Positions 1 through 64,000 of a stretch of DNA of 64,000 bases are shown here, in pieces (the stretch's first letter is position 1; every line of letters begins with the position of its first letter). The stretch is taken from NCBI GenBank assembly GCA_963666115.2, contig CAXXET010000006.1, positions 192,001 through 256,000 on the forward strand, in the 5' to 3' direction. The notes beneath the pieces were generated by a model, which saw only the letters and a program-made list of their open reading frames with translations, was not told where the DNA came from and searched no databases. The position numbers and the translations under genes were made by a program. Origin of the DNA: Dehalococcoidia bacterium (GTDB lineage: Bacteria > Chloroflexota > Dehalococcoidia > UBA6926).

Positions 1-154
1 TGATAACGCCGCCGGCGACGCGCGGATTATCGTCGGCGTGGAGGACGTGGCGCTCCACGGGGAGGGTGGCGGCGGCCTTGCCGTCCCCCTTTTCGGTCAG
101 CTTCGCGCCCATCCACTCGATGAGGCGCTCCTTTTGCGCGACAGTCTCGGTCAT
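1..154 (-). CDS. PaaI-family (hotdog) thioesterase, 5' part only (runs off window)
   Basis: Hand translation MTETVAQKERLIEWMGAKLTEKGDGKAAATLPVERHVLHADDNPRVAGGVI resembles the PaaI N-terminus; GGAGG RBS upstream. Confidence 0.55.
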   Translation of the reverse strand, partial: MTETVAQKERLIEWMGAKLTEKGDGKAAATLPVERHVLHADDNPRVAGGVI

Positions 155-217
155 GTTGCCTCCAGCCGCGTCTTTTGCGCGGTTTGAATCACGTCGATTT
201 CCAGTATCATACGAAAC

Positions 218-2119
218 GTGGCTACGCCCGAACCAATGCAGACAGACAGAGCGACACTTTTCCTGTGGGGACGCCGCACCGCAGCCACGCTGATTGCGGC
301 CATTTTCCTGCCCATTGCCATAGCCGCCATCACGTTCTCAGGCGCGCGGTCGTCCGTCACGGAGCCGGATGACGTGATCGGGGCGCTGAACGAGGCGGAT
401 TTCTTCAGCTACGCGCACGACCATCTCATTCCGTCGGCCCTGGACGAACTCTTCCGGGAGACGGACAACGACGTTGTTCGCGCGGCTGAGCCGTGGAAGG
501 GGGACGTTGCGGCTGCCCTCGAGACGGCATTTCCCGCGTCGGAGATTCGCGACGAAACGGAGAATACGCTGCGGGGCGCATGGCCGTATTTGTGGGGGCG
601 AGAGGACGGGTTCGAGGTTGCGATTCCCGTTGCGCCACGAATGGCGCGCGGATTCGACGAGCTATCGCGCCGGGTTTCACGGGAAAACCCGGAGGTTTAC
701 GGCCCGCTGATCGCGCTGCTTGCCGACCGGGTGGAAGAGGAGACGGCCGAGTATTCCGTGAGATCGGTGGATATGGGCGAGATTGCTGAGACGCACCTGC
801 CGGAGATTGCGCCGAGCGACTGGCTGTTTCCGCGTCTTGGGCAGGCGGTGGACGACGTTGGGGCGTATTACATCGGGGAGACGGAGAACTCCGGGATTAC
901 GATTCCGATCAACGACCGGGCATGGGCGGTTCAGAACGCGATCATCGACGTGTTGACGGAGGCCGACGCTGCCGATGCAGCGCTGACGGCGGCGGTTGAG
1001 TCGGGGCTGGACGGGCCAGGGCGGGCGGGGGAGCTGTCGATACCGGGGTTTGACGAGGGCGACACGGAGCTTGTGGCGGAGTACATCGTGGATGCGATTC
1101 CACGCGACGAGTTGGCCGCGGTAGAGGCGCAGGTGATCCAGGACGTGTCCGCGTATGCCGTCGGGCTGTCCGACGATTTGTTGAGTTCTCCGGTGGACCT
1201 GTCCTTGGCGCAGGCGCGGGTTGACGCTTCGACAGAAATCGCGGCGGAGGCCGAGCGGCGTCTTGACGCCAAATTCAACCTGGTGCCCGCCTGCGGGCCC
1301 AGGGAGATCCTGGACATCCGGATGCCGGAAACACTTGAAGACTTTCCGCTGTGCGCGCCCGCCATATTGACGTACACATCGTACCAGCGGGCTGTCGGGT
1401 TCGATGCGGAGAACATCGTGCGAGAGGAAGCGCAGGCGATGATCCCCCTCTCCATTTCGATCAAGTCGGATGACGTGCTGGCGGCGCTGGACCCCGGAGA
1501 ACTGGACCTCATCGAGCGGGTGCGGGAGGTTGTCGCGGAGGGAGTGACGGCGGATGCGGCGAACCTGACAGGAGAGTTGAGCGAGGAACTGTTCGAGGAC
1601 CCGAACCAGTTGCGCGAGTATATCCGCGCGGGGTTTGAGATATCGGATGAGACGCTTGAGGATGCGCTGGGGGAGGGTGATGAGCCTTCGATTCAGCAGG
1701 TCAGGGATTTGCTTGCCGCAAGCGGCATCGTCCAGATTGTGTTGTGGGTGGCTGCGGCGATATTGCTGTTCGCGGTCGCGTTCGTGGGCGGGCAGGGCTG
1801 GGAGGGGCGTCTGACGTGGGCGTCCATCGTGCTGGGGTTGAGCGCGATACTCGCGTGGCTGCTGGCGACGGCGCCGATTGAGTTTATCGTGCGGCCTGCT
1901 CTGGAGGAGTGGACGGACGAACTCATCGCGGGATTCACGGATGACGCGGCGGTGGAGCTGGTGATGCGGGTCGAGACGCTCATCACAGCCCTGCTGGATG
2001 CCGTGTCCGAAAGAGTGAGAGGGCAGGCGATCCGGGTGGGGGTGGTTGCCGGGGTGGCGTTGATCATCGCGCGGCTGCTCGCGCCGGAGTCGGTGGGGCG
2101 GCGTCCGTCCGGGCGGTGA
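218..2119 (+). CDS. Hypothetical membrane protein with large acidic extracytoplasmic domain
   Basis: 633-aa ORF; one N-terminal and about three C-terminal hydrophobic helices. Confidence 0.75.
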
Positions 2120-2181
2120 GCGGGGGGGCGGCGCGGGCGCAGGCGGGCGGGTTTCGCGCGTTGTGGCAAAATAGGCTTGTC

Positions 2182-2631
2182 ATGTTGAACGTTGGCGATC
2201 CTGCGCCGGACTTTGAAATCCCACTGGGATCGGGAGAGCGGTTCAGGCTGTCTGAACACCGCGGGCGGAACGTTGTGCTGTTCTTCTACGTGCGCGCGTT
2301 CACGATGGGCTGCACGGCGCAGGTGAGGGGATTCAGCGGCGTCCATGAGGACATCATCGCCAAGAACGCGGTCGTGCTCGGCATCAGCACGGACAGCGTT
2401 GAGAAGCTGGGGCGGTTTGGGGAGGCGACGGGCGCGCCGTTCGGGCTGGGCAGCGACGGGACGAAAGAGGTGCGCCGGCTGTACGACGTGGAGCGGCGCT
2501 TCGGCCTCGGAACGTCGCGAGTGACGTATGTGATCGATGAGGGCGGCATCATCAGGGACGTGTTTCACAATGAGATCGTCATGAAGACGCATATTAGCAA
2601 GACGCTGTCGGCTCTCGACGCCCTCGAATAG
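2182..2631 (+). CDS. bcp: Peroxiredoxin (Bcp/PrxQ)
   Basis: [19 protein letters not shown] (peroxidatic Cys), LGISTD, RVTYVID motifs. Confidence 0.9.
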
Positions 2632-2649
2632 ACGCCGGGAGGGTTCCGT

Positions 2650-2704
2650 TTGACGCGCCCGCTCACACGTGCTACGTTCTAAGGAGCGCGAACAGGGGTT
2701 CGCG
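2650..2704 (+). promoter_or_regulatory. lexA promoter with SOS box
   Basis: TTGACG (2650-2655), 17 bp spacer, TACGTT (2673-2678); palindrome CGC-GAAC-AGGG-GTTC-GCG (2687-2704) is a GAAC-N4-GTTC box directly upstream of lexA. Confidence 0.8.
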
Positions 2705-2744
2705 GGTTTTTGGCGCGGCGACGGCGTAGACACGAGGGAGGGCA

Positions 2745-3380
2745 GTGATGGTAGAGAATCTGAGGCCACGGCAGCAGGCCATCATGAGGTTCATCGAGAA
2801 TTTCCTGGACGAGAACGGGTATCCGCCGACGGTGCGGGACATCCAGTACGGGTGCGGGATTTCATCGACGAGCGTGGTGGACTACAACCTGAAGGGGCTG
2901 GTGCGGGGCGGTTTCCTGCGTCGGTCCAAGGAGGTCTCGCGCGGGATCGAGGTTGTGGGGCGCAGCGAGCGGCGGGTGAAGATTCCCGTGCTGGCGGCCA
3001 TCGCGGCGGGTCAGCCGCTGCCGGTGTTCCCGCAGGACGTGGCGACGGCTATCGAAGAGGATTCGGTGGACATCGATTCGAACATGGCCGCGGACACGGA
3101 CAAGCTCTATGCGCTGCGGGTGAAGGGCGATTCGATGATCGACGCGCTGATCAGGGACGGGGATATGGTCGTCCTGGAGGCGCAGGAGTCGGCGCAGCCC
3201 GGCGAGATGGTGGCGGCGTGGCTCGTTCAGGAGGAGGAGGCGACGTTGAAGCGTTTCTTCCCGGAGGGCGAGCGCGTGCGGTTGCAGCCGGAGAACACGA
3301 CGATGTCGCCGATCTACGTGGACGCGCGGAACGTGCAGATCCGGGGGCGCGTGGTGGGGGTTTTGCGGCGGTACGAGTAG
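2745..3380 (+). CDS. lexA: SOS repressor LexA
   Basis: GYPPTVRDI wHTH, IAAG cleavage site, GDSM Ser, ATLKRF Lys. Confidence 0.97.
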   Translation: MMVENLRPRQQAIMRFIENFLDENGYPPTVRDIQYGCGISSTSVVDYNLKGLVRGGFLRRSKEVSRGIEVVGRSERRVKIPVLAAIAAGQPLPVFPQDVATAIEEDSVDIDSNMAADTDKLYALRVKGDSMIDALIRDGDMVVLEAQESAQPGEMVAAWLVQEEEATLKRFFPEGERVRLQPENTTMSPIYVDARNVQIRGRVVGVLRRYE

Positions 3381-3438
3381 GGGCGGTCCCCGCCTGCTCG
3401 GGGGATACGGCGCCACAGCGCAGACCGGCGCGTTACGA

Positions 3439-3675
3439 GTGCAGCCAATGATGCGACGTTTCGAGCCTTTGGGTGGAGTCATCACTGATGTCGCTGTCGA
3501 TGAGGACGGCTTTGCGTCGGTTACCGTCGAGCATCCGGCCTGTGGCAGCAGCATGGGGTATGCCTCCGGTCCGCTTGACCCGGTGAGCGAGGACGTGGCG
3601 TGCAGCAACTGCGGAGAGACGCTGATGCGGTACACGGGGGAGGATGGGATAGCAGCGGACGCGCCGCACCCGTGA
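3439..3675 (+). CDS. Small putative zinc-ribbon protein
   Basis: 78 aa with HPACG and CSNCG motifs. Confidence 0.5.
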   Translation: MQPMMRRFEPLGGVITDVAVDEDGFASVTVEHPACGSSMGYASGPLDPVSEDVACSNCGETLMRYTGEDGIAADAPHP

Positions 3676-3728
3676 GCAAAGGCGGTCTCATGTTGTCTTG
3701 GTGGGTTAGCGCATGCACACTCTAAGGC

Positions 3729-4049
3729 ATGGTTCAGCTCCTTAGCGGCGCTTGGCGAGACCGCCTCGGCGATATTGTTGCGGCTGCAAGCCGTAGCGTG
3801 CTTATCGTCGCCCCCTACATCAAGAATGACGAAGCAGTATGGCTCTGCAATCAGTTACGCCCTGGTATCGAGGTCGTCACCCTCGCAAACTTGGATAGGG
3901 AAGCCGTTAGCAGTTCGGCTTTGGACATATCCGCTCTTCAGCATCTCGCCAGAGTGTCCTTGCTTATGACTCCAGTTCGAAGACTTGGGCGCTTGCCCAA
4001 GGAACCTGACGTCAGGCCGCGCAAGGGGATTTCATGGTTGGCGCGATGA
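3729..4049 (+). pseudogene. Truncated phospholipase D-like nuclease domain fragment
   Basis: SVLIVAPYIK / VVTL..SALDISAL resembles a PLD-nuclease N-terminus; ends before any HxK motif, next to a repeat cluster. Confidence 0.45.
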
Positions 4050-4055
4050 GATTGA

Positions 4056-4153
4056 GATTCCCGCTTTCGCGGGAATGACGGAGGGGGTCTTCACCCTTCG
4101 ACAGGCTCAGGGTGAACGGGCGGGAGTGGGCCCCCGCCTGCGCGGGGGATACG
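4056..4153. repeat. Palindromic repeat cluster (family A ATTCCC-N8-GGGAAT, family B CCCTTCGACAGGCTCAGGGTGAACGG, plus a CCCCGCCTGC-type hairpin)
   Basis: A at 4056-4079, B at 4094-4119; the same units recur elsewhere in the window. Confidence 0.9.
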
Positions 4154-4225
4154 AGTGGGGCGTGTGGGCCGCCGCCTACGGGGGGGATGCGGAGGGGGTG
4201 GGGTTAGTCTGCGGAGGGGGGGCGG

Positions 4226-4369
4226 TTAGTCTGCGGAGGGGACTCTGCGTTGGCCCTGGAGTTCCATTTCCTTGTCGCAGCAGGAGATGACGACGTCGGC
4301 GGCCTTGGTCGCCAACACCTGCGTTCCACAGTCTTCACATTCGTAGCGCTTGCCTAGCTGCATTGACAT
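4226..4369 (-). CDS. Desulforedoxin-like small metal-binding protein (47 aa)
   Basis: MSMQLGKRYECEDCGTQVLATKAADVVISCCDKEMELQGQRRVPSAD; CxxC...CC motif; GGAGG RBS; not in ORF track. Confidence 0.8.
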   Translation of the reverse strand: MSMQLGKRYECEDCGTQVLATKAADVVISCCDKEMELQGQRRVPSAD

Positions 4370-4446
4370 TTTTTGTCCTCCCAGCGTGCGCGCGCCGTTT
4401 GACGCGCGACTCAGTCATTCTGTTGCGTTATGCGTGATGTTTTACG

Positions 4447-4563
4447 TTACTTCTGCGCCAGCTGCGCGCCGCAGCAGGTGAGGTCGCCTTCGCCCGCCTT
4501 GGTGACGACCACCTCGACGCCGCAGTCCGCGCAACCGTATCGCTTGCCCATCTGGTTCGCCAT
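4447..4563 (-). CDS. Desulforedoxin-like small metal-binding protein (38 aa)
   Basis: MANQMGKRYGCADCGVEVVVTKAGEGDLTCCGAQLAQK; CxxC...CCG motif; GGAGG upstream; not in ORF track. Confidence 0.8.
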   Translation of the reverse strand: MANQMGKRYGCADCGVEVVVTKAGEGDLTCCGAQLAQK

Positions 4564-4732
4564 GTCCCTGACTCAACCTCCCGTTCCGTCGTTGAATTGT
4601 TGAGGATGCGGGCGATTTCACAGGCCCGGAGGCCGCGCCGCCGCAAGAAGTCTCAGTATAGGGTTGCGTACTGAGACTCGTCAATTGGAGCGGAGCGTGC
4701 GGGCGGCGGCGGATGCGAGTAGTATGGGCGGC

Positions 4733-4996
4733 ATGAAGGACGAGTGGTTGGCCGCGTGGGCCTTCGTCGGCATCATGATCGCGATCAAGATCGTGCTGGG
4801 CGTGATCATCTTCATCTACATGCCGCTCCGGGAGACGGCGTCGCTTTATACCGTCGTTCACCTCAGCGCCGTCTTCGGCGTGATCCCGCTGCTAGCGCTG
4901 GCGGGGGGCGGGGTTCTGTTCTGGTGGAAGGTTGTCCGCCTGCGGATGCAGCGCAAGCGGCTGCTGGAATCAGAGTGGCAAGTCGACGCGGATTAG
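4733..4996 (+). CDS. Small hypothetical membrane protein
   Basis: Two hydrophobic helices and a basic C-terminal tail. Confidence 0.6.
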   Translation: MKDEWLAAWAFVGIMIAIKIVLGVIIFIYMPLRETASLYTVVHLSAVFGVIPLLALAGGGVLFWWKVVRLRMQRKRLLESEWQVDAD

Positions 4997-4999
4997 CGG

Positions 5000-6088
5000 T
5001 CACTCATCGGCGAGCAGGAAGCAACTCGACGCCTTTACCACCGCCCACATCCGCGCTCCCTCGCGTATGCCCAGTTGGGTGATTGCGTGGCGCGTGACGT
5101 GGGAAACGAGGGTCAGGCCCGCGCCGCAGTCTACGGTTACGTCATGGCCGGGGGACCGCGGCTCGATGGCCGTGACGGTTCCGGCAAAGACGTTTCGGGC
5201 GGACAGCCCCTGCGGCTCGCTGTTGGCAAGGATGACGTCCGAGGAGCGGATGCCGACGGTGACCACGTCCCCCTGCCGCGCTTCGGCAAGCGGCGTTTCG
5301 AGGGTGAGCGGGGAATCATCAAGGGTCTCACAGAGCATCGCGCCGTCCTCGGGCTGGAGGCGGGCGACGCGCATCCGCAGGAGGTTCTCCACGCCGGACA
5401 GGCGGGCGATGCGCGGGGCGGCGGGCTGGCGAAGGGTTGCGACGGGATCACCCCCGGCGACGATGCGGCCGTTGTCGATGATCTGAACATGGTCTGCCAG
5501 CGCAAGCGCCTCCTCCGCGTCATGCGTCACGAGGATGACGGGCACGCGGGACGCGGTGAGGACCTGCCGGATCTCCTGGCGGACGGCGCGGCGGAGTTCG
5601 GAGTCGAGGGCGGCGAACGGCTCGTCGAGGAGGAGGACGCGGGGCCGGTTCGCCAATGCCCGCGCAAGGGCGACGCGCTGCCGTTGGCCGCCGGACAGTT
5701 CCCAGATGCGACGGCCCTGCAGCTCCTGGAGGTCAAGCGCGCGTGTGAGTTCGGCGGCGCGTGACTGGGAGGCGGGGTCGTGCGCGCCGTAGGCGATGTT
5801 GGCGGCCACCGTGAGATGGGGAAACAGGCCGTATTCCTGGGGCATGAGGCCGACGCGGCGGCGATGGGGCGGGGTCCAGAGACTTGCCGCGCTGTCAAAG
5901 ACGACCGCGCCGTCCAGCTCGATGCGTCCTTCGTCGGGTTGGACAAGGCCGGCGATGGCACGGAGGGTAAGGGACTTGCCCGCGCCGGAGGGGCCGTAGA
6001 GGACGGTGACCGTTCCGGGGTCAACGTCCCACGCGACGTCCAGCGAGAACGCGCCGATCCGGTGTCGAATCCATCCGCGGGCGCTCAT
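5000..6088 (-). CDS. modC: Molybdate ABC transporter ATPase
   Basis: GPSGAGKS, LSGGQRQR, LLDEPF, C-terminal TOBE/Mop region; start overlaps modB stop. Confidence 0.92.
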   Translation of the reverse strand: MSARGWIRHRIGAFSLDVAWDVDPGTVTVLYGPSGAGKSLTLRAIAGLVQPDEGRIELDGAVVFDSAASLWTPPHRRRVGLMPQEYGLFPHLTVAANIAYGAHDPASQSRAAELTRALDLQELQGRRIWELSGGQRQRVALARALANRPRVLLLDEPFAALDSELRRAVRQEIRQVLTASRVPVILVTHDAEEALALADHVQIIDNGRIVAGGDPVATLRQPAAPRIARLSGVENLLRMRVARLQPEDGAMLCETLDDSPLTLETPLAEARQGDVVTVGIRSSDVILANSEPQGLSARNVFAGTVTAIEPRSPGHDVTVDCGAGLTLVSHVTRHAITQLGIREGARMWAVVKASSCFLLADE

Positions 6089-6885
6089 TCGAGCCTCCCG
6101 GCGGGCACGGCAGCGCGGGCGGCGGCCAGGGCAAGCACCAGCAAGACGATGATTGACGCGGCCACGAGGATGACGGCCAGGGCGAGGGCTGCGCCGACAT
6201 CGCTCTCCATCGCGCTCAGGATGGCGAGCGGCATAGTCTGGGTGCGTCCGGTGAGGTTGCCGGCGAACATGATCGTCGCGCCGAACTCGGAGATGGCGCG
6301 CGCCCACGAGAGGGCAAGACCGCCGACTAGCGACGGCCACGCCAGGGGAGCGGAGACACGCCAGAAGGTGCGCCACGGGGAGACGCCCAGGGTCTGGGAG
6401 ATTTCCTCCAGTTCGCGGGGCACGGCCTGGAACCCGAGTTTGGCGGCGCGGATGAAGAACGGGGCGGAGACGAATATCTGGGCGAGTATGACGGCGGCGG
6501 TGGTGAACGGCAGGCGGATGCCGGCGGCGTCGAGCGGGCCGCCCAGGATGCCCATGCGTCCAAAGGCCATGAGCATGGCCAAGCCCGCGACGACGGGCGG
6601 CAGGACCAGGGGAACGTCGATCAAGACATCTATGACGCGCGACGCGGGGCCTGAGCGGCGGGACAGGTAGCGAGCGATGGGGATGCCTGCTCCAACCACG
6701 ATGATCATGCTGATGAGGCTGGTGAGCAGCGAGAGGCGGAGGGCGGTGAGGGTGACGTCGGCGGTGAGGCTGTCCCAGAGGCTGCCTGCGGAGACGGCGC
6801 GGATGACGAGGGCTGTAAGAGGGAGGGCGATGAATGCGATGTAGATGAGGGTGAGGGCGCCGCCGGGGACTGTTGAGCGGTTCAT
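6085..6885 (-). CDS. modB: Molybdate ABC transporter permease
   Basis: PLVLPPVVAG and WARAISEFGAT motifs. Confidence 0.93.
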   Translation of the reverse strand: MNRSTVPGGALTLIYIAFIALPLTALVIRAVSAGSLWDSLTADVTLTALRLSLLTSLISMIIVVGAGIPIARYLSRRSGPASRVIDVLIDVPLVLPPVVAGLAMLMAFGRMGILGGPLDAAGIRLPFTTAAVILAQIFVSAPFFIRAAKLGFQAVPRELEEISQTLGVSPWRTFWRVSAPLAWPSLVGGLALSWARAISEFGATIMFAGNLTGRTQTMPLAILSAMESDVGAALALAVILVAASIIVLLVLALAAARAAVPAGRLE

Positions 6886-7679
6886 GGCAGGAATCCGTGG
6901 GAGGTGAGGATTTGGCGGGCGGCGTCGGAGACGAGGAAGGTTAGGAATGCTTGGGCGGCGGGTTGGCGGGGGGAATCGGCCAGGATTGCGGCTACGTAGG
7001 TGATGTCAGCGGGGTTTTGGTCCGGGATTGCCAGGGAGCGGAGGCCGGCGTTGCGGAGATCGGAGCGGTAGACGAAACCGGCGTCGGCTTCGCCGAGCTG
7101 CACCTTTGCCAGGACGGCGCGGACGTTGGTTTCCTCGGACACTACGTTGGCGAGGACGGCGTCGTCGTATTCGGCAGGGAAACTCGATTGGCGCGCCATG
7201 TCTGCGAGGAGGGCACGGGCGTAGCGTCCGGCGGGCACGTCGGGGAGGGCAATCACGATTTGGACGCCGGGCTTCGCAAGGTCTTCCAGGGAGTGAATCG
7301 CTTGGTTTGAGTTGGCGAGGGCGACGACCATTTCGTTGGCGGCGACGTTGGCGGGTGACGAATCGGCGAGCAGGTGGGCAATTGCGTCGACGTGGCGGGG
7401 GTCTGCGGAGATGAAGACGTCGGCCTCGGCGCCCTCCTCGATCTGGGCGCGGAGGCGGGAGCTGGCGGCGAAGTGGGTTTCGATGATCACACCGTCATTT
7501 TCTGCTTCAAATGTTTCTGCCGCTTCGGTGAGGGCGTTTGTTAGGGATGATGCGGCGAATACGCGGAGGGCGGCGTCGTCATCCGGCCTGTCCGGGGCGC
7601 AGGCGGCGGAGAGGAGGAGGGCAAGGGCGGCCAGGGTGAGCATAAGCGGGTATGGGATATGGCGGGTTATGGTAGTCAC
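6882..7679 (-). CDS. modA: Molybdate-binding lipoprotein
   Basis: Lipobox SAAC, FAASSL, VPAGRYA, EADAGFVYRSD. Confidence 0.93.
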   Translation of the reverse strand: MTTITRHIPYPLMLTLAALALLLSAACAPDRPDDDAALRVFAASSLTNALTEAAETFEAENDGVIIETHFAASSRLRAQIEEGAEADVFISADPRHVDAIAHLLADSSPANVAANEMVVALANSNQAIHSLEDLAKPGVQIVIALPDVPAGRYARALLADMARQSSFPAEYDDAVLANVVSEETNVRAVLAKVQLGEADAGFVYRSDLRNAGLRSLAIPDQNPADITYVAAILADSPRQPAAQAFLTFLVSDAARQILTSHGFLP

Positions 7680-7707
7680 GGTGGTGGGTACAGTGTACCG
7701 CGCGTGC

Positions 7708-7763
7708 CCCTTCGACAGGCTCAGGGTGAACGGGGGTTAGATTCCCGCTTTCGCGGGAATGAC
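7708..7763. repeat. Palindromic repeats, families B and A
   Basis: B 7708-7733 and A 7740-7763, identical to the copies near 4.1 kb. Confidence 0.9.
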
Positions 7764-7793
7764 GGAGGGGGGTGGGTCGGGTATGATTTGGGT

Positions 7794-8585
7794 ATGAGTA
7801 CTACACTGCTTTCGTGGAATGTGAACGGGCTGCGGGCGGTCAACCGGAAGGGGGAATTTCCGGCGATATTGTCGAATGTCTCGCCGGACGTTCTGTGCAT
7901 CCAGGAGACGAAATCCCAGCCGGATCAACTCACGAAGGCCGTTCTGGAGGTTGCCGGGTACGAGGCGCATTTTGCCTCTGCGGAGCGCAAGGGGTATTCC
8001 GGGGTGGCGGTGTATACGAAGGCCGCGCCGAAGGACGTGTCCACCACGTTCGGGCCCGATAACCGCTGGGACAACGAGGGGCGCGTGCTGCGGCTGGATT
8101 ACGGCGAGTTCGTGCTGTTCAACGTGTATTTCCCCAACGGGCGCGCGTCCAAGGAGCGTCTTGCCTACAAGATGGAGTTCTACGACGCGTTTTTCGACCA
8201 TATCGAGTCCGAGAGGCGGGCGGGGAACAATATCGTGGTGTGCGGCGACGTGAATACGGCGCACCACGAGATCGACCTGGCGCGTCCAAAGGAGAACCAG
8301 AAGACGTCCGGGTTCCTGCCGGAGGAGCGGGCGTGGATGGACAAGCTGATGGGCAGCGGGTACGTGGACACGTTCCGCAGGTTCGTGCCGGATGAGAACG
8401 GGCACTATTCCTACTGGGACACGATGACGCGGGCACGGGAGCGCAACGTTGGGTGGCGGATCGATTACTTCTTCGTGAACGAGGAGTTGATGGATCGCGT
8501 GTCCAATGCGTTCATCCTGTCCGACGTCATGGGCTCCGATCACTGCCCGGTGGGCCTGGAACTGTCTTTTGACCTGGGGACATGA
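7794..8585 (+). CDS. xth: Exodeoxyribonuclease III / AP endonuclease
   Basis: SWNVNGLRA, CIQETK, CGDVN, GWRIDY, GSDHCP. Confidence 0.96.
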   Translation: MSTTLLSWNVNGLRAVNRKGEFPAILSNVSPDVLCIQETKSQPDQLTKAVLEVAGYEAHFASAERKGYSGVAVYTKAAPKDVSTTFGPDNRWDNEGRVLRLDYGEFVLFNVYFPNGRASKERLAYKMEFYDAFFDHIESERRAGNNIVVCGDVNTAHHEIDLARPKENQKTSGFLPEERAWMDKLMGSGYVDTFRRFVPDENGHYSYWDTMTRARERNVGWRIDYFFVNEELMDRVSNAFILSDVMGSDHCPVGLELSFDLGT

Positions 8586-10066
8586 TTGTCCCCTCGCGCA
8601 GTCCCGAGCGCCACATCCGGCGCACGAAGATCATCGCCACGATTGGGCCCGCCTCAAGCGATGAGGGGACGCTGGCTCGCCTCATCGAGGCGGGCGTCGA
8701 TACCGTCAGGCTGAACTTTTCACACGGCACGCCGGATGAGCACGCGGACGTGGTGCGGCGAGTGCGCCGCATCGCCCAACAGACGGGCAGGGCGGTGGGC
8801 GTGCTGCAAGACCTGCAGGGGCCGCGTTTGCGAACCGGCACGTTGGCCGGCGGCGCCCCGGTGATGCTGGAGGACGGCGCTCCGTTCGTGCTGACGGCGC
8901 GGGATTTGCCGGACGGCACGGCGGGGGCGGTGTCCGTGAATCATCCGCATCTGCCGCAGGACGTGCGGCCCGGCGACAGGCTGCTGCTGGCGGACGGGGC
9001 GCTGGAGCTTGAGGTCGCGCGGAGCGACGACGATGACATTCATACGGTCGTCCTGCAGGGGGGCGAGCTTGGCGAGCGGAAGGGCATCAACGCGCCGAAC
9101 ATCAACGTGAGCGTGGCGTCGCCGACAGAGAAGGACCGGGAGGATATGGCGCGCGGCGTGACGATGGGCGTGGACCACGTGGCGCTGTCCTTCGTGCGGA
9201 CGCCGGAGGAGATCGAGGCGGCGCGAGCCATGCTGCGCGAGCTGGGCGCGCCGCATATGTCGATCATCCCCAAGATCGAGCGGTCGGAGGCACTGGACAA
9301 TATCGACGCGATACTTGGGGTGTGCGACGCGGCCATGCTGGCGCGCGGCGACCTCGGGGTCGATCTCGGCGTGGAGCGTGTTCCCATCATCCAGAAGTCC
9401 GTTGTCCACCGCGCGAACCATCGACGCGTGCCGGTGATCGTGGCGACGCAGATGCTGGAATCGATGATCGACAATCGCCGTCCAACGCGGGCGGAGGCGT
9501 CGGACGTGGCCAACGCGGTGCTGGAGGGGGCGGACGCGGTGATGTTAAGCGGGGAGACGTCGATTGGACAGTTCCCGGTGGAATCGGTGCGGACGATGGA
9601 CCGCATCATCCGGGAGGTTGAGATGAGCGACGAGTACCTGGATGTATCGCGGCGGGCGGCGGCGGATTCGGGCGGGCCGGGGACGGACCGAAAGATTGCG
9701 CGCGCCGTGGTGAGCCTGCTCTCCGACATTGGGGCCGCTGCCGTGATCGTCTTTTCACCGGACGATCTGATGCCGGAAATGCTTTCCCTGGAGCGCCCGT
9801 CTGCGCCCGTCATCGCCTTTACGGACAGCCGCGTGCTCTACCGGCGGATGGCGTTGTGGCACGCGATTCAGCCGCAGTGGGGGCTGCGGTACGACGACAC
9901 GGACGCGCTGGTCCAGTACATGCTGGCGGAATCGCGGGATCGGGGGCTTGTGCAGGCCGGGGATGAGGTTGTGGTGGCGCGGCTTGCGCCGCATGACATG
10001 GCCGACGCGCCCAATTTTATTTCCGTGCTGCGGATTCCCGAGGCGCAGCTGGGGCCGCGCAGTTGA
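8582..10066 (+). CDS. pyk: Pyruvate kinase
   Basis: TKIIATIGPA, RLNFSHG, ARGDLG, ATQMLESM, VMLSGETS. Confidence 0.96.
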   Translation: MIVPSRSPERHIRRTKIIATIGPASSDEGTLARLIEAGVDTVRLNFSHGTPDEHADVVRRVRRIAQQTGRAVGVLQDLQGPRLRTGTLAGGAPVMLEDGAPFVLTARDLPDGTAGAVSVNHPHLPQDVRPGDRLLLADGALELEVARSDDDDIHTVVLQGGELGERKGINAPNINVSVASPTEKDREDMARGVTMGVDHVALSFVRTPEEIEAARAMLRELGAPHMSIIPKIERSEALDNIDAILGVCDAAMLARGDLGVDLGVERVPIIQKSVVHRANHRRVPVIVATQMLESMIDNRRPTRAEASDVANAVLEGADAVMLSGETSIGQFPVESVRTMDRIIREVEMSDEYLDVSRRAAADSGGPGTDRKIARAVVSLLSDIGAAAVIVFSPDDLMPEMLSLERPSAPVIAFTDSRVLYRRMALWHAIQPQWGLRYDDTDALVQYMLAESRDRGLVQAGDEVVVARLAPHDMADAPNFISVLRIPEAQLGPRS

Positions 10067-10082
10067 CATGGGGAATGAGGCT

Positions 10083-11576
10083 ATGAGCAGCGAACAGGAC
10101 GAACGCGCCGCGCAGACGCATTTTGACTCACGGTCGGCCAAGCTGGAGCGGCTGCGCGAGCGGGGCATCGACCCGTATCCGCGCCGTACCGAGAGGACAC
10201 ACACGGCTGTGGAGGCGCGGGAGCTCTTCGAGGCAGATGAGACCACGGAGCACAGCGTCGCCGTCGTCGGGCGGCTGATGACAATCCGGGGAATGGGGCG
10301 GCTGACTTTTGCCACGCTACGGGACGGCAGCGGGGAGATACAGGTCAGCTTCGCGCGGGATCGACTCGGAACGGACGATTACCAGGCGCTCAAGGAGCTT
10401 GATCTTGGCGATTTTCTGGGCGTTGCGGGGACGCTGTACCGGACGCGAACGGAGGAGATTACGGTCCAGGCCGAATCGTATTCCGTGCTGGCCAAGGCGC
10501 TGCGCCCGCCGCCGGAGAAGTGGCACGGGCTGCGGAACGTGGAGCAGCGGTACCGGCAGCGCTACCTGGATTTGATGGCGAACGACGAGGCGCGCGAGAT
10601 TTTTAAACATCGCAGCAACGTGGTTTCCGCAATACGACGGTTTATGGAGGAGCGGGGGTTCATCGAGGCCGAGACGCCGGTGCTTGTGCCGGTGGCGGCG
10701 GGGGCGATGGCCGCGCCGTTCGTCACGAAACACAACGCGCTGGACCGGCAGCTTTTCCTGCGCATTGCGACGGAGTTGAATCTCAAGAAGCTGCTGGTTG
10801 GCGGATTCGAGAGGGTGTTTGAGATTGGGCGCATCTTTCGGAATGAGGGAATCGACGCGGCGCACAACCCGGAATTCACGACGATGGAGTCGTATGAGGC
10901 GTATGCGTCGTACACGGACGTGATGGAGATGGTGGAATCGTTGGTCCATCACGTGTGCGTGCTCGTTCATGGCCGGGGGGCGGTGACTTACGACGGGCAG
11001 GAGATCGACCTGACGCCGCCGTGGCAGCGGCTCTCGCTGATTGACGCGATACGGGAACAGAGCGGGATCGATCTGCTGGATGACGCGATGAGGACGGCGG
11101 ATGGACTGCGGGTCGCCATGCGTGAGCGGGGGCTGACGCCGGCGGAGGATTCTTCGTGGCCGCAGCTGGCGGACAAACTGATCGGCGACCTTGTTGAGCC
11201 GCGGCTGATTCAGCCGACGTTCCTGCTGGATTATCCGATTGAGATGACGCCGCTGGCCAAGGCGACGGAGAGGGACGCGCGGCTGGTGGAGCGGTTCGAG
11301 GGATTCATCGGCGGGATGGAGGTTGCCAACTCGTTCACGGAGCTCAATGACCCCATTGAGCAGGCGGCGCGGCTGCGTGTGCAAGAAGAGAATCGAGAAC
11401 AGTTTAGAGACGAAGATTTTGACCGGCTGGATGAGGATTTCGTCACGGCGGTTGAGCACGGGATGCCGCCGGCCGGCGGGCTTGGGCTAGGCATCGACCG
11501 GATTGTGATGATCCTGACGGGGCAGATGACGATACGCGAGGTGGTGCTGTTTCCGCAGCTGCGGAGTTTGGAGTGA
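10083..11576 (+). CDS. lysS: Lysyl-tRNA synthetase class II
   Basis: OB fold, RYRQRYLDL, FRNEG, HNPEFT, GMPPAGGLGLGIDR. Confidence 0.97.
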   Translation: MSSEQDERAAQTHFDSRSAKLERLRERGIDPYPRRTERTHTAVEARELFEADETTEHSVAVVGRLMTIRGMGRLTFATLRDGSGEIQVSFARDRLGTDDYQALKELDLGDFLGVAGTLYRTRTEEITVQAESYSVLAKALRPPPEKWHGLRNVEQRYRQRYLDLMANDEAREIFKHRSNVVSAIRRFMEERGFIEAETPVLVPVAAGAMAAPFVTKHNALDRQLFLRIATELNLKKLLVGGFERVFEIGRIFRNEGIDAAHNPEFTTMESYEAYASYTDVMEMVESLVHHVCVLVHGRGAVTYDGQEIDLTPPWQRLSLIDAIREQSGIDLLDDAMRTADGLRVAMRERGLTPAEDSSWPQLADKLIGDLVEPRLIQPTFLLDYPIEMTPLAKATERDARLVERFEGFIGGMEVANSFTELNDPIEQAARLRVQEENREQFRDEDFDRLDEDFVTAVEHGMPPAGGLGLGIDRIVMILTGQMTIREVVLFPQLRSLE

Positions 11577-11632
11577 GTTGACCCTCCCCCACAAGAGGGA
11601 GGGGATGAGTAGACTGGTTGCGGGAACGCCTG

Positions 11633-13240
11633 ATGGCACATCAAAAGTTCAATCGGCTCGTCAGCCGCCCAGCAGCGCGTTTTTGGTTGCTGGGCGTGGC
11701 GCTGGCCGGTCTCATTGTCATCGCAGGCTGCAACTCCCAACCGGAACCAACGCCGACACAACAGGCACCGACTCGCATGCTTGGTTCGGGCACTAGTTAC
11801 TATGGTGTGGCCTCCGTGGAGGAAACGATAGCGTTGGCGGATGTTATCGCCCGGGTGCGGTTGCTCTCAGTGACTGCGGTGGCGGAACAAGAGACGGGAC
11901 AGACTGACTTTATCGCCGCACTGGACTACCGGTTCCAGGTGTTGGAATACCTGAGAGGGAACGGCAGCAGCGAGCTCGTGGCGGTGGTCGATGACTTTGC
12001 GGAAACCTTTAGCGGCAGCGGAAGCGCCGTCACACGGGCACGGGCCCTGAAGGACAGGCGGGACACGCAGTGGGACGGCAGGGAAGCAATCATCTTTCTC
12101 TTGGACGACGTGCACCTGTTGCCTAGCACCAGCCGGGCGGACCGGTATTGGCTGGGTGCGCTATCCTTCCACAATCCGTGGGAAGACTACTACACGATAG
12201 CGAGTCGATGGGGAAAGAAATGGCTGCCTGCCGCTTCCTCCGGTGCAGCCGGAGCATCCATCGGCTCGGATACCCAACGCTTCCTGCTGGATGCGCCCGC
12301 AGCCTCCAGTGGGGCATCTGGGGCGTCAGGTCAGTCCGGTACCACGCCAACCGTCACGCTGTCCGATTTGAAGGTGAAGATTGCGGCCAACGACCGCGAA
12401 ATCCTAGCAGGAGGCGGCTCTGAGGAGTACAAAAACTGCCTTTACCAGAAGCTCAAGCAGGCGCGTGAGGCACAGTATGAGTTGGCTAGGATAGTCGATC
12501 TCGGCGGCCAGGGTTACTATTACAAACGCCATGATGCCGCCCTCGGCGCAGGCTTGCCTGAAGGAACGATGGCGTTCACTGACCCGGCGTATAGCGGGTT
12601 TCCGGCAACCCCGCCGCCTGATGTCGGCGATGTTCAGCTTACAGGCAGAGACGCGGCCCTGTTTAGAACGAGATGGCCGGTGATTCTGGACACGATGCGC
12701 CCCCTGCCCGCAGGAGAGTACAAGACCTATTTGGCCCCTCGTCCAAAGGAGTACATCATCTGCGACGGGGTGCCCGACTTGGAAAAGAAACGGCAAGAGT
12801 TGTTCCTGACCGTTACCGCCCCTACCGGCACGCTGCATGAGGCGTTCTTCGACCCAACAACCATTGGCACGGCCATCGGTTCGGACGCCACGAACGGGGT
12901 GTTGAAGCCCAATACGTTCACCACGTCCGCCAATACGACTACGACGCTTCACTCCATCGACTACTCTGGCAGCAACGTTCGGATGCTGTTCTCCCAGACG
13001 ACCGATCTTTCCGATAAGGAGGTCGAGTTCATCATGCTGGACGGAACGGTCGGGCTGCGTGTGCCGTTCTCTTCGGCGACGACGGAGGCGGTTGCATCTC
13101 AGGGGACGCGCTATTCCTGGGAGACGTGTTCCGCGCCGTGGGCGGCGGGCGCAAAGATCATGATCCGCATCCGAACCAAGTCTTCCAGCAGCGCCTCCAC
13201 GCCGACGTGCATCAGCGTCACGCCGACACCGGGGCTTTAG
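11633..13240 (+). CDS. Hypothetical lipoprotein
   Basis: IAGC lipobox, Pro/Thr and Ser/Gly linkers; no recognisable catalytic motif. Confidence 0.7.
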   Translation: MAHQKFNRLVSRPAARFWLLGVALAGLIVIAGCNSQPEPTPTQQAPTRMLGSGTSYYGVASVEETIALADVIARVRLLSVTAVAEQETGQTDFIAALDYRFQVLEYLRGNGSSELVAVVDDFAETFSGSGSAVTRARALKDRRDTQWDGREAIIFLLDDVHLLPSTSRADRYWLGALSFHNPWEDYYTIASRWGKKWLPAASSGAAGASIGSDTQRFLLDAPAASSGASGASGQSGTTPTVTLSDLKVKIAANDREILAGGGSEEYKNCLYQKLKQAREAQYELARIVDLGGQGYYYKRHDAALGAGLPEGTMAFTDPAYSGFPATPPPDVGDVQLTGRDAALFRTRWPVILDTMRPLPAGEYKTYLAPRPKEYIICDGVPDLEKKRQELFLTVTAPTGTLHEAFFDPTTIGTAIGSDATNGVLKPNTFTTSANTTTTLHSIDYSGSNVRMLFSQTTDLSDKEVEFIMLDGTVGLRVPFSSATTEAVASQGTRYSWETCSAPWAAGAKIMIRIRTKSSSSASTPTCISVTPTPGL

Positions 13241-13432
13241 ATTCTTCGGCTCCGCTGCGCTGCGCTCAGAATGACAGGGGAGTGGCGGCGCTGTGGGCTA
13301 CGGGATGGATTCCGGCCTTCGCCGGAATGACGGAGGCGGGGCGGAATGACGGGGTAGGGGAATTGTGGCGCTGTGGGCCAGGGGATGGATTCCGGCCTTC
13401 GCCGGAATGACGGAGGAGGGGGCGGAATGACG
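13239..13432. repeat. Palindromic repeat cluster (family C AGATTCTTCG..CTGCGCTCAGAATGACA plus two family A variants)
   Basis: C 13239-13276; GGATTCCGGCCTTCGCCGGAATGAC at 13307-13331 and 13387-13411. Confidence 0.9.
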
Positions 13433-13454
13433 GATGGGACTTCATACTGTGTAG

Positions 13455-15143
13455 ATGAGGTTGTTTGTCCTTTTTGTTCTCTGTTGTGTCGTGATGGTTG
13501 GGTGCAATGGCAGCGCCACCGCGACGCCACAGTCACGCTCTGAATCGTCCCCGATTCCGGGTGAGGACACGCCGACGTATGGCGGGGTGTTGACTCTGGC
13601 GAACCGGGGCGATCCGCCGGCGGCGTTCGATACGATGCGGACGTCCAGCATCGCTTTGCACCACGTCGGCGGGGCGCTGTTCGGCGCGGGCAACCTGGTG
13701 CGGCGGTGCAGGGAGAACATGTACCTTGCCTGCCCGGACCTGGCGTCAAGTTGGCTTGCGAATCCCGGCTTTACCGAGTGGGAATTCGCGATTCGCCGTG
13801 ACGTGACGTGGCATGACGGCGAGCCGTTCACGGCAGAGGACGCCAAATTCTGGTTCGATCTGGCGGCGAACGGGTGGGAATCGGACGGCGTCCCGGTCCG
13901 CGCGCCTGCCTATTTCCGCGGCGAGCTCGGCGAGATTGAGTCGGTTGAGGTCCTGGAGTTCAACCGGCTGCGCGTGACGCTCGCGGAGCCGAACCCGCAC
14001 TATCTGTCCGTGCTGGCCAACCCACGCCTGCGCATCGCTCACCCGAAGCACGTTTTTGAGCCGCTGTTCGAGGATGGAGAGTACAGCGCCGGGCCGCTGG
14101 ATGTCGGCGTTGTCGGCACGGGGCCGTTCCGGCTTGATCGCTATGAGCCGGGCAGCCTGATCCGCGTTGTTCGGAACGATGACTACTGGGAGCGCGGCGC
14201 GGGCGGCGATCTGCCATATCTGGACGGCATCGACTATGTGATCATGCCCAATCCGACGGCGATGGACGCGGCGTTTCGGACGGGGCGGATCGACGGCGGG
14301 GCGCGGGGGGAGGGACATTACCTGACGCAGGAGCGCAAGGCGGCCATCGACGCGCAGTTGGGGCCGGACGAGGTCTTCTACGGGGAGATGCAGGGCGGGA
14401 TGTTCCGGCTGGGTTTCAACGCGCTGCGCGAGGGGCCGTGGCAGGATGCGCGGGTGCGGCAGGCGATCTCACTGTGGATCGACCGCGAGGCAGCCATTCC
14501 GACGGTGCTGGGCGGGTTCGGTTATATCTCTCCCACGTTCAGCCCGGCCAACCCGTTCACGTCGGCGGATTTCACGACGTGGCAACGGTTCAATCGCGGG
14601 GCGTTGGAGGAGCGGCGAGCGGAGGCCATCGCCCTGATGGAGGAGGCGGGTCATGGGGACGGCTTCGAGATGGGCTACCTATGCCGCGCCCGCCTGACGG
14701 CCCGCTGCGAGTTCCTGCACAACCAACTGGCCGGGCTCGCCATCGATCTCCGGATAGAGCTGGTGGACGAGGCAGAGTGGAATCGCGGGCGAGTGAGCCT
14801 GGATTACGATTCCCAGCCCGGCTCCAACTTCACGTCGCCGATACCGGAGGGCACGGAGGCGGCGTACGGGGTGTACAGCCGGTTTCCCGATGCCTATGCC
14901 AAGCACGAGGATGCCTTTGTCACGACGCTCTACGAGGAATTGCGGGCGACGCGGACGCACCGGCAGCGGGTGACGGCGTGGCGTGAACTGGAAAGCTACG
15001 TGGTGCGGGAGCAGACGTACGTCGTGCCGATCGCGGGCAGCATACAGGTCGTTCCTTACCGGACGCACGTGAGGGGGCTGGTGATTCCGCCGGAGGACGG
15101 GCATACGCATACGGACTTCGCGACGGTGTGGGTGGATCGGTAA
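13455..15143 (+). CDS. Family 5 (peptide/nickel) ABC substrate-binding lipoprotein
   Basis: Lipobox MVGC, PDLASSW, WHDGEPFTAED, GTGPF, RVRQAI. Confidence 0.9.
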   Translation: MRLFVLFVLCCVVMVGCNGSATATPQSRSESSPIPGEDTPTYGGVLTLANRGDPPAAFDTMRTSSIALHHVGGALFGAGNLVRRCRENMYLACPDLASSWLANPGFTEWEFAIRRDVTWHDGEPFTAEDAKFWFDLAANGWESDGVPVRAPAYFRGELGEIESVEVLEFNRLRVTLAEPNPHYLSVLANPRLRIAHPKHVFEPLFEDGEYSAGPLDVGVVGTGPFRLDRYEPGSLIRVVRNDDYWERGAGGDLPYLDGIDYVIMPNPTAMDAAFRTGRIDGGARGEGHYLTQERKAAIDAQLGPDEVFYGEMQGGMFRLGFNALREGPWQDARVRQAISLWIDREAAIPTVLGGFGYISPTFSPANPFTSADFTTWQRFNRGALEERRAEAIALMEEAGHGDGFEMGYLCRARLTARCEFLHNQLAGLAIDLRIELVDEAEWNRGRVSLDYDSQPGSNFTSPIPEGTEAAYGVYSRFPDAYAKHEDAFVTTLYEELRATRTHRQRVTAWRELESYVVREQTYVVPIAGSIQVVPYRTHVRGLVIPPEDGHTHTDFATVWVDR

Positions 15144-15147
15144 GGGT

Positions 15148-15350
15148 GAAGGAAACTTTTGGGGGGATTTGTTTGGTTGGGGCGGGGGAAAGTATACGGA
15201 CGTTAAGTTTGGGGGAGGCGAAAGAACATTTTGGTGGGATTTGTTTGGTTGGGGTGGGGGAAAGTATACGGGAGTTAAGTTCGAGGGGGCCGAAGGAACA
15301 TTTTAGGGCGATTCTGTTACAATGATGCCCCGATAGTACGAAAGGACGCT
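15148..15350 (+). repeat. 72-bp tandem repeats upstream of Fic gene
   Basis: Units 15148-15219 and 15220-15291 near-identical; degenerate third unit contains TGTTACAAT (extended -10-like). Confidence 0.85.
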
Positions 15351-15354
15351 AACG

Positions 15355-16512
15355 ATGCAACGCCTGGCGGGCAGCCCGAGGGGGCGCCTGGTTTCTATTC
15401 CGGCGGGCATCGACGCGTTCGTGCCGCACCCGCTGCCGCGGGAGATGTCGATGAGCGGGCCGCTTATTCGCCTCATTGCGGAGGCGTCTGAGGCTGTTGG
15501 CGTTCTCTCCGGCGTCGGGGAGACCATGCCGAACCCGCGCCTGCTTTTGCGTCCCCTGATGCGGCGCGAAGCCACGCTGTCGTCGCGCATCGAGGGCACC
15601 GTTTCAACCCTGACGGACGTGCTGGGCTACGAGGAGGGGCGGCAAGCGCGCTTCATCGATGACGCGCAGGAGGTCGTCAACTATGTCGTTGCCCTGGAGC
15701 ACGGCATTGAGCGTCTCAGCGAGCTGCCGATCTCGTACCGGCTGGTCAACGAATTGCACGCGATCCTGATGCGCGACGTGCGCGGGCAGGACATGACGCC
15801 GGGCGACTTCCGGGATCTGCAGGTCTACATCGGGTCGGCGTACAGCGGCATCCGGGGCGCGCGGTACGTTCCGCCCCCGCCGCACCTGCTGGAGGAGTTG
15901 TTCCGCGACCTCGAGGCGTTCATCAACGATGCCGACTCGCCCTTGCCCGCGCTGATGCGCTGCGCCCTGATCCATTACCAGTTTGAGGCGATTCACCCGT
16001 ACCGCGACGGGAACGGCCGGATTGGCCGCCTGCTGATTTCGCTCTTCCTCCAGGCTGTCGGCTCGCTAACGGCGCCGCTGCTGTATCTGAGCGCGTATTT
16101 CGAGCGTGACCGGATGCGGTACTACGATGAGCTTCTGAACGTGAGCGCGACGGGCGACCTGGAGCGGTGGGGGGCGTACTTCCTGGAGGGCGTCACAATT
16201 GAGGCGCGCGATACGGTGGCGCGGATTCGGCGTCTCCGGGAACTGCTGGATGAGTGGCGGGAGCGGCTGCTGTCGCGCCGGTCCGCCGCCAATGATCTGC
16301 GGCTGCTCGACGTTATCTTTGGGCGTCCAGTCATAACGGTGAACGGGGCGGCGGAGGCGCTGGGCGTGACGACGGTGGGCGTGCGACGGGTGCTGGACCG
16401 GCTTATTGACGCGGGGATGCTGCGGCGGGATCCGCGGACGCGGCCTGCGCTGTATATTGCAGACAGGGTCATCGAGGAGTTGGAGCGACCCAACGCGCTG
16501 GCGGCAGATTAA
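15355..16512 (+). CDS. Fic family protein with C-terminal HTH
   Basis: EATLSSRIEG, HPYRDGNGRIGR Fic motif, wHTH-like tail. Confidence 0.92.
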   Translation: MQRLAGSPRGRLVSIPAGIDAFVPHPLPREMSMSGPLIRLIAEASEAVGVLSGVGETMPNPRLLLRPLMRREATLSSRIEGTVSTLTDVLGYEEGRQARFIDDAQEVVNYVVALEHGIERLSELPISYRLVNELHAILMRDVRGQDMTPGDFRDLQVYIGSAYSGIRGARYVPPPPHLLEELFRDLEAFINDADSPLPALMRCALIHYQFEAIHPYRDGNGRIGRLLISLFLQAVGSLTAPLLYLSAYFERDRMRYYDELLNVSATGDLERWGAYFLEGVTIEARDTVARIRRLRELLDEWRERLLSRRSAANDLRLLDVIFGRPVITVNGAAEALGVTTVGVRRVLDRLIDAGMLRRDPRTRPALYIADRVIEELERPNALAAD

Positions 16513-16525
16513 GTCGGCGACGGCC

Positions 16526-17071
16526 TTAGTTGGCGGTGATTACGCCGCAGGACACCCTGTCGCCGGCAGCGGGGTCATCGCCGTAGGTATCCGGCTTTTC
16601 GTGGATGATGATGGCCGAGCCGTCCTCATCCAGAATCGAGTTGTCCCGATCCGGGGCCAGGGTTATCGCCTTGTGGAAGACTTCGGCGCGGGCCGTTCCG
16701 TCCGCAGCGGCGTGGATGTTGGGCATATCGCCGGGGTGGGCGCCTCCCTCGTCCATGAAGCCGTGCCCGGTTTCATCCGGCGCGAAGTGGCCGCCTGCTG
16801 CGGTAAAGTCCGGCGAGCATTCGCCGACTCCGTGAAGGTGGAAGGCGTGCCAGCCGGGGGCGAGGCCAGACACGTCGGCGGAAACGAGGACGCCGTTGGG
16901 TCCTTGCGTCAGGGTCACGGTTCCCATCGCGGCGCCGTCCGGGGATATCATTTCCGCGCCGGCCTGTTCACCGACAGGCAGGGACTCTTCCGTGTCACAT
17001 CCCATCGCGCCAAGCATTACGAGGAATGCGGATAACGCGACGATGAAGGCGAGTCGTGGATTCACGTTCAT
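16526..17071 (-). CDS. sodC: Cu/Zn superoxide dismutase lipoprotein
   Basis: HAFHLH, GGHF, HG, HPGDMPN, IIH, RVSCGVI; lipobox AMGC. Confidence 0.93.
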   Translation of the reverse strand: MNVNPRLAFIVALSAFLVMLGAMGCDTEESLPVGEQAGAEMISPDGAAMGTVTLTQGPNGVLVSADVSGLAPGWHAFHLHGVGECSPDFTAAGGHFAPDETGHGFMDEGGAHPGDMPNIHAAADGTARAEVFHKAITLAPDRDNSILDEDGSAIIIHEKPDTYGDDPAAGDRVSCGVITAN

Positions 17072-17211
17072 GCGGCACACTCCTTTTCGCAGGTCATGCG
17101 TTGGCGCGATGGACGAGGTCTGGGGTTACTCTTCGAAGAGTCGCGGCTATTGTACCTGATTGGGGCGGTGGGGTTGACGGATGCGTACAAACGATCAACG
17201 ATCCGATCACG

Positions 17212-18135
17212 ATGCAGCGTGCAGATGATTGGTCTCTCGAACGCGACCTGGCGACTACGGCGATTCCCGCATGGGAGTCGCATGACGGCAAATCGGCTCT
17301 CTATTGGGGGGATGCGCTGGAGATGCTGGCGGGGATTCCGGACAACTCCATCGACTGCGTGTGGACCGATCCTCCGTATCTGTTGTCCAACGACGGCATC
17401 ACGTGCGTCGGCGGGCGCATGGTGAGCGTCAACAAGGGCGAGTGGGATCGCAGCCAGGGTCTTGAGGCGGACCACGAGTTCAATTTGGTGTGGACGGCTG
17501 AGGCGTACCGTATTCTCAAGCCGACCGGCACGATCTGGGTGTCCGGCACGCTGCACGTCTACCCGAGTGTCGGGATGGCCTTGCGGCAGAACGGTTTTCG
17601 GCTGCTGAACGATATTGTTTGGGAGAAGACAAACCCGCCGCCGAATCTCGGACGGCGCACCTTCACGCACTCAACGGAGGTTGTTCTGTGGGCGAGCAAG
17701 GCGGAGAAGGGCAGCAAGCATCGCTACGTGTTCAATTACGACGAGATGCGTGAGGAGAACGGTGGCAAGCAGATGCAGACGGTGTGGAAATTCGGTGCGG
17801 CGGGCCGCGCGGAGAAGAAGCATGGCAAGCATCCGACGCAGAAGCCGGTTGCGCTGATAGAACGATGCCTGCGGGCGAGCACGAATCCCGGTGACGTGGT
17901 GCTTGACCCATTCGCGGGATCAGGCAGCACAGGCGTGACGGCGCTTGGACTGGGCCGCTCGTTCATCGGGTTTGAGTCCGTCGAGGAGTACGTAGAGATG
18001 GCTGCTCGGCGCCTCAGCCACGCTACCCCCCCCCCCCCCCCCCCCCCCCCATTTATGTCAAATACGGATGGGGCGGGCGAGGAGTCACTTTCGCCAAAGC
18101 TGCTTGAGCGCCCGTCACGCTATGGGGGCAACTAG
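17212..18135 (+). CDS. Beta-class N6/N4 DNA methyltransferase (DpnA/M.DpnIIB-like)
   Basis: DPPYLLSNDGITC..GRMVSVNKGEWD, HPTQKP, DPFAGSGST. Confidence 0.9.
   Translation: MQRADDWSLERDLATTAIPAWESHDGKSALYWGDALEMLAGIPDNSIDCVWTDPPYLLSNDGITCVGGRMVSVNKGEWDRSQGLEADHEFNLVWTAEAYRILKPTGTIWVSGTLHVYPSVGMALRQNGFRLLNDIVWEKTNPPPNLGRRTFTHSTEVVLWASKAEKGSKHRYVFNYDEMREENGGKQMQTVWKFGAAGRAEKKHGKHPTQKPVALIERCLRASTNPGDVVLDPFAGSGSTGVTALGLGRSFIGFESVEEYVEMAARRLSHATPPPPPPPPFMSNTDGAGEESLSPKLLERPSRYGGN
18026..18050 (+). repeat. Poly-C homopolymer (25 nt) in methyltransferase 3' region
   Basis: Direct count; encodes a poly-Pro run. Confidence 0.9.
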
Positions 18136-18138
18136 ACC

Positions 18139-18564
18139 ATGGCAAGCCGGCGTGATACGACGACAGGGGACGTCATGGAGCAGATGGTTCAACTCGCCCT
18201 CGCGCATGGTCAATACAAGTGCGAGCGCGGCAAGACTGTCGGAACACGTCTTGGGGTTGGGCGGCACAAGATTGACACATATGCGGAGGATCAGCGCGGG
18301 CGCGTCCATCTGATCTCACTGAAGTGGCAGCAGGTGGGGGGAACGGCTGAACAGAAGATTCCGTTTGAGGTCATATCGCTCATTGACCTGCTGCTCAAGG
18401 ACGAGAGCTATTACAAGGCCCACTTGGTGCTGGGCGGGGACGGGTGGCGCTACAAGGATTTCTACGTCAATGGCGGCCTCAAGCCGTTCATACGCAACGC
18501 GGACAGGGTGAACATCACAACGCTGGACGCATTTGTGGGCGCGGCGAACCGGGGACTTCTGTAG
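18139..18564 (+). CDS. Small PD-(D/E)XK nuclease (putative restriction endonuclease)
   Basis: HKID...ISLKWQQVGGTAEQK motif; starts 3 nt after the MTase stop. Confidence 0.75.
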   Translation: MASRRDTTTGDVMEQMVQLALAHGQYKCERGKTVGTRLGVGRHKIDTYAEDQRGRVHLISLKWQQVGGTAEQKIPFEVISLIDLLLKDESYYKAHLVLGGDGWRYKDFYVNGGLKPFIRNADRVNITTLDAFVGAANRGLL

Positions 18565-18577
18565 TTGGTGGTGCGCG

Positions 18578-18799
18578 ATGCCGGAGGAAAAGTCTGCCGC
18601 CGACTGCCCAGAGCACCATGGACAGAGCAACTCACACAGTCGGTTGCCTCTAGATCACGTGATGAGAGGTTTGCCGGATAATCAATCGGGCATGGGGCGT
18701 CACAAGTGCCCGTACTGCGCCTACCGGCGCGGTTATCAGCAGGCAGTGGAGGATGTAAGGTCCTGGACTGACGAACACCTGCGACAACCCAACTCGTAA
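18578..18799 (+). CDS. Small CxxC protein of unknown function
   Basis: LPDNQSGMGRHKCPYCAYRRG; co-oriented after the nuclease. Confidence 0.6.
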   Translation: MPEEKSAADCPEHHGQSNSHSRLPLDHVMRGLPDNQSGMGRHKCPYCAYRRGYQQAVEDVRSWTDEHLRQPNS

Positions 18800-18826
18800 C
18801 GCAGTTGGTGAGTGCGGGGGCGCTTT

Positions 18827-18970
18827 AGATTCTTCGACTCCGCTGCGCTGCGCTCAGAATGACAGACCCGATGGATTCCGGCCTTCGCCGGAATGACGGA
18901 GTTAGGCGTGGGGGATTCGCGTGGGTTCGCTGTGACGGGTTCACACTTCGACTGCGCTCAGGGTGAACGG
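18827..18970. repeat. Palindromic repeat cluster (families C, A, B variant)
   Basis: C 18827-18864, A variant 18873-18897, B variant ending at 18970. Confidence 0.88.
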
Positions 18971-19011
18971 GTCGGGGCGGTGAACCAAGGTCATTGTAGG
19001 GCCGGCCCGCC

Positions 19012-19233
19012 TTAGAGCACGAGCGCGTCTACTGTGGTATTCAAGGCTTCCGCGATGCGGGAGAGGACGCGAACGGAGCCTGTCTTGTGTCCACGCTCGA
19101 TTTCGGACAGGTAGCTCGGGCTGACCTTGGCGATTCCCGCAAGCTGCCGCAGGGTTAGTCCGCGGTGGCGGCGAAAGGCCTCGACCGGATTCGCGCCCCG
19201 AATAATCTCGACAGCCAAAGCGTGTGGAATCAA
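19012..19233 (-). CDS. XRE-family HTH protein (HigA-like; possibly N-terminally truncated orphan antitoxin)
   Basis: NPVEAFRRHRGLTLRQLA...SPSYLSEIERG; only a TTG start, with an in-frame stop just upstream. Confidence 0.65.
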   Translation of the reverse strand: MIPHALAVEIIRGANPVEAFRRHRGLTLRQLAGIAKVSPSYLSEIERGHKTGSVRVLSRIAEALNTTVDALVL

Positions 19234-19366
19234 TTCCGGTACTCCATGCTAGTCATACGCCTCTCTCCGATGCAGCACATGCTCGATTCTCATGATACGC
19301 CCTCTACGTCGTTCGATGGATGGCGCGCACGGGGAGGGGCGAATCGCATACCATCCTAGTAGAGAT

Positions 19367-20548
19367 ATGGGCAGGTTTTGGGAGATATTGTTTGTTGCGG
19401 GGCGGCTGGGGCTGACTTCGTTTGGGGGGCCTATTGCGCATATTGGGTATTTCCGCGAGGAGTACGTTGTCCGGCGCAAGTGGCTGGATGAGGGCACGTT
19501 CGCGGAGTTGATCGCGCTGTGCCAATTCCTGCCGGGCCCGGCGAGCAGCCAGTTGGGGATGGCCGTCGGCATCAAGCGCGGGGGGCTGCTGGGCGGGTTC
19601 GCGGCGTGGCTGGGGTTCACGCTGCCGTCCGCGCTGGCGCTGATCCTGTTCGCGTACGGCGTGCAGGAGCTGGGGGCGCAGGAGAGCGCGGACTGGCTGC
19701 ACGGGCTCAAGATCGTCGCCGTGGCCGTTGTCGCACTGGCGCTGTGGGGCATGGGGCGGACGCTGACGCCGGACCGGACGCGAATCACAATTGCCGTCGT
19801 TGCGGCCGCCGCGCTGTTGCTGACGGGCGGGATCGCCGCGCAGTTGGCGGTGATCGTCGGGGGCGCGATCATGGGCCTGATCGTCCTGCGACCGCCGGAG
19901 CCACGAGCGGATGGCGATGCCGTTTCGAGCGGCGGGACGCGCTCTGCGATGGCGCTGCTCATCGCATTCCTCGTCTTGCTGGCCGTGCTGCCGTTGGCGA
20001 GCAGACTGACGGATAGCCTGGCCGTCGATATTATGGACAGCTTCTATCGAACAGGGTCACTTGTGTTTGGCGGCGGACACGTTGTGCTGCCGCTGTTGGA
20101 GGCGGAGGTTGTGCCGCCGGGGTGGGTGACGAGCGACGAGTTCCTGGCGGGATACGGGGCAGCGCAAGCCGTGCCGGGGCCGCTGTTCACGTTTTCGGCA
20201 TATCTCGGCGCGTCGGTGGACGGGTTGACGCCGCGCTGGGGCGGGGGGCTGCTGGCGCTGGCGGCGATATTCGCGCCGTCGTTCCTGCTGGTACCGGGGG
20301 TGCTGCCGTTCTGGGAGCGTTTGAGGGGCGTGGCGCGGGTTCGGCAGGCGTTGATGGGCGTGAACGCCGCTGTTGTGGGGCTGTTGTTGGCGGCGCTCTA
20401 TGATCCGCTCTGGACCAGCGCCATTGAGACGCCGGCGGACTTTGCCGTTGCGGCGGCGGCGTTCGCGCTGCTGGCGTTTTGGCGCGCGCCGCCGTGGATG
20501 GTGGTTGTGTTGACGGCAATAGCAGGGGCGGCGGTGGCGCAGTGGTGA
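19367..20548 (+). CDS. chrA: Chromate efflux transporter
   Basis: LTSFGGP, QFLPGP, VFGGGHVVLP, QAVPGP. Confidence 0.93.
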   Translation: MGRFWEILFVAGRLGLTSFGGPIAHIGYFREEYVVRRKWLDEGTFAELIALCQFLPGPASSQLGMAVGIKRGGLLGGFAAWLGFTLPSALALILFAYGVQELGAQESADWLHGLKIVAVAVVALALWGMGRTLTPDRTRITIAVVAAAALLLTGGIAAQLAVIVGGAIMGLIVLRPPEPRADGDAVSSGGTRSAMALLIAFLVLLAVLPLASRLTDSLAVDIMDSFYRTGSLVFGGGHVVLPLLEAEVVPPGWVTSDEFLAGYGAAQAVPGPLFTFSAYLGASVDGLTPRWGGGLLALAAIFAPSFLLVPGVLPFWERLRGVARVRQALMGVNAAVVGLLLAALYDPLWTSAIETPADFAVAAAAFALLAFWRAPPWMVVVLTAIAGAAVAQW

Positions 20549-20553
20549 ACGGC

Positions 20554-21516
20554 ATGCTCCGATACATTGGGCTGCGGGTTGCGCTGTTCGTTCCGACGCT
20601 TTTGATTGCGTCGGTTGTTATCTTTGCGGTTCTGCGCGTGCTGCCCGGGGACGTGGTGGACGTGGTACTGGGCGGCTCGGGCGAGGTGGCGCACGATCCC
20701 ATCCAGGTTGAGCGCGCGCGAGAGGAGTTGGGGCTGGATGAGCCGCTGATCGCGCAGTACGGCTCCTGGTTGTGGAGCATGGGGACGGGCGGCTTTGGCG
20801 GCCGTTCGTTCGTCAATCGAGAGCCGATAACGTCGCTTGTGGCGCGGCAGCTGCCGGTAACGCTCCAGCTTGCGGTCTATACGATGCTGCTGGCGGCGGC
20901 GGTGGCGATACCGGTCGGGATTATCGGCGCGGTGCGGCAAGGGCGGTGGGCGGATTTCCTCGTGCGGCTGTTTGCCATTGGGGGGCAGGCGGTTCCGAGT
21001 TTCTTCATCGCCCTATTGGCATTGATAGCCTTGGTCTTGTTGTTTGGGTGGTCGCCCCCCGTCATCTATGACCACGTCTGGCAATCTCCCGTTCGACACG
21101 TCCAGTTGATGGTTTTGCCTGTCGTGATCCTCGCGTGGGGCTATGCGGCGTACCTGACGCGGATGACGCGGGCGGGGATGCTGGACGCGCTGGGGCAGGA
21201 CTATGTCCGCACGGCGCGGGGCAAGGGATTGTCCGAGCGCATCGTCCTGGCGCGCCATGCGCTCCGCAACGCGCTGATACCGGTGCTGAGCGTGGCGGGG
21301 ATACAGGTGGGGGCTTTGTTGGGCGGCGCGGTGGTGATGGAGACGATCTTCGGGCTGCCGGGGATCGGGCGGGGCATCGTGGACGCCGTCTCCGACCGCG
21401 ACTATCCAGTGGTTCAGACGTACGCGATGCTGTTCGTGTTCATCATGCTGACGGTCAATTTGGTCATCGACGTGCTCTATGCGGCGCTCGATCCGCGCAT
21501 CAACTACCGTGACTAG
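20554..21516 (+). CDS. Peptide/nickel ABC permease (DppB/OppB)
   Basis: LPGD, DYVRTARGKGL, RHALRNA, RDYPVVQ. Confidence 0.93.
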   Translation: MLRYIGLRVALFVPTLLIASVVIFAVLRVLPGDVVDVVLGGSGEVAHDPIQVERAREELGLDEPLIAQYGSWLWSMGTGGFGGRSFVNREPITSLVARQLPVTLQLAVYTMLLAAAVAIPVGIIGAVRQGRWADFLVRLFAIGGQAVPSFFIALLALIALVLLFGWSPPVIYDHVWQSPVRHVQLMVLPVVILAWGYAAYLTRMTRAGMLDALGQDYVRTARGKGLSERIVLARHALRNALIPVLSVAGIQVGALLGGAVVMETIFGLPGIGRGIVDAVSDRDYPVVQTYAMLFVFIMLTVNLVIDVLYAALDPRINYRD

Positions 21517-22351
21517 CGCATTCAGGCGCGCCGGACGGAGATTGCGGCGTCATCCCGTCGGAGCGGTCGCTTTCGCGGCGCTCGGCCTGATGGGGCTCGC
21601 AGCGGTATTCGCCGGGCAGCTCGCGCCGTACGACCCGCTTGCGCACGACGAGGCGAACGCGCTGCTGGGGCCGTCCGCCGAGCATCTCTTCGGCACGGAC
21701 AGGTTTGGGCGCGACGTGTTCAGCCGCGTGCTGTACGGAGCACGGATTTCGCTGGTGGTGGGGCTGGTGTCCGTGCTGGCGGGCACGCTGATCGGCACGA
21801 CCATTGGCATCATTTCGGCGTATGCGTCCGGCGTGGCAGACCTGGTCATACAGCGATTCATCGACGCGCTGATGGCGTTTCCGCACCTGCTGATGGCCTT
21901 GCTGCTGGTGGTTGTGCTGGAGCCGTCGCCGGTGAGCGTGATCATCGGCATCGTGGTGGCGTTCGTGCCGCAGGTGGCGCGGATCGCGCGGGCGCAGGCG
22001 CTGTCGGTCAAAGCGGAGCCGTACGTGATGGCGGCGAAATCGTTGGGCGGGAGCCCGACGCGGATTGTCGCGCGGCACGTGTTGCCGAACTCGATCGCGC
22101 CCGTGATCATCCACGCGACGGGATTCATGGAGGGGGCGGTGTTGACCGAGGCGGCGCTGAGCTTCCTGGGGCTGGGCGTGCCACCGCCCGATCCGTCGTG
22201 GGGACGGATGTTGAAGGAGGGATCGGAGGGATTTATGGAGGCCGCGCCGTGGCTGACGATCTTTCCGGGGCTGGCGTTGACGGCGCTGGTTTTCTGCGTG
22301 GCGCTCATCGGGGACGGGGTGCGGGATTTTTTGGACCCGCGGCAGCGGTGA
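21509..22351 (+). CDS. Peptide/nickel ABC permease (DppC/OppC)
   Basis: HLFGTDRFGRD, RHVLPN, LSFLGLG, PSWG. Confidence 0.93.
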   Translation: MTSAFRRAGRRLRRHPVGAVAFAALGLMGLAAVFAGQLAPYDPLAHDEANALLGPSAEHLFGTDRFGRDVFSRVLYGARISLVVGLVSVLAGTLIGTTIGIISAYASGVADLVIQRFIDALMAFPHLLMALLLVVVLEPSPVSVIIGIVVAFVPQVARIARAQALSVKAEPYVMAAKSLGGSPTRIVARHVLPNSIAPVIIHATGFMEGAVLTEAALSFLGLGVPPPDPSWGRMLKEGSEGFMEAAPWLTIFPGLALTALVFCVALIGDGVRDFLDPRQR

Positions 22352-22430
22352 GCATCGTCGGTCTATGATTGCAGGGCATTGGTGACAGGAAGTTGTTGAG
22401 TCACGCGGCTGGGTTGCACATGTGAGTGGA

Positions 22431-22483
22431 GATTCCCGCTTTCGCGGGAATGACGGAGTGAATGCGGGAATGACGGAGTGAAT
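22431..22483. repeat. Family A palindrome with tandem half-site duplication
   Basis: GATTCCCGCTTTCGCGGGAATGAC followed by a repeated GCGGGAATGACGGAGTGAAT. Confidence 0.85.
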
Positions 22484-22504
22484 GATGGGTGAATGGCGGG
22501 GATG

Positions 22505-23173
22505 ATGGGCGGCGTGTTGTACGTGGTGGCGACGCCGATTGGGAACCTGGAGGATATTTCGGCGCGGGCGCTGCGCGTGCTGGGCGAGGTTGACCTGATC
22601 GCGGCGGAGGATACGCGGACGACGCGCAAGCTGCTGACGCGGTATGGGCTGCGCGTTCCGATGGTGAGCCTGTTCGATGCGAATGTGCGGCGGCGTGTTC
22701 CGGCGTTGCTCGCGGAGCTTGATGCGGGCAAGAGCATCGCGCTCGTGAGCGAGGCGGGGACGCCGCTGATCAGCGACCCGGGAGCGCAGCTGGTTCGGGC
22801 GGCGGCGGAGGCGGGCCACACGGTGACGCCGATCCCCGGGCCGACGGCCATCGCCGCGCTGCTGTCCGTCGCGGGACTGCCGGCGGATAAGTTCACGTTC
22901 CTGGGGTTTTTGCCGCGGAGGGCGGGACAGCGGCGGCGGTTGCTGGAGGAGGTAGCCGGATTGTCGTGGCCGATTGTGTTGTATGAGTCACCGCATCGCA
23001 TCATCGCGACGCTGGAGGCGTTGGGGGAGGTTTTGGGGGATCGCGAGGTGGTGATCGGGCGGGAGATGACGAAGCTGCACGAGGAGATATTCCGGGGGAC
23101 GGTTTTGGAGGCTGTGGAGCATTTTCAGAAGCCGCGGGGGGAGTTCACGGTGGTGGTGGCGGGACGGGGTTAG
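22505..23173 (+). CDS. rsmI: 16S rRNA C1402 2'-O-methyltransferase
   Basis: LYVVATPIGNLEDIS, AEDTR, GTPLISDPG, YESPHR, REMTKLHEE. Confidence 0.96.
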   Translation: MGGVLYVVATPIGNLEDISARALRVLGEVDLIAAEDTRTTRKLLTRYGLRVPMVSLFDANVRRRVPALLAELDAGKSIALVSEAGTPLISDPGAQLVRAAAEAGHTVTPIPGPTAIAALLSVAGLPADKFTFLGFLPRRAGQRRRLLEEVAGLSWPIVLYESPHRIIATLEALGEVLGDREVVIGREMTKLHEEIFRGTVLEAVEHFQKPRGEFTVVVAGRG

Positions 23174-23198
23174 ATTCTTCGCTGCGCTCAGAATGACA
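23172..23198. repeat. Family C palindrome between convergent genes
   Basis: AGATTCTTCGCTGCGCTCAGAATGACA overlaps both stop codons. Confidence 0.88.
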
Positions 23199-24021
23199 TG
23201 AGACGGTTGGTCATGGTTTGGATGGCTTCCTCGTTGTTGTCTACCAGGATGAAGCGGCGGTTGTGTTTGGCGGCTGCTTCGCCTGTCGTGCCGCTGCCGG
23301 CGAAGAAGTCCAGGACGAGGTCGCCGGGGTTGGAGTGGACTTTGATGATGCGCTCCAGGATGCCGAGCGGCTTTTGGGTGGGGTAGCCGGTCTTTTCTTT
23401 GCCAGCCGTGGGAACGATGGTGTGCCACCAGACGTCGGTGGGTGTTTTGCCGCGCGCGGCCTTTTCGGGACCGACCAGCCCCGGCGCCATGTAGGGGATT
23501 CGATCCATCTCCTCGTAGTTGAACGTGAAGTCGGAGGGGTCTTTGGCGTACCAGAGGATGTTGTCGTGCTTGGCGGACCAGCGGGATTTTGAGCGCGCGC
23601 CGTAGTCGTAGGCCCAGACGATTTCGTTGATGAAGGAGTCACGCCCGAATATGTCGTCGAGCAGCACCTTGCAGTAGTGGACCTCTCGGTAGTCGACGTG
23701 GAGGAAGAATGAGCCGTTAGGCTTGAGGACGCGCCTGGCTTCGATTAGGCGCGGTTCCAGGAATGCCAGGTAGTCGTCGAAGCTGTCCTGGTATTCGGAT
23801 TTGGCGACGCGTTCTGTGCGGTATCGCCGCCCCTGAAAGCCGACGCGGTCGCCGGAGTCTTCATCGTGCACGGTCTTGATGGACTCGCGGGATTGGGCGT
23901 GGCCGGTGTTGAAGGGTGGGTCGATGTAGATGAGGTCAACGATGGCGGGTGGCATTGTGCGGAGGTAGTCGAGGTTATCCGCTTGGATGATGGTGTTGGG
24001 GATTGTAGTGTGGGGTTCCAT
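23188..24021 (-). CDS. Orphan beta-class DNA methyltransferase
   Basis: IYIDPPFN, YPTQKP, DFFAGSGTT. Confidence 0.9.
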   Translation of the reverse strand: MEPHTTIPNTIIQADNLDYLRTMPPAIVDLIYIDPPFNTGHAQSRESIKTVHDEDSGDRVGFQGRRYRTERVAKSEYQDSFDDYLAFLEPRLIEARRVLKPNGSFFLHVDYREVHYCKVLLDDIFGRDSFINEIVWAYDYGARSKSRWSAKHDNILWYAKDPSDFTFNYEEMDRIPYMAPGLVGPEKAARGKTPTDVWWHTIVPTAGKEKTGYPTQKPLGILERIIKVHSNPGDLVLDFFAGSGTTGEAAAKHNRRFILVDNNEEAIQTMTNRLMSF

Positions 24022-24036
24022 GGGGTGAGTGTACCC

Positions 24037-25053
24037 CTAGGAGTGGCGTTGGACTACGAAGTCTATTATGTCTTGTAGGGATTGGAGGGCGGGGTTTGGG
24101 GGGCGGTTGATTTTGCTTAGGGCGTTGCGGGCGCGGTCTGCCAGGCGGTTGGCGAGGGAATAGGAGTCTTCGACGGCGTTGGAGTCACGGATGAGGGCTA
24201 GGGCTTCTTCGACGCATTGCTCTTTATCGTGCTCCGCCATGGTGGTTCGTTCGTCGCGCAGGTGGGCGAATGGGCCTTTCTCGTTCAGTTCCGGGTGATC
24301 GGCGAGATAGAGCAGGGCGGGGAGGGTGAGGATGCCGCCGCGCAGGTCGGAGCCGATGGGCTTGCCGACTTCAGAGGCGTCGCCCTGCAGGTCGAGGATG
24401 TCGTCTACCACCTGGAACGCGGTGCCGAGGCTCATGCCGTACTCCGTGATGGCGTCGATCTCCGCCTCGTTCGCGCCGCCAAGCACCGCGCCTGAGACGG
24501 CAGACGTCGTGAACAGTGACGCCGTCTTGCGCTCCACGCGCGCCCAGTACTCTTCCTGTCCGCCGGTCCAATCGAACGCCTGCTGGATTTCGCGGAGTTC
24601 GCCGTCGGCAAGGAGGCGCAAGGTGCGGGAGAAGAGGGTGATGACGCGGACGTTGTTGGTGGCGCAGACCATCTCGGCGGAACTGGCAAAGAGGTAGTCG
24701 CCAAGCAGGAGTGCGACCTCATCGCCGTGGCGGGCGTTGATGGTGGCGGTGCCGCGCCTTAGCGACGCCTTGTCCACGGAGTCGTCATGGACGAGGGAGG
24801 CGGTGTGGAGGAGTTCGACGGCGACGGCCATGGAGATGTGGATGTCCGGGTTGAAGTCAAATAAGTGGCCGGCGAGGAGGGTGACGGCGGGGCGGGCGCG
24901 CTTGCCCGGGGTGGCGAGGATGTAGCGGAGCAGCTCATCGAGCCATGGGAAATCGTCCTCGCCGATGGCGCCGAGGCGGCGTTCCACCTCCGCCATGTCA
25001 GGCTCGATCAGTTCGAGAAAGGCCGGGGATTTGGTCGATGTCGTGTTAGTCAC
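24037..25053 (-). CDS. Polyprenyl diphosphate synthase (HepT/IspB-like)
   Basis: GKRARP, LVHDDSVD..RRG, KTA, FQVVDDILD. Confidence 0.93.
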   Translation of the reverse strand: MTNTTSTKSPAFLELIEPDMAEVERRLGAIGEDDFPWLDELLRYILATPGKRARPAVTLLAGHLFDFNPDIHISMAVAVELLHTASLVHDDSVDKASLRRGTATINARHGDEVALLLGDYLFASSAEMVCATNNVRVITLFSRTLRLLADGELREIQQAFDWTGGQEEYWARVERKTASLFTTSAVSGAVLGGANEAEIDAITEYGMSLGTAFQVVDDILDLQGDASEVGKPIGSDLRGGILTLPALLYLADHPELNEKGPFAHLRDERTTMAEHDKEQCVEEALALIRDSNAVEDSYSLANRLADRARNALSKINRPPNPALQSLQDIIDFVVQRHS

Positions 25054-25083
25054 GGTTGTGCGGCAGGCAGTGAGCGCGCCTGT

Positions 25084-26775
25084 CTACGCCATCGTTTCGC
25101 TTTCGGCGCCCGCGCCGAGATTGGCCATCTCACGCGCGAGCACCTGTTCCTCATCGAGTTTGGCAAAGAGGGCCTGGGGCTGCGGGAGTGATGCTCCCGG
25201 CGCGGGGCCGACTGCCGTCCAGCCGGCGTCCTGCACGCCGCCTTCAAGTCCGAGCATTTCATGGAGACGCTGGGAACTGAACGGGAGGTACGGGGCAAGG
25301 AGGGTCTTGAGTCCGCTGATGATGCCCAGGATGGTGACGAGCGTGCGGGCAGCATCGTCGCGATCCTCACGGATGGCACGCCACGGCGCGCGGTCATCCA
25401 GGTAGCGGTTGCCTTCTTGCGCGAGACTCATGGCGACGTTGAGACCGGCGCGGAAGCGGCAGGCGGCGATTTCAGCGGCGGCTTCGTCGAGCGCCTCGTT
25501 CACCCGCGCAAGGAGGCGCGCGCCCGCCTCATCGGGCTGCGCGTCCGGCACGACGCCATCGAAGAATCGTTGGAGGAACGTGAGCGCGCGGTGGACGAGA
25601 TTGCCGTAGGTGCCGACAAGCTCGTTGTTGACGCGGCGCACGTAATCCGGCCAGGTGAACTCTGAGTCGGAGGTCTCGGGCATGTTGGCGGAGAGGACGT
25701 AGCGGAGAGCGTCCGGGTCATAGTTGGCGAGGTATTCCGGCACCCAGACGGCCCAGTTACGGCTGGTAGATAGCTGGTAGCCCTCCAGGTTGAGGAACTC
25801 GTTGGCGGGGACGTCCTCCGGCAGGGCAAGGCCGTCGCCGTAGGCCATGAGCATGGCGGGCCAGATGATGGTGTGGAAGGTGATGTTGTCCTTGCCGATG
25901 AAGTAGTAGGGTTTCGCGTCTTCTCCCCACCATGCGCGCCATGCGTCCGGTTCGCCCTTGATTTCGCCAGCCCATTCCACGGAGGCGGAGAGGTAGCCGA
26001 TGACGGCCTCAAACCAGACGTAGATCCGGCGATCCTCCCAGCCGTCCAGCGGGACGGGGATGCCCCAGTCAAGGTCACGGGTATAGGCGCGGTCTTTGAG
26101 GCCCTGTTCCAGGAAGCCTGTTGTGAAATTCAGGACTTGCGGGCGCCAATGGCTCTTGTCCTTGAGCCATTCCAGGAGGCTGTCGCCGTACTCGGAGAAC
26201 TTCATCATGAAGTGCGAGCGGGTGCGGAACTCCGGAGTGCTGCCGTCCAGCGAACTGCGCGGATCGATGAGTTCGCGCGGGTCGAGGGTTCGGCCGCAGT
26301 CGTCGCACTGGTCGCCGCGCGCGGAGTCGTTGTCGCAGTGGGGGCACTTGCCGTTGATGTAGCGGTCCGGCAGGTAACGGTTCTGCGTGGGGCTGTAGGG
26401 GACTTCGCTGGCGGTTTCGTAGAGCAGGCCCTTTTCGTGGAATCGTGTGAAGAAGTCCTGGGCGATGCGGTAGTGGTTCTCCGTTTCGGTGGTGGTGAAG
26501 AGGTCCCATGAGATGCCGAGTCCGTCCCACGATTCGAGGAAGCCCCGGTGGAAACGGTCGTGGATTTCACGGGGTGAGACGCCCTCACTTTCGGCGCGGA
26601 GGGTGATGGGCGTGCCGTGCGCGTCCGAGCCGGAGACCATGAGGACGTTGTTGCCCTTCATGCGGTGAAAACGGGCAAAAATGTCCGCAGGCAGGTACGC
26701 ACCGGCGATGTGCCCGAGGTGGAGGTCTCCGTTTGCATACGGCCACGCGACCGCGATCAGGATGTTGTCCGGCAT
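25084..26775 (-). CDS. metG: Methionyl-tRNA synthetase
   Basis: PYANGDLHLGH, Zn knuckle CPHC/CDDC, IGKDN, LSTS. Confidence 0.96.
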   Translation of the reverse strand: MPDNILIAVAWPYANGDLHLGHIAGAYLPADIFARFHRMKGNNVLMVSGSDAHGTPITLRAESEGVSPREIHDRFHRGFLESWDGLGISWDLFTTTETENHYRIAQDFFTRFHEKGLLYETASEVPYSPTQNRYLPDRYINGKCPHCDNDSARGDQCDDCGRTLDPRELIDPRSSLDGSTPEFRTRSHFMMKFSEYGDSLLEWLKDKSHWRPQVLNFTTGFLEQGLKDRAYTRDLDWGIPVPLDGWEDRRIYVWFEAVIGYLSASVEWAGEIKGEPDAWRAWWGEDAKPYYFIGKDNITFHTIIWPAMLMAYGDGLALPEDVPANEFLNLEGYQLSTSRNWAVWVPEYLANYDPDALRYVLSANMPETSDSEFTWPDYVRRVNNELVGTYGNLVHRALTFLQRFFDGVVPDAQPDEAGARLLARVNEALDEAAAEIAACRFRAGLNVAMSLAQEGNRYLDDRAPWRAIREDRDDAARTLVTILGIISGLKTLLAPYLPFSSQRLHEMLGLEGGVQDAGWTAVGPAPGASLPQPQALFAKLDEEQVLAREMANLGAGAESETMA

Positions 26776-26822
26776 GTGAGTTCGTTAACTATTCTAGCGG
26801 GCGCATGTCAAACGCGGGCGTG

Positions 26823-28058
26823 TCAGCCGCAGATGTCCAACGCGGTGAGGGCGAGAACGCGGGCAACCGTGAGCACATTGTCGATGGGTATAGTGCGCTC
26901 CGTGTTGGACGTTGGGCCGTAGACGACGGGCACGGAGCCGCCCCGCGCGAACCAGCCGGCGTCCGTCCATGCGTATGAGCCTGGGTCCTGCGGGCCGACG
27001 CGCTCCGGCGCGGTTCCGGTGACGTCCGCATGCCGCCGCGCGACTGCCTGGGGGAGCATGTGGTCGATGGGCGTATCGATGCCGTGGCCGGGCACTTTCA
27101 TGCTGCGCCAATCGTCCGTGTAGGTGGCCGGGGGGCCGGCGATCTCGATGCTTGCGCCGGGGTTGGCGGCGCGGACGCCCTCCAGCACCTTATCGATGTC
27201 GGACTGCGTTTGCTCCCAGTCCTGTCCGGGCACGCCGCGCACTTCGATGATCATGGCGCAGTAATCGGGCACGTAGGACGCGCGCCACTTGAGGAAATCC
27301 GTGCCGACGCCGCCGTTAATCGCGCCGATGATCATGGTGGGGAGACCGGGTGTGGCGGGGTGCGGCTGAGCGGAGAACTCGACGTTGTCCAGCGCTTTGA
27401 CCACGTCCGCCATGACGTTGACGGCGTTGACGTATTCGGAGCGGTGCAGCATCCCGATCCAGGCGGAGGCGCCGGTGACGGTGATGACGTACTGGCATGC
27501 GCCGGAGTGCATGGTGCGGACATCGAGGAACGACGGCTCGCAGACTATGGTGTAGTCGCAGCCGATTCCTCGCTGTACGAGGTCGTAGACGCCGACGCCG
27601 CCCTGCAACTCGCCAACTACGCCGGTGAAGAGCAGATCACCGCGGAGCTGCGCGCCGGAGCGGTGGACGGCGACGGTGGCCGCGGCTGCTGCGGCGACAC
27701 CGGCTTTCATGTTGACGAGGCCGTGGCCGGTGAGGCGGCCGTCCTCCTCGTGGCAATCCCACGGGTCCAACGGGTAGTTGAGCGGGACGGGGTCGATGTC
27801 CAGATGGCCGTTGAGCATGAGCGACGATCCGCCGCCGCTTCCGGGGATGCGAACGATAAGGTCGGGGCGGCCGGGCTCATCGGACACGTCGATGAGTTCA
27901 GTGGAAAGGCCGCGCTCATCGAACCAAGCGGCAAGGAAGCGCATGACGTCCGTTTCGCTGCCGGAGAAGCTGCGATAGCTTTGCAGGTCTTTCATCAGTT
28001 GAACGACCTCATCACGGTTGATGCCGTCCAAGGCGTCCTGTTCGTTCACAGTCGTCAT
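26823..28058 (-). CDS. M20 family metallo-hydrolase (ArgE/DapE-like)
   Basis: LNGHLD, GLVNMKAG, VGE, CEP, TDA. Confidence 0.85.
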   Translation of the reverse strand: MTTVNEQDALDGINRDEVVQLMKDLQSYRSFSGSETDVMRFLAAWFDERGLSTELIDVSDEPGRPDLIVRIPGSGGGSSLMLNGHLDIDPVPLNYPLDPWDCHEEDGRLTGHGLVNMKAGVAAAAAATVAVHRSGAQLRGDLLFTGVVGELQGGVGVYDLVQRGIGCDYTIVCEPSFLDVRTMHSGACQYVITVTGASAWIGMLHRSEYVNAVNVMADVVKALDNVEFSAQPHPATPGLPTMIIGAINGGVGTDFLKWRASYVPDYCAMIIEVRGVPGQDWEQTQSDIDKVLEGVRAANPGASIEIAGPPATYTDDWRSMKVPGHGIDTPIDHMLPQAVARRHADVTGTAPERVGPQDPGSYAWTDAGWFARGGSVPVVYGPTSNTERTIPIDNVLTVARVLALTALDICG

Positions 28059-28103
28059 TTCACCACCCCCATGCGACTACTCAGCGTCTACTATAGTTGC
28101 GTG

Positions 28104-28796
28104 ATGGACAAACAGTCACTGATGTCCAGGGTTCTTCATTCGGGCGCGGCGGGGGCGTTTCGGATTGGGTCGCGGCTGGCGGTGCATGGGCGGGAGAATG
28201 TGCCGGCGGCGGGGCCTGTGATTGTGGCGGTGAATCACACGCACAACATAGACCCGGCGCTGATCGGGGTGATCATGCCCTGGCCGGTGCGATTCCTGGC
28301 GAAACGGGAACTCGTGGCGGAGGGCACTGCCGTTACGCGGTGGATTGTGCGGACGTGGGGACTGATTCCGATCACGCGGGGCAGGCTTGATCGGGATGCC
28401 CTGAGAACAGCCACGGACTACCTGCGCGGCGGCGGGGCAATCGGGATGTTTCCCGAGGGGACGCGGAGCAAAGACGGGCGGCTAGGCCATGCCCGGGCGG
28501 GGACAGGATTCCTGGCCGTGACGACGGGCGCGCCGGTCTTGCCTGTGGGAATCGAGGGTCTTGCGGGGCTGGGACACAACCCGGCGTTCGTTGCCCGGCG
28601 ACCGCGTTTCACGGCGCGCATCGGCACGCTGCTGGACTTCTCCGACCTGGCGGAATCCAAGGCGGACGATCGGTTTGAACGCGCGACGGACGAGATCATG
28701 CGGGCCATCGCGGGACTGTTGCCTGAGCACATGCGCGGCTACTATGAGGGCAGCGCGCGGGATACACAACACACAGATGAGCGCGCGGGGCGGTGA
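28104..28796 (+). CDS. plsC: 1-acyl-sn-glycerol-3-phosphate acyltransferase
   Basis: NHTHNID (HxxxxD), FLAKREL, FPEGTRS. Confidence 0.9.
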   Translation: MDKQSLMSRVLHSGAAGAFRIGSRLAVHGRENVPAAGPVIVAVNHTHNIDPALIGVIMPWPVRFLAKRELVAEGTAVTRWIVRTWGLIPITRGRLDRDALRTATDYLRGGGAIGMFPEGTRSKDGRLGHARAGTGFLAVTTGAPVLPVGIEGLAGLGHNPAFVARRPRFTARIGTLLDFSDLAESKADDRFERATDEIMRAIAGLLPEHMRGYYEGSARDTQHTDERAGR

Positions 28797-28805
28797 GGGA
28801 CGTCA

Positions 28806-30668
28806 ATGGGCGCCATCGTGGGCTACGTCGGGGTTCGGGAGGCCGTGCCGGTTCTCCTCCAGGCGCTTTCGCAGGTGCGGGACCAGCGCTATGACAGCGC
28901 CGGCGTGGCCGTGCGCGACCCGGACGGCTACTTCAACGCCGTGAAAACCGTTGGACGGCTCGATGTCCTGGAGGGCGCGTTGTCCGAAGAACCGCCTCTT
29001 GGGCACATGGGCCTGGGGCACACGCGGTGGCGGACGCACGGGGCGGTGACGACTGAGAACGCGCAGCCGCACCTGGACCGCCATGGCCTGGTCGCTGTCG
29101 TCACGAACGGCATCGTTGAGAACCACGTCGAGCTCAAGACGGAGCTACAGGGTCGCGGCCATCGCTTCGTTTCGACGACGGACGCGGAGGTGATTCCGCA
29201 TCTGATCGATGAGGAACTGTCGATGGCGGGCGCGGAGGCGAGTCTGGAGTCCGCCGTTCGAGCGGCGATGGCGCGGACACGGGGAACGCTGGCTGTGGTG
29301 GCGGCGCGCGCGGAGGAGCCGGAGACGATTGTGGCTGCGCGGAGCGGCTATGCGAGCCGCCTTGTGGTGGGGTGGGGGAACAATGAGGCGTTCGTGGCGA
29401 GTGAGGCGGGGCCGCTGATAAGCACGGCGGACAGGATCGCGTTCCTGGCGGCAGGGGAAATGGCGATCGTGACGCCGCGCGGGGTGGAATTCAAGACGCT
29501 CATGGCGGGCGTTCCGATTAGCAAGCGGTCCATTTCGCCGTCGGAGGAGCCGATGGCGGCGGCGCGGGGCGGCCACATGACGTTCATGATCAAGGAGATC
29601 ACGGAGCAGCCGGAGGCGTGGACGGACGCGCTGCGGGGGCGGGTGGATTTCGACACGGTCTCCCTGCGGATGGAGGAACTCGACTCCATCCGGGATGTTC
29701 TCCTAAGCGTTGAGCGGGTGGTGCTCACCGGTTCAAGTTCGTCACTGCACGCGGCAGATGCCGGCCGGCTGTATATCGAAGAGTTGACCGATCTGCCGTG
29801 CCAAGTTGCCGTCGGTTCAGAGATTGTCTTTGGGGATTTTGAGCTTGGCCCAAATACCCTGTTCATCGCAGTGACGGCATCGGGCGAGACGCTGGATACG
29901 CTGGGCGCGATGACCCTTGCCAGTGAACTGGGCTGCCCGACGATCATGGTGACGAATGACGAGGATTCGACTGGGGCGCTGATGGCCGACAGCGTTGTGC
30001 CGCTGCGCTGTGGACGCGAGGTTGGGATGGCGTCCACAAAGTCGTTCACGTCGTCCGTGCTCACGTTCTACCTGATCGCGATGCATCTTGCTCTCATCCG
30101 GGGAAATGACGGCGCAGAATCCGTGCCCGGCCGCCTGAACGAACTGAGCAAGCTGGCGGGGTACGCGAACCGGATTCTCGAAGATCCCTCTTTGCCCTCG
30201 GCGCTGGCGACCCGCTATTCAACGCGACGCGACGCGCTGTTCCTGGCGCATGGACGGTTGTACCCGGTGGCGGCAGAGGGGGCGTGGAAGCTCATCCAGC
30301 TTGGGTATATCCACGCCACGGCGTACCCGGGATCGGAGCTCATTCACGGCCCCATCGCCCTCGTGAACGGGGATGAGACGCCCGCCTTTGCCATTGCGCC
30401 GCACGGCCCGGAGTACGGGCGCATGGCGCTTTCGGTGCGGCTGCTCAAGGAAAACGGGGGCGTGGTGGCGGCGATTTTGACGGAGGGGGACGAGGAGCTT
30501 GCGCCGATTGTGGATCATCCCATCTTCATCCCGGCGGACACGCCGCAGTCGCTGCTGCCGCTGGTGACGGCGCTGCCGGTGCAGTTATTTGCGTATTACG
30601 CGGGGATTCAGAAGGGGAACGAGGTGGACAACCCGCGGAATATCCAGCGGCTGGAGGAGTTGATGTAG
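28806..30668 (+). CDS. GlmS-like protein with degenerate active sites
   Basis: Full GATase-SIS-SIS architecture (YDSAG, GHTRW, ASTKSF, HGP, PRN) but begins MGAIVG instead of MCGIVG. Confidence 0.85.
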   Translation: MGAIVGYVGVREAVPVLLQALSQVRDQRYDSAGVAVRDPDGYFNAVKTVGRLDVLEGALSEEPPLGHMGLGHTRWRTHGAVTTENAQPHLDRHGLVAVVTNGIVENHVELKTELQGRGHRFVSTTDAEVIPHLIDEELSMAGAEASLESAVRAAMARTRGTLAVVAARAEEPETIVAARSGYASRLVVGWGNNEAFVASEAGPLISTADRIAFLAAGEMAIVTPRGVEFKTLMAGVPISKRSISPSEEPMAAARGGHMTFMIKEITEQPEAWTDALRGRVDFDTVSLRMEELDSIRDVLLSVERVVLTGSSSSLHAADAGRLYIEELTDLPCQVAVGSEIVFGDFELGPNTLFIAVTASGETLDTLGAMTLASELGCPTIMVTNDEDSTGALMADSVVPLRCGREVGMASTKSFTSSVLTFYLIAMHLALIRGNDGAESVPGRLNELSKLAGYANRILEDPSLPSALATRYSTRRDALFLAHGRLYPVAAEGAWKLIQLGYIHATAYPGSELIHGPIALVNGDETPAFAIAPHGPEYGRMALSVRLLKENGGVVAAILTEGDEELAPIVDHPIFIPADTPQSLLPLVTALPVQLFAYYAGIQKGNEVDNPRNIQRLEELM

Positions 30669-30672
30669 GGGG

Positions 30673-33084
30673 TTAGACGAGGACTCCTCCTTCGATTAGT
30701 TCGCGGATGTCTGCTTCGGAGAGGCCCAGGAGTTCACGCATGACGTAGTCGTTGTGCTGGCCTAGGGCGGGGGCGCCCATGCGGATTGCGCCCGGGGTGT
30801 CCTCAAGCTTCGCGCCATAGGAGGCGTGGCCAATGTCGCCCCACTGCGGCTCCTCATGCGGAACGTTAACGATGTAGCCGCGCGCGTTCATCGCCGGATC
30901 GTAATACACTTCCTCAGTCGTTTGGGCCGCGACGGCGGGCACGCCCTGCTTCTGGAGGGTCAACATGACCTGGCGGGGGGTCAGGCTACTCGTCCACTCG
31001 GAGACGAGCTCATCGAGGGCCTCACGGTTTGCGAGACGGGCGTCCAACGTGGCGAAACGCGGGTCCTGCGTCCACTCCGGCGGGTCCTGGTTGGGCGGGG
31101 TCATGCCGCGCACCAGTCCCTCCCACTCTTCCTCCGTGTGGCAGGCGATGACGCACCAGCGGTCATCCCCGGCACAGGGGTAGGCGTCGTGCGGGGCGGC
31201 GTATTCGCGCTTGTTGCCCGTCGGCTCCTGGTTGACGCCGTTGATGACGTAGTCCAGAAGAGGGACGCCGAGCGCGTTGGCCTGCGCCTCCACCTGCGAG
31301 ACCTCGATGCGCTGCCCCTGCCCCGTCCTGAGCTTGTGATACAGCGCGGCTTGCAGCATGTAGCCGGAGAGGCCGCCGACGAAGAAATCGGCATAGTAGA
31401 CGCCGCAGCGCATGGATGGCGGCGACTCAGGATGCCCCCAGAGGTAGGTGACGCCGGAGGCCGTCTGCGCCTGCAGGCCGAACAGCACGTGGGAGGCGAA
31501 GGGGCCGGTGCTGCCCCAGCCGGGCATGCTCATGTAGACGATATCCGGCTTGACGGCACGGATGCCCTCATAGTCCAAGCCCCAGCGGGTAAGCGCGCCG
31601 GCGGCGTAGTTCTCAACGACGGCATCGCTTGTCGCCGCGAGCTTTCGGACAATGTTCTGCCCCTCCTCGAAGTGGAGGTCAACGGTGATGCTCATCTTGT
31701 TGCGGTTGAGTTCCGGGTGCATGGGGAGGATGCCGGTGATGCGCGACGCGGGGTCGAACAGCGAGGATTCGATCTTGATGACGTCCGCGCCGAAGTCCGC
31801 CAACTGGCGCGTTCCGTACGGGCCGACCCAGATGCGCGTGAGGTCCGTGATGCGGACTCCCTCCATGGGCAAGCGTCCGTTGCCGGGGTTGGCCATGACG
31901 GGGGCTGCCGACGCCGATTGCGCGGCGTTGTTCGCTTCGGCAAGCACCTCACCGGTGTGCTGGCCGAGCGTCGGGGCGGGGCGGCGCAGGGACCATGGGG
32001 TTTCCGAGAGGCGGCCTGCTGGGCCGGGGAGCTTGTAGTCGCCCAAGACGGGATGCGTCACGTCCTGGAAATAGTCGCGGAAGAGGAGGTGGGGGTTCTG
32101 GGCGAGATCGGCCGGGGAACTGACGGGGGCGGCGGGGATGCGGCGGGCCTGTGCCTCTTCCACGGCCTCCGCGACGGTCTTGGTGAGGAAGAACTCGACC
32201 GCAATCTCGTTGATGAAGTCCTTGTTCTCCTGGCGGACGGTGAGTTCGCGGAACATCTCGTCCTGGATGATTTCATTGCCCGTCCACTGGGCGAACGTCA
32301 TGAACTGGTTGGGTTGGATGGGGGAGAAGCCGATCCAGCCGTCGGAGCACTCAAAGACGCCGGTTCCGCCGCCGCCGCCCGTGCCAGGGCGCTCCGCGAC
32401 GGCGCTGTTGTAGCCGAACTGGGCGACGATGAACAGGATGTTGGCGGTGGCCTCCATCATGGAGACATCCACACGCTGGCCGCGGCCTGAGTGCTCACGC
32501 GCGAAGAGGGCGTTCATAATGCCGATGGCCGCGTGCGTGCCGGCGACGGAATAGCCGAGGAAGGATGGCGACATGACGGGCGCGCGCTCGGGATCGCCCT
32601 GCAAGAGCATGAGGCCGCCCATGGCCTCTGCGTGGAGGTCGGTGCCCTTGTAGGAGGCGTAGGGGCCGGTTTGGCCATAGGGAGTGACGGAACAGAGGAT
32701 CAGTCCGGGGTTTCCGGCGCGCAGGCTTTCGAAATCGAGGCCGACTTCGTCCATGTAGCCGGGGGAGTTGGTTTCGAGGATTACGTCAACGGATTGGGCG
32801 AGTCGGCGGATTGTGTCTCGACCTTCTTCCGCGGCGATGTCCACGACAGCGCTGCGCTTGTTGGTGTGGAACGAATGGAAGACGAGGCTGCGCTCCGGGC
32901 CGGGCTCTCCGGCGGCGTAGGGGGGCATACGGCGGCTGGCGTCGCCGTCCGGGCCCTCGATGAGGATGACGTCCGCACCGAAATCGGCGAGGAGTTTGGA
33001 GGCGTACATGGACGGCAGGCCGCCGAGGTCAAGGACGCGGATGCCGTTGAGGGCGGCGGGACGGTTCGCATTATCGGATGTCAT
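30673..33084 (-). CDS. Fused tandem family III CoA-transferase (CaiB/BaiF x2)
   Basis: Two GIRVLDL..LADFGADVI modules; NRNK..DL; APxLGQH twice. Confidence 0.92.
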   Translation of the reverse strand: MTSDNANRPAALNGIRVLDLGGLPSMYASKLLADFGADVILIEGPDGDASRRMPPYAAGEPGPERSLVFHSFHTNKRSAVVDIAAEEGRDTIRRLAQSVDVILETNSPGYMDEVGLDFESLRAGNPGLILCSVTPYGQTGPYASYKGTDLHAEAMGGLMLLQGDPERAPVMSPSFLGYSVAGTHAAIGIMNALFAREHSGRGQRVDVSMMEATANILFIVAQFGYNSAVAERPGTGGGGGTGVFECSDGWIGFSPIQPNQFMTFAQWTGNEIIQDEMFRELTVRQENKDFINEIAVEFFLTKTVAEAVEEAQARRIPAAPVSSPADLAQNPHLLFRDYFQDVTHPVLGDYKLPGPAGRLSETPWSLRRPAPTLGQHTGEVLAEANNAAQSASAAPVMANPGNGRLPMEGVRITDLTRIWVGPYGTRQLADFGADVIKIESSLFDPASRITGILPMHPELNRNKMSITVDLHFEEGQNIVRKLAATSDAVVENYAAGALTRWGLDYEGIRAVKPDIVYMSMPGWGSTGPFASHVLFGLQAQTASGVTYLWGHPESPPSMRCGVYYADFFVGGLSGYMLQAALYHKLRTGQGQRIEVSQVEAQANALGVPLLDYVINGVNQEPTGNKREYAAPHDAYPCAGDDRWCVIACHTEEEWEGLVRGMTPPNQDPPEWTQDPRFATLDARLANREALDELVSEWTSSLTPRQVMLTLQKQGVPAVAAQTTEEVYYDPAMNARGYIVNVPHEEPQWGDIGHASYGAKLEDTPGAIRMGAPALGQHNDYVMRELLGLSEADIRELIEGGVLV

Positions 33085-33135
33085 GTTTGTTCCTTCCTGG
33101 CTTTATCTTTCCGTAGGGTGCTTGCTGGCCTTACC

Positions 33136-35541
33136 CTACGTCAAAGCTCCCGTGTCATGGAGTTTTTGGATCTCCTGGTTGGAGAGGTTTAGGATTTTTT
33201 GGAGGACGTGGTTGTTGTGCTGGCCCAGGGCGGCGGAGGGCATTCTTGAGCCGCCCGGGGTTTCTGAGAGGCGGACGGTGACGCCGGGTTGCTCGAGGGT
33301 GCCCCAGTCCGGGTGGTTTAGGGTGTGGATGTAGCCTCGCTGCCGCAGGTGGGGGTCCCAGAAGAGTCCTTCGCCGTCTAGGACGGCGGTGGCGGCGATG
33401 CCGGCGCGCTGGAGCAGGTGCATGACCTGGCGCGGCGTCTGCGTTCGCGTCCACTCGGACAGGCCGGCGTTCAGCGCGTCCTCGTTGGCCTTGCGCCCTT
33501 CCTGCGTCGCATAGTCCGGGACAAGCGCCCATGCGGGGCTGCCGAGGGCCTCAACGAGCGACTGCCATTGGACGTCGGTCTCGCAGGAGATCGCGCACCA
33601 GGCATCGTGTCCCAGGGCGGGGTAGATGCCGTGCGGGGCGTGGAGGGGGTGGCGGTTGCCGACAGGCTCGCCGGGGCGACCGTTGAGCTTGTAGTCCATG
33701 AAGGGCATGGCCATGGTGTTGCCGACGGCCTCCACCTGCGCCATTTCGACGTGCTGGCCGCGTCCGGTCTCCGCCTTGTGGTAGATGGCGGCAAGGGCGG
33801 CGAGCGCAGTGAGGCTGGCAATGAGAAAGTCGGGGTAGTCGAACTTGCACCGGGCGTTCGGCTCGGACTCCGGGTGTCCCCAGGTGTAGCTGAGGCCGGA
33901 GACGGAGACGAGGCTGAATCCGAATGCGACGTGATCACGCAGCGGGCCGATGCTGCCCCAGCCGGGCATGCTGATCTGGATGATGTCCGGGTTGATTTTT
34001 TTCAACTCTTCATAGCCGAGGCCGAAGCGGTCAATGACGCCCAGGGCAAAGTTGTCTATGACGAGGTCGGATACGGCGGCGATTCGCTTGGCGACATCCC
34101 GCGCCTCATCGTGATGCAGGTCGAGCGTGATGCTGTGCTTGTTGCGGTTGAGGTCGGCTACGAATGGCATCGTCCCCTGGCGGTTGTTGGTGTCGAAGAG
34201 GGAGGATTCGACCTTGATGACCTCCGCGCCGTAGTCCGCGAGTTGGCGGGTGCAGTATGGGCCGGCCCAGATGCGTGTGAAGTCCAGGACGCGGACGCCT
34301 TCAAGGGGGAGGACGGGGGATGGATTCCGGCTTTCGCCGGAATGACGGGAAGTGGGTTGGGCGGAATAAGAGGAGGGAGGTTGTTCGGCGGTGATTTGGC
34401 CGGCGTGTTCGTTGAGGAGGGGGGCGCGTTTGGGCTGGGCGATGGGGGTTTCCGACATGCGGAAGGGGGGGCCGGGGAGGGGATATTCGCCGATTTCGGG
34501 GTGTTCGACGGTTGTGAAGTAGTCGCGCTCAGCGAACTGGACGTTGTCGGCAAAGTCGCCGGGGCGATTGACGGGGGCGGCGGCGAGGCGGCGTGACTGC
34601 GCCTCTTCAACGAACTCGGCGACCGTGAACTGCTCGATGAACGGGCGCACGAGGGAATCGATGAACTGCATATTTTCGCCCTGCCGGTTGATGAGGGGGT
34701 ACCAGAACTCGTCCTGCAGGGCAGGCTCGCCCATCCAATCGAAGAAGACCCTGGCCTGGGGGGCGAGGAGCACGGCGAGGCTCACCCATCCGTCCTTGCA
34801 CCTGTAGATGTTGTAGGGGGCGAGATTGCCGCTTGCTCCGATGCGTTCGCCGATCTCAGACGTGGCCGAGTAGCGGATGATCTGGTAGAAGATGTTGGCG
34901 AGCACCTCCTGCATGGAGACCTCAACGTGCTGGCCTTTGTTCGTCTTGCGGCGCGCCATGAGGGCATAGAAGACCCCGTGCGCGGCGTGGGTGTTGGCCA
35001 GGATATACGCCTGGTCGAGCGGGGCGGCGGCAGGGGGCTGTTCGTCGTCGCCCTGGATGGTGGTCAGCCCGCTCATCGCGATGGCGTGGAGGTCCGAACC
35101 CGCGTAGCCGCTGTAGGGGCCGGACTCGCCGAACGGTGTGACGGAGACGGTGATCAGGCGGGGATTTTCTGCTCTCAGAACGTCATCGGACAGCCCGAGA
35201 CCATGGAGGTAGCCGGGATCGAAACTGTCCAGCAGGACATCGCCGGACTGCGCCATGTCCAGCAGCTGCTGGCGGCCGGTGTCCGTTTCGATGTCGATGA
35301 CGACGCTGGACTTGTTGGAGTTGTAGGCGAGCCAGCGGAGGCCGCGGTCTGGGCCGGGCCGGTCACCGGCGAACGGGGGCAGGAACCGGACGGGGTCGCC
35401 GCCCGGCGGCTCGATCTTGATGACCTCCGCGCCCAGGTCTGCCAGCAAGCGGCCGGCGTACTGCCCGGCCAGGCCGGACAGGTCAAGGACGCGGATTCCC
35501 GCAAGGACGGACGGGGGCGTTTGGCTGTCTGTCGTCGTCAT
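33136..35541 (-). CDS. Fused tandem family III CoA-transferase (CaiB/BaiF x2)
   Basis: Two modules; paralog of the adjacent gene; repeat-derived insertion in the linker. Confidence 0.92.
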   Translation of the reverse strand: MTTTDSQTPPSVLAGIRVLDLSGLAGQYAGRLLADLGAEVIKIEPPGGDPVRFLPPFAGDRPGPDRGLRWLAYNSNKSSVVIDIETDTGRQQLLDMAQSGDVLLDSFDPGYLHGLGLSDDVLRAENPRLITVSVTPFGESGPYSGYAGSDLHAIAMSGLTTIQGDDEQPPAAAPLDQAYILANTHAAHGVFYALMARRKTNKGQHVEVSMQEVLANIFYQIIRYSATSEIGERIGASGNLAPYNIYRCKDGWVSLAVLLAPQARVFFDWMGEPALQDEFWYPLINRQGENMQFIDSLVRPFIEQFTVAEFVEEAQSRRLAAAPVNRPGDFADNVQFAERDYFTTVEHPEIGEYPLPGPPFRMSETPIAQPKRAPLLNEHAGQITAEQPPSSYSAQPTSRHSGESRNPSPVLPLEGVRVLDFTRIWAGPYCTRQLADYGAEVIKVESSLFDTNNRQGTMPFVADLNRNKHSITLDLHHDEARDVAKRIAAVSDLVIDNFALGVIDRFGLGYEELKKINPDIIQISMPGWGSIGPLRDHVAFGFSLVSVSGLSYTWGHPESEPNARCKFDYPDFLIASLTALAALAAIYHKAETGRGQHVEMAQVEAVGNTMAMPFMDYKLNGRPGEPVGNRHPLHAPHGIYPALGHDAWCAISCETDVQWQSLVEALGSPAWALVPDYATQEGRKANEDALNAGLSEWTRTQTPRQVMHLLQRAGIAATAVLDGEGLFWDPHLRQRGYIHTLNHPDWGTLEQPGVTVRLSETPGGSRMPSAALGQHNNHVLQKILNLSNQEIQKLHDTGALT
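34322..34346. repeat. Family A palindrome inside coding sequence
   Basis: GGATTCCGGCTTTCGCCGGAATGAC, translated as part of SRHSGESRNP. Confidence 0.85.
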
Positions 35542-35601
35542 TGTCTCCCCTGTTTGGCTACGCTACGGACATTCGCAAGCGTAGCAGGATGGGACGCGCC
35601 G

Positions 35602-37137
35602 TCAAGCATATTCGGTGATCGGCTGGGCGAGTATCCAGAGGCTGACCATCGTGTAGCCGACCATGAGGATGAGCATGGCGCGTTGGCTTCTCAGGGCGAC
35701 ATCGTGCGCGCCAAAGTGGCGCAGGGCCGTGGCGTGGGCAAGGAAAACGGCGATGACGTGGCCGATGACGATGGCGGCGATTGCCAGTATCCAGACGAAT
35801 TGCGCGTTGACGATGCCGATGTTGACCTGGTAGCCAGCAGTGCCGAACAGATTCCAGCCGAACCCGAACGGATCGGAGGCGTGGGGGATGACGACCTGCC
35901 CCTGGATGAGCAGGTATGAGACGAAGTGGGCAAGGTGGTAGGCGAAGGCGATGGGGACAAGGGATAGGGCAAAGGCGCGGGCGGAGGCCATCGCGCCACG
36001 TGTTTCCGGCGTCTCGCCTGAGCGGGCCATGATCGCGCAGAAGAGGAGATAGGCGGCGACAAATATGGCTGCGAATGCTATGAGGCCGGCGGTGTTGACG
36101 AGGGTGACGGCGGTGGATGTCCAGCCGGGAGAGTTGACGAAGACCCGGTGGACCAACTGCGCCCAGGGCGGCGTGTCCTGTAGGCCGTCAAACGTGACGG
36201 TGGACAGGAGAACGACGACGAGAATCATGTAGGAGGTTGACGTTGCGGCGGTATTGAGCAGGCCGGCGCCCGGGGGGCGAAGGCCAAGCTCCCGGCGCTC
36301 GGGCGGGGCGGCGCGAAAGGCTTCGACGTCGTCGATGGATTCCGTCTCGCCCGATTCGGACACGACGCGCAGTTCCGTTGGGGCGAACCGGGCCAGGACG
36401 CCAAAGACGAGGGAGAAGACATCCGCGTTGCGCATCCACGCGTCGGCTCCAAAGATGGCCATGCCCCACCAGGTGATCATGCAGTAGCCGACGATGGCAA
36501 TGGCGAGCGACAGCGGCTCGGCGGAGCCCTCGTAGGCGATCTCAAACCACGCGAAGAGCGCAAAGACGATGACGGCGGGCCATGACGCCCACGCGGGCGG
36601 GTAAGCGGAATCGTCCTGGCCGAAACTGAGGCCGCCGGGGATAGCGCGGCGGGCGAGCGCATCCATCCATTCATAGATCGCGCGGACGGGGTTGATGAGG
36701 CCCCAGACGTTGCCGATGAGGGCGGACGCGAACGCGATGCCGACCCACCAGTACACCCAGACGAGAACGGGGGCGATGTTGGCGGTTGAGCGGTTGACGC
36801 CCAAAGCGCCGGCGAGCAGCACGAGCAGGAGCAGGAGGACGCTGAGGACGCGCAGCGTTTGAATGACGGGCGGGCTGGCCAACACCCGGACAGGCCACAG
36901 CTTGAGGAGGTTGACGCGGGTGTAGTCGGTTGCGCTCGGCGTCCGGCGCACAAAGACGGCGACGATGACGAATGACAGGGCGACGGCCAGCCCCGCGCCC
37001 GTCATATAGAGCGAGAGGGGCAGGGGGAGGTCATATTTCTCGCCGAAGCCGTGGGCGAACGCGACACCGGGGATTAGCCAGGCGAGAACGGCCAGCGCGG
37101 CTGCGAGCGGGACGATAGTTACAGCGAGCCTCTTCAT
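35602..37137 (-). CDS. Polytopic membrane protein (HGFG..YDLPLP family, often labelled 'fenitrothion hydrolase')
   Basis: About 12 TM segments; HGFGEKYDLPLP, STVTFDG, PIAFAYHLAH, SDPFG.GW. Confidence 0.7.
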   Translation of the reverse strand: MKRLAVTIVPLAAALAVLAWLIPGVAFAHGFGEKYDLPLPLSLYMTGAGLAVALSFVIVAVFVRRTPSATDYTRVNLLKLWPVRVLASPPVIQTLRVLSVLLLLLVLLAGALGVNRSTANIAPVLVWVYWWVGIAFASALIGNVWGLINPVRAIYEWMDALARRAIPGGLSFGQDDSAYPPAWASWPAVIVFALFAWFEIAYEGSAEPLSLAIAIVGYCMITWWGMAIFGADAWMRNADVFSLVFGVLARFAPTELRVVSESGETESIDDVEAFRAAPPERRELGLRPPGAGLLNTAATSTSYMILVVVLLSTVTFDGLQDTPPWAQLVHRVFVNSPGWTSTAVTLVNTAGLIAFAAIFVAAYLLFCAIMARSGETPETRGAMASARAFALSLVPIAFAYHLAHFVSYLLIQGQVVIPHASDPFGFGWNLFGTAGYQVNIGIVNAQFVWILAIAAIVIGHVIAVFLAHATALRHFGAHDVALRSQRAMLILMVGYTMVSLWILAQPITEYA

Positions 37138-37152
37138 TGCGGCCCGCTTATT

Positions 37153-37497
37153 TTACGGCCTGACTTCGAGAGTGGCGATTACGCGTTCATGGACGTCTGC
37201 AGCGTGGATGGCGATATCGTACCGGCCCGTCGCGTCTGCCTCGAAACTCATCGTGCCGGTCTCGCCGGGGGCCAACTGCGTCTCGATGTTGTAGCCGTGG
37301 AGGTGGACGAGGAGGGGCAGGTCGCTGGTCCAGTCGATGGTGACGGTGTCGTTTTGGTTGACGGTGATGGTTGATTCTTCGGTGGCGAGTTCGCCGCCCT
37401 CAATGGACATGGCGAAGGAGAGGTCCTGGGGCTCGCGGTCTTCGCAGGCTGCGGCGAGCAGGGCAGTGATAGCGAGAATGAGCAGGAGTGTCCTCAA
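37153..37497 (-). CDS. Cupredoxin-like lipoprotein
   Basis: Lipobox AAAC; VHLHGY, FEADATGRY..AIH. Confidence 0.7.
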   Translation of the reverse strand: MRTLLLILAITALLAAACEDREPQDLSFAMSIEGGELATEESTITVNQNDTVTIDWTSDLPLLVHLHGYNIETQLAPGETGTMSFEADATGRYDIAIHAADVHERVIATLEVRP

Positions 37498-37543
37498 CGT
37501 GCATGTACCTCCGTATCAGGTAACGCGGAGGGGGGCCGGGTCG

Positions 37544-38368
37544 TTAGAGGTCTTTTAGGATGTCCTGGGAGAGGGGGCGGGTGTGTTCGCTTGTGGGGAA
37601 TGTTCCGTCGCGGACTTCCCGGGCGTATTCGCCGACGGCGGCGCGGATGGTGTCGCCCAGTTGGGCGTATTGCTTGACGTGCCGCCCGACGTGGTCTGAG
37701 ACGATGCCGAGCATATCGCTCACGACCTGCACCTGGCCGTCACAGTGAGGGCCGGAGCCGATGCCGATGGTGGGGATGCTGAGCTGCTCGGTGATCATCT
37801 GCGAGAGCTGTTCCGGCACGAGTTCAAGCACAAGGGCGAACGCGCCGGCCTCTTCCACGGCCCTGGCGTCACGGATCATCTTGCGGGCATCGTCCGCCGT
37901 CTTGCGGCCCTGGAAGCGGCGTCCAATCTGGAACTCGGATTGCGGCGTAAAGCCGATATGTCCCATGACGGGGATGCCGCGTTCGACGATGAAGCGAATC
38001 GTCTCGGCCATCGTCTCGCCGCCCTCGAGCTTGACGGCCTGCGCGCCCGCCTCCTGGAGGAAGCGCGCCGCGTTCCTGAGCGCCTCCTCCTGGTTGGCCT
38101 GAAATGACATGAAGGGCATATCGCCGATGATCAGCGCGTTCCTTGCGCCGCGAACGACGGCCCTGGTGTGGTGGAGCATCTCCTCCATCGTTACGGAGAC
38201 GGTGGAGTCGTAGCCGAGCATCACGTTGCCGAGGCTGTCGCCGACGAGGATGGCCGGGACGCCCGCCTCATCGACGGCGCAGGCGGTGTAGTAGTCGTAG
38301 GCGGTCAGGACGGGAAAGCGTTGGCCTTCGTCTTTGAAGCCTCGGAGTTTCTGGATTGTGGTGCGCAC
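37544..38368 (-). CDS. panB: Ketopantoate hydroxymethyltransferase
   Basis: TAYDY, LVGDSLG, GDMPF, VKLEGG, GHIG. Confidence 0.96.
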   Translation of the reverse strand: MRTTIQKLRGFKDEGQRFPVLTAYDYYTACAVDEAGVPAILVGDSLGNVMLGYDSTVSVTMEEMLHHTRAVVRGARNALIIGDMPFMSFQANQEEALRNAARFLQEAGAQAVKLEGGETMAETIRFIVERGIPVMGHIGFTPQSEFQIGRRFQGRKTADDARKMIRDARAVEEAGAFALVLELVPEQLSQMITEQLSIPTIGIGSGPHCDGQVQVVSDMLGIVSDHVGRHVKQYAQLGDTIRAAVGEYAREVRDGTFPTSEHTRPLSQDILKDL

Positions 38369-38403
38369 GGCACTGGTCCTCGGCGCTGTTGGCGGGTCGA
38401 ACT

Positions 38404-38787
38404 CTAGTAGTAGCTGCGCGCTTCGATGCGGTTTGTGCGCTGGACGATGCGGTTGCGGGCGTCAACGCGCACGATGCGGGGGCTGACGCGGCAGGCGTCC
38501 TCTTCCGACATGTGCTGGAAATGGAGGACGATGATGAGGTCGCGCTCGCGGACGAGGAGTCCGGCTGCGCCGTTGACGCAGACCTGGCCGGAGCCGCGTG
38601 CACCCTCGATGGCGTAGGTTTCCAGGCGCGCGCCGTTGGTGATGTCCAGCACCTGCACGAGTTCATAGGGCAGGATGCCGGCGGCCTCCAGCAGATCGGG
38701 GTCGATTGTTATCGAGCCCTCGTAATCGACGTTTGCCTCTGTGACGGTGGCACGGTGAATCTTGCCGGCCAGCATTGTGCGCATCAT
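38404..38787 (-). CDS. panD: Aspartate 1-decarboxylase
   Basis: KIHRATVT, YEGSITID cleavage site, NGARLETY. Confidence 0.96.
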   Translation of the reverse strand: MMRTMLAGKIHRATVTEANVDYEGSITIDPDLLEAAGILPYELVQVLDITNGARLETYAIEGARGSGQVCVNGAAGLLVRERDLIIVLHFQHMSEEDACRVSPRIVRVDARNRIVQRTNRIEARSYY

Positions 38788-39689
38788 CGGTTCGTCTGTC
38801 CTATCGTGTCTGATGGCTCGCCCACCAGGGCGAGAATTTCCGCTCCCCTCGTCCCATCGAGCCGCTGCGCGTCCACGGCAAACTTTGCCGTGGCCTGCGC
38901 GAGCGCCGCGTATAAGGGTACTACGCCCGGCAAGGTTGACTGCAACTGCTCAAGGTGCGCCTGCACGGTCCCGAGGTCTCCCCTGACTATCGGGCCTGTC
39001 AGCGCAGCGGCGGCTCCTTCGCGTTCGATATTCCCCACCGTTCCACGAATGAGCGGCAGCAGCGCCCGCAAGGCTTGCGACTGATTGTACCCGAATTGCG
39101 CCCAAAGGCCAGCAGCCTCCGCGATGATTGCGACCAAATAGTTGGAGGCGAGCACGCCGGAGATGTGGTAGAGGGCGCGGGATTTGTCGTTGATGTCGAT
39201 GGCGTGGCCGTGGAGGGCATGGGCCATGTCACGCAGTTGATGGTGCAGGGCGGGGCTCTGGCTTTCGATGGCGAACGTCACGTTTTCAAGCGATGCGGGA
39301 TTTCTGGCGTTGGGAGGGAATGTTTGGAGGGGATGGAAACCGCCGATCATTGCTCCGAAGCCGCCCGCGCACTCCAGCACGCTGACGGGCGTACCGCCGG
39401 AGCAGTGGACGGCGGCCATGCCGCTGCGCCAGGGGACGCTTTCCGCGACGGCACCGATCACATCATCCGGAACTGTGAGGAACACGATGTCTGCGACGTC
39501 AACGAGGAGCCCGGCGTGGCGGGTGTGCATGGCCCCGCCGATCTGCGCGGCAAGGCTCCTGGCGCGCTCCGCGTCCCGGCTCGTGATGGCGGTGACGTGA
39601 TAGCCCGCGTCCGAGAGGCCGACTGCCAGCGCCGTGCCAACGGCGCCCGCGCCGAGAATGCCGACCCTGTCGCCGCGGAGCGTGGTCAT
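38784..39689 (-). CDS. Rossmann-like + DUF2520 protein (PanG-type ketopantoate reductase)
   Basis: GAGAVG, HCSG, FHPLQTF, LTGPIVRGD; lies in the pan operon. Confidence 0.85.
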   Translation of the reverse strand: MTTLRGDRVGILGAGAVGTALAVGLSDAGYHVTAITSRDAERARSLAAQIGGAMHTRHAGLLVDVADIVFLTVPDDVIGAVAESVPWRSGMAAVHCSGGTPVSVLECAGGFGAMIGGFHPLQTFPPNARNPASLENVTFAIESQSPALHHQLRDMAHALHGHAIDINDKSRALYHISGVLASNYLVAIIAEAAGLWAQFGYNQSQALRALLPLIRGTVGNIEREGAAAALTGPIVRGDLGTVQAHLEQLQSTLPGVVPLYAALAQATAKFAVDAQRLDGTRGAEILALVGEPSDTIGQTNR

Positions 39690-40723
39690 TGCCTCAGGTT
39701 TCCGTTCATGCCGGATATGTGCTCAGCTGCGGACGGGATGCCGGCCAGGCCGGTGGCAGATCGAACGGCGTCGATGATGGCGCGTTCCACCACTTCCGCC
39801 GCCGCCGCGCCGATGGGAGTGAGGCCGAATGCGTCGACGGCGGGCGTGTCCGGCGGGGCGGTGGAAACAAAGAAGAGAGTGTCGCCGTCGCCCATGCCGT
39901 ATGACGGAACGATGGCGCGGGCGATGCCGCTGTGGGCCATCATGGCCAGCCGGTTTGCCTGCGCGACGGTGAGGGGGGCGTCCGTGGCGACGACGCCGAT
40001 GGTGGTGTTCGCCGCCTGGTCGCCGAATCGTCCGTCCTCGCCTCGCCGATAGCCGCTGCGCAGGATTTCACGGGCGCTGTGGAACGGGGGGCCGTCCGCC
40101 CGTTCGTTGCGCGGCCCGGCAAGGAGCGCGCCGTTTTCGGGATCGACGATGTCGCCAAAGGCGTTGACGACCATAACCGCGCCGATCCTGTGGCCGCTCG
40201 CAATGGACATGGCAGCGTTGCCGACGCCGCCCTTGAGAGAGCGTTTCGGGCCAAGGGCCTTGGCGATGGTCGCGCCGGTTCCCGCGCCGACGCTGCCGGA
40301 CGCGGCGGGCTCGTCCGAGGTCTCGCGGATGCCGTCAAGTCCGAAATCGCGGGTGACACGTCGACTCGTGGGTCCGAGATGAAGGTCATAGATCACCGCG
40401 CCGGGGACGATGGGCACGACGCCGCCGGGGGTCTGGAATCCGATGCCCTCGACCTCAAGCTGGCGCATGATGCCCTCTGCGACGTTCATGCCAAAGGCGC
40501 TGCCGCCGGTGAGAAAGATGGAGTGGACGCGCTCAACGAGGGTGCCGGGGCGGAGGAGATCGGTCTCACGGGTGCCGGGGGCCGCGCCGCGAACCTCGAC
40601 GCCGCCAATCGCGCCGTAGCCGGGAAAACGGAGGACGGTCGTCCCCGTCACAGACTCCCTGTCAGTGACGTGGGCGAGACGGACGCCGGGGACGGACGTG
40701 ATGGTCAGGTTGCCGTTCGTCAT
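39686..40723 (-). CDS. P1/DmpA family aminopeptidase
   Basis: RGAAPGTRETD, GGSAFG, VGAGTGA, NTTIGVV, DGDT. Confidence 0.9.
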   Translation of the reverse strand: MTNGNLTITSVPGVRLAHVTDRESVTGTTVLRFPGYGAIGGVEVRGAAPGTRETDLLRPGTLVERVHSIFLTGGSAFGMNVAEGIMRQLEVEGIGFQTPGGVVPIVPGAVIYDLHLGPTSRRVTRDFGLDGIRETSDEPAASGSVGAGTGATIAKALGPKRSLKGGVGNAAMSIASGHRIGAVMVVNAFGDIVDPENGALLAGPRNERADGPPFHSAREILRSGYRRGEDGRFGDQAANTTIGVVATDAPLTVAQANRLAMMAHSGIARAIVPSYGMGDGDTLFFVSTAPPDTPAVDAFGLTPIGAAAAEVVERAIIDAVRSATGLAGIPSAAEHISGMNGNLRQ

Positions 40724-40806
40724 TGCTGCCCCTTCGGATTGTTAAGGGAATGATACAGCGATGCGGCGTGTTGCGGGGCTAATTCGGGGGCAGTTATGCT
40801 GAAAGC

Positions 40807-41574
40807 GTGATGCGTTCCCGTCTTGCCGCCCCGCGACTGTTCGCGCTAGCCATCTCCGCGCTGGCGGTTGGCCTTGCCATGGCGGGCATCGCATGCGCAG
40901 TGGAGGAGGACACGCCGACGCCGGCGCCGAGGCCAACATCCACGCCTATCCCGACATTCACCCCGATTGCAGGCGCAACCGATTCGTTCACAAACCCGGA
41001 TTGTCCAACACCGACAGCCGCCACGCCCATCGAGAGAGAGGAGCCCCTTGACGTGACTGAGAAACTGAACCGCTGGTCCGCGCCGCCGGAGATGCAGATC
41101 GACCCGTCGAAGTGCTATTCGGCGACCTTTGAGACGGAGGTCGGGAACTTCGTCATCGAACTGACGGCAGACAAGACGCCGATCACCGTCAACAATTTCG
41201 TGTTCCTGGCGCGCGAGGGGTATTACGACAATACGACGTTCCATCGCGTGATCCCGGATTTCATGGCGCAGGCGGGCGACCCGTCCGGGACGGGAACGGG
41301 CGGGCCGGGCTACACCATCCAGGACGAGTTCGATCCGACGCTGCGGCATGACGGGGCGGGCATCCTGTCCATGGCCAATGTCGGACGGCCAAACTCCGGT
41401 GGCGGGCAGTTCTTCATCACGTTCGCGCCGACAACATGGCTGGATGACAAGCATACGGTGTTTGGGCGCGTGACGGAGGGAATGGACGTGGTGCGGTCGA
41501 TACGGATCAGAGACCCGCAATCGGATCCGAATCCGGGCACGGCGCTCCACAGCGTGACGATTACGGAATCGTAA
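40807..41574 (+). CDS. Cyclophilin-type PPIase (lipoprotein)
   Basis: [30 protein letters not shown]. Confidence 0.95.
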
Positions 41575-41623
41575 GGCGGCGCCTCGCCGCTATCGGGGGC
41601 CGGCGATCGTTCGGCCGCCGTGA

Positions 41624-41764
41624 TCAGGAATCCCGTTCGTTCAATTTGTCGACGTACTCGGCCAGCTTGTCGATCACGGGAACAAGCCTGAGGAGCACGA
41701 TGAGGGCTCCGACGGCAACCAACAGCGTAGCGGCGGCTGCAATAATTGATGCTGCATCGCCCAT
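41624..41764 (-). CDS. 46-aa single-TM small protein
   Basis: MGDAASIIAAAATLLVAVGALIVLLRLVPVIDKLAEYVDKLNERDS; GAGGAGG upstream; not in ORF track. Confidence 0.6.
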   Translation of the reverse strand: MGDAASIIAAAATLLVAVGALIVLLRLVPVIDKLAEYVDKLNERDS

Positions 41765-41991
41765 GACATTCCCTCCTCGCCTGCCGACGCTCTACATAAT
41801 CTGCGCCGACTCTGATCGCCCGTAGTAAAGGCACGGGGCGGAGGAATTGTCAAGCGATTTCGCGCGCGCGGGCACGCGAACCAGTTGCGCCTGCTTATGT
41901 GGACGCGTCATAATGTCGCCATTCCGAGGCGCGCGAGACGGCGTGCCAGGACGGACGATGACTCTGCGGAGTCGCGGGAGGGGTGAGGACG

Positions 41992-43206
41992 ATGGATTTT
42001 CGACTCAATGCCGACGACCAGGCGCTGCAGGACGAGGCGCGCGCATTCACGCGAACGGAGTGGAGCGAGAAGGTGGCCGACCCGCGCGGGTGGGACGACA
42101 TGGGCCTTCTCTCCCCGTATCACGCGGATGACGAGGCTTTGCAGGCGCAGCGGGATTTCTCAAAGAAGCTGGTGGACAAGGGCTGGTGGACGATGCACTG
42201 GCCGGAGGAGTACGGGGGCCGCGCCGCCGCCATCACCACGCAGCTTGCGTACCGCGAGGGCATGGCGTACGAGGGCGCGCCGGCGTCGTTCGGCGGCGGA
42301 CTTGTCGCGCCCGTGCTGATGATTCACGGGACGCAGTGGCAGAAGGATGAGTTCCTGCCCAAGATGGCCAATGCGGACATCGACTTCGCGCAGGGGTTTT
42401 CCGAGCCGAACGCAGGGTCCGACCTCGCGAGCCTGCAAACGCGAGCTGTCCGCGACGGCGACGATTACATCGTCAACGGCCAGAAGATCTGGACGTCCGG
42501 CGCGCACTATGGCGAGTGGTACCACGTGCTGGTTCGCACGGACCCGGATGCGCCCAAGCACCGCGGCATCAGCTATGTGTTGATGCAACTGCGGAGTGAT
42601 GAGGGCGACGTTGTGCCGGGGGTCACCCTGCGACCGCTGTTCGATATGACTGGCACGCGGCGGTGGAGCGAGGTGTTCTTTGACAACGTTCGCGTGCCGG
42701 TGCGGAACCTCATCGGCGAGGAGAACCGGGGCTGGTACGCGGCAATGACGACGCTCTCGTTCGAGCGCTCCGGCATCGAGACCGCGGCCAAGTACCTTGG
42801 CGAGTTGGACCGGTTCCTCGAGGTCGTGCGCGGGACGCGCTTCAACGGCGAGGCGGTGCTGAACGACCCGCTCATCCGCCACAAGGTGGCCGATCTGAAG
42901 ATCGAGTTGGAGACGCGCCGGATGCTGTCGTACCGCGTCGCGTTCATGCAGTCGCGCGGCGAGCTGCCTGTGAAGGAAGGCTCGATGGGCAAGGCGTGGG
43001 GCGACAACCTCGGCAAGAAGTGGCCGCAGTTGATGGCGAGCATCTTGCAGGAGTACGGTCGGCTCGGTCTTGGCGAGTCGCGCGCCCCGATGGGCGGCTA
43101 TCCGGGCTTCCGCTACGGCGCGATGCACGGGAGCGGGCTTGGCGGCGGCACGACGGAGATCCAGCGGAACCTGATCGCGCAGCGGGGTTTGGGGCTGCCG
43201 CGGTAG
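41992..43206 (+). CDS. Acyl-CoA dehydrogenase
   Basis: FSEPNAGSDLA, NGQKIWTS, GEENRGW, GGTTEIQRN. Confidence 0.94.
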   Translation: MDFRLNADDQALQDEARAFTRTEWSEKVADPRGWDDMGLLSPYHADDEALQAQRDFSKKLVDKGWWTMHWPEEYGGRAAAITTQLAYREGMAYEGAPASFGGGLVAPVLMIHGTQWQKDEFLPKMANADIDFAQGFSEPNAGSDLASLQTRAVRDGDDYIVNGQKIWTSGAHYGEWYHVLVRTDPDAPKHRGISYVLMQLRSDEGDVVPGVTLRPLFDMTGTRRWSEVFFDNVRVPVRNLIGEENRGWYAAMTTLSFERSGIETAAKYLGELDRFLEVVRGTRFNGEAVLNDPLIRHKVADLKIELETRRMLSYRVAFMQSRGELPVKEGSMGKAWGDNLGKKWPQLMASILQEYGRLGLGESRAPMGGYPGFRYGAMHGSGLGGGTTEIQRNLIAQRGLGLPR

Positions 43207-43229
43207 GGGGTCGTCAGTTAGGGATTCGT

Positions 43230-43257
43230 GTAGGGGCGGTTCGCGAACCGCCCCTAC
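43230..43257. repeat. GTAG-type REP-like palindrome
   Basis: GTAGGGGCGGTTCGCGAACCGCCCCTAC is a perfect palindrome. Confidence 0.8.
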
Positions 43258-43285
43258 TCATAGATGGCGACGACAAGGTGATGAA

Positions 43286-44260
43286 TTGAGCCGACGCTGG
43301 ACTCTGGCCATAGCGCCCCTGGCACTTGCAATCTTGCTGGGCTTGGCGGCGTGCAACGGCAATGAGGATACGCCTGAGCAACCGCAGGCAGATTCAACTG
43401 CTATTGCTACTGGGGATGCGAGCGGGTCGGCAAGCCCGACTCCACTGTCGATTTCGGGGCAGATACCTCCTTCGGCGACTCCGACTCCCGTCTTGTCGCC
43501 GACAGCGATTCCCGATGCAGAGCAACAGGCTATCACTGAGGAATATCTGGAGCGGTGCCGAGTTTACGTGAGGAATAATGAACTGGCGGTCACATACGCC
43601 GAATTCACAGAACTTGATCCTCACAACATGACTGACCTGGAGCGAGTCATCTGGGCCGAGCAGATTGGCCAGCGGGAGCATTGCCGCGACTATTGGAGTG
43701 AACCACTGTCAGCCGCGAATGCCGGCAAGAGGAATGATTCTTATCGGAACGGCTGTTACGAATCGCTCTGGCGCCACCACAACAATTTTATTGAAGGGCA
43801 CAGTCGGGGAAGTGACTCCATTCGCTTTGATCAGGCTGCGCGGATTGCCAACTGGCTCGATATTCCGGGCGATACCCTCGTGACGATGGATCCCAGTCCG
43901 CTTGATCTTGCTATAGCTGCACGGGAGCAGGGGAATCGGTACGAAGAAGGGGACTACGAGACCGCCCTGGACGATGAGTGGTTTGGCCTAGTACCGGGGC
44001 GTGTGCCGGGGCATTTCAGCGTTACGGGGCCGTGGCCGAGGAATCCATTTGAAGTTGGGCCAATGGTCGGAGACTCGTCGGACACGGGCAACTGTGCGCG
44101 GTATTACCCGCAGCTATTCACGGGTCGCTGGATACCGCTGGATACGGCGATCAGGCGCCAAGAGATACAAGAGTATCTCGCTACGAGGACACCCACTCCT
44201 GTTCCGGATGATTTTGGCGAATGGGTCAATCAACGTGACAGACAGGTTTATGTGGGGTAG
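43286..44260 (+). CDS. Hypothetical lipoprotein
   Basis: LAAC lipobox, Pro/Thr linker, several Cys. Confidence 0.65.
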   Translation: MSRRWTLAIAPLALAILLGLAACNGNEDTPEQPQADSTAIATGDASGSASPTPLSISGQIPPSATPTPVLSPTAIPDAEQQAITEEYLERCRVYVRNNELAVTYAEFTELDPHNMTDLERVIWAEQIGQREHCRDYWSEPLSAANAGKRNDSYRNGCYESLWRHHNNFIEGHSRGSDSIRFDQAARIANWLDIPGDTLVTMDPSPLDLAIAAREQGNRYEEGDYETALDDEWFGLVPGRVPGHFSVTGPWPRNPFEVGPMVGDSSDTGNCARYYPQLFTGRWIPLDTAIRRQEIQEYLATRTPTPVPDDFGEWVNQRDRQVYVG

Positions 44261-44291
44261 GCGAACCGTCTGGCGTGCGTAGGCGCGCCTA

Positions 44292-44336
44292 GATTCCCGC
44301 TTTCGCGGGAATGACGGAGGTGGGGGCGGGAATGAC
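44292..44336. repeat. Family A palindrome plus half site
   Basis: GATTCCCGCTTTCGCGGGAATGAC at 44292-44315. Confidence 0.88.
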
Positions 44337-44385
44337 GAGTGGAGTGGCGCCGTTGACTCTGTTCCGGCGGCTAGCTGCGTTCTCG

Positions 44386-45294
44386 CTATGGTTTCCAGGT
44401 GATGATGGCGGGGCGGCGGGGGGCGGTGTTTGAGATTGTGTAGCCGGTTGGGGTTTCCTGGAGGAGTTCGTCGAGGGCGGCCTGGAGGCGGGAGTCTTCG
44501 GGGGTGTTTTGTTCTACGTCCAGGCGGCGGCGGAGCTGATTGGTGATTTCTTCGCGGTTGCGGCCCATGACGGGGGTTTCGGGCGGGAGCATGGTGACGT
44601 CGGGGTAGATGTCCATTGCCCAGAGGAGTTCGAGCAGTTCGGGCACGCCGGGCATGGGGGTCGGCACGGCGCCGTAGACGCGCTCATAGAACGGGACTTC
44701 AAGGGCGCTGGGGGCTTCCATCATCTCGATGACGGCCACGCGGCCCGCTGCGCGCTCCTGCATCTTGGCAATGAACGCTGCCCCCTCCGGCACGTGGTGC
44801 AGCACGAGCGAACAGAGCACGAGATCAGCGGCTTCAACGTCTGCGTCTTCCCATCGTTCGGTCATGACGGTGATGTTGGAGAGTCCGGCCTCGGCGGCGC
44901 GTTCCTGCAACATTCCGACTGCCTCCGCTGACGGTTCGATGACCGTTACGTGTTTGGCGCGCGTGGCTAACGGCAGGGCGAACCGGCCTGCGCCGCCGCC
45001 AACGTCAAGGACGGTTGAGTCCGAATCGATGAGGGCGAACAGGGCATTGACTGCGGGGTCGTCTGTGCGGTGGGGATCACGCGGACGGTTGGTATAGGAG
45101 AATCCACCATGGCCTCCGTGGACGTGGTGGCCGCCGTGCGCATCTTCGCGGCCATCGTGGCCGTGTTCATGGCCCGGGCTGTGGCCGGAGCGGATGGCGG
45201 CGGCCTCGCGGTCGTGGGCGATGATTCGCTCTCGCCACGCGTCGGCTGCGGTCTGAGAGTCCATGTGAGTTTCCCCTCGAATGTTGCTGGTCAA
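44386..45294 (-). CDS. Class I SAM-dependent methyltransferase with His-rich N-terminal insert
   Basis: VLDVGGGAGR, IEPS, SLVLHH; His/Gly tract near the N-terminus. Confidence 0.85.
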   Translation of the reverse strand: MTSNIRGETHMDSQTAADAWRERIIAHDREAAAIRSGHSPGHEHGHDGREDAHGGHHVHGGHGGFSYTNRPRDPHRTDDPAVNALFALIDSDSTVLDVGGGAGRFALPLATRAKHVTVIEPSAEAVGMLQERAAEAGLSNITVMTERWEDADVEAADLVLCSLVLHHVPEGAAFIAKMQERAAGRVAVIEMMEAPSALEVPFYERVYGAVPTPMPGVPELLELLWAMDIYPDVTMLPPETPVMGRNREEITNQLRRRLDVEQNTPEDSRLQAALDELLQETPTGYTISNTAPRRPAIITWKP

Positions 45295-45329
45295 ATGATT
45301 GTATAGGCGTGACCGGTTCGCGCGCTGTT

Positions 45330-45430
45330 GTTAAACGAAAGGGCAGAACGTTTAATTCGGCTCGGCGGCGTTAAACTTTCTTTCATCGGCTCGGCCGCAA
45401 TTAAAGATTCGGCACCAAAACTTGAATTAT
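45330..45430. promoter_or_regulatory. TTAAA..TTTAA operator-like array upstream of second Fic gene
   Basis: AT-rich inverted half-sites, repeated downstream of the gene at 46658-46713. Confidence 0.55.
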
Positions 45431-45479
45431 CCGTGTGGATGGGCACAATGGAGGTGGTTGCACGGAAGGAGGGCGGGAC

Positions 45480-46661
45480 GTGAAGCGCGGACGGATCGGC
45501 ACGTATGAGACGACGTGGGTGGGCGGGGAGACCGTCCGCGCGTTCGTGCCGCATCCGCTGCCGCCCAATCCGCCGCTCCGCATGGACGGCACGCTTCAGC
45601 AGGCGCTGGAGCTGGCGACCGTCGCGATCGGCCGGCTGGATTCCATCTCGAGCCTGCTGCCTGATCCAGACGTCTTTCTCTACGCATACGTGCGCAGGGA
45701 GGCCGTGCTGTCCGGGCAGATCGAGGGGACGCGCTCCACGCTTTCGGACCTGCTGGAGTTTGAGATGGAGCGCGCGCCAGGGGTGCCGGTGGACGACGTG
45801 ACGGAGGTGTCCAACTACGTGGCGGCGATGGCGCACGGGCTGGCGCGCATGGCGGAGGGGTTTCCGCTGTCCAACCGGTTGATCCGGGAGATGCACGAAC
45901 GGCTTCTGGCGAGCGGCCGCGGCAGCCGCGAGCGGCCGGGGGAGTTCCGCGCGTCCCAGAACTGGATTGGCGGCACGCGCCCCGGGAACGCGCTGTTCGT
46001 GCCGCCGCCGAGCCACGCCGTGCAGGACTGCATGGGGGCGCTGGAGAGATTTTTGCACGCGCGGGACGACGGCCTGCCTGTGCTGGTCAGGGCCGGCATC
46101 GCGCATCTCCAGTTCGAGACCATCCATCCGTTCCTTGACGGCAACGGGCGCATTGGGCGGCTGCTGATCCCGCTGCTGCTGTCTGAGCGCGGCTTGTTGA
46201 GCAGGCCGCTGCTGTACATTAGCCTGCACCTGCGGCAGCACAGGGACGAGTACTTTGCGCTGCTGGACCGCGTGCGGATGGACGGCGATTGGGAGGCGTG
46301 GCTCGGTTTTTACCTGGAGGCCGTGCGGTCCACGGCGGAAAACGCGGTGCAGACCGCGCAGGAGCTGACCGGCCTCTTCACGGGGCACCGGCAGATGATC
46401 GTCGAACGGGCCGGACGGCGGGCCGGGTCAGTCCTGCGTGTCTATGACGCCCTGCGGGCGCGCCCCATCCAGAGCGCCCAAACTGCAAGGGAGGCCGTGG
46501 CGCTGTCGTTTCCGACGGTTTCCGCAGCGCTTAGGATGCTGGTGGAGTGGGGCATCGCGCGGGAGATTACAGGCGGCGCGAGCAACCGCGTCTACGTGTA
46601 TGACCAGTACGTCGCCATGCTGAGCGAGGGGGCGGAGCCGGACCAGGCGGGGCGCAATTAA
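45480..46661 (+). CDS. Fic family protein with C-terminal HTH
   Basis: EAVLSGQIEG, HPFLDGNGRIGR. Confidence 0.93.
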   Translation: MKRGRIGTYETTWVGGETVRAFVPHPLPPNPPLRMDGTLQQALELATVAIGRLDSISSLLPDPDVFLYAYVRREAVLSGQIEGTRSTLSDLLEFEMERAPGVPVDDVTEVSNYVAAMAHGLARMAEGFPLSNRLIREMHERLLASGRGSRERPGEFRASQNWIGGTRPGNALFVPPPSHAVQDCMGALERFLHARDDGLPVLVRAGIAHLQFETIHPFLDGNGRIGRLLIPLLLSERGLLSRPLLYISLHLRQHRDEYFALLDRVRMDGDWEAWLGFYLEAVRSTAENAVQTAQELTGLFTGHRQMIVERAGRRAGSVLRVYDALRARPIQSAQTAREAVALSFPTVSAALRMLVEWGIAREITGGASNRVYVYDQYVAMLSEGAEPDQAGRN

Positions 46662-46782
46662 ACTTTCATGCCTAAAACTTTAATTGTTGTCTCGCCCGTT
46701 AAACTTTCTTTCACGGTCGCGCGCCTGTGAATCGGCTACACTGAGGCGTCGGATGGCGGCGGAGCAGGGGAGGATAGGCGTC

Positions 46783-47967
46783 ATGGACTTCCAGCAGTCG
46801 GTTGAGGACCTTGCGTTTCGTGATGAGATTCGGGATTTCGTCGCGGCGAACTGGGATGACACCCGCTACCACATGAACGACGTGTCCAACGCATCGTGGC
46901 ACCTTGACGATACGGAGGCGCTGGACGCCGCCCATCAATTCGCCAAGAAGCTGGTGGACAAGGGCTGGTACACGATGCATTGGCCTTCGGAGCACGGCGG
47001 GCAGGACGCGGGGTTCACGCGGATGCTGACGTACCGCGAGGAGATGGCGTACCGGGGCGCGCCGGCGAGCGGGGCATTTGGCGGGGACGCGGTGATTTTG
47101 CACGGGACGCCGTGGCAGAAGGATGAGTGGCTGCCGAAGATTGCGACGGCGGATATGCCGATCGCGCTCGGGCTCTCGGAACCCGGCAACGGCTCCGATT
47201 TGGCGGGTGTGACGACGCGCGCCGTCCGTGACGGCGACGATTACGTGATCAACGGCCAGAAGATGTGGACGTCCACGGCGCACCATTCGACGTGGATACG
47301 GATGCTGGTGCGCACGGACACGGACGCGCCCAAGCATCGAGGTCTCTCGATATTCTTTGTCCCCCTGGATTCACCCGGCATCACCATCCGCCCCATCCAC
47401 GACATGGCGGGTCGACGCCGGTGGAGCGAGGAGTTCTTCGAAGACGTGCGGGTGCCGTCGCGCTATATGCTCGGCGAGGAGAATCGCGGCTGGTACGTGA
47501 TGGCGGCGTCGTTGACGGCTGAACGGGTGGAGGTTGGCTCGCCCGCATCGCTGCTGCGCGAATGGGAGCGATTCGTGGACTTTGCGCGGACGTACCGCGT
47601 CGACGGGGGCACGCCGCTCGATGATCCGATCAACCGCGCGCTGCTGGCAGACCTGCGCGTCAAGCTCGGCATGTTCCGGGCCATCTGCTGGAAAGGCGCG
47701 TGGGACAGCCGGCAAGGGGAGGACGTGTCACGGATCGCTTCGATCTCGCGCGTGCTTTCGGGCGAGCTGGTGCAGGAGTTGTGGCGCGGGTTCACGCGGG
47801 TCATCGGCGACGCGGCGCAGGTGATGCCGTACGGCGCGGAGTGGGCGCCGATGGACGGGTTCATCGGGGTGAACGCGCTGATGAGCACGGGGCGGACGTT
47901 CGGGCACGGCACGAAGGAGATCCAGCGGAATATCGTGGCGACGCGGGGGTTGGGGTTGCCGCGGTAG
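46783..47967 (+). CDS. Acyl-CoA dehydrogenase
   Basis: LSEPGNGSDLA, NGQKMWTS, GEENRGW, GTKEIQRN. Confidence 0.93.
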   Translation: MDFQQSVEDLAFRDEIRDFVAANWDDTRYHMNDVSNASWHLDDTEALDAAHQFAKKLVDKGWYTMHWPSEHGGQDAGFTRMLTYREEMAYRGAPASGAFGGDAVILHGTPWQKDEWLPKIATADMPIALGLSEPGNGSDLAGVTTRAVRDGDDYVINGQKMWTSTAHHSTWIRMLVRTDTDAPKHRGLSIFFVPLDSPGITIRPIHDMAGRRRWSEEFFEDVRVPSRYMLGEENRGWYVMAASLTAERVEVGSPASLLREWERFVDFARTYRVDGGTPLDDPINRALLADLRVKLGMFRAICWKGAWDSRQGEDVSRIASISRVLSGELVQELWRGFTRVIGDAAQVMPYGAEWAPMDGFIGVNALMSTGRTFGHGTKEIQRNIVATRGLGLPR

Positions 47968-47977
47968 GGAGTTCTTT

Positions 47978-48004
47978 AGATTCTTCGCTGCGCTCAGAAT
48001 GACA
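47978..48004. repeat. Family C palindrome
   Basis: AGATTCTTCGCTGCGCTCAGAATGACA, identical to the 23172 copy. Confidence 0.88.
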
Positions 48005-48043
48005 CGGGCGCGGCTGCGCGCAACCGCATTGGGCGGATGGGTT

Positions 48044-48117
48044 TGGCTGGGGAACGTGGATTCGAACCACGACTAACAGATTCAGAGTCTGTCGTCCTAC
48101 CGTTAGACGATTCCCCA
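48044..48117 (-). tRNA. tRNA-Gln (anticodon CTG)
   Basis: TGGGGAATCGTCTAACGGTAGGACGACAGACTCTGAATCTGTTAGTCGTGGTTCGAATCCACGTTCCCCAGCCA; cloverleaf, TTCGAA T-loop, CCA end. Confidence 0.96.
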
Positions 48118-48276
48118 GCGTCTGAACTCGTCTTTCCATAGTACTCCGAAACGCAAGCAGGGTGGGCACGCCTGGTTCCCGTGTCAGGCACGGGAAAAGG
48201 AATTGGACGGTGGCGCCGCCTGGGGTTCCGTGTCAGGCACGGGAAACGATTCGGGGGATGGGCGTACACTGTTTGT

Positions 48277-50772
48277 ATGGTGGTTACTGAATCTGATGGT
48301 CGGCTTTCGGGGCTGGAGACGGTCTCGATCAGCGTTTCGGGGATGACGTGCGCGGCGTGCGTGATGCACGTGGAGCATGCGCTGACGGACGTGCCCGGTG
48401 TTGAGGAGGCGCGCGTCAACCTGGCAACGGAGCGCGCCGTCATCGAGGTCCCCGACGGGGTCTCGCTTGACGTGCTTGCCTCGGCGGTCAAGGAGGCGGG
48501 CTACGGCGCCCGGACGGAGACGCAGCGGCTGTTCATCGAGCCGGACACGGACGGCGATGATCCCCGCGAGAAGGCCGTGTCCGCCCTCATGGGCCTTCGC
48601 GGCGTGCGGTGGGCGACGCCCGACGAGGAGGACGCAACCGCCCTGACGGTCGAGCACTACAGCGCGGCGGTCGATACAACCGATATTCGCAGCGCGGTTG
48701 TCGGCACCGGTCTGCGCGTCGCGGGCATCGAGGAGAAAGAGGACGCGCGCGTCGTTGCCAAGGAAGAGGAAGAGCGCGCGCTGCGGCTGCGGTTCCTCAT
48801 CGCGCTGTCCAGCGGCGTGGTCGTCATGCTGCTCGGCATGTCCGGCGTCCTGGAACGGAACATCGCGCACTACGTCATGTTCGCCATTGCGACGCCGATC
48901 CAGTTCTGGGCGGGGTCGCTCTTCTACGCGAGCGCGTGGTCGGCGCTCAAGCAGCGCACGTCCAACATGAACACGCTCATCTCGCTTGGGACGACGGCGG
49001 CGTATTTGTACAGCGTGGCGGCGACGTTCGCGCCGGGGTTCTTTGAATCGGCGGGCGGCGAGGCGGCGGTCTATTACGATACGGCGATCATCATCATCGC
49101 GCTCATCCTCATGGGGCGGTGGATGGAGGCACGGGCGCGGGGCAGGGCCTCGGACGCCATCGCCTCACTCCTCGGCTTGCAGCCGAAATCGGCGCGCGTC
49201 ATCCGTGACGGGGCGGAGATCATGCTGCCGGTGGAGAGCGTGCTGCCAAACGACATCATCGCGGTGCGGCCGGGGGAAAGACTGCCCGTCGACGGCATCT
49301 TGACCGAGGGCGCGTCCACCATCGACGAGTCCATGTTGACGGGAGAGAGCATCCCCGTCGACAAGGGCGAGGGCGATGAGGTGTACGGGGCGACGGTGAA
49401 CGGGACGGGCGCGTTCCGCCTGCGGGCGACGCGGGTTGGCAAGGATACCGCGCTCGCGCAGATTGTCCGCCTCGTGGAGGAGGCGCAGGGGTCGAAGGCG
49501 CCGGTGCAGCGGCTGGCGGACCTCATCTCCTCGTATTTCGTGCCGACCGTCGTGGCCATTTCGATCATCACGTTCATCGTCTGGAGCTTGGCGGGGCCTG
49601 AACCGGCGCTGACGCTGGCGACGCTGAACATGGTGGCGGTGCTGATCATCGCCTGCCCGTGCGCGTTGGGGCTTGCCACACCGACCGCGATCATGGTCGG
49701 CACGGGCAAGGGGGCGGAGAACGGCGTTCTCATCCGCAACGCGCAGGCGCTTGAGCTTGCCAGCAAGATTCGCACCGTCGCGCTGGACAAGACGGGGACG
49801 ATCACGCAGGGGCGTCCGTCCGTTACCGACGTGTTGACGGCGAACGACGCGGCTGAGGGTGACGTTCTTTCGATTGCTGCGACAGTGGAGGCCAGCTCGG
49901 AGCATCCGCTGGCGGAGGCGGTGTTGGCGCGGGCGGGCAGGGCGGCGGGGCAGGACATGACGGTTACGGACTTTGAGGCGCTGCCGGGGGCGGGCGTCAC
50001 GGCGAGCGTGGACGGTCGTCGCGTCGTCATCGGTAGTGCGCGGCTGCTTGTTGATCGGGGCGCGGTTATTTCGGACTCGCTGCGAACGGGGGCGGACGCG
50101 CTGGCAGAGCAGGGCAAGACGCTCATGTTCGTCGCGGTGGATGATGCCGCAATGGGGGTGCTGGCCATCCAGGACCCCGTGAAGCCGTCGGCGAGGCGCG
50201 CCGTTGAGCGGCTCCATGCGATGGGCGTCCGCACCGTTATGCTGACGGGCGATAACCAGGCGACGGCGCAGGCCATCGCCGAGCAGGTCGGCATTACGGA
50301 GGTGCGGGCCGAGGTTCTGCCGGCGCAGAAGGCGGAGGTCGTTGCGGCGCTGCAGGCCGAGGGCGGGCACGTCGCGATGGTTGGCGACGGCATCAACGAT
50401 GCGCCCGCGTTGGCGCAGGCGGACGTCGGCATCGCGATCGGCACGGGGGCGGACGTCGCGATGGAGGCTGCGGACGTGACGCTGGTGAGCGGCGACCCGA
50501 ACGGGGTGGCGACGGCTATCCAGTTGTCGCGACGCACGGTGCGGACGATCTGGCAGAACCTGTTCTGGGCGTTCTTCTATAACGCGACGCTGATTCCGAT
50601 CGCGGCGGGCGCGCTGTACCTGGTGTTCAGCGGCGGCGTGCCGGCGGGGTTGCAGTTCGCGCTTGGCGAGCAGGGCTTCCTGAACCCGATGATGGCGGCG
50701 GCGGCGATGGCGATGTCGAGCGTGAGCGTGGTGCTGAATTCGCTACGGCTGAAGGGGTTTCGGGCGGGGTAA
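48277..50772 (+). CDS. copA: Cu(I)-translocating P1B-type ATPase
   Basis: GMTCAAC, TGES, CPCALG, DKTGT, SEHP, GDGIND, YN, MAMSS. Confidence 0.95.
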
Positions 50773-50848
50773 GGGGCCGCTCGCACAACTGCGATGCCAA
50801 TTCACGGTTGTACGGCTGGCCGCGATGCGTTCGCGTGCAGGGGGCGCC

Positions 50849-52747
50849 CTACTTCATACGGATACGAGCGTAGCCGAGCAAATCCACTCTGCGTCCAAAG
50901 AAAGGCTCCCTGCCTCCGTCCTGGAATCCCCAAACGCTAACGACATAGCCGGATGGGCTTTTCAGGTTCTCAGGGAACTGGAATATCACGCTGAAAGTTC
51001 TCCCCTCGATCAGATATTCGGCGGCAACGGTGTCACCTGAGTCATCAACGTCCCAGCTTGAACCATCATCGAGCGCGGGCAGGATACTGCCAACGTAACT
51101 GCCTGTCTCTGCCGTATGGAGCGTGTAGTTTGTGTAGCCACCTTGTTGTGCATACTCAAGCGTTTCCTTAGAGAGCACTGCGTCATCTAGCAGAGTCCCG
51201 CGGAACGTGACCGAATCGCCATCGTAGGTTGGGTGCTCATCCCACTGAATGAGGCGATGGCTTAGCCTCCCGATGCCCTCGTCAAAGGGACGGTTCTCCG
51301 GGGCGTTTAGTTTGCCAGACCAGTGTTTCTCCACAATGTCGGCTGATTGCGGAAAGGCTTGCCGGACCTCGTGAATGCCTGCGTCCCTGTCTTCCTCGCC
51401 TGCCACGAGGGACAGTCGATACAGCTCGCGCAGTCCCCTGTGGAATTCGTTGCTGCCTAGATCCTCCAACAGATCCAGAAAGAGCGCTTGTCCCAGAAAG
51501 TAGTTGCACAGAAATTGGGGGGTCTGTTGGGTGGGTTGCTGCTGCGTCAGCATCTGCAAGTCGTGCGCTTCGCATTGCCTCCGAGAGGGTGTCGATAACA
51601 GTCCCGGACTCATCCCAGATTCGATACCGTGCATGAACTCGAAAGTATCGGCCACGCCTTCGTCAAGCCAGTCAGCGCTTCCCCTCCAGAAATAGTGTGA
51701 GATCTCGTGAAGAATGAGTTGTGATAGACGATACTTGTCGAAATCTCTCGCCCCCTCCTCGATCCGTGGAAGACCGCTTATGGCAAAGCCGAAATTGGTG
51801 CCTGCGAACTCATCGAGAACGGCAGCGTCATTGATGATGAGGATCACGTGACTGACCGGCAACGGCCTAGCCATTATTCGCTCGGCGTACTCCACAGCGT
51901 CCCTGATCATGTGGCGCGTCCAGTGCTGGGGCGGTCCTTCGGCGCGGACAATGCTGATTTTTAGGTCGGGTGACAATTCCGTCGGACTCTCAAAAGTCTT
52001 GATGTAAACATATCCCGGTATCAGCAGCCTACGCAGTGTCACTGCATCGTCCACCGTGCTCACTGCCGCGACTAAGGTGGTCTGGTCGTCGACGATTCCT
52101 CCACTAAGCGTAGGGTGTTCCAATAGTGAAGACAGCAGGCGGTCGTCTGAGAGTCTTGCCAAACGATAAATGCCCTGGAGAGCAAGCACGTCGTCGGATT
52201 CCAGGGATTCCAAGAACGGCATTCCGATTATGGCGCCGGCTTCAGCGCCATGGTAATAGGCTATCCAACTCATCCATTCAAGCGCATCAGCCTCAGCAGC
52301 GGTGATGTCATCCTGAATCCAGGCGAGGCCCAAGGCTGTGCTTAGGCCGGCGATTTCCCTTTTCCCAATGTAAGTCAGATGTGCAATGGCATGGCGCTCA
52401 AATTCTGAAAGATCATCTTGCGCCCACGGCAGCCCATCCATATTCGTGTACAGTGCAGGATGTTCATGCCGCAGCCACTGGGTGTCCGGTGTGACATATC
52501 GCCCCAACGGGCTGGGCGTTGGTGTAATCGTCGGCGTTGCCGTCGGCGTTGCCGTCGGTGTTGCCGTCGGTGTTGCCGTTGGGGTGGGCGTCGATGTAGG
52601 GCTTGGTTCAGGCGTTGCGGTAGGCGTGGACGTCGCTGTGTGCGTCGCGACAGGCTCCACTACAGGTTCGGCGCTCTCACAGCCGTAGCCGCTAAGCCCT
52701 GCGGCAAGGATGCAGAGGCCAACGAACAATATAGAGGCTTTGAGCAC
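50849..52747 (-). CDS. Exported gluzincin-like zinc metallopeptidase domain protein
   Basis: Signal/lipobox, (TATP)n linker, HEISH...WLDEG. Confidence 0.7.
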   Translation of the reverse strand: MLKASILFVGLCILAAGLSGYGCESAEPVVEPVATHTATSTPTATPEPSPTSTPTPTATPTATPTATPTATPTITPTPSPLGRYVTPDTQWLRHEHPALYTNMDGLPWAQDDLSEFERHAIAHLTYIGKREIAGLSTALGLAWIQDDITAAEADALEWMSWIAYYHGAEAGAIIGMPFLESLESDDVLALQGIYRLARLSDDRLLSSLLEHPTLSGGIVDDQTTLVAAVSTVDDAVTLRRLLIPGYVYIKTFESPTELSPDLKISIVRAEGPPQHWTRHMIRDAVEYAERIMARPLPVSHVILIINDAAVLDEFAGTNFGFAISGLPRIEEGARDFDKYRLSQLILHEISHYFWRGSADWLDEGVADTFEFMHGIESGMSPGLLSTPSRRQCEAHDLQMLTQQQPTQQTPQFLCNYFLGQALFLDLLEDLGSNEFHRGLRELYRLSLVAGEEDRDAGIHEVRQAFPQSADIVEKHWSGKLNAPENRPFDEGIGRLSHRLIQWDEHPTYDGDSVTFRGTLLDDAVLSKETLEYAQQGGYTNYTLHTAETGSYVGSILPALDDGSSWDVDDSGDTVAAEYLIEGRTFSVIFQFPENLKSPSGYVVSVWGFQDGGREPFFGRRVDLLGYARIRMK

Positions 52748-52944
52748 TAGTTCCCTCCCCGCAGCATGAAAGCACCGTGGCGCATCACTCCGCCCATATT
52801 ATCCCCATTACTATCTACCTTGATCATGCGCTCACCACGCCCGTCGTCATCATCGTGTATGTCAATAACGAGACGGGCACGCTTACTGCCACAGGGTAGA
52901 GGGACTCTGGGTTTCCTCTTTCGCGGGAAAAACGAGGCGGGGCG

Positions 52945-52970
52945 CCCTTCGACAGGCTCAGGGTGAACGG
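52945..52970. repeat. Family B repeat (degenerate family A just upstream)
   Basis: CCCTTCGACAGGCTCAGGGTGAACGG. Confidence 0.85.
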
Positions 52971-53015
52971 GGGCGCGGCTAACTGTGGCACTGAATTCGC
53001 TGCGATTGAAAGAGT

Positions 53016-54776
53016 TTAGGGGGAGGTGAGAGGCGAATCTGGCAGCTTGCCGCCGTTGATGTGGAAGTCGATGGAAAACAGTTCCAAGTTGGAGGCTCCC
53101 AGATGACGCGCCATTCGCCGGTACTTCCTGGCCCGCTGACCGTAACCGAGTTTACCGGCGGAGATGGCAGAGAGCATTGCTAGAATCCGGCTCTCAGGCT
53201 CGTAGGCCAGTCCTTTCTCGAAAGCCTCAAGCGCTTCAGAGTCCTTACCTAAGGCGTCGTAGCAGAAGCCAACCGCTGTCCAGTATTCCGAGTCCTGCTG
53301 AACTTTTTCCGGCTGAAGTCGCGTAGATTCAATGGCAATTAGGTGATCAAGGGCCTCCTGATGCTGGCCGTCCTCGATAAGGACGAAACCAATGGTGGTC
53401 CACGGCGCGAGCCATTCCGGCGCCAACTCTGCGGCCAGCCGCAGTTCATCCAGGCCCCTCCGCATCAATGCTGCATCGCCTGTCCTTGCGCCGATGCCTC
53501 CCAGGTGCGATCCAAGTGTGAAGTGATAGGCCGGGTCTGTTGGGTCGAGCTGGACCGCTCTTTCAAGCAGCGCCAGCGCCTCAGACAGCTTTCCTTCCAT
53601 CACTGCGAGTTCCGTTGCGCGCTCGTGCAAGTCGTACGCTTTGGGATTCGAGACGCCCCACGCATCCATGTGCCACTTACGCACGGAATCCGTCATGGAT
53701 GACACTTCCGATTGACGAATGTGGTGGGTGATCTTCTGGACTCGTGTTTCCCAACTGACGGAGTCTGCTGCCGCCAGATCAAGTTTCCATTCTGGGTCTT
53801 CTTCCTGCTTGGCAATATATTGAACGAGCAGCTTCCCAAGTGGGATACCTGTGCCACTGAGGACGAGATCCATGAGAGCCTTTGTGCTATCTGGCTCTCG
53901 CGAAATCTTGCCGAGCCCGTGGAACGACAATTCGGAGTAGCGTCGCAAGTGAGCGACGATCTCATTGGTCTGTTCTGTTCCAATGATGCTCTGGACAAGC
54001 TCAACCATGTCGCTTAGCCAATAGAATTGGCGTAGACGACCGAGCATGAACCTTTCATATTCGCGGCCTATCACTTTCGCCATGGCCGAGGCGATGGTCT
54101 TTAGGTTAGCGTCACTTGGGCGGGCACCGTCGTAGAGCCATCCCGCCACAGTGTTCTTATCCACACCGGTTGCTTCCACAAACCCCTCTACGGTGAGCAA
54201 CTCGTAAGAAAGAGAATCCTGGTTGGCCTTCTGATCCCTCTTGACGTCTCGCCTCATCCAGTTCAAAAGGGCGCCTCGCTTGGAACGATCAAGGTATTCC
54301 ATGCTTTCCAGGTCGCCTAGTGGTATGTCGAGGACACGCATTCCGGCCCCGATGCGAACTGCTATATCGATGGCCGCGAGCCGTATGTATGCTGCCCAGA
54401 CGACGGGCAGATTAGCGCGGTCTACGATTCCAGCGCGGCGGCGCATCTTGGCGACAAACTCGTCCCATCCCCGAACATTGAATTTGAGGGCAAATATCAC
54501 CCTCTCAATGGCGGCATCGCCAGCCTCTTGGGCAGCCGGGATCAGGCCCGTTTCAATCAGAACCCGAGCAAGAGCGCGAAAGATTTCTTCCAGACTGGAG
54601 TCCTTGAGTCCTGCTCCACCTCCTGCGCCCCTAAAGTAACGCTGGGCGTTCTTTGTGCTAAGCGCAGGCTCCTTGATGCCAAGTCGTCGGACAATCGCGC
54701 CGATGACTTGCCCGCTAGTCGGCGGAACCGGCGCAACATCCTCGTACTTGGTCCTTCTGGGCTCGTCACCAGTCAT
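53016..54776 (-). CDS. XRE-like HTH + TPR repeat protein
   Basis: LTVEGFVEATGVDKNTVAGWLYDGARPSDANL HTH; C-terminal TPRs (EALALLERAVQLDP, EALEAFEKGLAYEP). Confidence 0.78.
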   Translation of the reverse strand: MTGDEPRRTKYEDVAPVPPTSGQVIGAIVRRLGIKEPALSTKNAQRYFRGAGGGAGLKDSSLEEIFRALARVLIETGLIPAAQEAGDAAIERVIFALKFNVRGWDEFVAKMRRRAGIVDRANLPVVWAAYIRLAAIDIAVRIGAGMRVLDIPLGDLESMEYLDRSKRGALLNWMRRDVKRDQKANQDSLSYELLTVEGFVEATGVDKNTVAGWLYDGARPSDANLKTIASAMAKVIGREYERFMLGRLRQFYWLSDMVELVQSIIGTEQTNEIVAHLRRYSELSFHGLGKISREPDSTKALMDLVLSGTGIPLGKLLVQYIAKQEEDPEWKLDLAAADSVSWETRVQKITHHIRQSEVSSMTDSVRKWHMDAWGVSNPKAYDLHERATELAVMEGKLSEALALLERAVQLDPTDPAYHFTLGSHLGGIGARTGDAALMRRGLDELRLAAELAPEWLAPWTTIGFVLIEDGQHQEALDHLIAIESTRLQPEKVQQDSEYWTAVGFCYDALGKDSEALEAFEKGLAYEPESRILAMLSAISAGKLGYGQRARKYRRMARHLGASNLELFSIDFHINGGKLPDSPLTSP

Positions 54777-55638
54777 ACTGGCCTCCGCGTTTTATGAACC
54801 TCTCCACATCCACCTGAACCTGTGACAGCGCCGCCTCCACGCCCACCTCCAAGATGGATTGCTCGCTGTAGAGCAGTGTTCCGGCTGTGTTGTCGAAGAA
54901 GCGGCCGGCGGGGTCTACCATGACGTAGCTGCCGGTCATCATGGCGTTGGATTCGGGGACGACTTTGATGCCCTCGGACTCCAGGTGGCGGTGGCGGGCG
55001 ACGTAGGTATCGAAGTCCTCGGCGGTGACGGTGAGGTTGCCGAGGGTGTCGTCGTTTTGGCCGTCTATGGGGAGGACCTGGAAGATCTTCCAGCGCTCCG
55101 GCCTCGCCCAGCGGATGAACTCCGTCATGTCCTCGTCCTTGTTCGCGTGCGTGACGACCGTGTTTATCTTGAGGCGGAAGCCGCGTTCCCGCGCCAATTC
55201 GACAAGGCCATGATATTCGCTCTCGTTGAGCGGCCCCTGCCTGAGCGTTCGGCCTGTCCTGGCGTTGACTGCCGTGTCGAGCGAATCGATGCTGAGGGTC
55301 ACCCAATCGAGCGTTCCGGTCAATTCGTCAAGGTAGTCGGCACGGAGCCTCGTGCCGTTGGTGACGATTGACGTGGTCATGCCGTGCTCCTTGCCCTGCC
55401 GGATCAAGTCTGGCAGCCAGGGGCAGAGGGTCGGCTCGCCGCCCGCGAAGGTGATTTTCTCGAATCCGGCCTGCGCCAGGCGCTCTACAACGGCGAGCGT
55501 GTCTTCGCGGGGCAGGTGGCCCTTGGGGAGTCGATCTGCCTTCACGTCCTCAAACTTGGCGAAGCAGAAGTTGCAGCCCATGTTGCATGGCTTCCAGAGG
55601 TGGTAGTTCACGGACGGTATTGGTGGTCGGTCTGTCAT
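54766..55638 (-). CDS. Prokaryotic viperin (antiviral radical SAM enzyme)
   Basis: SVNYHLWKPCNMGCNFCF, KITFAGGEP, IVTNG, LSIDS, KINTVV, RWKIFQ, SYVMVD..GRF, terminal KRGG.YDW; GGAGG RBS. Confidence 0.92.
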   Translation of the reverse strand: MTDRPPIPSVNYHLWKPCNMGCNFCFAKFEDVKADRLPKGHLPREDTLAVVERLAQAGFEKITFAGGEPTLCPWLPDLIRQGKEHGMTTSIVTNGTRLRADYLDELTGTLDWVTLSIDSLDTAVNARTGRTLRQGPLNESEYHGLVELARERGFRLKINTVVTHANKDEDMTEFIRWARPERWKIFQVLPIDGQNDDTLGNLTVTAEDFDTYVARHRHLESEGIKVVPESNAMMTGSYVMVDPAGRFFDNTAGTLLYSEQSILEVGVEAALSQVQVDVERFIKRGGQYDW

Positions 55639-55811
55639 GTATGCCTCCCTTGTAGTATTGCTCATGCATCCATGATTCATCGCGAGCAGCAGGGAGTCAG
55701 CACCAGTTTGGTGGACAAAAAGCCTCAGCCGACTCGGTTCGTGCGTTAAGATGGTTGAGGTTGCGGAAGAGGGAGGGCCTTGGGGCGCGCGGCGAGCGAG
55801 GGGGCTGAGCG

Positions 55812-56018
55812 ATGGTTAGCAAGTTTTTGGGGTTTATGAAGAAGGAGGAGCCGGAGGAGGACCCGGTGTGCCATATGATGGTCAGCCCGAGCAGGCCGCC
55901 GGGCGGATCGTATGAGTACGAGGGGACGACGTACTATTTCTGCGGGCCGGGGTGCCGCGTCGCGTTCTCCAAGGAGCCGGAGGCGTACCTGAGCGGCGAG
56001 AAGCGCATGGACATGTGA
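55812..56018 (+). CDS. YHS domain protein
   Basis: DPVCHMMV...[18 protein letters not shown]. Confidence 0.88.
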
Positions 56019-56022
56019 CGAT

Positions 56023-57498
56023 TTGACCATGCAATCGGATACTCGCCGCCTGGCCAGAGCCTGGCTTTGGTTTGCAGGGATACTGGCTATCGCGCTGGTT
56101 GGCGCGGCGTGCGATGACTTCACGCCGGGGCCGGCAGAATCGCCGATTCCGCCGGCTCCCACTCCAGTCGTCGAGTTGGCGCCGACTGAGACGCCAACGC
56201 CAACAGCCACCCCGCTGCCGACGCCGACGCCAACCGCCGTCCCGCCAACGCCTGTGACGGTTCCGGTCGAACAGTCATGCGCGCTGGAGCCGCCGGAGCC
56301 CGATCATCCGACTCTTTCGGCACGTGATGAGGCCTGGCGTTTCCTGTTTGATTTGACGCGGGAGTTCAGTCCTCGTGAGAGCGCGACGGACGAGGAATAC
56401 GCGGCGGGAGAGGAGCTGAACTGCCTGCTCACGGAGATGGGTTATGTCACTGAGTTCCAGCGCTTCGGGCGGCTGGCGAACGTCGTATCCTCGGTCATTG
56501 TCGTTTCGGATGCGCCGCCCGGCCTAGAGGCGATCCAATCACTGCCAATCCAGGGTTCCTTTGAGGGAGAGATGATCGGCGAGCTGGTTTTTGTCGGGTT
56601 CGCGCTGCCGGAGGACGTTGGAGACCAGCGGCTCGATGGCAAGGTCGCGCTGATCGAACGCGGGGAGATCTCATTCCAGGAGAAGGCGGCGCGGGTTGAG
56701 GCTGCGGGCGCGGTTGGCGCGGTCATCTTCAATCGAGAAGACGAGCTGTTCCAGGGCGTGATGGTCAACAGAGACGTCCCGACTATTCCGGCTGTTGGGA
56801 TCAGCCGCGGGGATGGCCTCGCGCTGCGGGAGGCCATTGAAAGCGGCGGCCTGGAGGTGAATGTGGGCGTCAGGAACATCTATGAGCCCTCGCGCAACCT
56901 GATTGCCGAACTACCCGGCGGGCCGGGGAGGCAAGGAGTTGTCATCCTCGGCGCCCACTATGACACCGTGCATTTCACGGAGGGGGCGAATGACAACGGC
57001 TCCGGCCTGACGGCGCTCATGGCAATCGCCAACCGGATCATCGGCACCGAGTATCCGTTCACGGTGCGGCTGGTCCTGTTCGGATCAGAAGAGGTTGGGC
57101 TGCTCGGCAGCAAGCACTATGTGGAGCAACTGACGGAGGAGGAACGGGACGAGATCATCGCCATGATCAACTTCGACTCGGCCGGCACAGGGGTCACACT
57201 GGAATCGTGGGGGCATTTGGAATTGACGGGGGCGGCCGCGGCGTATGCGGCGAACGGGGATATTGCGTTCTCGCCGACGCTGACGAGGGGGCTATCGAGC
57301 AGTGATCACCGGCCCTTCCACGAGGCAGGAATTCCGGCCATCATCATCACAGCCGATGATATTTCACGCATCAACTCATCGCGCGACACCCTGGATTTCG
57401 TGGACGCGCAACTGATTGCGTGGGCGGCGGACATCGGCATCGGTCTCCTGGATCACCTTGCCGAGACGGCTTTGAGCACGGACCAAAGGCAGCGGTGA
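56023..57498 (+). CDS. M28 aminopeptidase with PA domain (lipoprotein)
   Basis: GAHYD, GANDNGSG, SEEVGL, NFD, SDH. Confidence 0.9.
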   Translation: MTMQSDTRRLARAWLWFAGILAIALVGAACDDFTPGPAESPIPPAPTPVVELAPTETPTPTATPLPTPTPTAVPPTPVTVPVEQSCALEPPEPDHPTLSARDEAWRFLFDLTREFSPRESATDEEYAAGEELNCLLTEMGYVTEFQRFGRLANVVSSVIVVSDAPPGLEAIQSLPIQGSFEGEMIGELVFVGFALPEDVGDQRLDGKVALIERGEISFQEKAARVEAAGAVGAVIFNREDELFQGVMVNRDVPTIPAVGISRGDGLALREAIESGGLEVNVGVRNIYEPSRNLIAELPGGPGRQGVVILGAHYDTVHFTEGANDNGSGLTALMAIANRIIGTEYPFTVRLVLFGSEEVGLLGSKHYVEQLTEEERDEIIAMINFDSAGTGVTLESWGHLELTGAAAAYAANGDIAFSPTLTRGLSSSDHRPFHEAGIPAIIITADDISRINSSRDTLDFVDAQLIAWAADIGIGLLDHLAETALSTDQRQR

Positions 57499-57593
57499 AC
57501 TGCCACGCGATGCCGCTTGCACATTGAGGGTTTGGCGTCTAGGGTAGTGGCGTATACAGCGCGATACGGAAATAGCTCAGAAAGGGGAGAGCT

Positions 57594-58340
57594 ATGACGA
57601 GCGAGGACCGGGCTGCACGAAGAACCAGGGCGGCAGGGCTGGCCTTTATGATCGGCATTTTGATGTCGATGATTGCGTCATTCCTGTATCCGGGCGGATT
57701 TGTGATCGAGTACACGGACCCGGGGGACTACGCGGCATCGGTCGCGGTGCTGTCGGACTACGCAAACCTGGGGCACGTGATAACGACGGTGTCCATCATC
57801 GGGATGCTGCTGATGATCGGGGCCGTGATTCGCCTCTACAATCTGCCTGAAGTCGATCAGCCGATGGCCCGTCCCTTGCTCCGGTTCGGCATCATCCTGA
57901 CGGTGATCCAGTGGGTCATCGTCTTGCTCGGATACGGAGAGCGTCATCTCCTCCTGCACCTGCTTCAGCGCAGTGAATCAGGCACTCTCAGCGCGGACGT
58001 GCTGGCGCTATTTGAGCCGCTGATCATCGGCGCGTACGCGGACATGGTTGGCGGATTCCTGATGTTCCTGTTCATCCTCCCGTTCGCCTCATCCCTGATG
58101 GGCCTGGGGCTGGCGCAACGGTTCCAGGAGATGGACATCTACAAGATCGCCAGCTATGCGCTGGTGCTGGTCGGGGTCGTGGGATTCGTGATCATCATGG
58201 CGGCGATGCACATGCCGGAAATGGACATGCAGACGCTGCTGATCATCAACAACCTGAACCTGACGGTGGGCGCGGCGGCGCTGTTCAACATCGGCCTGGG
58301 CATGTACCGGGGGCGGAGCGAGCTTTCGCCGGAGGAATAG
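57594..58340 (+). CDS. Hypothetical polytopic membrane protein
   Basis: About 6 TM helices; good RBS. Confidence 0.7.
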   Translation: MTSEDRAARRTRAAGLAFMIGILMSMIASFLYPGGFVIEYTDPGDYAASVAVLSDYANLGHVITTVSIIGMLLMIGAVIRLYNLPEVDQPMARPLLRFGIILTVIQWVIVLLGYGERHLLLHLLQRSESGTLSADVLALFEPLIIGAYADMVGGFLMFLFILPFASSLMGLGLAQRFQEMDIYKIASYALVLVGVVGFVIIMAAMHMPEMDMQTLLIINNLNLTVGAAALFNIGLGMYRGRSELSPEE

Positions 58341-58553
58341 GCAACTCTCCGAGGAGAATCGGGGTTGACCTGCGCCGCCCACTGTCATTTTGAAGGGTGC
58401 GCGGCGGAGGGAAGAAGCCCACGGGAGATTCTCTGGCGCGCGCAGAATGAGAGTTAGTCGCACTCAATTTCTTTAGCAGACGGAGAATTAGCCGTATACT
58501 GGGAGTAGTGTCCGGGCAGAAAATGAGATGATGTCTCAATACTTGGCTAGTGG

Positions 58554-59144
58554 GTGAGCAGCATGATCGGCAGATTCAATCCGATCCTCGTCGTCGTCCC
58601 CGTGCTGATCATCGTCTTTGGCGTGCTGGTGTTCGTGATTGCCCGACCCAGCGAGGCGCATGAGCCAACAGTCGGTCTGACGGCGGTGGCGGAACTGGAG
58701 TCTCCGGAGGGTGATGTTGTCGGAACAGTTCGATTCCAGCAGGCATCGACCGGCGTTCTGATCATGGCGGACGTGACGGGACTGGCCCCTGGAGGCCATG
58801 CCTTCATCATTCACGAGGTTGGGTCATGCGCGCCCGACTTTAGCGCGGCAGGTGATCACTTCAACCCTAGCGATGCGGAGCACGGCTTGATCCACCCCGT
58901 CTGGGCCGGCGGAGGAGGGACCGGAGGGCACGGTGGCGACCTGCCAAATATCTACGCCGCTTCTGACGGTTCTGCCCGCGCAGACTTCTTTACCGTTGGC
59001 GTCACGCTAGACAGCGACCTGCGACATTCGGTGTTCGACAGCGACGGCTCGGCTATCATCGTGCACGAGAAGCCTGACGCCTACGGCGAGGAGGAATCCG
59101 ACACCGGCGCACGCGTCGCTTGCGGAGTGATTCGGCTCAAGTAG
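58554..59144 (+). CDS. Cu/Zn SOD-like protein lacking one Cu ligand
   Basis: HAFIIH in place of HxFHxH; GDHFNP, GDLPN, IVH, RVACGVI retained. Confidence 0.85.
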   Translation: MSSMIGRFNPILVVVPVLIIVFGVLVFVIARPSEAHEPTVGLTAVAELESPEGDVVGTVRFQQASTGVLIMADVTGLAPGGHAFIIHEVGSCAPDFSAAGDHFNPSDAEHGLIHPVWAGGGGTGGHGGDLPNIYAASDGSARADFFTVGVTLDSDLRHSVFDSDGSAIIVHEKPDAYGEEESDTGARVACGVIRLK

Positions 59145-59154
59145 GGCGATTCGG

Positions 59155-59508
59155 TTAGAGGGTCAGGTCCAAGTGGACGAGGGTCTTGTTGCGGGGGTCT
59201 ACCGTTAGTGCGAAGGCTTCCAGGGTGAACGCGCCAAGCAACGGCGCGGCATCGTCCGGGCCGAAGGCGACAGGCGTGGTTCTTTGGCGTCCGTCGTAGC
59301 GAATCACCGCCTCTGCGACGTCCAGTTCCACGCGCCTGCCGTCTGCCAGCACAAACCATTCCGTCCATTGGGGCGTGACGCCCAAGTCATGGAGCAGATT
59401 CGTTGGCACGAGGGTATAGAACGCGCCGGTGTCGACGAGCGCGTCCAGCGTTAGTGAACGCTCGGCCTCTCGATCCAGCACTTCGATGTCTACGCTGAAC
59501 GTGCTCAA
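59155..59508 (-). CDS. Clan AA (retropepsin-like) aspartic protease
   Basis: ALVDTGA, LADG, LLG. Confidence 0.8.
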   Translation of the reverse strand: MSTFSVDIEVLDREAERSLTLDALVDTGAFYTLVPTNLLHDLGVTPQWTEWFVLADGRRVELDVAEAVIRYDGRQRTTPVAFGPDDAAPLLGAFTLEAFALTVDPRNKTLVHLDLTL

Positions 59509-59548
59509 CGTCGCAATGTCCTCCTAGCCTGCCCGTCAGTATACGTCT

Positions 59549-61003
59549 CTACCTTGTTGCTGCCTCTTCGATGTCTTCGTCGTCGTAGTCGGGTTCGGGC
59601 ATGATGACGAATTCGGGGTAGGATTCCATGTGGAGTTCGCCGGCATCCTGTCCCAGTTGCTCCACCTGGCGGCTTACGCGAGCGCCCAGGATCATGTCCA
59701 GCGCCTTCCAGACGAGCCAGGAGAGGCCGAAGACGGTGACACCGATGACGACGACGCCCAGCAGTTGGACGTGGAATTGTGCCCCGACGGTGAAGGCGGC
59801 GGCAAGCGTTCCCCAGATGCCCGCGAAGAGGTGGGCGGGGACTGCGCCGACGACGTCATCGATCTTGAGGCGTTCAAGCAGCCGCAGCCCGGCTACGCAG
59901 ATGAGCCCGCCGACCGCGCCGATGGGGATGGCCCAATAGTGATCGACGAAGTTGGGGGCGGCGGTGATGGAGACCAGCCCCGCTATCGCGCCGTTGAGAA
60001 CGGCGAATAGGTCTGTGCGTCCGAGTATGTAGCGCGATACAAAGATGGCCACTACGACGCCGGAGGCCGCGGAGAGGTTGGTGTTGACCAGCACGATGCT
60101 CATCCAGACAGCATCGACGGCGCTGCCAAGGGCGAGCTGCGATCCGCCGTTGAACCCGAACCAGCCGAACCAGAGGATGAAGACGCCCAACGTTACGGAG
60201 ATGATGTTGGACGGGGGTGTGGGCCGCGCCGTACCGTCACGGCGGAATTTGCCCAGGCGCGGGCCGACGACGAGGAGGCCGGCCAGCGCGGCCCAGCCAC
60301 CGGTGCCGTGGACGATGGTGGAACCGGCAAAGTCGGTGAAGCCGAGGTCGCTCAGCCAGCCGCCGCCCCACGTCCACGCGCCGATGAGGGGGTAGATGAA
60401 GGCGGTGAGGACGAGAGTGAAGAGGAAGAAGGACCACATCTTGACTCTCTCGGCGAGCGCGCCGGAGACGATGGAGGCGGTGGTGGCCACGAAGACCACC
60501 TGGAAGAACCAGTCGGACATCGCGGCATAGGCGGAGTCCTGGAGGACGCTCGCGGCGGACGCGCCGGCCTCGGCTTCGAGCAGGGCAATCTCCGCAGCGG
60601 GGGAACTGTAGGTGAGGGTGAACGTGCCGATGATCTCGCCAAAATTGAGGCCGAGCATGGTCAGGTCACGTCCGACGTCCACGTACATGAGGTTGTAGCC
60701 GATGGTGTAGTAGGCAAGGCCCGCAATCGAGTAGAGGCCGATGTTCTTCATGCAGATCATGGCGGCGTTCTTGGTGCGGACGGACCCGGCCTCCAGCATG
60801 GTGAAACCGGCGCACATCCACATGACGAGGGCGCCCCAGAGGAGGAAGGAGATGGTGTTGAAGACGAAGGCGGTTTCCTCTTCGACGCCTGCGGCGTGGG
60901 CGACGCCGGGGCGGAGAAGCAACAGGACAAGGGTTGCAATGCCGCTTGCGGCAAGAATGACGGGGATACGCTGATTGACCATCAACCACTGCATCGCTCT
61001 CAT
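59549..61003 (-). CDS. amt: Ammonium transporter
   Basis: GFTMLEAG, SGALAER, DFAGSTIVH, WFGWFGFNGGS, IDDVVGA..H. Confidence 0.95.
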   Translation of the reverse strand: MRAMQWLMVNQRIPVILAASGIATLVLLLLRPGVAHAAGVEEETAFVFNTISFLLWGALVMWMCAGFTMLEAGSVRTKNAAMICMKNIGLYSIAGLAYYTIGYNLMYVDVGRDLTMLGLNFGEIIGTFTLTYSSPAAEIALLEAEAGASAASVLQDSAYAAMSDWFFQVVFVATTASIVSGALAERVKMWSFFLFTLVLTAFIYPLIGAWTWGGGWLSDLGFTDFAGSTIVHGTGGWAALAGLLVVGPRLGKFRRDGTARPTPPSNIISVTLGVFILWFGWFGFNGGSQLALGSAVDAVWMSIVLVNTNLSAASGVVVAIFVSRYILGRTDLFAVLNGAIAGLVSITAAPNFVDHYWAIPIGAVGGLICVAGLRLLERLKIDDVVGAVPAHLFAGIWGTLAAAFTVGAQFHVQLLGVVVIGVTVFGLSWLVWKALDMILGARVSRQVEQLGQDAGELHMESYPEFVIMPEPDYDDEDIEEAATR

Positions 61004-61234
61004 CGTGTGCCCCTCCCAGTGCGCCAGAAGAACCATCGCCAACGTTCATTTAGACTGTAGCAGTATAGCGGGGGGCGGCGCATGGGAATTGAGACTAGCG
61101 GATTCCCCCCACGTATCAATTCGGGGCAAGCACTTGCGGGAACGGCGGTTTCTGTTGACACTAATGGGTGCACATGGGACGATATTCGGCTTGCGGCAGT
61201 GGGATCGCGGGCACCAATTTCGGAGGACGAGCGC

Positions 61235-62398
61235 ATGAGCAAACGGAATCAGGGACGGTGGCGGGATACGCCGGAGGGGGCGCCACTCCACCAAGTCGCC
61301 ATCGTGGGCGCGGGGGCGGCCGGGCTCGGCTGCGCGGTGGCGCTCCAGGAGTTTGGCGTCGATGACATCATCATCCTCGATCGCCACGAGGTCGGCGCGT
61401 CGTTCCGGCGGTGGCCGCAAGAGATGCGCTTCATCACGCCGTCGTTCACGTCGAACGCGTTTGGGCTGCTGGACCTCAATGCGATTGTCCCTGGCACGTC
61501 GCCCGCCTTTACGCTCGACCGCGAACACCCCAGCGGAAAGGCTTACGCGCAGTATCTCGACAACGTCGCCAATCACTTCGAGCTACAGGTGAAACCCGGC
61601 GTCGACGTCTCCTCCGTCACGGTGGAGGACAACGGGACGTTCACGCTGACCACGAGCGACCGGCCGGTGCGGGCGCGGCATCTGATCTGGGCAGCGGGCG
61701 AGTTCCAATATCCGAACCGCAATTCGTTCGCGGGCGCCGAGTCCTGCTGCCACTCTTCCGACGTGAACACATGGCAGGACCTGGAGGGCGACAGTTTCAC
61801 GGTGATTGGCGGGTACGAGAGCGCGGCGGACGCGGCCGTGTCGCTGGTGCAACTGGAGAAGGACGTGACCGTCCTGGCGCGGACGGCGACGTGGAGGAGA
61901 GAAGACCCGGATCCGAGCATCTCCCTCTCCCCGTTCTCCCGCGAACGCCTTGAATGGGCCGACTCCACGGGCTCCGTGCAACTCGTCGAGGACGTCGACA
62001 TCACGTCGGTGCGCGAGGACGGCGACAGGTGGATCGCGCAGGCCTCGGACGGGCGCGAATGGCCGAGCGAGACACGCCCGATCCTTGCCACCGGCTTCAA
62101 GAAATCGCTCGGCTACCTCGACGGTCTGATCGAGTACAACGAGGGCGGCGCTCCCGTGGTCACGGAGGAGGCGGACGAATCCACGCTTGTGCCCGGCCTG
62201 TTCCTCTCCGGCCCGATAGTCGAGCACCGGGGCGTGAACTTCTGCTTCATCTACAAGTTCCGGCAGCGCTTCGCGATCATCGCTGACGCGATTGCGCAGC
62301 GGCTCGGATTGGACACGACGGAAGCCGTTGAGGACCGCCGAGCGGCGGGGATGTACCTGGATGACCTCTCCTGCTGTGTTGAATCTTGTTCGTGCTGA
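61235..62398 (+). CDS. NAD(P)/FAD-dependent oxidoreductase with Cys-rich tail
   Basis: GAGAAG, IGGYESA, ATGF, FCFIYKFR, terminal SCCVESCSC. Confidence 0.88.
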   Translation: MSKRNQGRWRDTPEGAPLHQVAIVGAGAAGLGCAVALQEFGVDDIIILDRHEVGASFRRWPQEMRFITPSFTSNAFGLLDLNAIVPGTSPAFTLDREHPSGKAYAQYLDNVANHFELQVKPGVDVSSVTVEDNGTFTLTTSDRPVRARHLIWAAGEFQYPNRNSFAGAESCCHSSDVNTWQDLEGDSFTVIGGYESAADAAVSLVQLEKDVTVLARTATWRREDPDPSISLSPFSRERLEWADSTGSVQLVEDVDITSVREDGDRWIAQASDGREWPSETRPILATGFKKSLGYLDGLIEYNEGGAPVVTEEADESTLVPGLFLSGPIVEHRGVNFCFIYKFRQRFAIIADAIAQRLGLDTTEAVEDRRAAGMYLDDLSCCVESCSC

Positions 62399-63506
62399 GC
62401 CGCGGCACGTACTGCTCGATCACGCGATCGCGGGGCCCGTAACCGCGATACTCCTGCTCATCCTGCCGGCGCTGCTGGCCGTGATTGGGGCGAACCAGAC
62501 CGCCGGCTTGCTTGATCCGCTGGTTGTGGGGATTACGACACCGCTGGCGGAGGGGGTGGCGGGCTGGCCGGGGCCGCTATCGGCTGTGCTGGCGGGCGAC
62601 TACGGATTGCTGACGATGGGGCCGCTACTGTTCGTGTGGGCGGTCCCCACGGTGCTGGTCTACTCGGCGTTGATCAGCGTGTACACGGTGAGCGGCCTTG
62701 CCGACCGCATCGGGACGGCGCTCCACCCTCTGCTGCGGCCACTCGGCCTGCACGGGCGCGACGTGACGCGTGTGCTGATGGGCTTTGGGTGCAACGTGCC
62801 GGCGATTGTGGCGACGCGCTCGTGCGCCAGCTGCACGCGGCCAACGACCGTCGGCGCGATCTCGTTCGGGTCTGCCTGCTCGTACCAGCTTGGCGCGACG
62901 CTCGCGGTCTTTGCCGCCGCTGACAGGGGCATCCTCGTGGTTCCGTACCTTGCGCTGCTCGTCGCGGCGACGCTGGTGTATGCACGCCTTATCAGCGGGT
63001 CTGCCGCGCGGTCGGAACTCAGCGCTCTCCTCATGGGACCGCGCGCGCCGGTCACGTGGCCACCCCTGGCGGCGGTCTGGGCGCAGACGCGGGATACAAT
63101 CTGGTCGTTCTTCCGCACGGCGGCGCCGATTTTCTTCGCAATTGCCATGGTCGCGTCGCTCCTCGATTGGTCGGGCGCGCTCGATGCAGCGGGCGGCTTG
63201 CTGGGGCCTGCGATGGCGGTGTTCGCACTGCCGGCTGAGGCTGCTATGCCGACCGTGCTGGCCGCTGTCCGCAAGGACGGCATACTGCTGCTGGCCGAGG
63301 CCGGGACGGTTGCGTCGTTGAGCGCGACGCAGCTGCTGGTTGCGACGTTCCTCGCGGGAACTGTGCTGCCGTGCCTTGTGACCGCGATCACGATTGGGCG
63401 CGAGCTTGGGGTACGGTTCGCGGGCAGGCTTGTCGCGCAGCAGTCCGTCTTCGCCATCGCGGTTGCCGCCGCCGTGGGCTGGGGACTGGCTGCGTTCGCC
63501 GGCTAA
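62361..63506 (+). CDS. FeoB-like gate-domain membrane protein without GTPase domain
   Basis: GLHGRD..RVLMGFGCNVPAI, SAC, LPC; no Walker A; start position uncertain. Confidence 0.8.
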   Translation: MTSPAVLNLVRAEPRHVLLDHAIAGPVTAILLLILPALLAVIGANQTAGLLDPLVVGITTPLAEGVAGWPGPLSAVLAGDYGLLTMGPLLFVWAVPTVLVYSALISVYTVSGLADRIGTALHPLLRPLGLHGRDVTRVLMGFGCNVPAIVATRSCASCTRPTTVGAISFGSACSYQLGATLAVFAAADRGILVVPYLALLVAATLVYARLISGSAARSELSALLMGPRAPVTWPPLAAVWAQTRDTIWSFFRTAAPIFFAIAMVASLLDWSGALDAAGGLLGPAMAVFALPAEAAMPTVLAAVRKDGILLLAEAGTVASLSATQLLVATFLAGTVLPCLVTAITIGRELGVRFAGRLVAQQSVFAIAVAAAVGWGLAAFAG

Positions 63507-63515
63507 CGAGCCGCG

Positions 63516-64000
63516 TTACGACACTGCCGCGTGGAGGGCCAGAAGGCTTTCGCCTGCCTCCAGGGGAGTGTTTGAGCCGCCAAGCGGACATTCGGCGGCG
63601 CGGCCCGGGCCGTGGTAATCACTGCCGCCGAGGGCAAGCAGGCCGTACTGATCAGCGAGCGCCTTGAGATGGGCGCGCAGGTCGTCAGGGTAGAGGCCGT
63701 AGTAGACCTCCATGCCTGCAAGCCCCGCCTCCACCCATCCCGGCAGCAGTTCTTCCACCTGCGGCGTCTCCTTCGGGTGGGCGAGGGCCGGCACGCCGCC
63801 GTACTGTCGTACCAGGCGAAAGGCCTCTTCCGGGGGCATCTTGCGGCGTCCCGCGTAGGCGGGGCCGTCATTTTTGAGGTAACGGTCGAACGCCTCCCGG
63901 ATGCTGGGGACGTGCCCCGCCTCCATGAGAGCCTGGGCGATGTGCGGGCGGCCAATCGCGCCGTCGCCCACAATCTCCATGACGCGCTCCCACGACACGG
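63516..64000 (-). CDS. PHP-domain phosphoesterase, 3' part (runs off window)
   Basis: GRPHIA, LAHP, GMEVYY, GGSDYHG. Confidence 0.88.
   Translation of the reverse strand, partial: VSWERVMEIVGDGAIGRPHIAQALMEAGHVPSIREAFDRYLKNDGPAYAGRRKMPPEEAFRLVRQYGGVPALAHPKETPQVEELLPGWVEAGLAGMEVYYGLYPDDLRAHLKALADQYGLLALGGSDYHGPGRAAECPLGGSNTPLEAGESLLALHAAVS

What the first reader, a model, noticed from the sequence alone, without database searches (positions are those of the whole stretch)
53016..55638. Prokaryotic viperin coupled to an uncharacterised HTH-TPR protein: candidate regulated two-gene antiphage system
Seen: an intact viperin (CxxxCxxC plus the viperin-specific motifs). Its last codons TAT-GAC-TGG-TGA contain the ATG of a 586-aa gene (11-nt overlap) with an XRE-like HTH and about 3-4 C-terminal TPRs. 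Known: pVips make ddhNTP chain terminators and are usually solo or paired with nucleotide kinases; HTH+TPR is the architecture of ligand-sensing regulators such as the RRNPP family. Inference: the partner could sense a phage protein or signal and control viperin expression or activity. I do not recognise this pairing from described systems.
Basis: partly seen in the sequence, partly recalled or inferred. Interest (0 to 1): 0.85.

Follow-up and report, generated by a model that had tools for sequence, protein, structure and literature searches.

The report
Viperin operon with its own regulator
A bacterial antiviral viperin gene is always followed by a DNA-binding, repeat-containing protein and preceded by a conserved DNA signal, which suggests that this bacterium switches its viperin on and off with a dedicated sensor-regulator.

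Summary
A 290-aa prokaryotic viperin (54766-55638, minus strand) overlaps by 11 nt a 586-aa all-helical protein (53016-54776). That protein has an XRE-type helix-turn-helix at about residues 161-260 and TPRs from about 380.

The pairing recurs. All 23 distinct loci I could examine (Dehalococcoidia/Chloroflexota MAGs) have viperin directly upstream of the partner on the same strand, and no third gene is shared.

New here: an 18-nt element, TTGTCC-N4-RACTKGGG, abuts a weak -35 (CTGAC) and a TAnnAT -10. It lies 80-108 nt before the viperin start in 22 of 23 loci.

The same element precedes paralogous cassettes. There the partner family follows a 45-56-aa protein instead of viperin, and once the element precedes an Smr-nuclease gene. 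In the partner-family tree the viperin-linked members form one clade.

Best reading (about 0.55): the partner is a signal-sensing transcription factor that controls the viperin operon through this element. The signal, and whether it activates or represses, are inferred only.

A "viperin + TPR protein" system type is catalogued as archaea-only. I could not test homology to it. I rate this a new variant of a known kind, interest 0.65.

The parts
54766..55638 (-). Prokaryotic viperin (pVip), radical-SAM enzyme, 290 aa. The open frame extends to 55680.
   Evidence: NF038283 scores 314 bits against a cut-off of 180. PADLOC pVip models give E 2e-86 to 2e-110. The CNMGCNFC motif is present. The RBS before ATG 55638 was seen.
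53016..54776 (-). Partner protein, 586 aa. Its parts are an N-terminal helical domain (about 1-160), an XRE-type HTH (about 161-260), a helical middle part (about 261-380) and a TPR domain (about 380-575).
   Evidence: Pfam finds TPRs. The AF2 models have pLDDT 83-84. The HTH is supported by VIA-align at Z 6-8.7 and by the PDB profile search. The TPR domain matches PilW at Z 18.3 and MamA at Z 17.7.
54766..54776 (-). 11-nt overlap ATGACTGGTGA: the viperin stop and the partner start.
   Evidence: The partner's N-terminus reads from this ATG in the window and in G013, G002 and G021. Comparable ATG-in-stop junctions are visible in several other loci but were not counted.
55701..55718 (-). Conserved cis element TTGTCCACCAAACTGGTG (family consensus TTGTCC-N4-RACTKGGG). 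Candidate operator of the partner.
   Evidence: The exact 16-nt pattern is present in 19 of 23 viperin loci, and 3 more carry it with 2 mismatches. The pattern has 3 hits in the own 2.07-Mb genome and 0 for the reversed control. Information content is 1.36 bits per position against 0.16-0.21 in the flanks.
55695..55700 (-). -35-like hexamer CTGACT directly 3' of the element.
   Evidence: Anchored alignment of 29 non-redundant upstream regions.
55672..55677 (-). -10-like hexamer AATCAT, 17 nt after the -35-like hexamer.
   Evidence: A tA..AT signal lies at a fixed 41-46 nt from the start of the element. It was not used for anchoring.
55644..55650 (-). Ribosome-binding site AGGGAGG of viperin.
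52925..52947 (-). Terminator-like GC hairpin plus T run, about 70 nt after the partner stop. It marks the likely end of the two-gene operon.
   Evidence: Consensus scan only: 9 sites in the scanned region against 4.2 expected.

Best explanation
This is a two-gene operon. The first gene is a viperin, whose known family chemistry is to make 3'-deoxy-3',4'-didehydro-NTP chain terminators. The second is a dedicated transcription factor of a previously undescribed XRE-HTH/TPR family.

The factor binds, through its internal HTH, the conserved element TTGTCC-N4-RACTKGGG. That element abuts a poor -35 hexamer about 80-108 nt before the viperin start. In this way the factor sets transcription of viperin and of itself.

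Its TPR and/or N-terminal domain receives a signal that switches it. I consider activation on a signal more likely than repression (roughly 60:40), because the element sits just upstream of a weak -35 paired with a good -10. That is the usual place of activator sites.

Shown:
- the identity of both proteins;
- the conserved gene pair;
- the element, its position, and its co-occurrence with the partner family whatever the first gene is.

Inferred:
- DNA binding by the partner;
- the direction of control;
- the signal;
- the antiphage role in this organism.
For: 1. Linkage.
- Viperin lies directly upstream of the partner on the same strand in 20 of 20 genome-contig loci. It also does in G013, G002 and G021 of the window's genus. 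That makes 23 distinct loci counting the window, since L026 is G013.
- In a phylum sample, 2 of 401 genomes have a viperin over the cut-off, and both have the partner next to it.
- No other gene family is shared by more than 4-5 of the 23 loci, and those clusters are copA in the genus or antisense ORFs.

2. Cis element.
- The exact 16-nt pattern occurs in 19 of 23 viperin loci, and 3 more carry it with 2 mismatches. One locus (L045, truncated partner) keeps only half.
- Allowing 1 mismatch to the 18-nt form gave 32 hits over all loci held. Of these, 19 precede viperin, 9 precede the small protein, 1 precedes an Smr gene, 1 is a remnant at the same site in G009, and 2 are unexplained.
- A TAnnAT signal lies at a fixed distance that was not used for anchoring.

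3. The element follows the regulator, not viperin.
- It precedes [small protein]-[HTH-TPR paralogue] cassettes in G000:C8, in four genomes of another genus, and in metagenome contigs.
- Of 26 small-protein loci with at least 1.2 kb downstream and no HTH-TPR gene, none has it within 400 nt upstream. Five of those have under 200 nt of upstream sequence.

4. The own genome has 3 pattern hits and 0 for the reversed control. All 3 are before viperin or small-protein genes.

5. The HTH fold is supported. The recognition-helix stretch 205-221 is the best conserved part across 115 family members: mean top-residue frequency 0.56 against 0.35-0.42 elsewhere, with W213 at 1.00 and P220 at 0.96.

6. The family tree fits a regulator family that acquired viperin as cargo once. 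The viperin-linked rows form one side of a branch (39 rows, support 100), and the 4 small-protein-linked rows lie on the other side.
Against: - No binding or expression data exist. No RNA run holds the locus.
- The element is not a clear palindrome, and no inverted repeat was found in 55600-55830. This is unusual for a dimeric XRE repressor.
- In G000:C1 and in G012 the element precedes a small-protein gene with no HTH-TPR gene beside it. G012 (86% complete) shows no family member at all. Another factor could therefore read the element.
- In the genus, partners of two types only 24-26% identical sit behind the identical element. Both types would have to read the same DNA.
- The stop/start overlap suggests co-translation in fixed ratio. 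That is more typical of proteins that form a complex than of a regulator and its target.
- The 16-nt pattern alone occurs about once per genome by chance. The weight therefore rests on position, not on counts.
Confidence: 0.55

Rival explanations
1. The partner acts mainly at the protein level. Its TPR and N-terminal domains bind viperin, or a phage protein, and switch the enzyme's activity or localisation. The HTH serves only for autoregulation or for sensing nucleic acid.
For: - The 11-nt stop/start overlap in the window and its genus relatives suggests coupled translation.
- TPR domains are protein-binding scaffolds (fold matches).
- The partner diverges faster than viperin in 186 of 190 locus pairs. 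Two partner types only 24-26% identical follow viperins that are 71-78% identical at one chromosomal site. This is the pattern expected of a sensor in an arms race.
Against: - The same protein family follows a 45-56-aa protein unrelated to viperin, with the same upstream element. A viperin-specific interface is therefore not a family trait.
- The best conserved stretch of the family is the HTH recognition helix.
- Divergence between the two genus types is even over all four regions, not concentrated in the TPRs.
Confidence: 0.2
2. The element is a promoter or operator read by some other, unlinked factor, such as a stress or alternative-sigma regulon. Viperin, the small proteins and the HTH-TPR genes are simply co-members of that regulon, and the partner has another role.
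For: - The element precedes small-protein genes that have no adjacent HTH-TPR gene in G000:C1 and G012.
- The element is asymmetric.
- It persists at the empty or replaced site in G009.
Against: - Small-protein loci lacking an HTH-TPR gene lack the element (0 of 26).
- All HTH-TPR-linked loci with enough upstream sequence carry the element or a 3-mismatch variant at the same position.
- G000 encodes two family members that could act in trans on the third site.
Confidence: 0.15
3. The two genes are neighbours without a functional link. They are carried together on a mobile fragment.
For: The pair sits at a variable site between copA and a YHS gene in the genus. That fits horizontal movement.
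Against: - The pair is kept in 23 loci whose viperins are 56-78% identical to the window's.
- The flanks differ between loci, and no third gene is shared.
- Orientation, order and spacing are the same throughout.
Confidence: 0.03

Closest known systems
Prokaryotic viperins (pVips), solo or with nucleotide kinases (Bernheim et al. 2021, recalled, paper not held; Shomar et al. 2023 preprint, passages read)
   Same: The enzyme is of the same family, over the curated cut-offs. Its role as a producer of antiviral chain terminators is presumed.
   Different: No kinase is adjacent. The conserved neighbour is an HTH-TPR protein and there is a conserved upstream element. The Shomar preprint holds no occurrence of TPR, tetratricopeptide or helix-turn-helix.
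'Viperin system associated with a TPR-domain protein', a catalogued system type reported only from Archaea (NAR 2026, PMC12988326, and its preprint; passages read)
   Same: A viperin gene paired with a TPR-containing protein.
   Different: This case is in bacteria (Dehalococcoidia). The partner has an HTH and matches no PADLOC 2.0.0 model even at E up to 10. I could not obtain the archaeal TPR sequences or the model name because supplements are closed, so homology is untested.
RRNPP-type receptors (Rap, NprR, PlcR, PrgX, ComR/Rgg) and phage AimR
   Same: An XRE-type HTH plus a TPR-like ligand-binding domain in one polypeptide. The HTH superposes on ComR and PrgX HTHs at Z 6.1-6.5. Rap TPR domains score Z 13.8-14.5.
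   Different: The HTH is internal, after a 160-residue domain, and 120 helical residues separate it from the TPRs. No secreted-peptide gene was identified. Rap proteins score below many generic TPR proteins.
Defence-associated transcription regulators (BrxR/CapW WYL proteins; CapH-CapP)
   Same: The concept is the same: a dedicated regulator encoded with a defence system. The CapH N-terminal HTH is among the structural matches (Z 7.3; E 0.006).
   Different: There is no WYL domain and no protease partner. The regulator gene lies downstream of the effector in the same operon, and the sensor part is a TPR domain.
Interferon-induced viperin (RSAD2) of animals
   Same: If the reading is right, viperin is an inducible rather than a constitutive effector.
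   Different: The control logic is wholly different. There is no homology between the regulators.

Membership tests
Prokaryotic viperin (pVip) | Radical-SAM CxxxCxxC cluster motif and a score over curated family cut-offs | tested here: met
   CNMGCNFC is present. NF038283 scores 314 bits against 180. PADLOC pVip models give E 2e-86 to 2e-110.
Prokaryotic viperin (pVip) | Makes ddhNTP and protects against phage | not testable with these tools
   This needs LC-MS and plaque assays.
XRE/Cro-C1 family HTH transcription factor | Five-helix XRE-type HTH fold | tested here: met
   Residues 161-261 match HigA, DdrO, P22 c2, C.AhdI, CapH and SinR at Z 6-8.7. The PDB profile search gives E 2e-4.
XRE/Cro-C1 family HTH transcription factor | Sequence-specific binding to an operator near its own promoter | tested here: inconclusive
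   A conserved element co-occurs with the family at promoter position. Binding itself is not shown.
RRNPP receptors | N-terminal HTH directly followed by the TPR-type peptide-binding domain | tested here: not met
   The HTH lies at 161-260, after a 160-residue domain. The TPRs start at about 380.
RRNPP receptors | Cognate secreted signalling-peptide gene beside the receptor | tested here: inconclusive
   No such gene lies in the two-gene operon. The small protein of the paralogous cassettes is charged and lies upstream. No signal-peptide predictor was run.
Catalogued viperin + TPR-protein system type | Viperin adjacent to a TPR protein | tested here: met
Catalogued viperin + TPR-protein system type | The partner matches the catalogue's TPR model | tested here: inconclusive
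   The partner has no PADLOC 2.0.0 hit at E up to 10. I do not know which model or tool defines the type.
WYL-type defence regulators (BrxR/CapW) | WYL ligand-binding domain | tested here: not met
   Pfam lists only TPR families for the partner.

The most novel reading that the evidence does not exclude
The HTH-TPR protein is an infection sensor that turns on transcription of viperin when its TPR or N-terminal domain binds a phage-derived cue. This would be a bacterial counterpart of infection-induced viperin expression in animals.

The same sensor family, with the same operator, would drive other cargoes: a widespread 45-56-aa NPNN..YW.SRG..RP.DW protein and an Smr nuclease. That would define a modular 'operator - cargo - sensor/regulator' class of inducible defence cassettes.
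Probability: 0.3. Interest if true: 0.85.

Novelty: new variant of a known kind. Interest (0 to 1): 0.65.

Why it matters
As far as I recall, prokaryotic viperins are treated as stand-alone or kinase-assisted enzymes. In the papers and searches I could see, nothing describes how their expression is controlled (searches; passages).

A dedicated regulator with a recognisable operator would make viperin control directly testable, for example by EMSA, reporter assays, or plaque assays from the native promoter. It would also give a handle on what signal a bacterium uses to deploy a chain-terminator defence that is potentially costly to the host.

The finding also defines a sizeable uncharacterised HTH-TPR family. 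In the representative library 449 proteins score E <= 1e-30, and 115 of the full-length candidates among the best 150 passed the N-terminal profile filter. With it comes a candidate regulon that includes a widespread unannotated small protein.

Tried and rejected
- **Complex prediction.** Complex prediction on viperin + partner, with paired 20-row alignments, returned 'no answer / no support', score 0.00. This is not evidence either way.
- **Sequencing runs.** No RNA holder is listed.
- **Rfam.** Scanning 52700-56000 at E <= 1 gave 0 matches.
- **Inverted repeats.** None in 55600-55830.
- **Promoter scan.** The sigma-70 consensus scan found no site upstream of viperin at its thresholds. The promoter given here comes from the cross-locus alignment.
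- **Fold searches.**
  - Foldseek of the whole partner against the PDB gave only generic TPR hits.
  - Foldseek of residues 1-380 gave no match at E <= 0.001.
  - In VIA-align of residues 1-380 nearly all rows fall on 161-261, so the folds of 1-160 and 261-380 remain untested.
  - In the whole-model VIA search no RRNPP receptor spanning HTH and TPR appeared in the 50 rows. This is inconclusive.
- **Second HTH.** I considered a second, N-terminal HTH at residues 21-54, with two HTHs reading the two half-sites. No fold match supports it, so I dropped it.
- **PADLOC.** No model matched the partner, even at E up to 10.
- **Family libraries and Atlas.** Pfam and NCBIfam found nothing for the small protein. 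The ESM Atlas gave only unnamed clusters at 0.87-0.89, below the trust level.
- **Viral contigs.** No relative of the partner was found. Thirteen relatives of the small protein were found.
- **A 264-aa ORF** after the G000:C8 paralogue was rejected as a gene, because the opposite strand encodes a YceI-domain protein.
- **Motif hits in G014** lie inside a long repeat-protein region and were treated as chance.
- **Archaeal viperin-TPR type.** I could not obtain sequences or the model name, since supplements are closed. Bernheim et al. 2021 is not held and is cited from recall only.
Full report
**1. What is there**

On the minus strand of the window, a viperin ORF (54766-55680; best start ATG 55638, 290 aa) is followed by a 586-aa ORF (53016-54776). 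The second ORF's ATG lies inside the last codons of the first (CAG TAT GAC TGG TGA), giving an 11-nt overlap. An AGGGAGG ribosome-binding site precedes ATG 55638.

The first protein is a viperin by every library tried:
- NF038283 scores 314 bits against a cut-off of 180.
- PADLOC pVip models give E 2e-86 to 2e-110.
- Pfam Radical_SAM gives 7.5e-23.
- The CNMGCNFC cluster motif is present.

The second protein is all-helical (AlphaFold pLDDT 83). Pfam sees only TPRs in it, with best stretches between residues 389 and 531. Its C-terminal 200 residues match TPR proteins, for example PilW at Z 18.3 (rmsd 3.8, 199 aligned) and MamA at Z 17.7.

A separate model of residues 1-380 (pLDDT 84) matches XRE-family HTH domains over 161-261. 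Examples are a Chloroflexus HTH protein at Z 8.7 (rmsd 2.7, 84 aligned), then HigA, DdrO, P22 c2, C.AhdI, CapH, SinR, ComR and PrgX at Z 6-8.4. Of the 50 rows, 49 fall on this stretch. A sequence profile of the same part finds HTH proteins in the PDB at E 2e-4 to 2e-2.

**2. Organism and setting**

Records that hold close relatives are titled Dehalococcoidia or Chloroflexota MAGs. The window is contig 6 of a 2.07-Mb genome.

The pair lies between a copper P-type ATPase gene (48181-50772, identified from its translation; not run against a family library) and a divergent YHS-domain gene (55812-56018), in a stretch of lower G+C (0.55-0.59 against about 0.65).

In 20 genomes of the genus where both flanking genes are on one contig, I computed the gap from the match coordinates:
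- 110-211 nt (empty) in 13 genomes.
- The viperin pair in 4 (G000, G013, G002, G021).
- Something else in 3:
  - G003 carries a GmrSD_N + HNH protein.
  - G007 carries a trypsin-like lipoprotein.
  - G009 carries two unassigned ORFs plus a remnant of the element.

The site is a variable hotspot that also receives a restriction-type gene.

In the window, a further 632-aa gene lies between the pair and copA. It has a lipoprotein-like start, a PT-rich linker and an HEISH motif. It is flanked by a 46-nt copy of the copA 3' end (50728-50773 against 52985-53030).

**3. Is the pairing recurrent?**

Yes.
- A pattern scan of one genome per species with the partner alignment gave 20 loci. All 20 have a viperin (55-71% identical to the window's) ending within about 200 nt upstream of the partner on the same strand.
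- Among 41 relatives, 5 genomes have a viperin over the cut-off and 4 of them have the partner directly after it.
- The fifth (G001, viperin 52% identical) instead has HigB/HigA and a HEPN protein downstream. That recalls the RelE/HicA neighbours described in a preprint (passages read).
- In an even sample of the phylum, 2 of 401 genomes have a viperin, and both have the partner.

Counting L026 as G013, this makes 23 distinct loci. Three look damaged: L034 has a frame-shifted viperin, L044 a frame-shifted partner and L045 a truncated partner.

Clustering all flanking ORFs of the 23 loci found no further shared family.

**4. The partner family**

A profile search of 1.84 billion representatives gave 449 proteins at E <= 1e-30. 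Many of the best 150 are full-length at 550-620 aa. The far larger counts at weaker E-values are TPR noise. Of 118 family sequences taken for the tree (94 full-length representatives plus 24 loci-derived partners), 115 passed the N-terminal profile filter.

A FastTree of the non-TPR part (115 rows, 381 columns; local supports only, several long branches flagged) splits the family in two:
- One side holds 39 rows and includes all 20 viperin-linked partners (support 100).
- The other side holds 76 rows and includes the 4 members known not to be viperin-linked.

Those four, and a fifth (G208), sit among housekeeping genes in genomes without any viperin.

The family is therefore not viperin-specific. 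The viperin-linked members form one clade.

**5. The conserved cis element**

Comparing the upstream regions showed one conserved block in otherwise unalignable sequence: (T)TTGTCC-N4-RACTKGGG. It is followed at once by a -35-like CTGAC, 17-18 nt of unconserved spacer, and TAnnAT.

In the window the parts are:
- element 55718-55701;
- CTGACT at 55700-55695;
- AATCAT at 55677-55672.

The exact 16-nt pattern is present in 19 of 23 viperin loci, 80-108 nt before the start codon. Three more loci have 2 mismatches. L045 keeps only the second half.

In 29 non-redundant blocks anchored on the element, the mean information per position was:

| Region | Bits per position |
|---|---|
| Element | 1.36 |
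| -35 hexamer | 0.71 |
| -10 window | 0.64 |
| Flanks and spacer | 0.16-0.21 |

The element's own value is inflated by the anchoring. The -10 signal at a fixed distance is not.

**6. The element goes with the regulator family, not with viperin**

In the five non-viperin members, the element lies 290-360 nt before the HTH-TPR gene. A short gene lies between them. It has its own ribosome-binding site and encodes a 45-56-aa charged protein with the motif NPNNxxYWxSRGxxxRPxDW.

The cassette is therefore [element + promoter] - [first gene] - [HTH-TPR], and the first gene is either viperin or this small protein.

The small protein is widespread. Of the 80 loci kept, my ORF-based profile detected the small protein in 56.
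- Eight of the 56 have an HTH-TPR gene directly downstream.
- Of those eight, seven have enough upstream sequence to judge. Three carry the element with at most 1 mismatch, and four carry 3-mismatch variants at the same position.
- Of 26 loci with at least 1.2 kb downstream and no HTH-TPR gene, none has the element.

In locus L043 a second, perfect copy of the element with CTGAC precedes a convergent Smr-domain gene just after the partner (Pfam 39.5 bits against a cut-off of 25.7).

In the window's own genome the 16-nt pattern occurs 3 times, and the reversed control 0 times:
- before viperin;
- before the small-protein/paralogue cassette on contig 8;
- before a second small-protein gene, followed by a MatE gene, on contig 1.

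Elsewhere the bare pattern occurs at about chance level, roughly one per genome. Position, not count, carries the argument.

**7. Reading**

Five things together are best explained by the partner being a transcription factor that acts at the element and controls the operon it sits in:
- a DNA-binding domain;
- a conserved promoter-proximal element;
- co-variation of the element with the regulator gene but not with the cargo;
- a family-wide conservation peak on the recognition helix (0.56 against 0.35-0.42; W213 and P220 nearly invariant);
- a terminator-like hairpin after the partner.

The element's place, directly upstream of a poor -35 with a good -10, is the usual place of activator sites. 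I therefore lean to activation. This is inference from general promoter knowledge.

The TPR and N-terminal domains would receive the signal. What that signal is remains open.

**8. What speaks against it**

- There are no experimental data and no RNA runs.
- The element is asymmetric, and no inverted repeat was found.
- In two places the element precedes a small-protein gene without an adjacent regulator. One of these genomes (G012, 86% complete) shows no family member.
- Within the genus, viperins 71-78% identical at the same chromosomal site are followed by partners of two types only 24-26% identical over all regions, behind an identical element. This fits a fast-evolving or exchanged sensor. 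It also demands that both types read the same DNA.
- Overall the partner is less conserved than viperin in 186 of 190 locus pairs. These are kin and not independent.
- The stop/start overlap could point to a protein complex.

The rival readings are protein-level control, an unlinked factor reading the element, and mere co-transfer. I give them 0.2, 0.15 and 0.03.

**9. Comparison with what is known**

I found no description of a bacterial viperin with an HTH-TPR partner, or of viperin transcriptional control in prokaryotes, in the searches.

Papers consulted:
- The Shomar preprint on viperin evolution mentions only kinases as neighbours and has no occurrence of TPR (passages).
- The Asgard paper has no occurrence of the terms searched.
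- A defence-landscape preprint does not mention TPR.
- The BrxR paper names viperins only in its introduction.

Bernheim 2021 is not held. Supplementary tables, which may define the archaeal type, are closed. Whether the archaeal TPR protein is related to this family is therefore untested. The partner matches no PADLOC 2.0.0 model.

**10. Verdict**

The most likely mechanism is transcriptional control of viperin by its downstream HTH-TPR gene through a newly recognised element (confidence 0.55).

I rate it a new variant of a known kind. The enzyme and the idea of defence regulators are known, and a viperin-TPR type is catalogued. New as far as I could see are this bacterial family, its operator-like element and its alternative cargoes.

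Noticed in passing
L024:6617-6787 (G000:C8), L050:6138-6308 (G000:C1), L046-L049, L053, L054, L055-L134: There is a widespread, unannotated 45-56-aa charged protein with the motif NPNNxxYWxSRG[WFY]xxRPxDW. Pfam and NCBIfam do not match it. In three genomes of the genus it precedes a MatE-family membrane protein.
   Followed up: partly
L043:8852-9325 (-), element at L043:9407: An Smr-domain gene, convergent with the partner, carries its own perfect copy of the element plus CTGAC. It is a possible third cargo of the same regulator.
   Followed up: partly
window 50849-52747 (-) and 52985-53030: A 632-aa putative lipoprotein (PT-rich linker, HEISH motif, no Pfam family) sits between the viperin pair and copA. 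A 46-nt copy of the copA 3' end (50728-50773) lies at the partner's stop. In G013 the partner's end overlaps the end of copA by about 8 nt, and in G002 and G021 it lies within about 140 nt of it. The 632-aa gene therefore looks like a later insertion.
   Followed up: partly
copA-YHS interval in the genus (G003 = L136:837-2204; G007 = L135; G009 = L051): The interval is a variable hotspot. It is empty in 13 of 20 genomes and holds the viperin pair in 4. G003 has a GmrSD_N+HNH protein there, G007 a trypsin-like lipoprotein, and G009 two unassigned ORFs with a leftover copy of the element next to the YHS gene.
   Followed up: partly
L022 (G002) and L023 (G021) versus window and L021 (G013): At one chromosomal site, viperins stay 71-78% identical while partners fall into two types only 24-26% identical over their whole length. 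The switch starts right after the conserved ATGAGTGGTGA junction. This suggests exchange, or very fast evolution, of the whole partner gene.
   Followed up: partly
L025 (G001:C70) 2529-5807: A second kind of viperin in the genus (52% identical) has no HTH-TPR partner and no element. It is followed by HigB-like toxin, HTH_3 antitoxin and HEPN_Swt1 genes.
   Followed up: partly
L034, L044, L045: Possible decay of the system. L034 has a frame-shifted viperin, L044 a frame-shifted partner, and L045 a partner truncated at about residue 402 with only half an element. Sequencing errors are not excluded.
   Followed up: no
L029, L035-L043 and P0008, P0009: Many viperin-linked partners in the larger (3-4.7 Mb) genomes are 850-960 aa. 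They carry a long extra C-terminal TPR array that the window's protein lacks.
   Followed up: no
L041:8704-11814 (-), L043:2587-4701 (-): Some loci have defence-type neighbours: a SIR2-STAND NTPase-TPR protein and a type I HsdM methylase. Of the 9 neighbours of the pair that I scanned, 4 are housekeeping-type (trigger factor, amidohydrolase, metallo-beta-lactamase fold) and 3 match no Pfam family.
   Followed up: no
window 55663-55665: An in-frame ATG lies about 6 nt after the inferred -10, in the window, G013 and G021 but not in G002. It might allow a leaderless 299-aa form of viperin. The RBS and the alignments favour ATG 55638.
   Followed up: no
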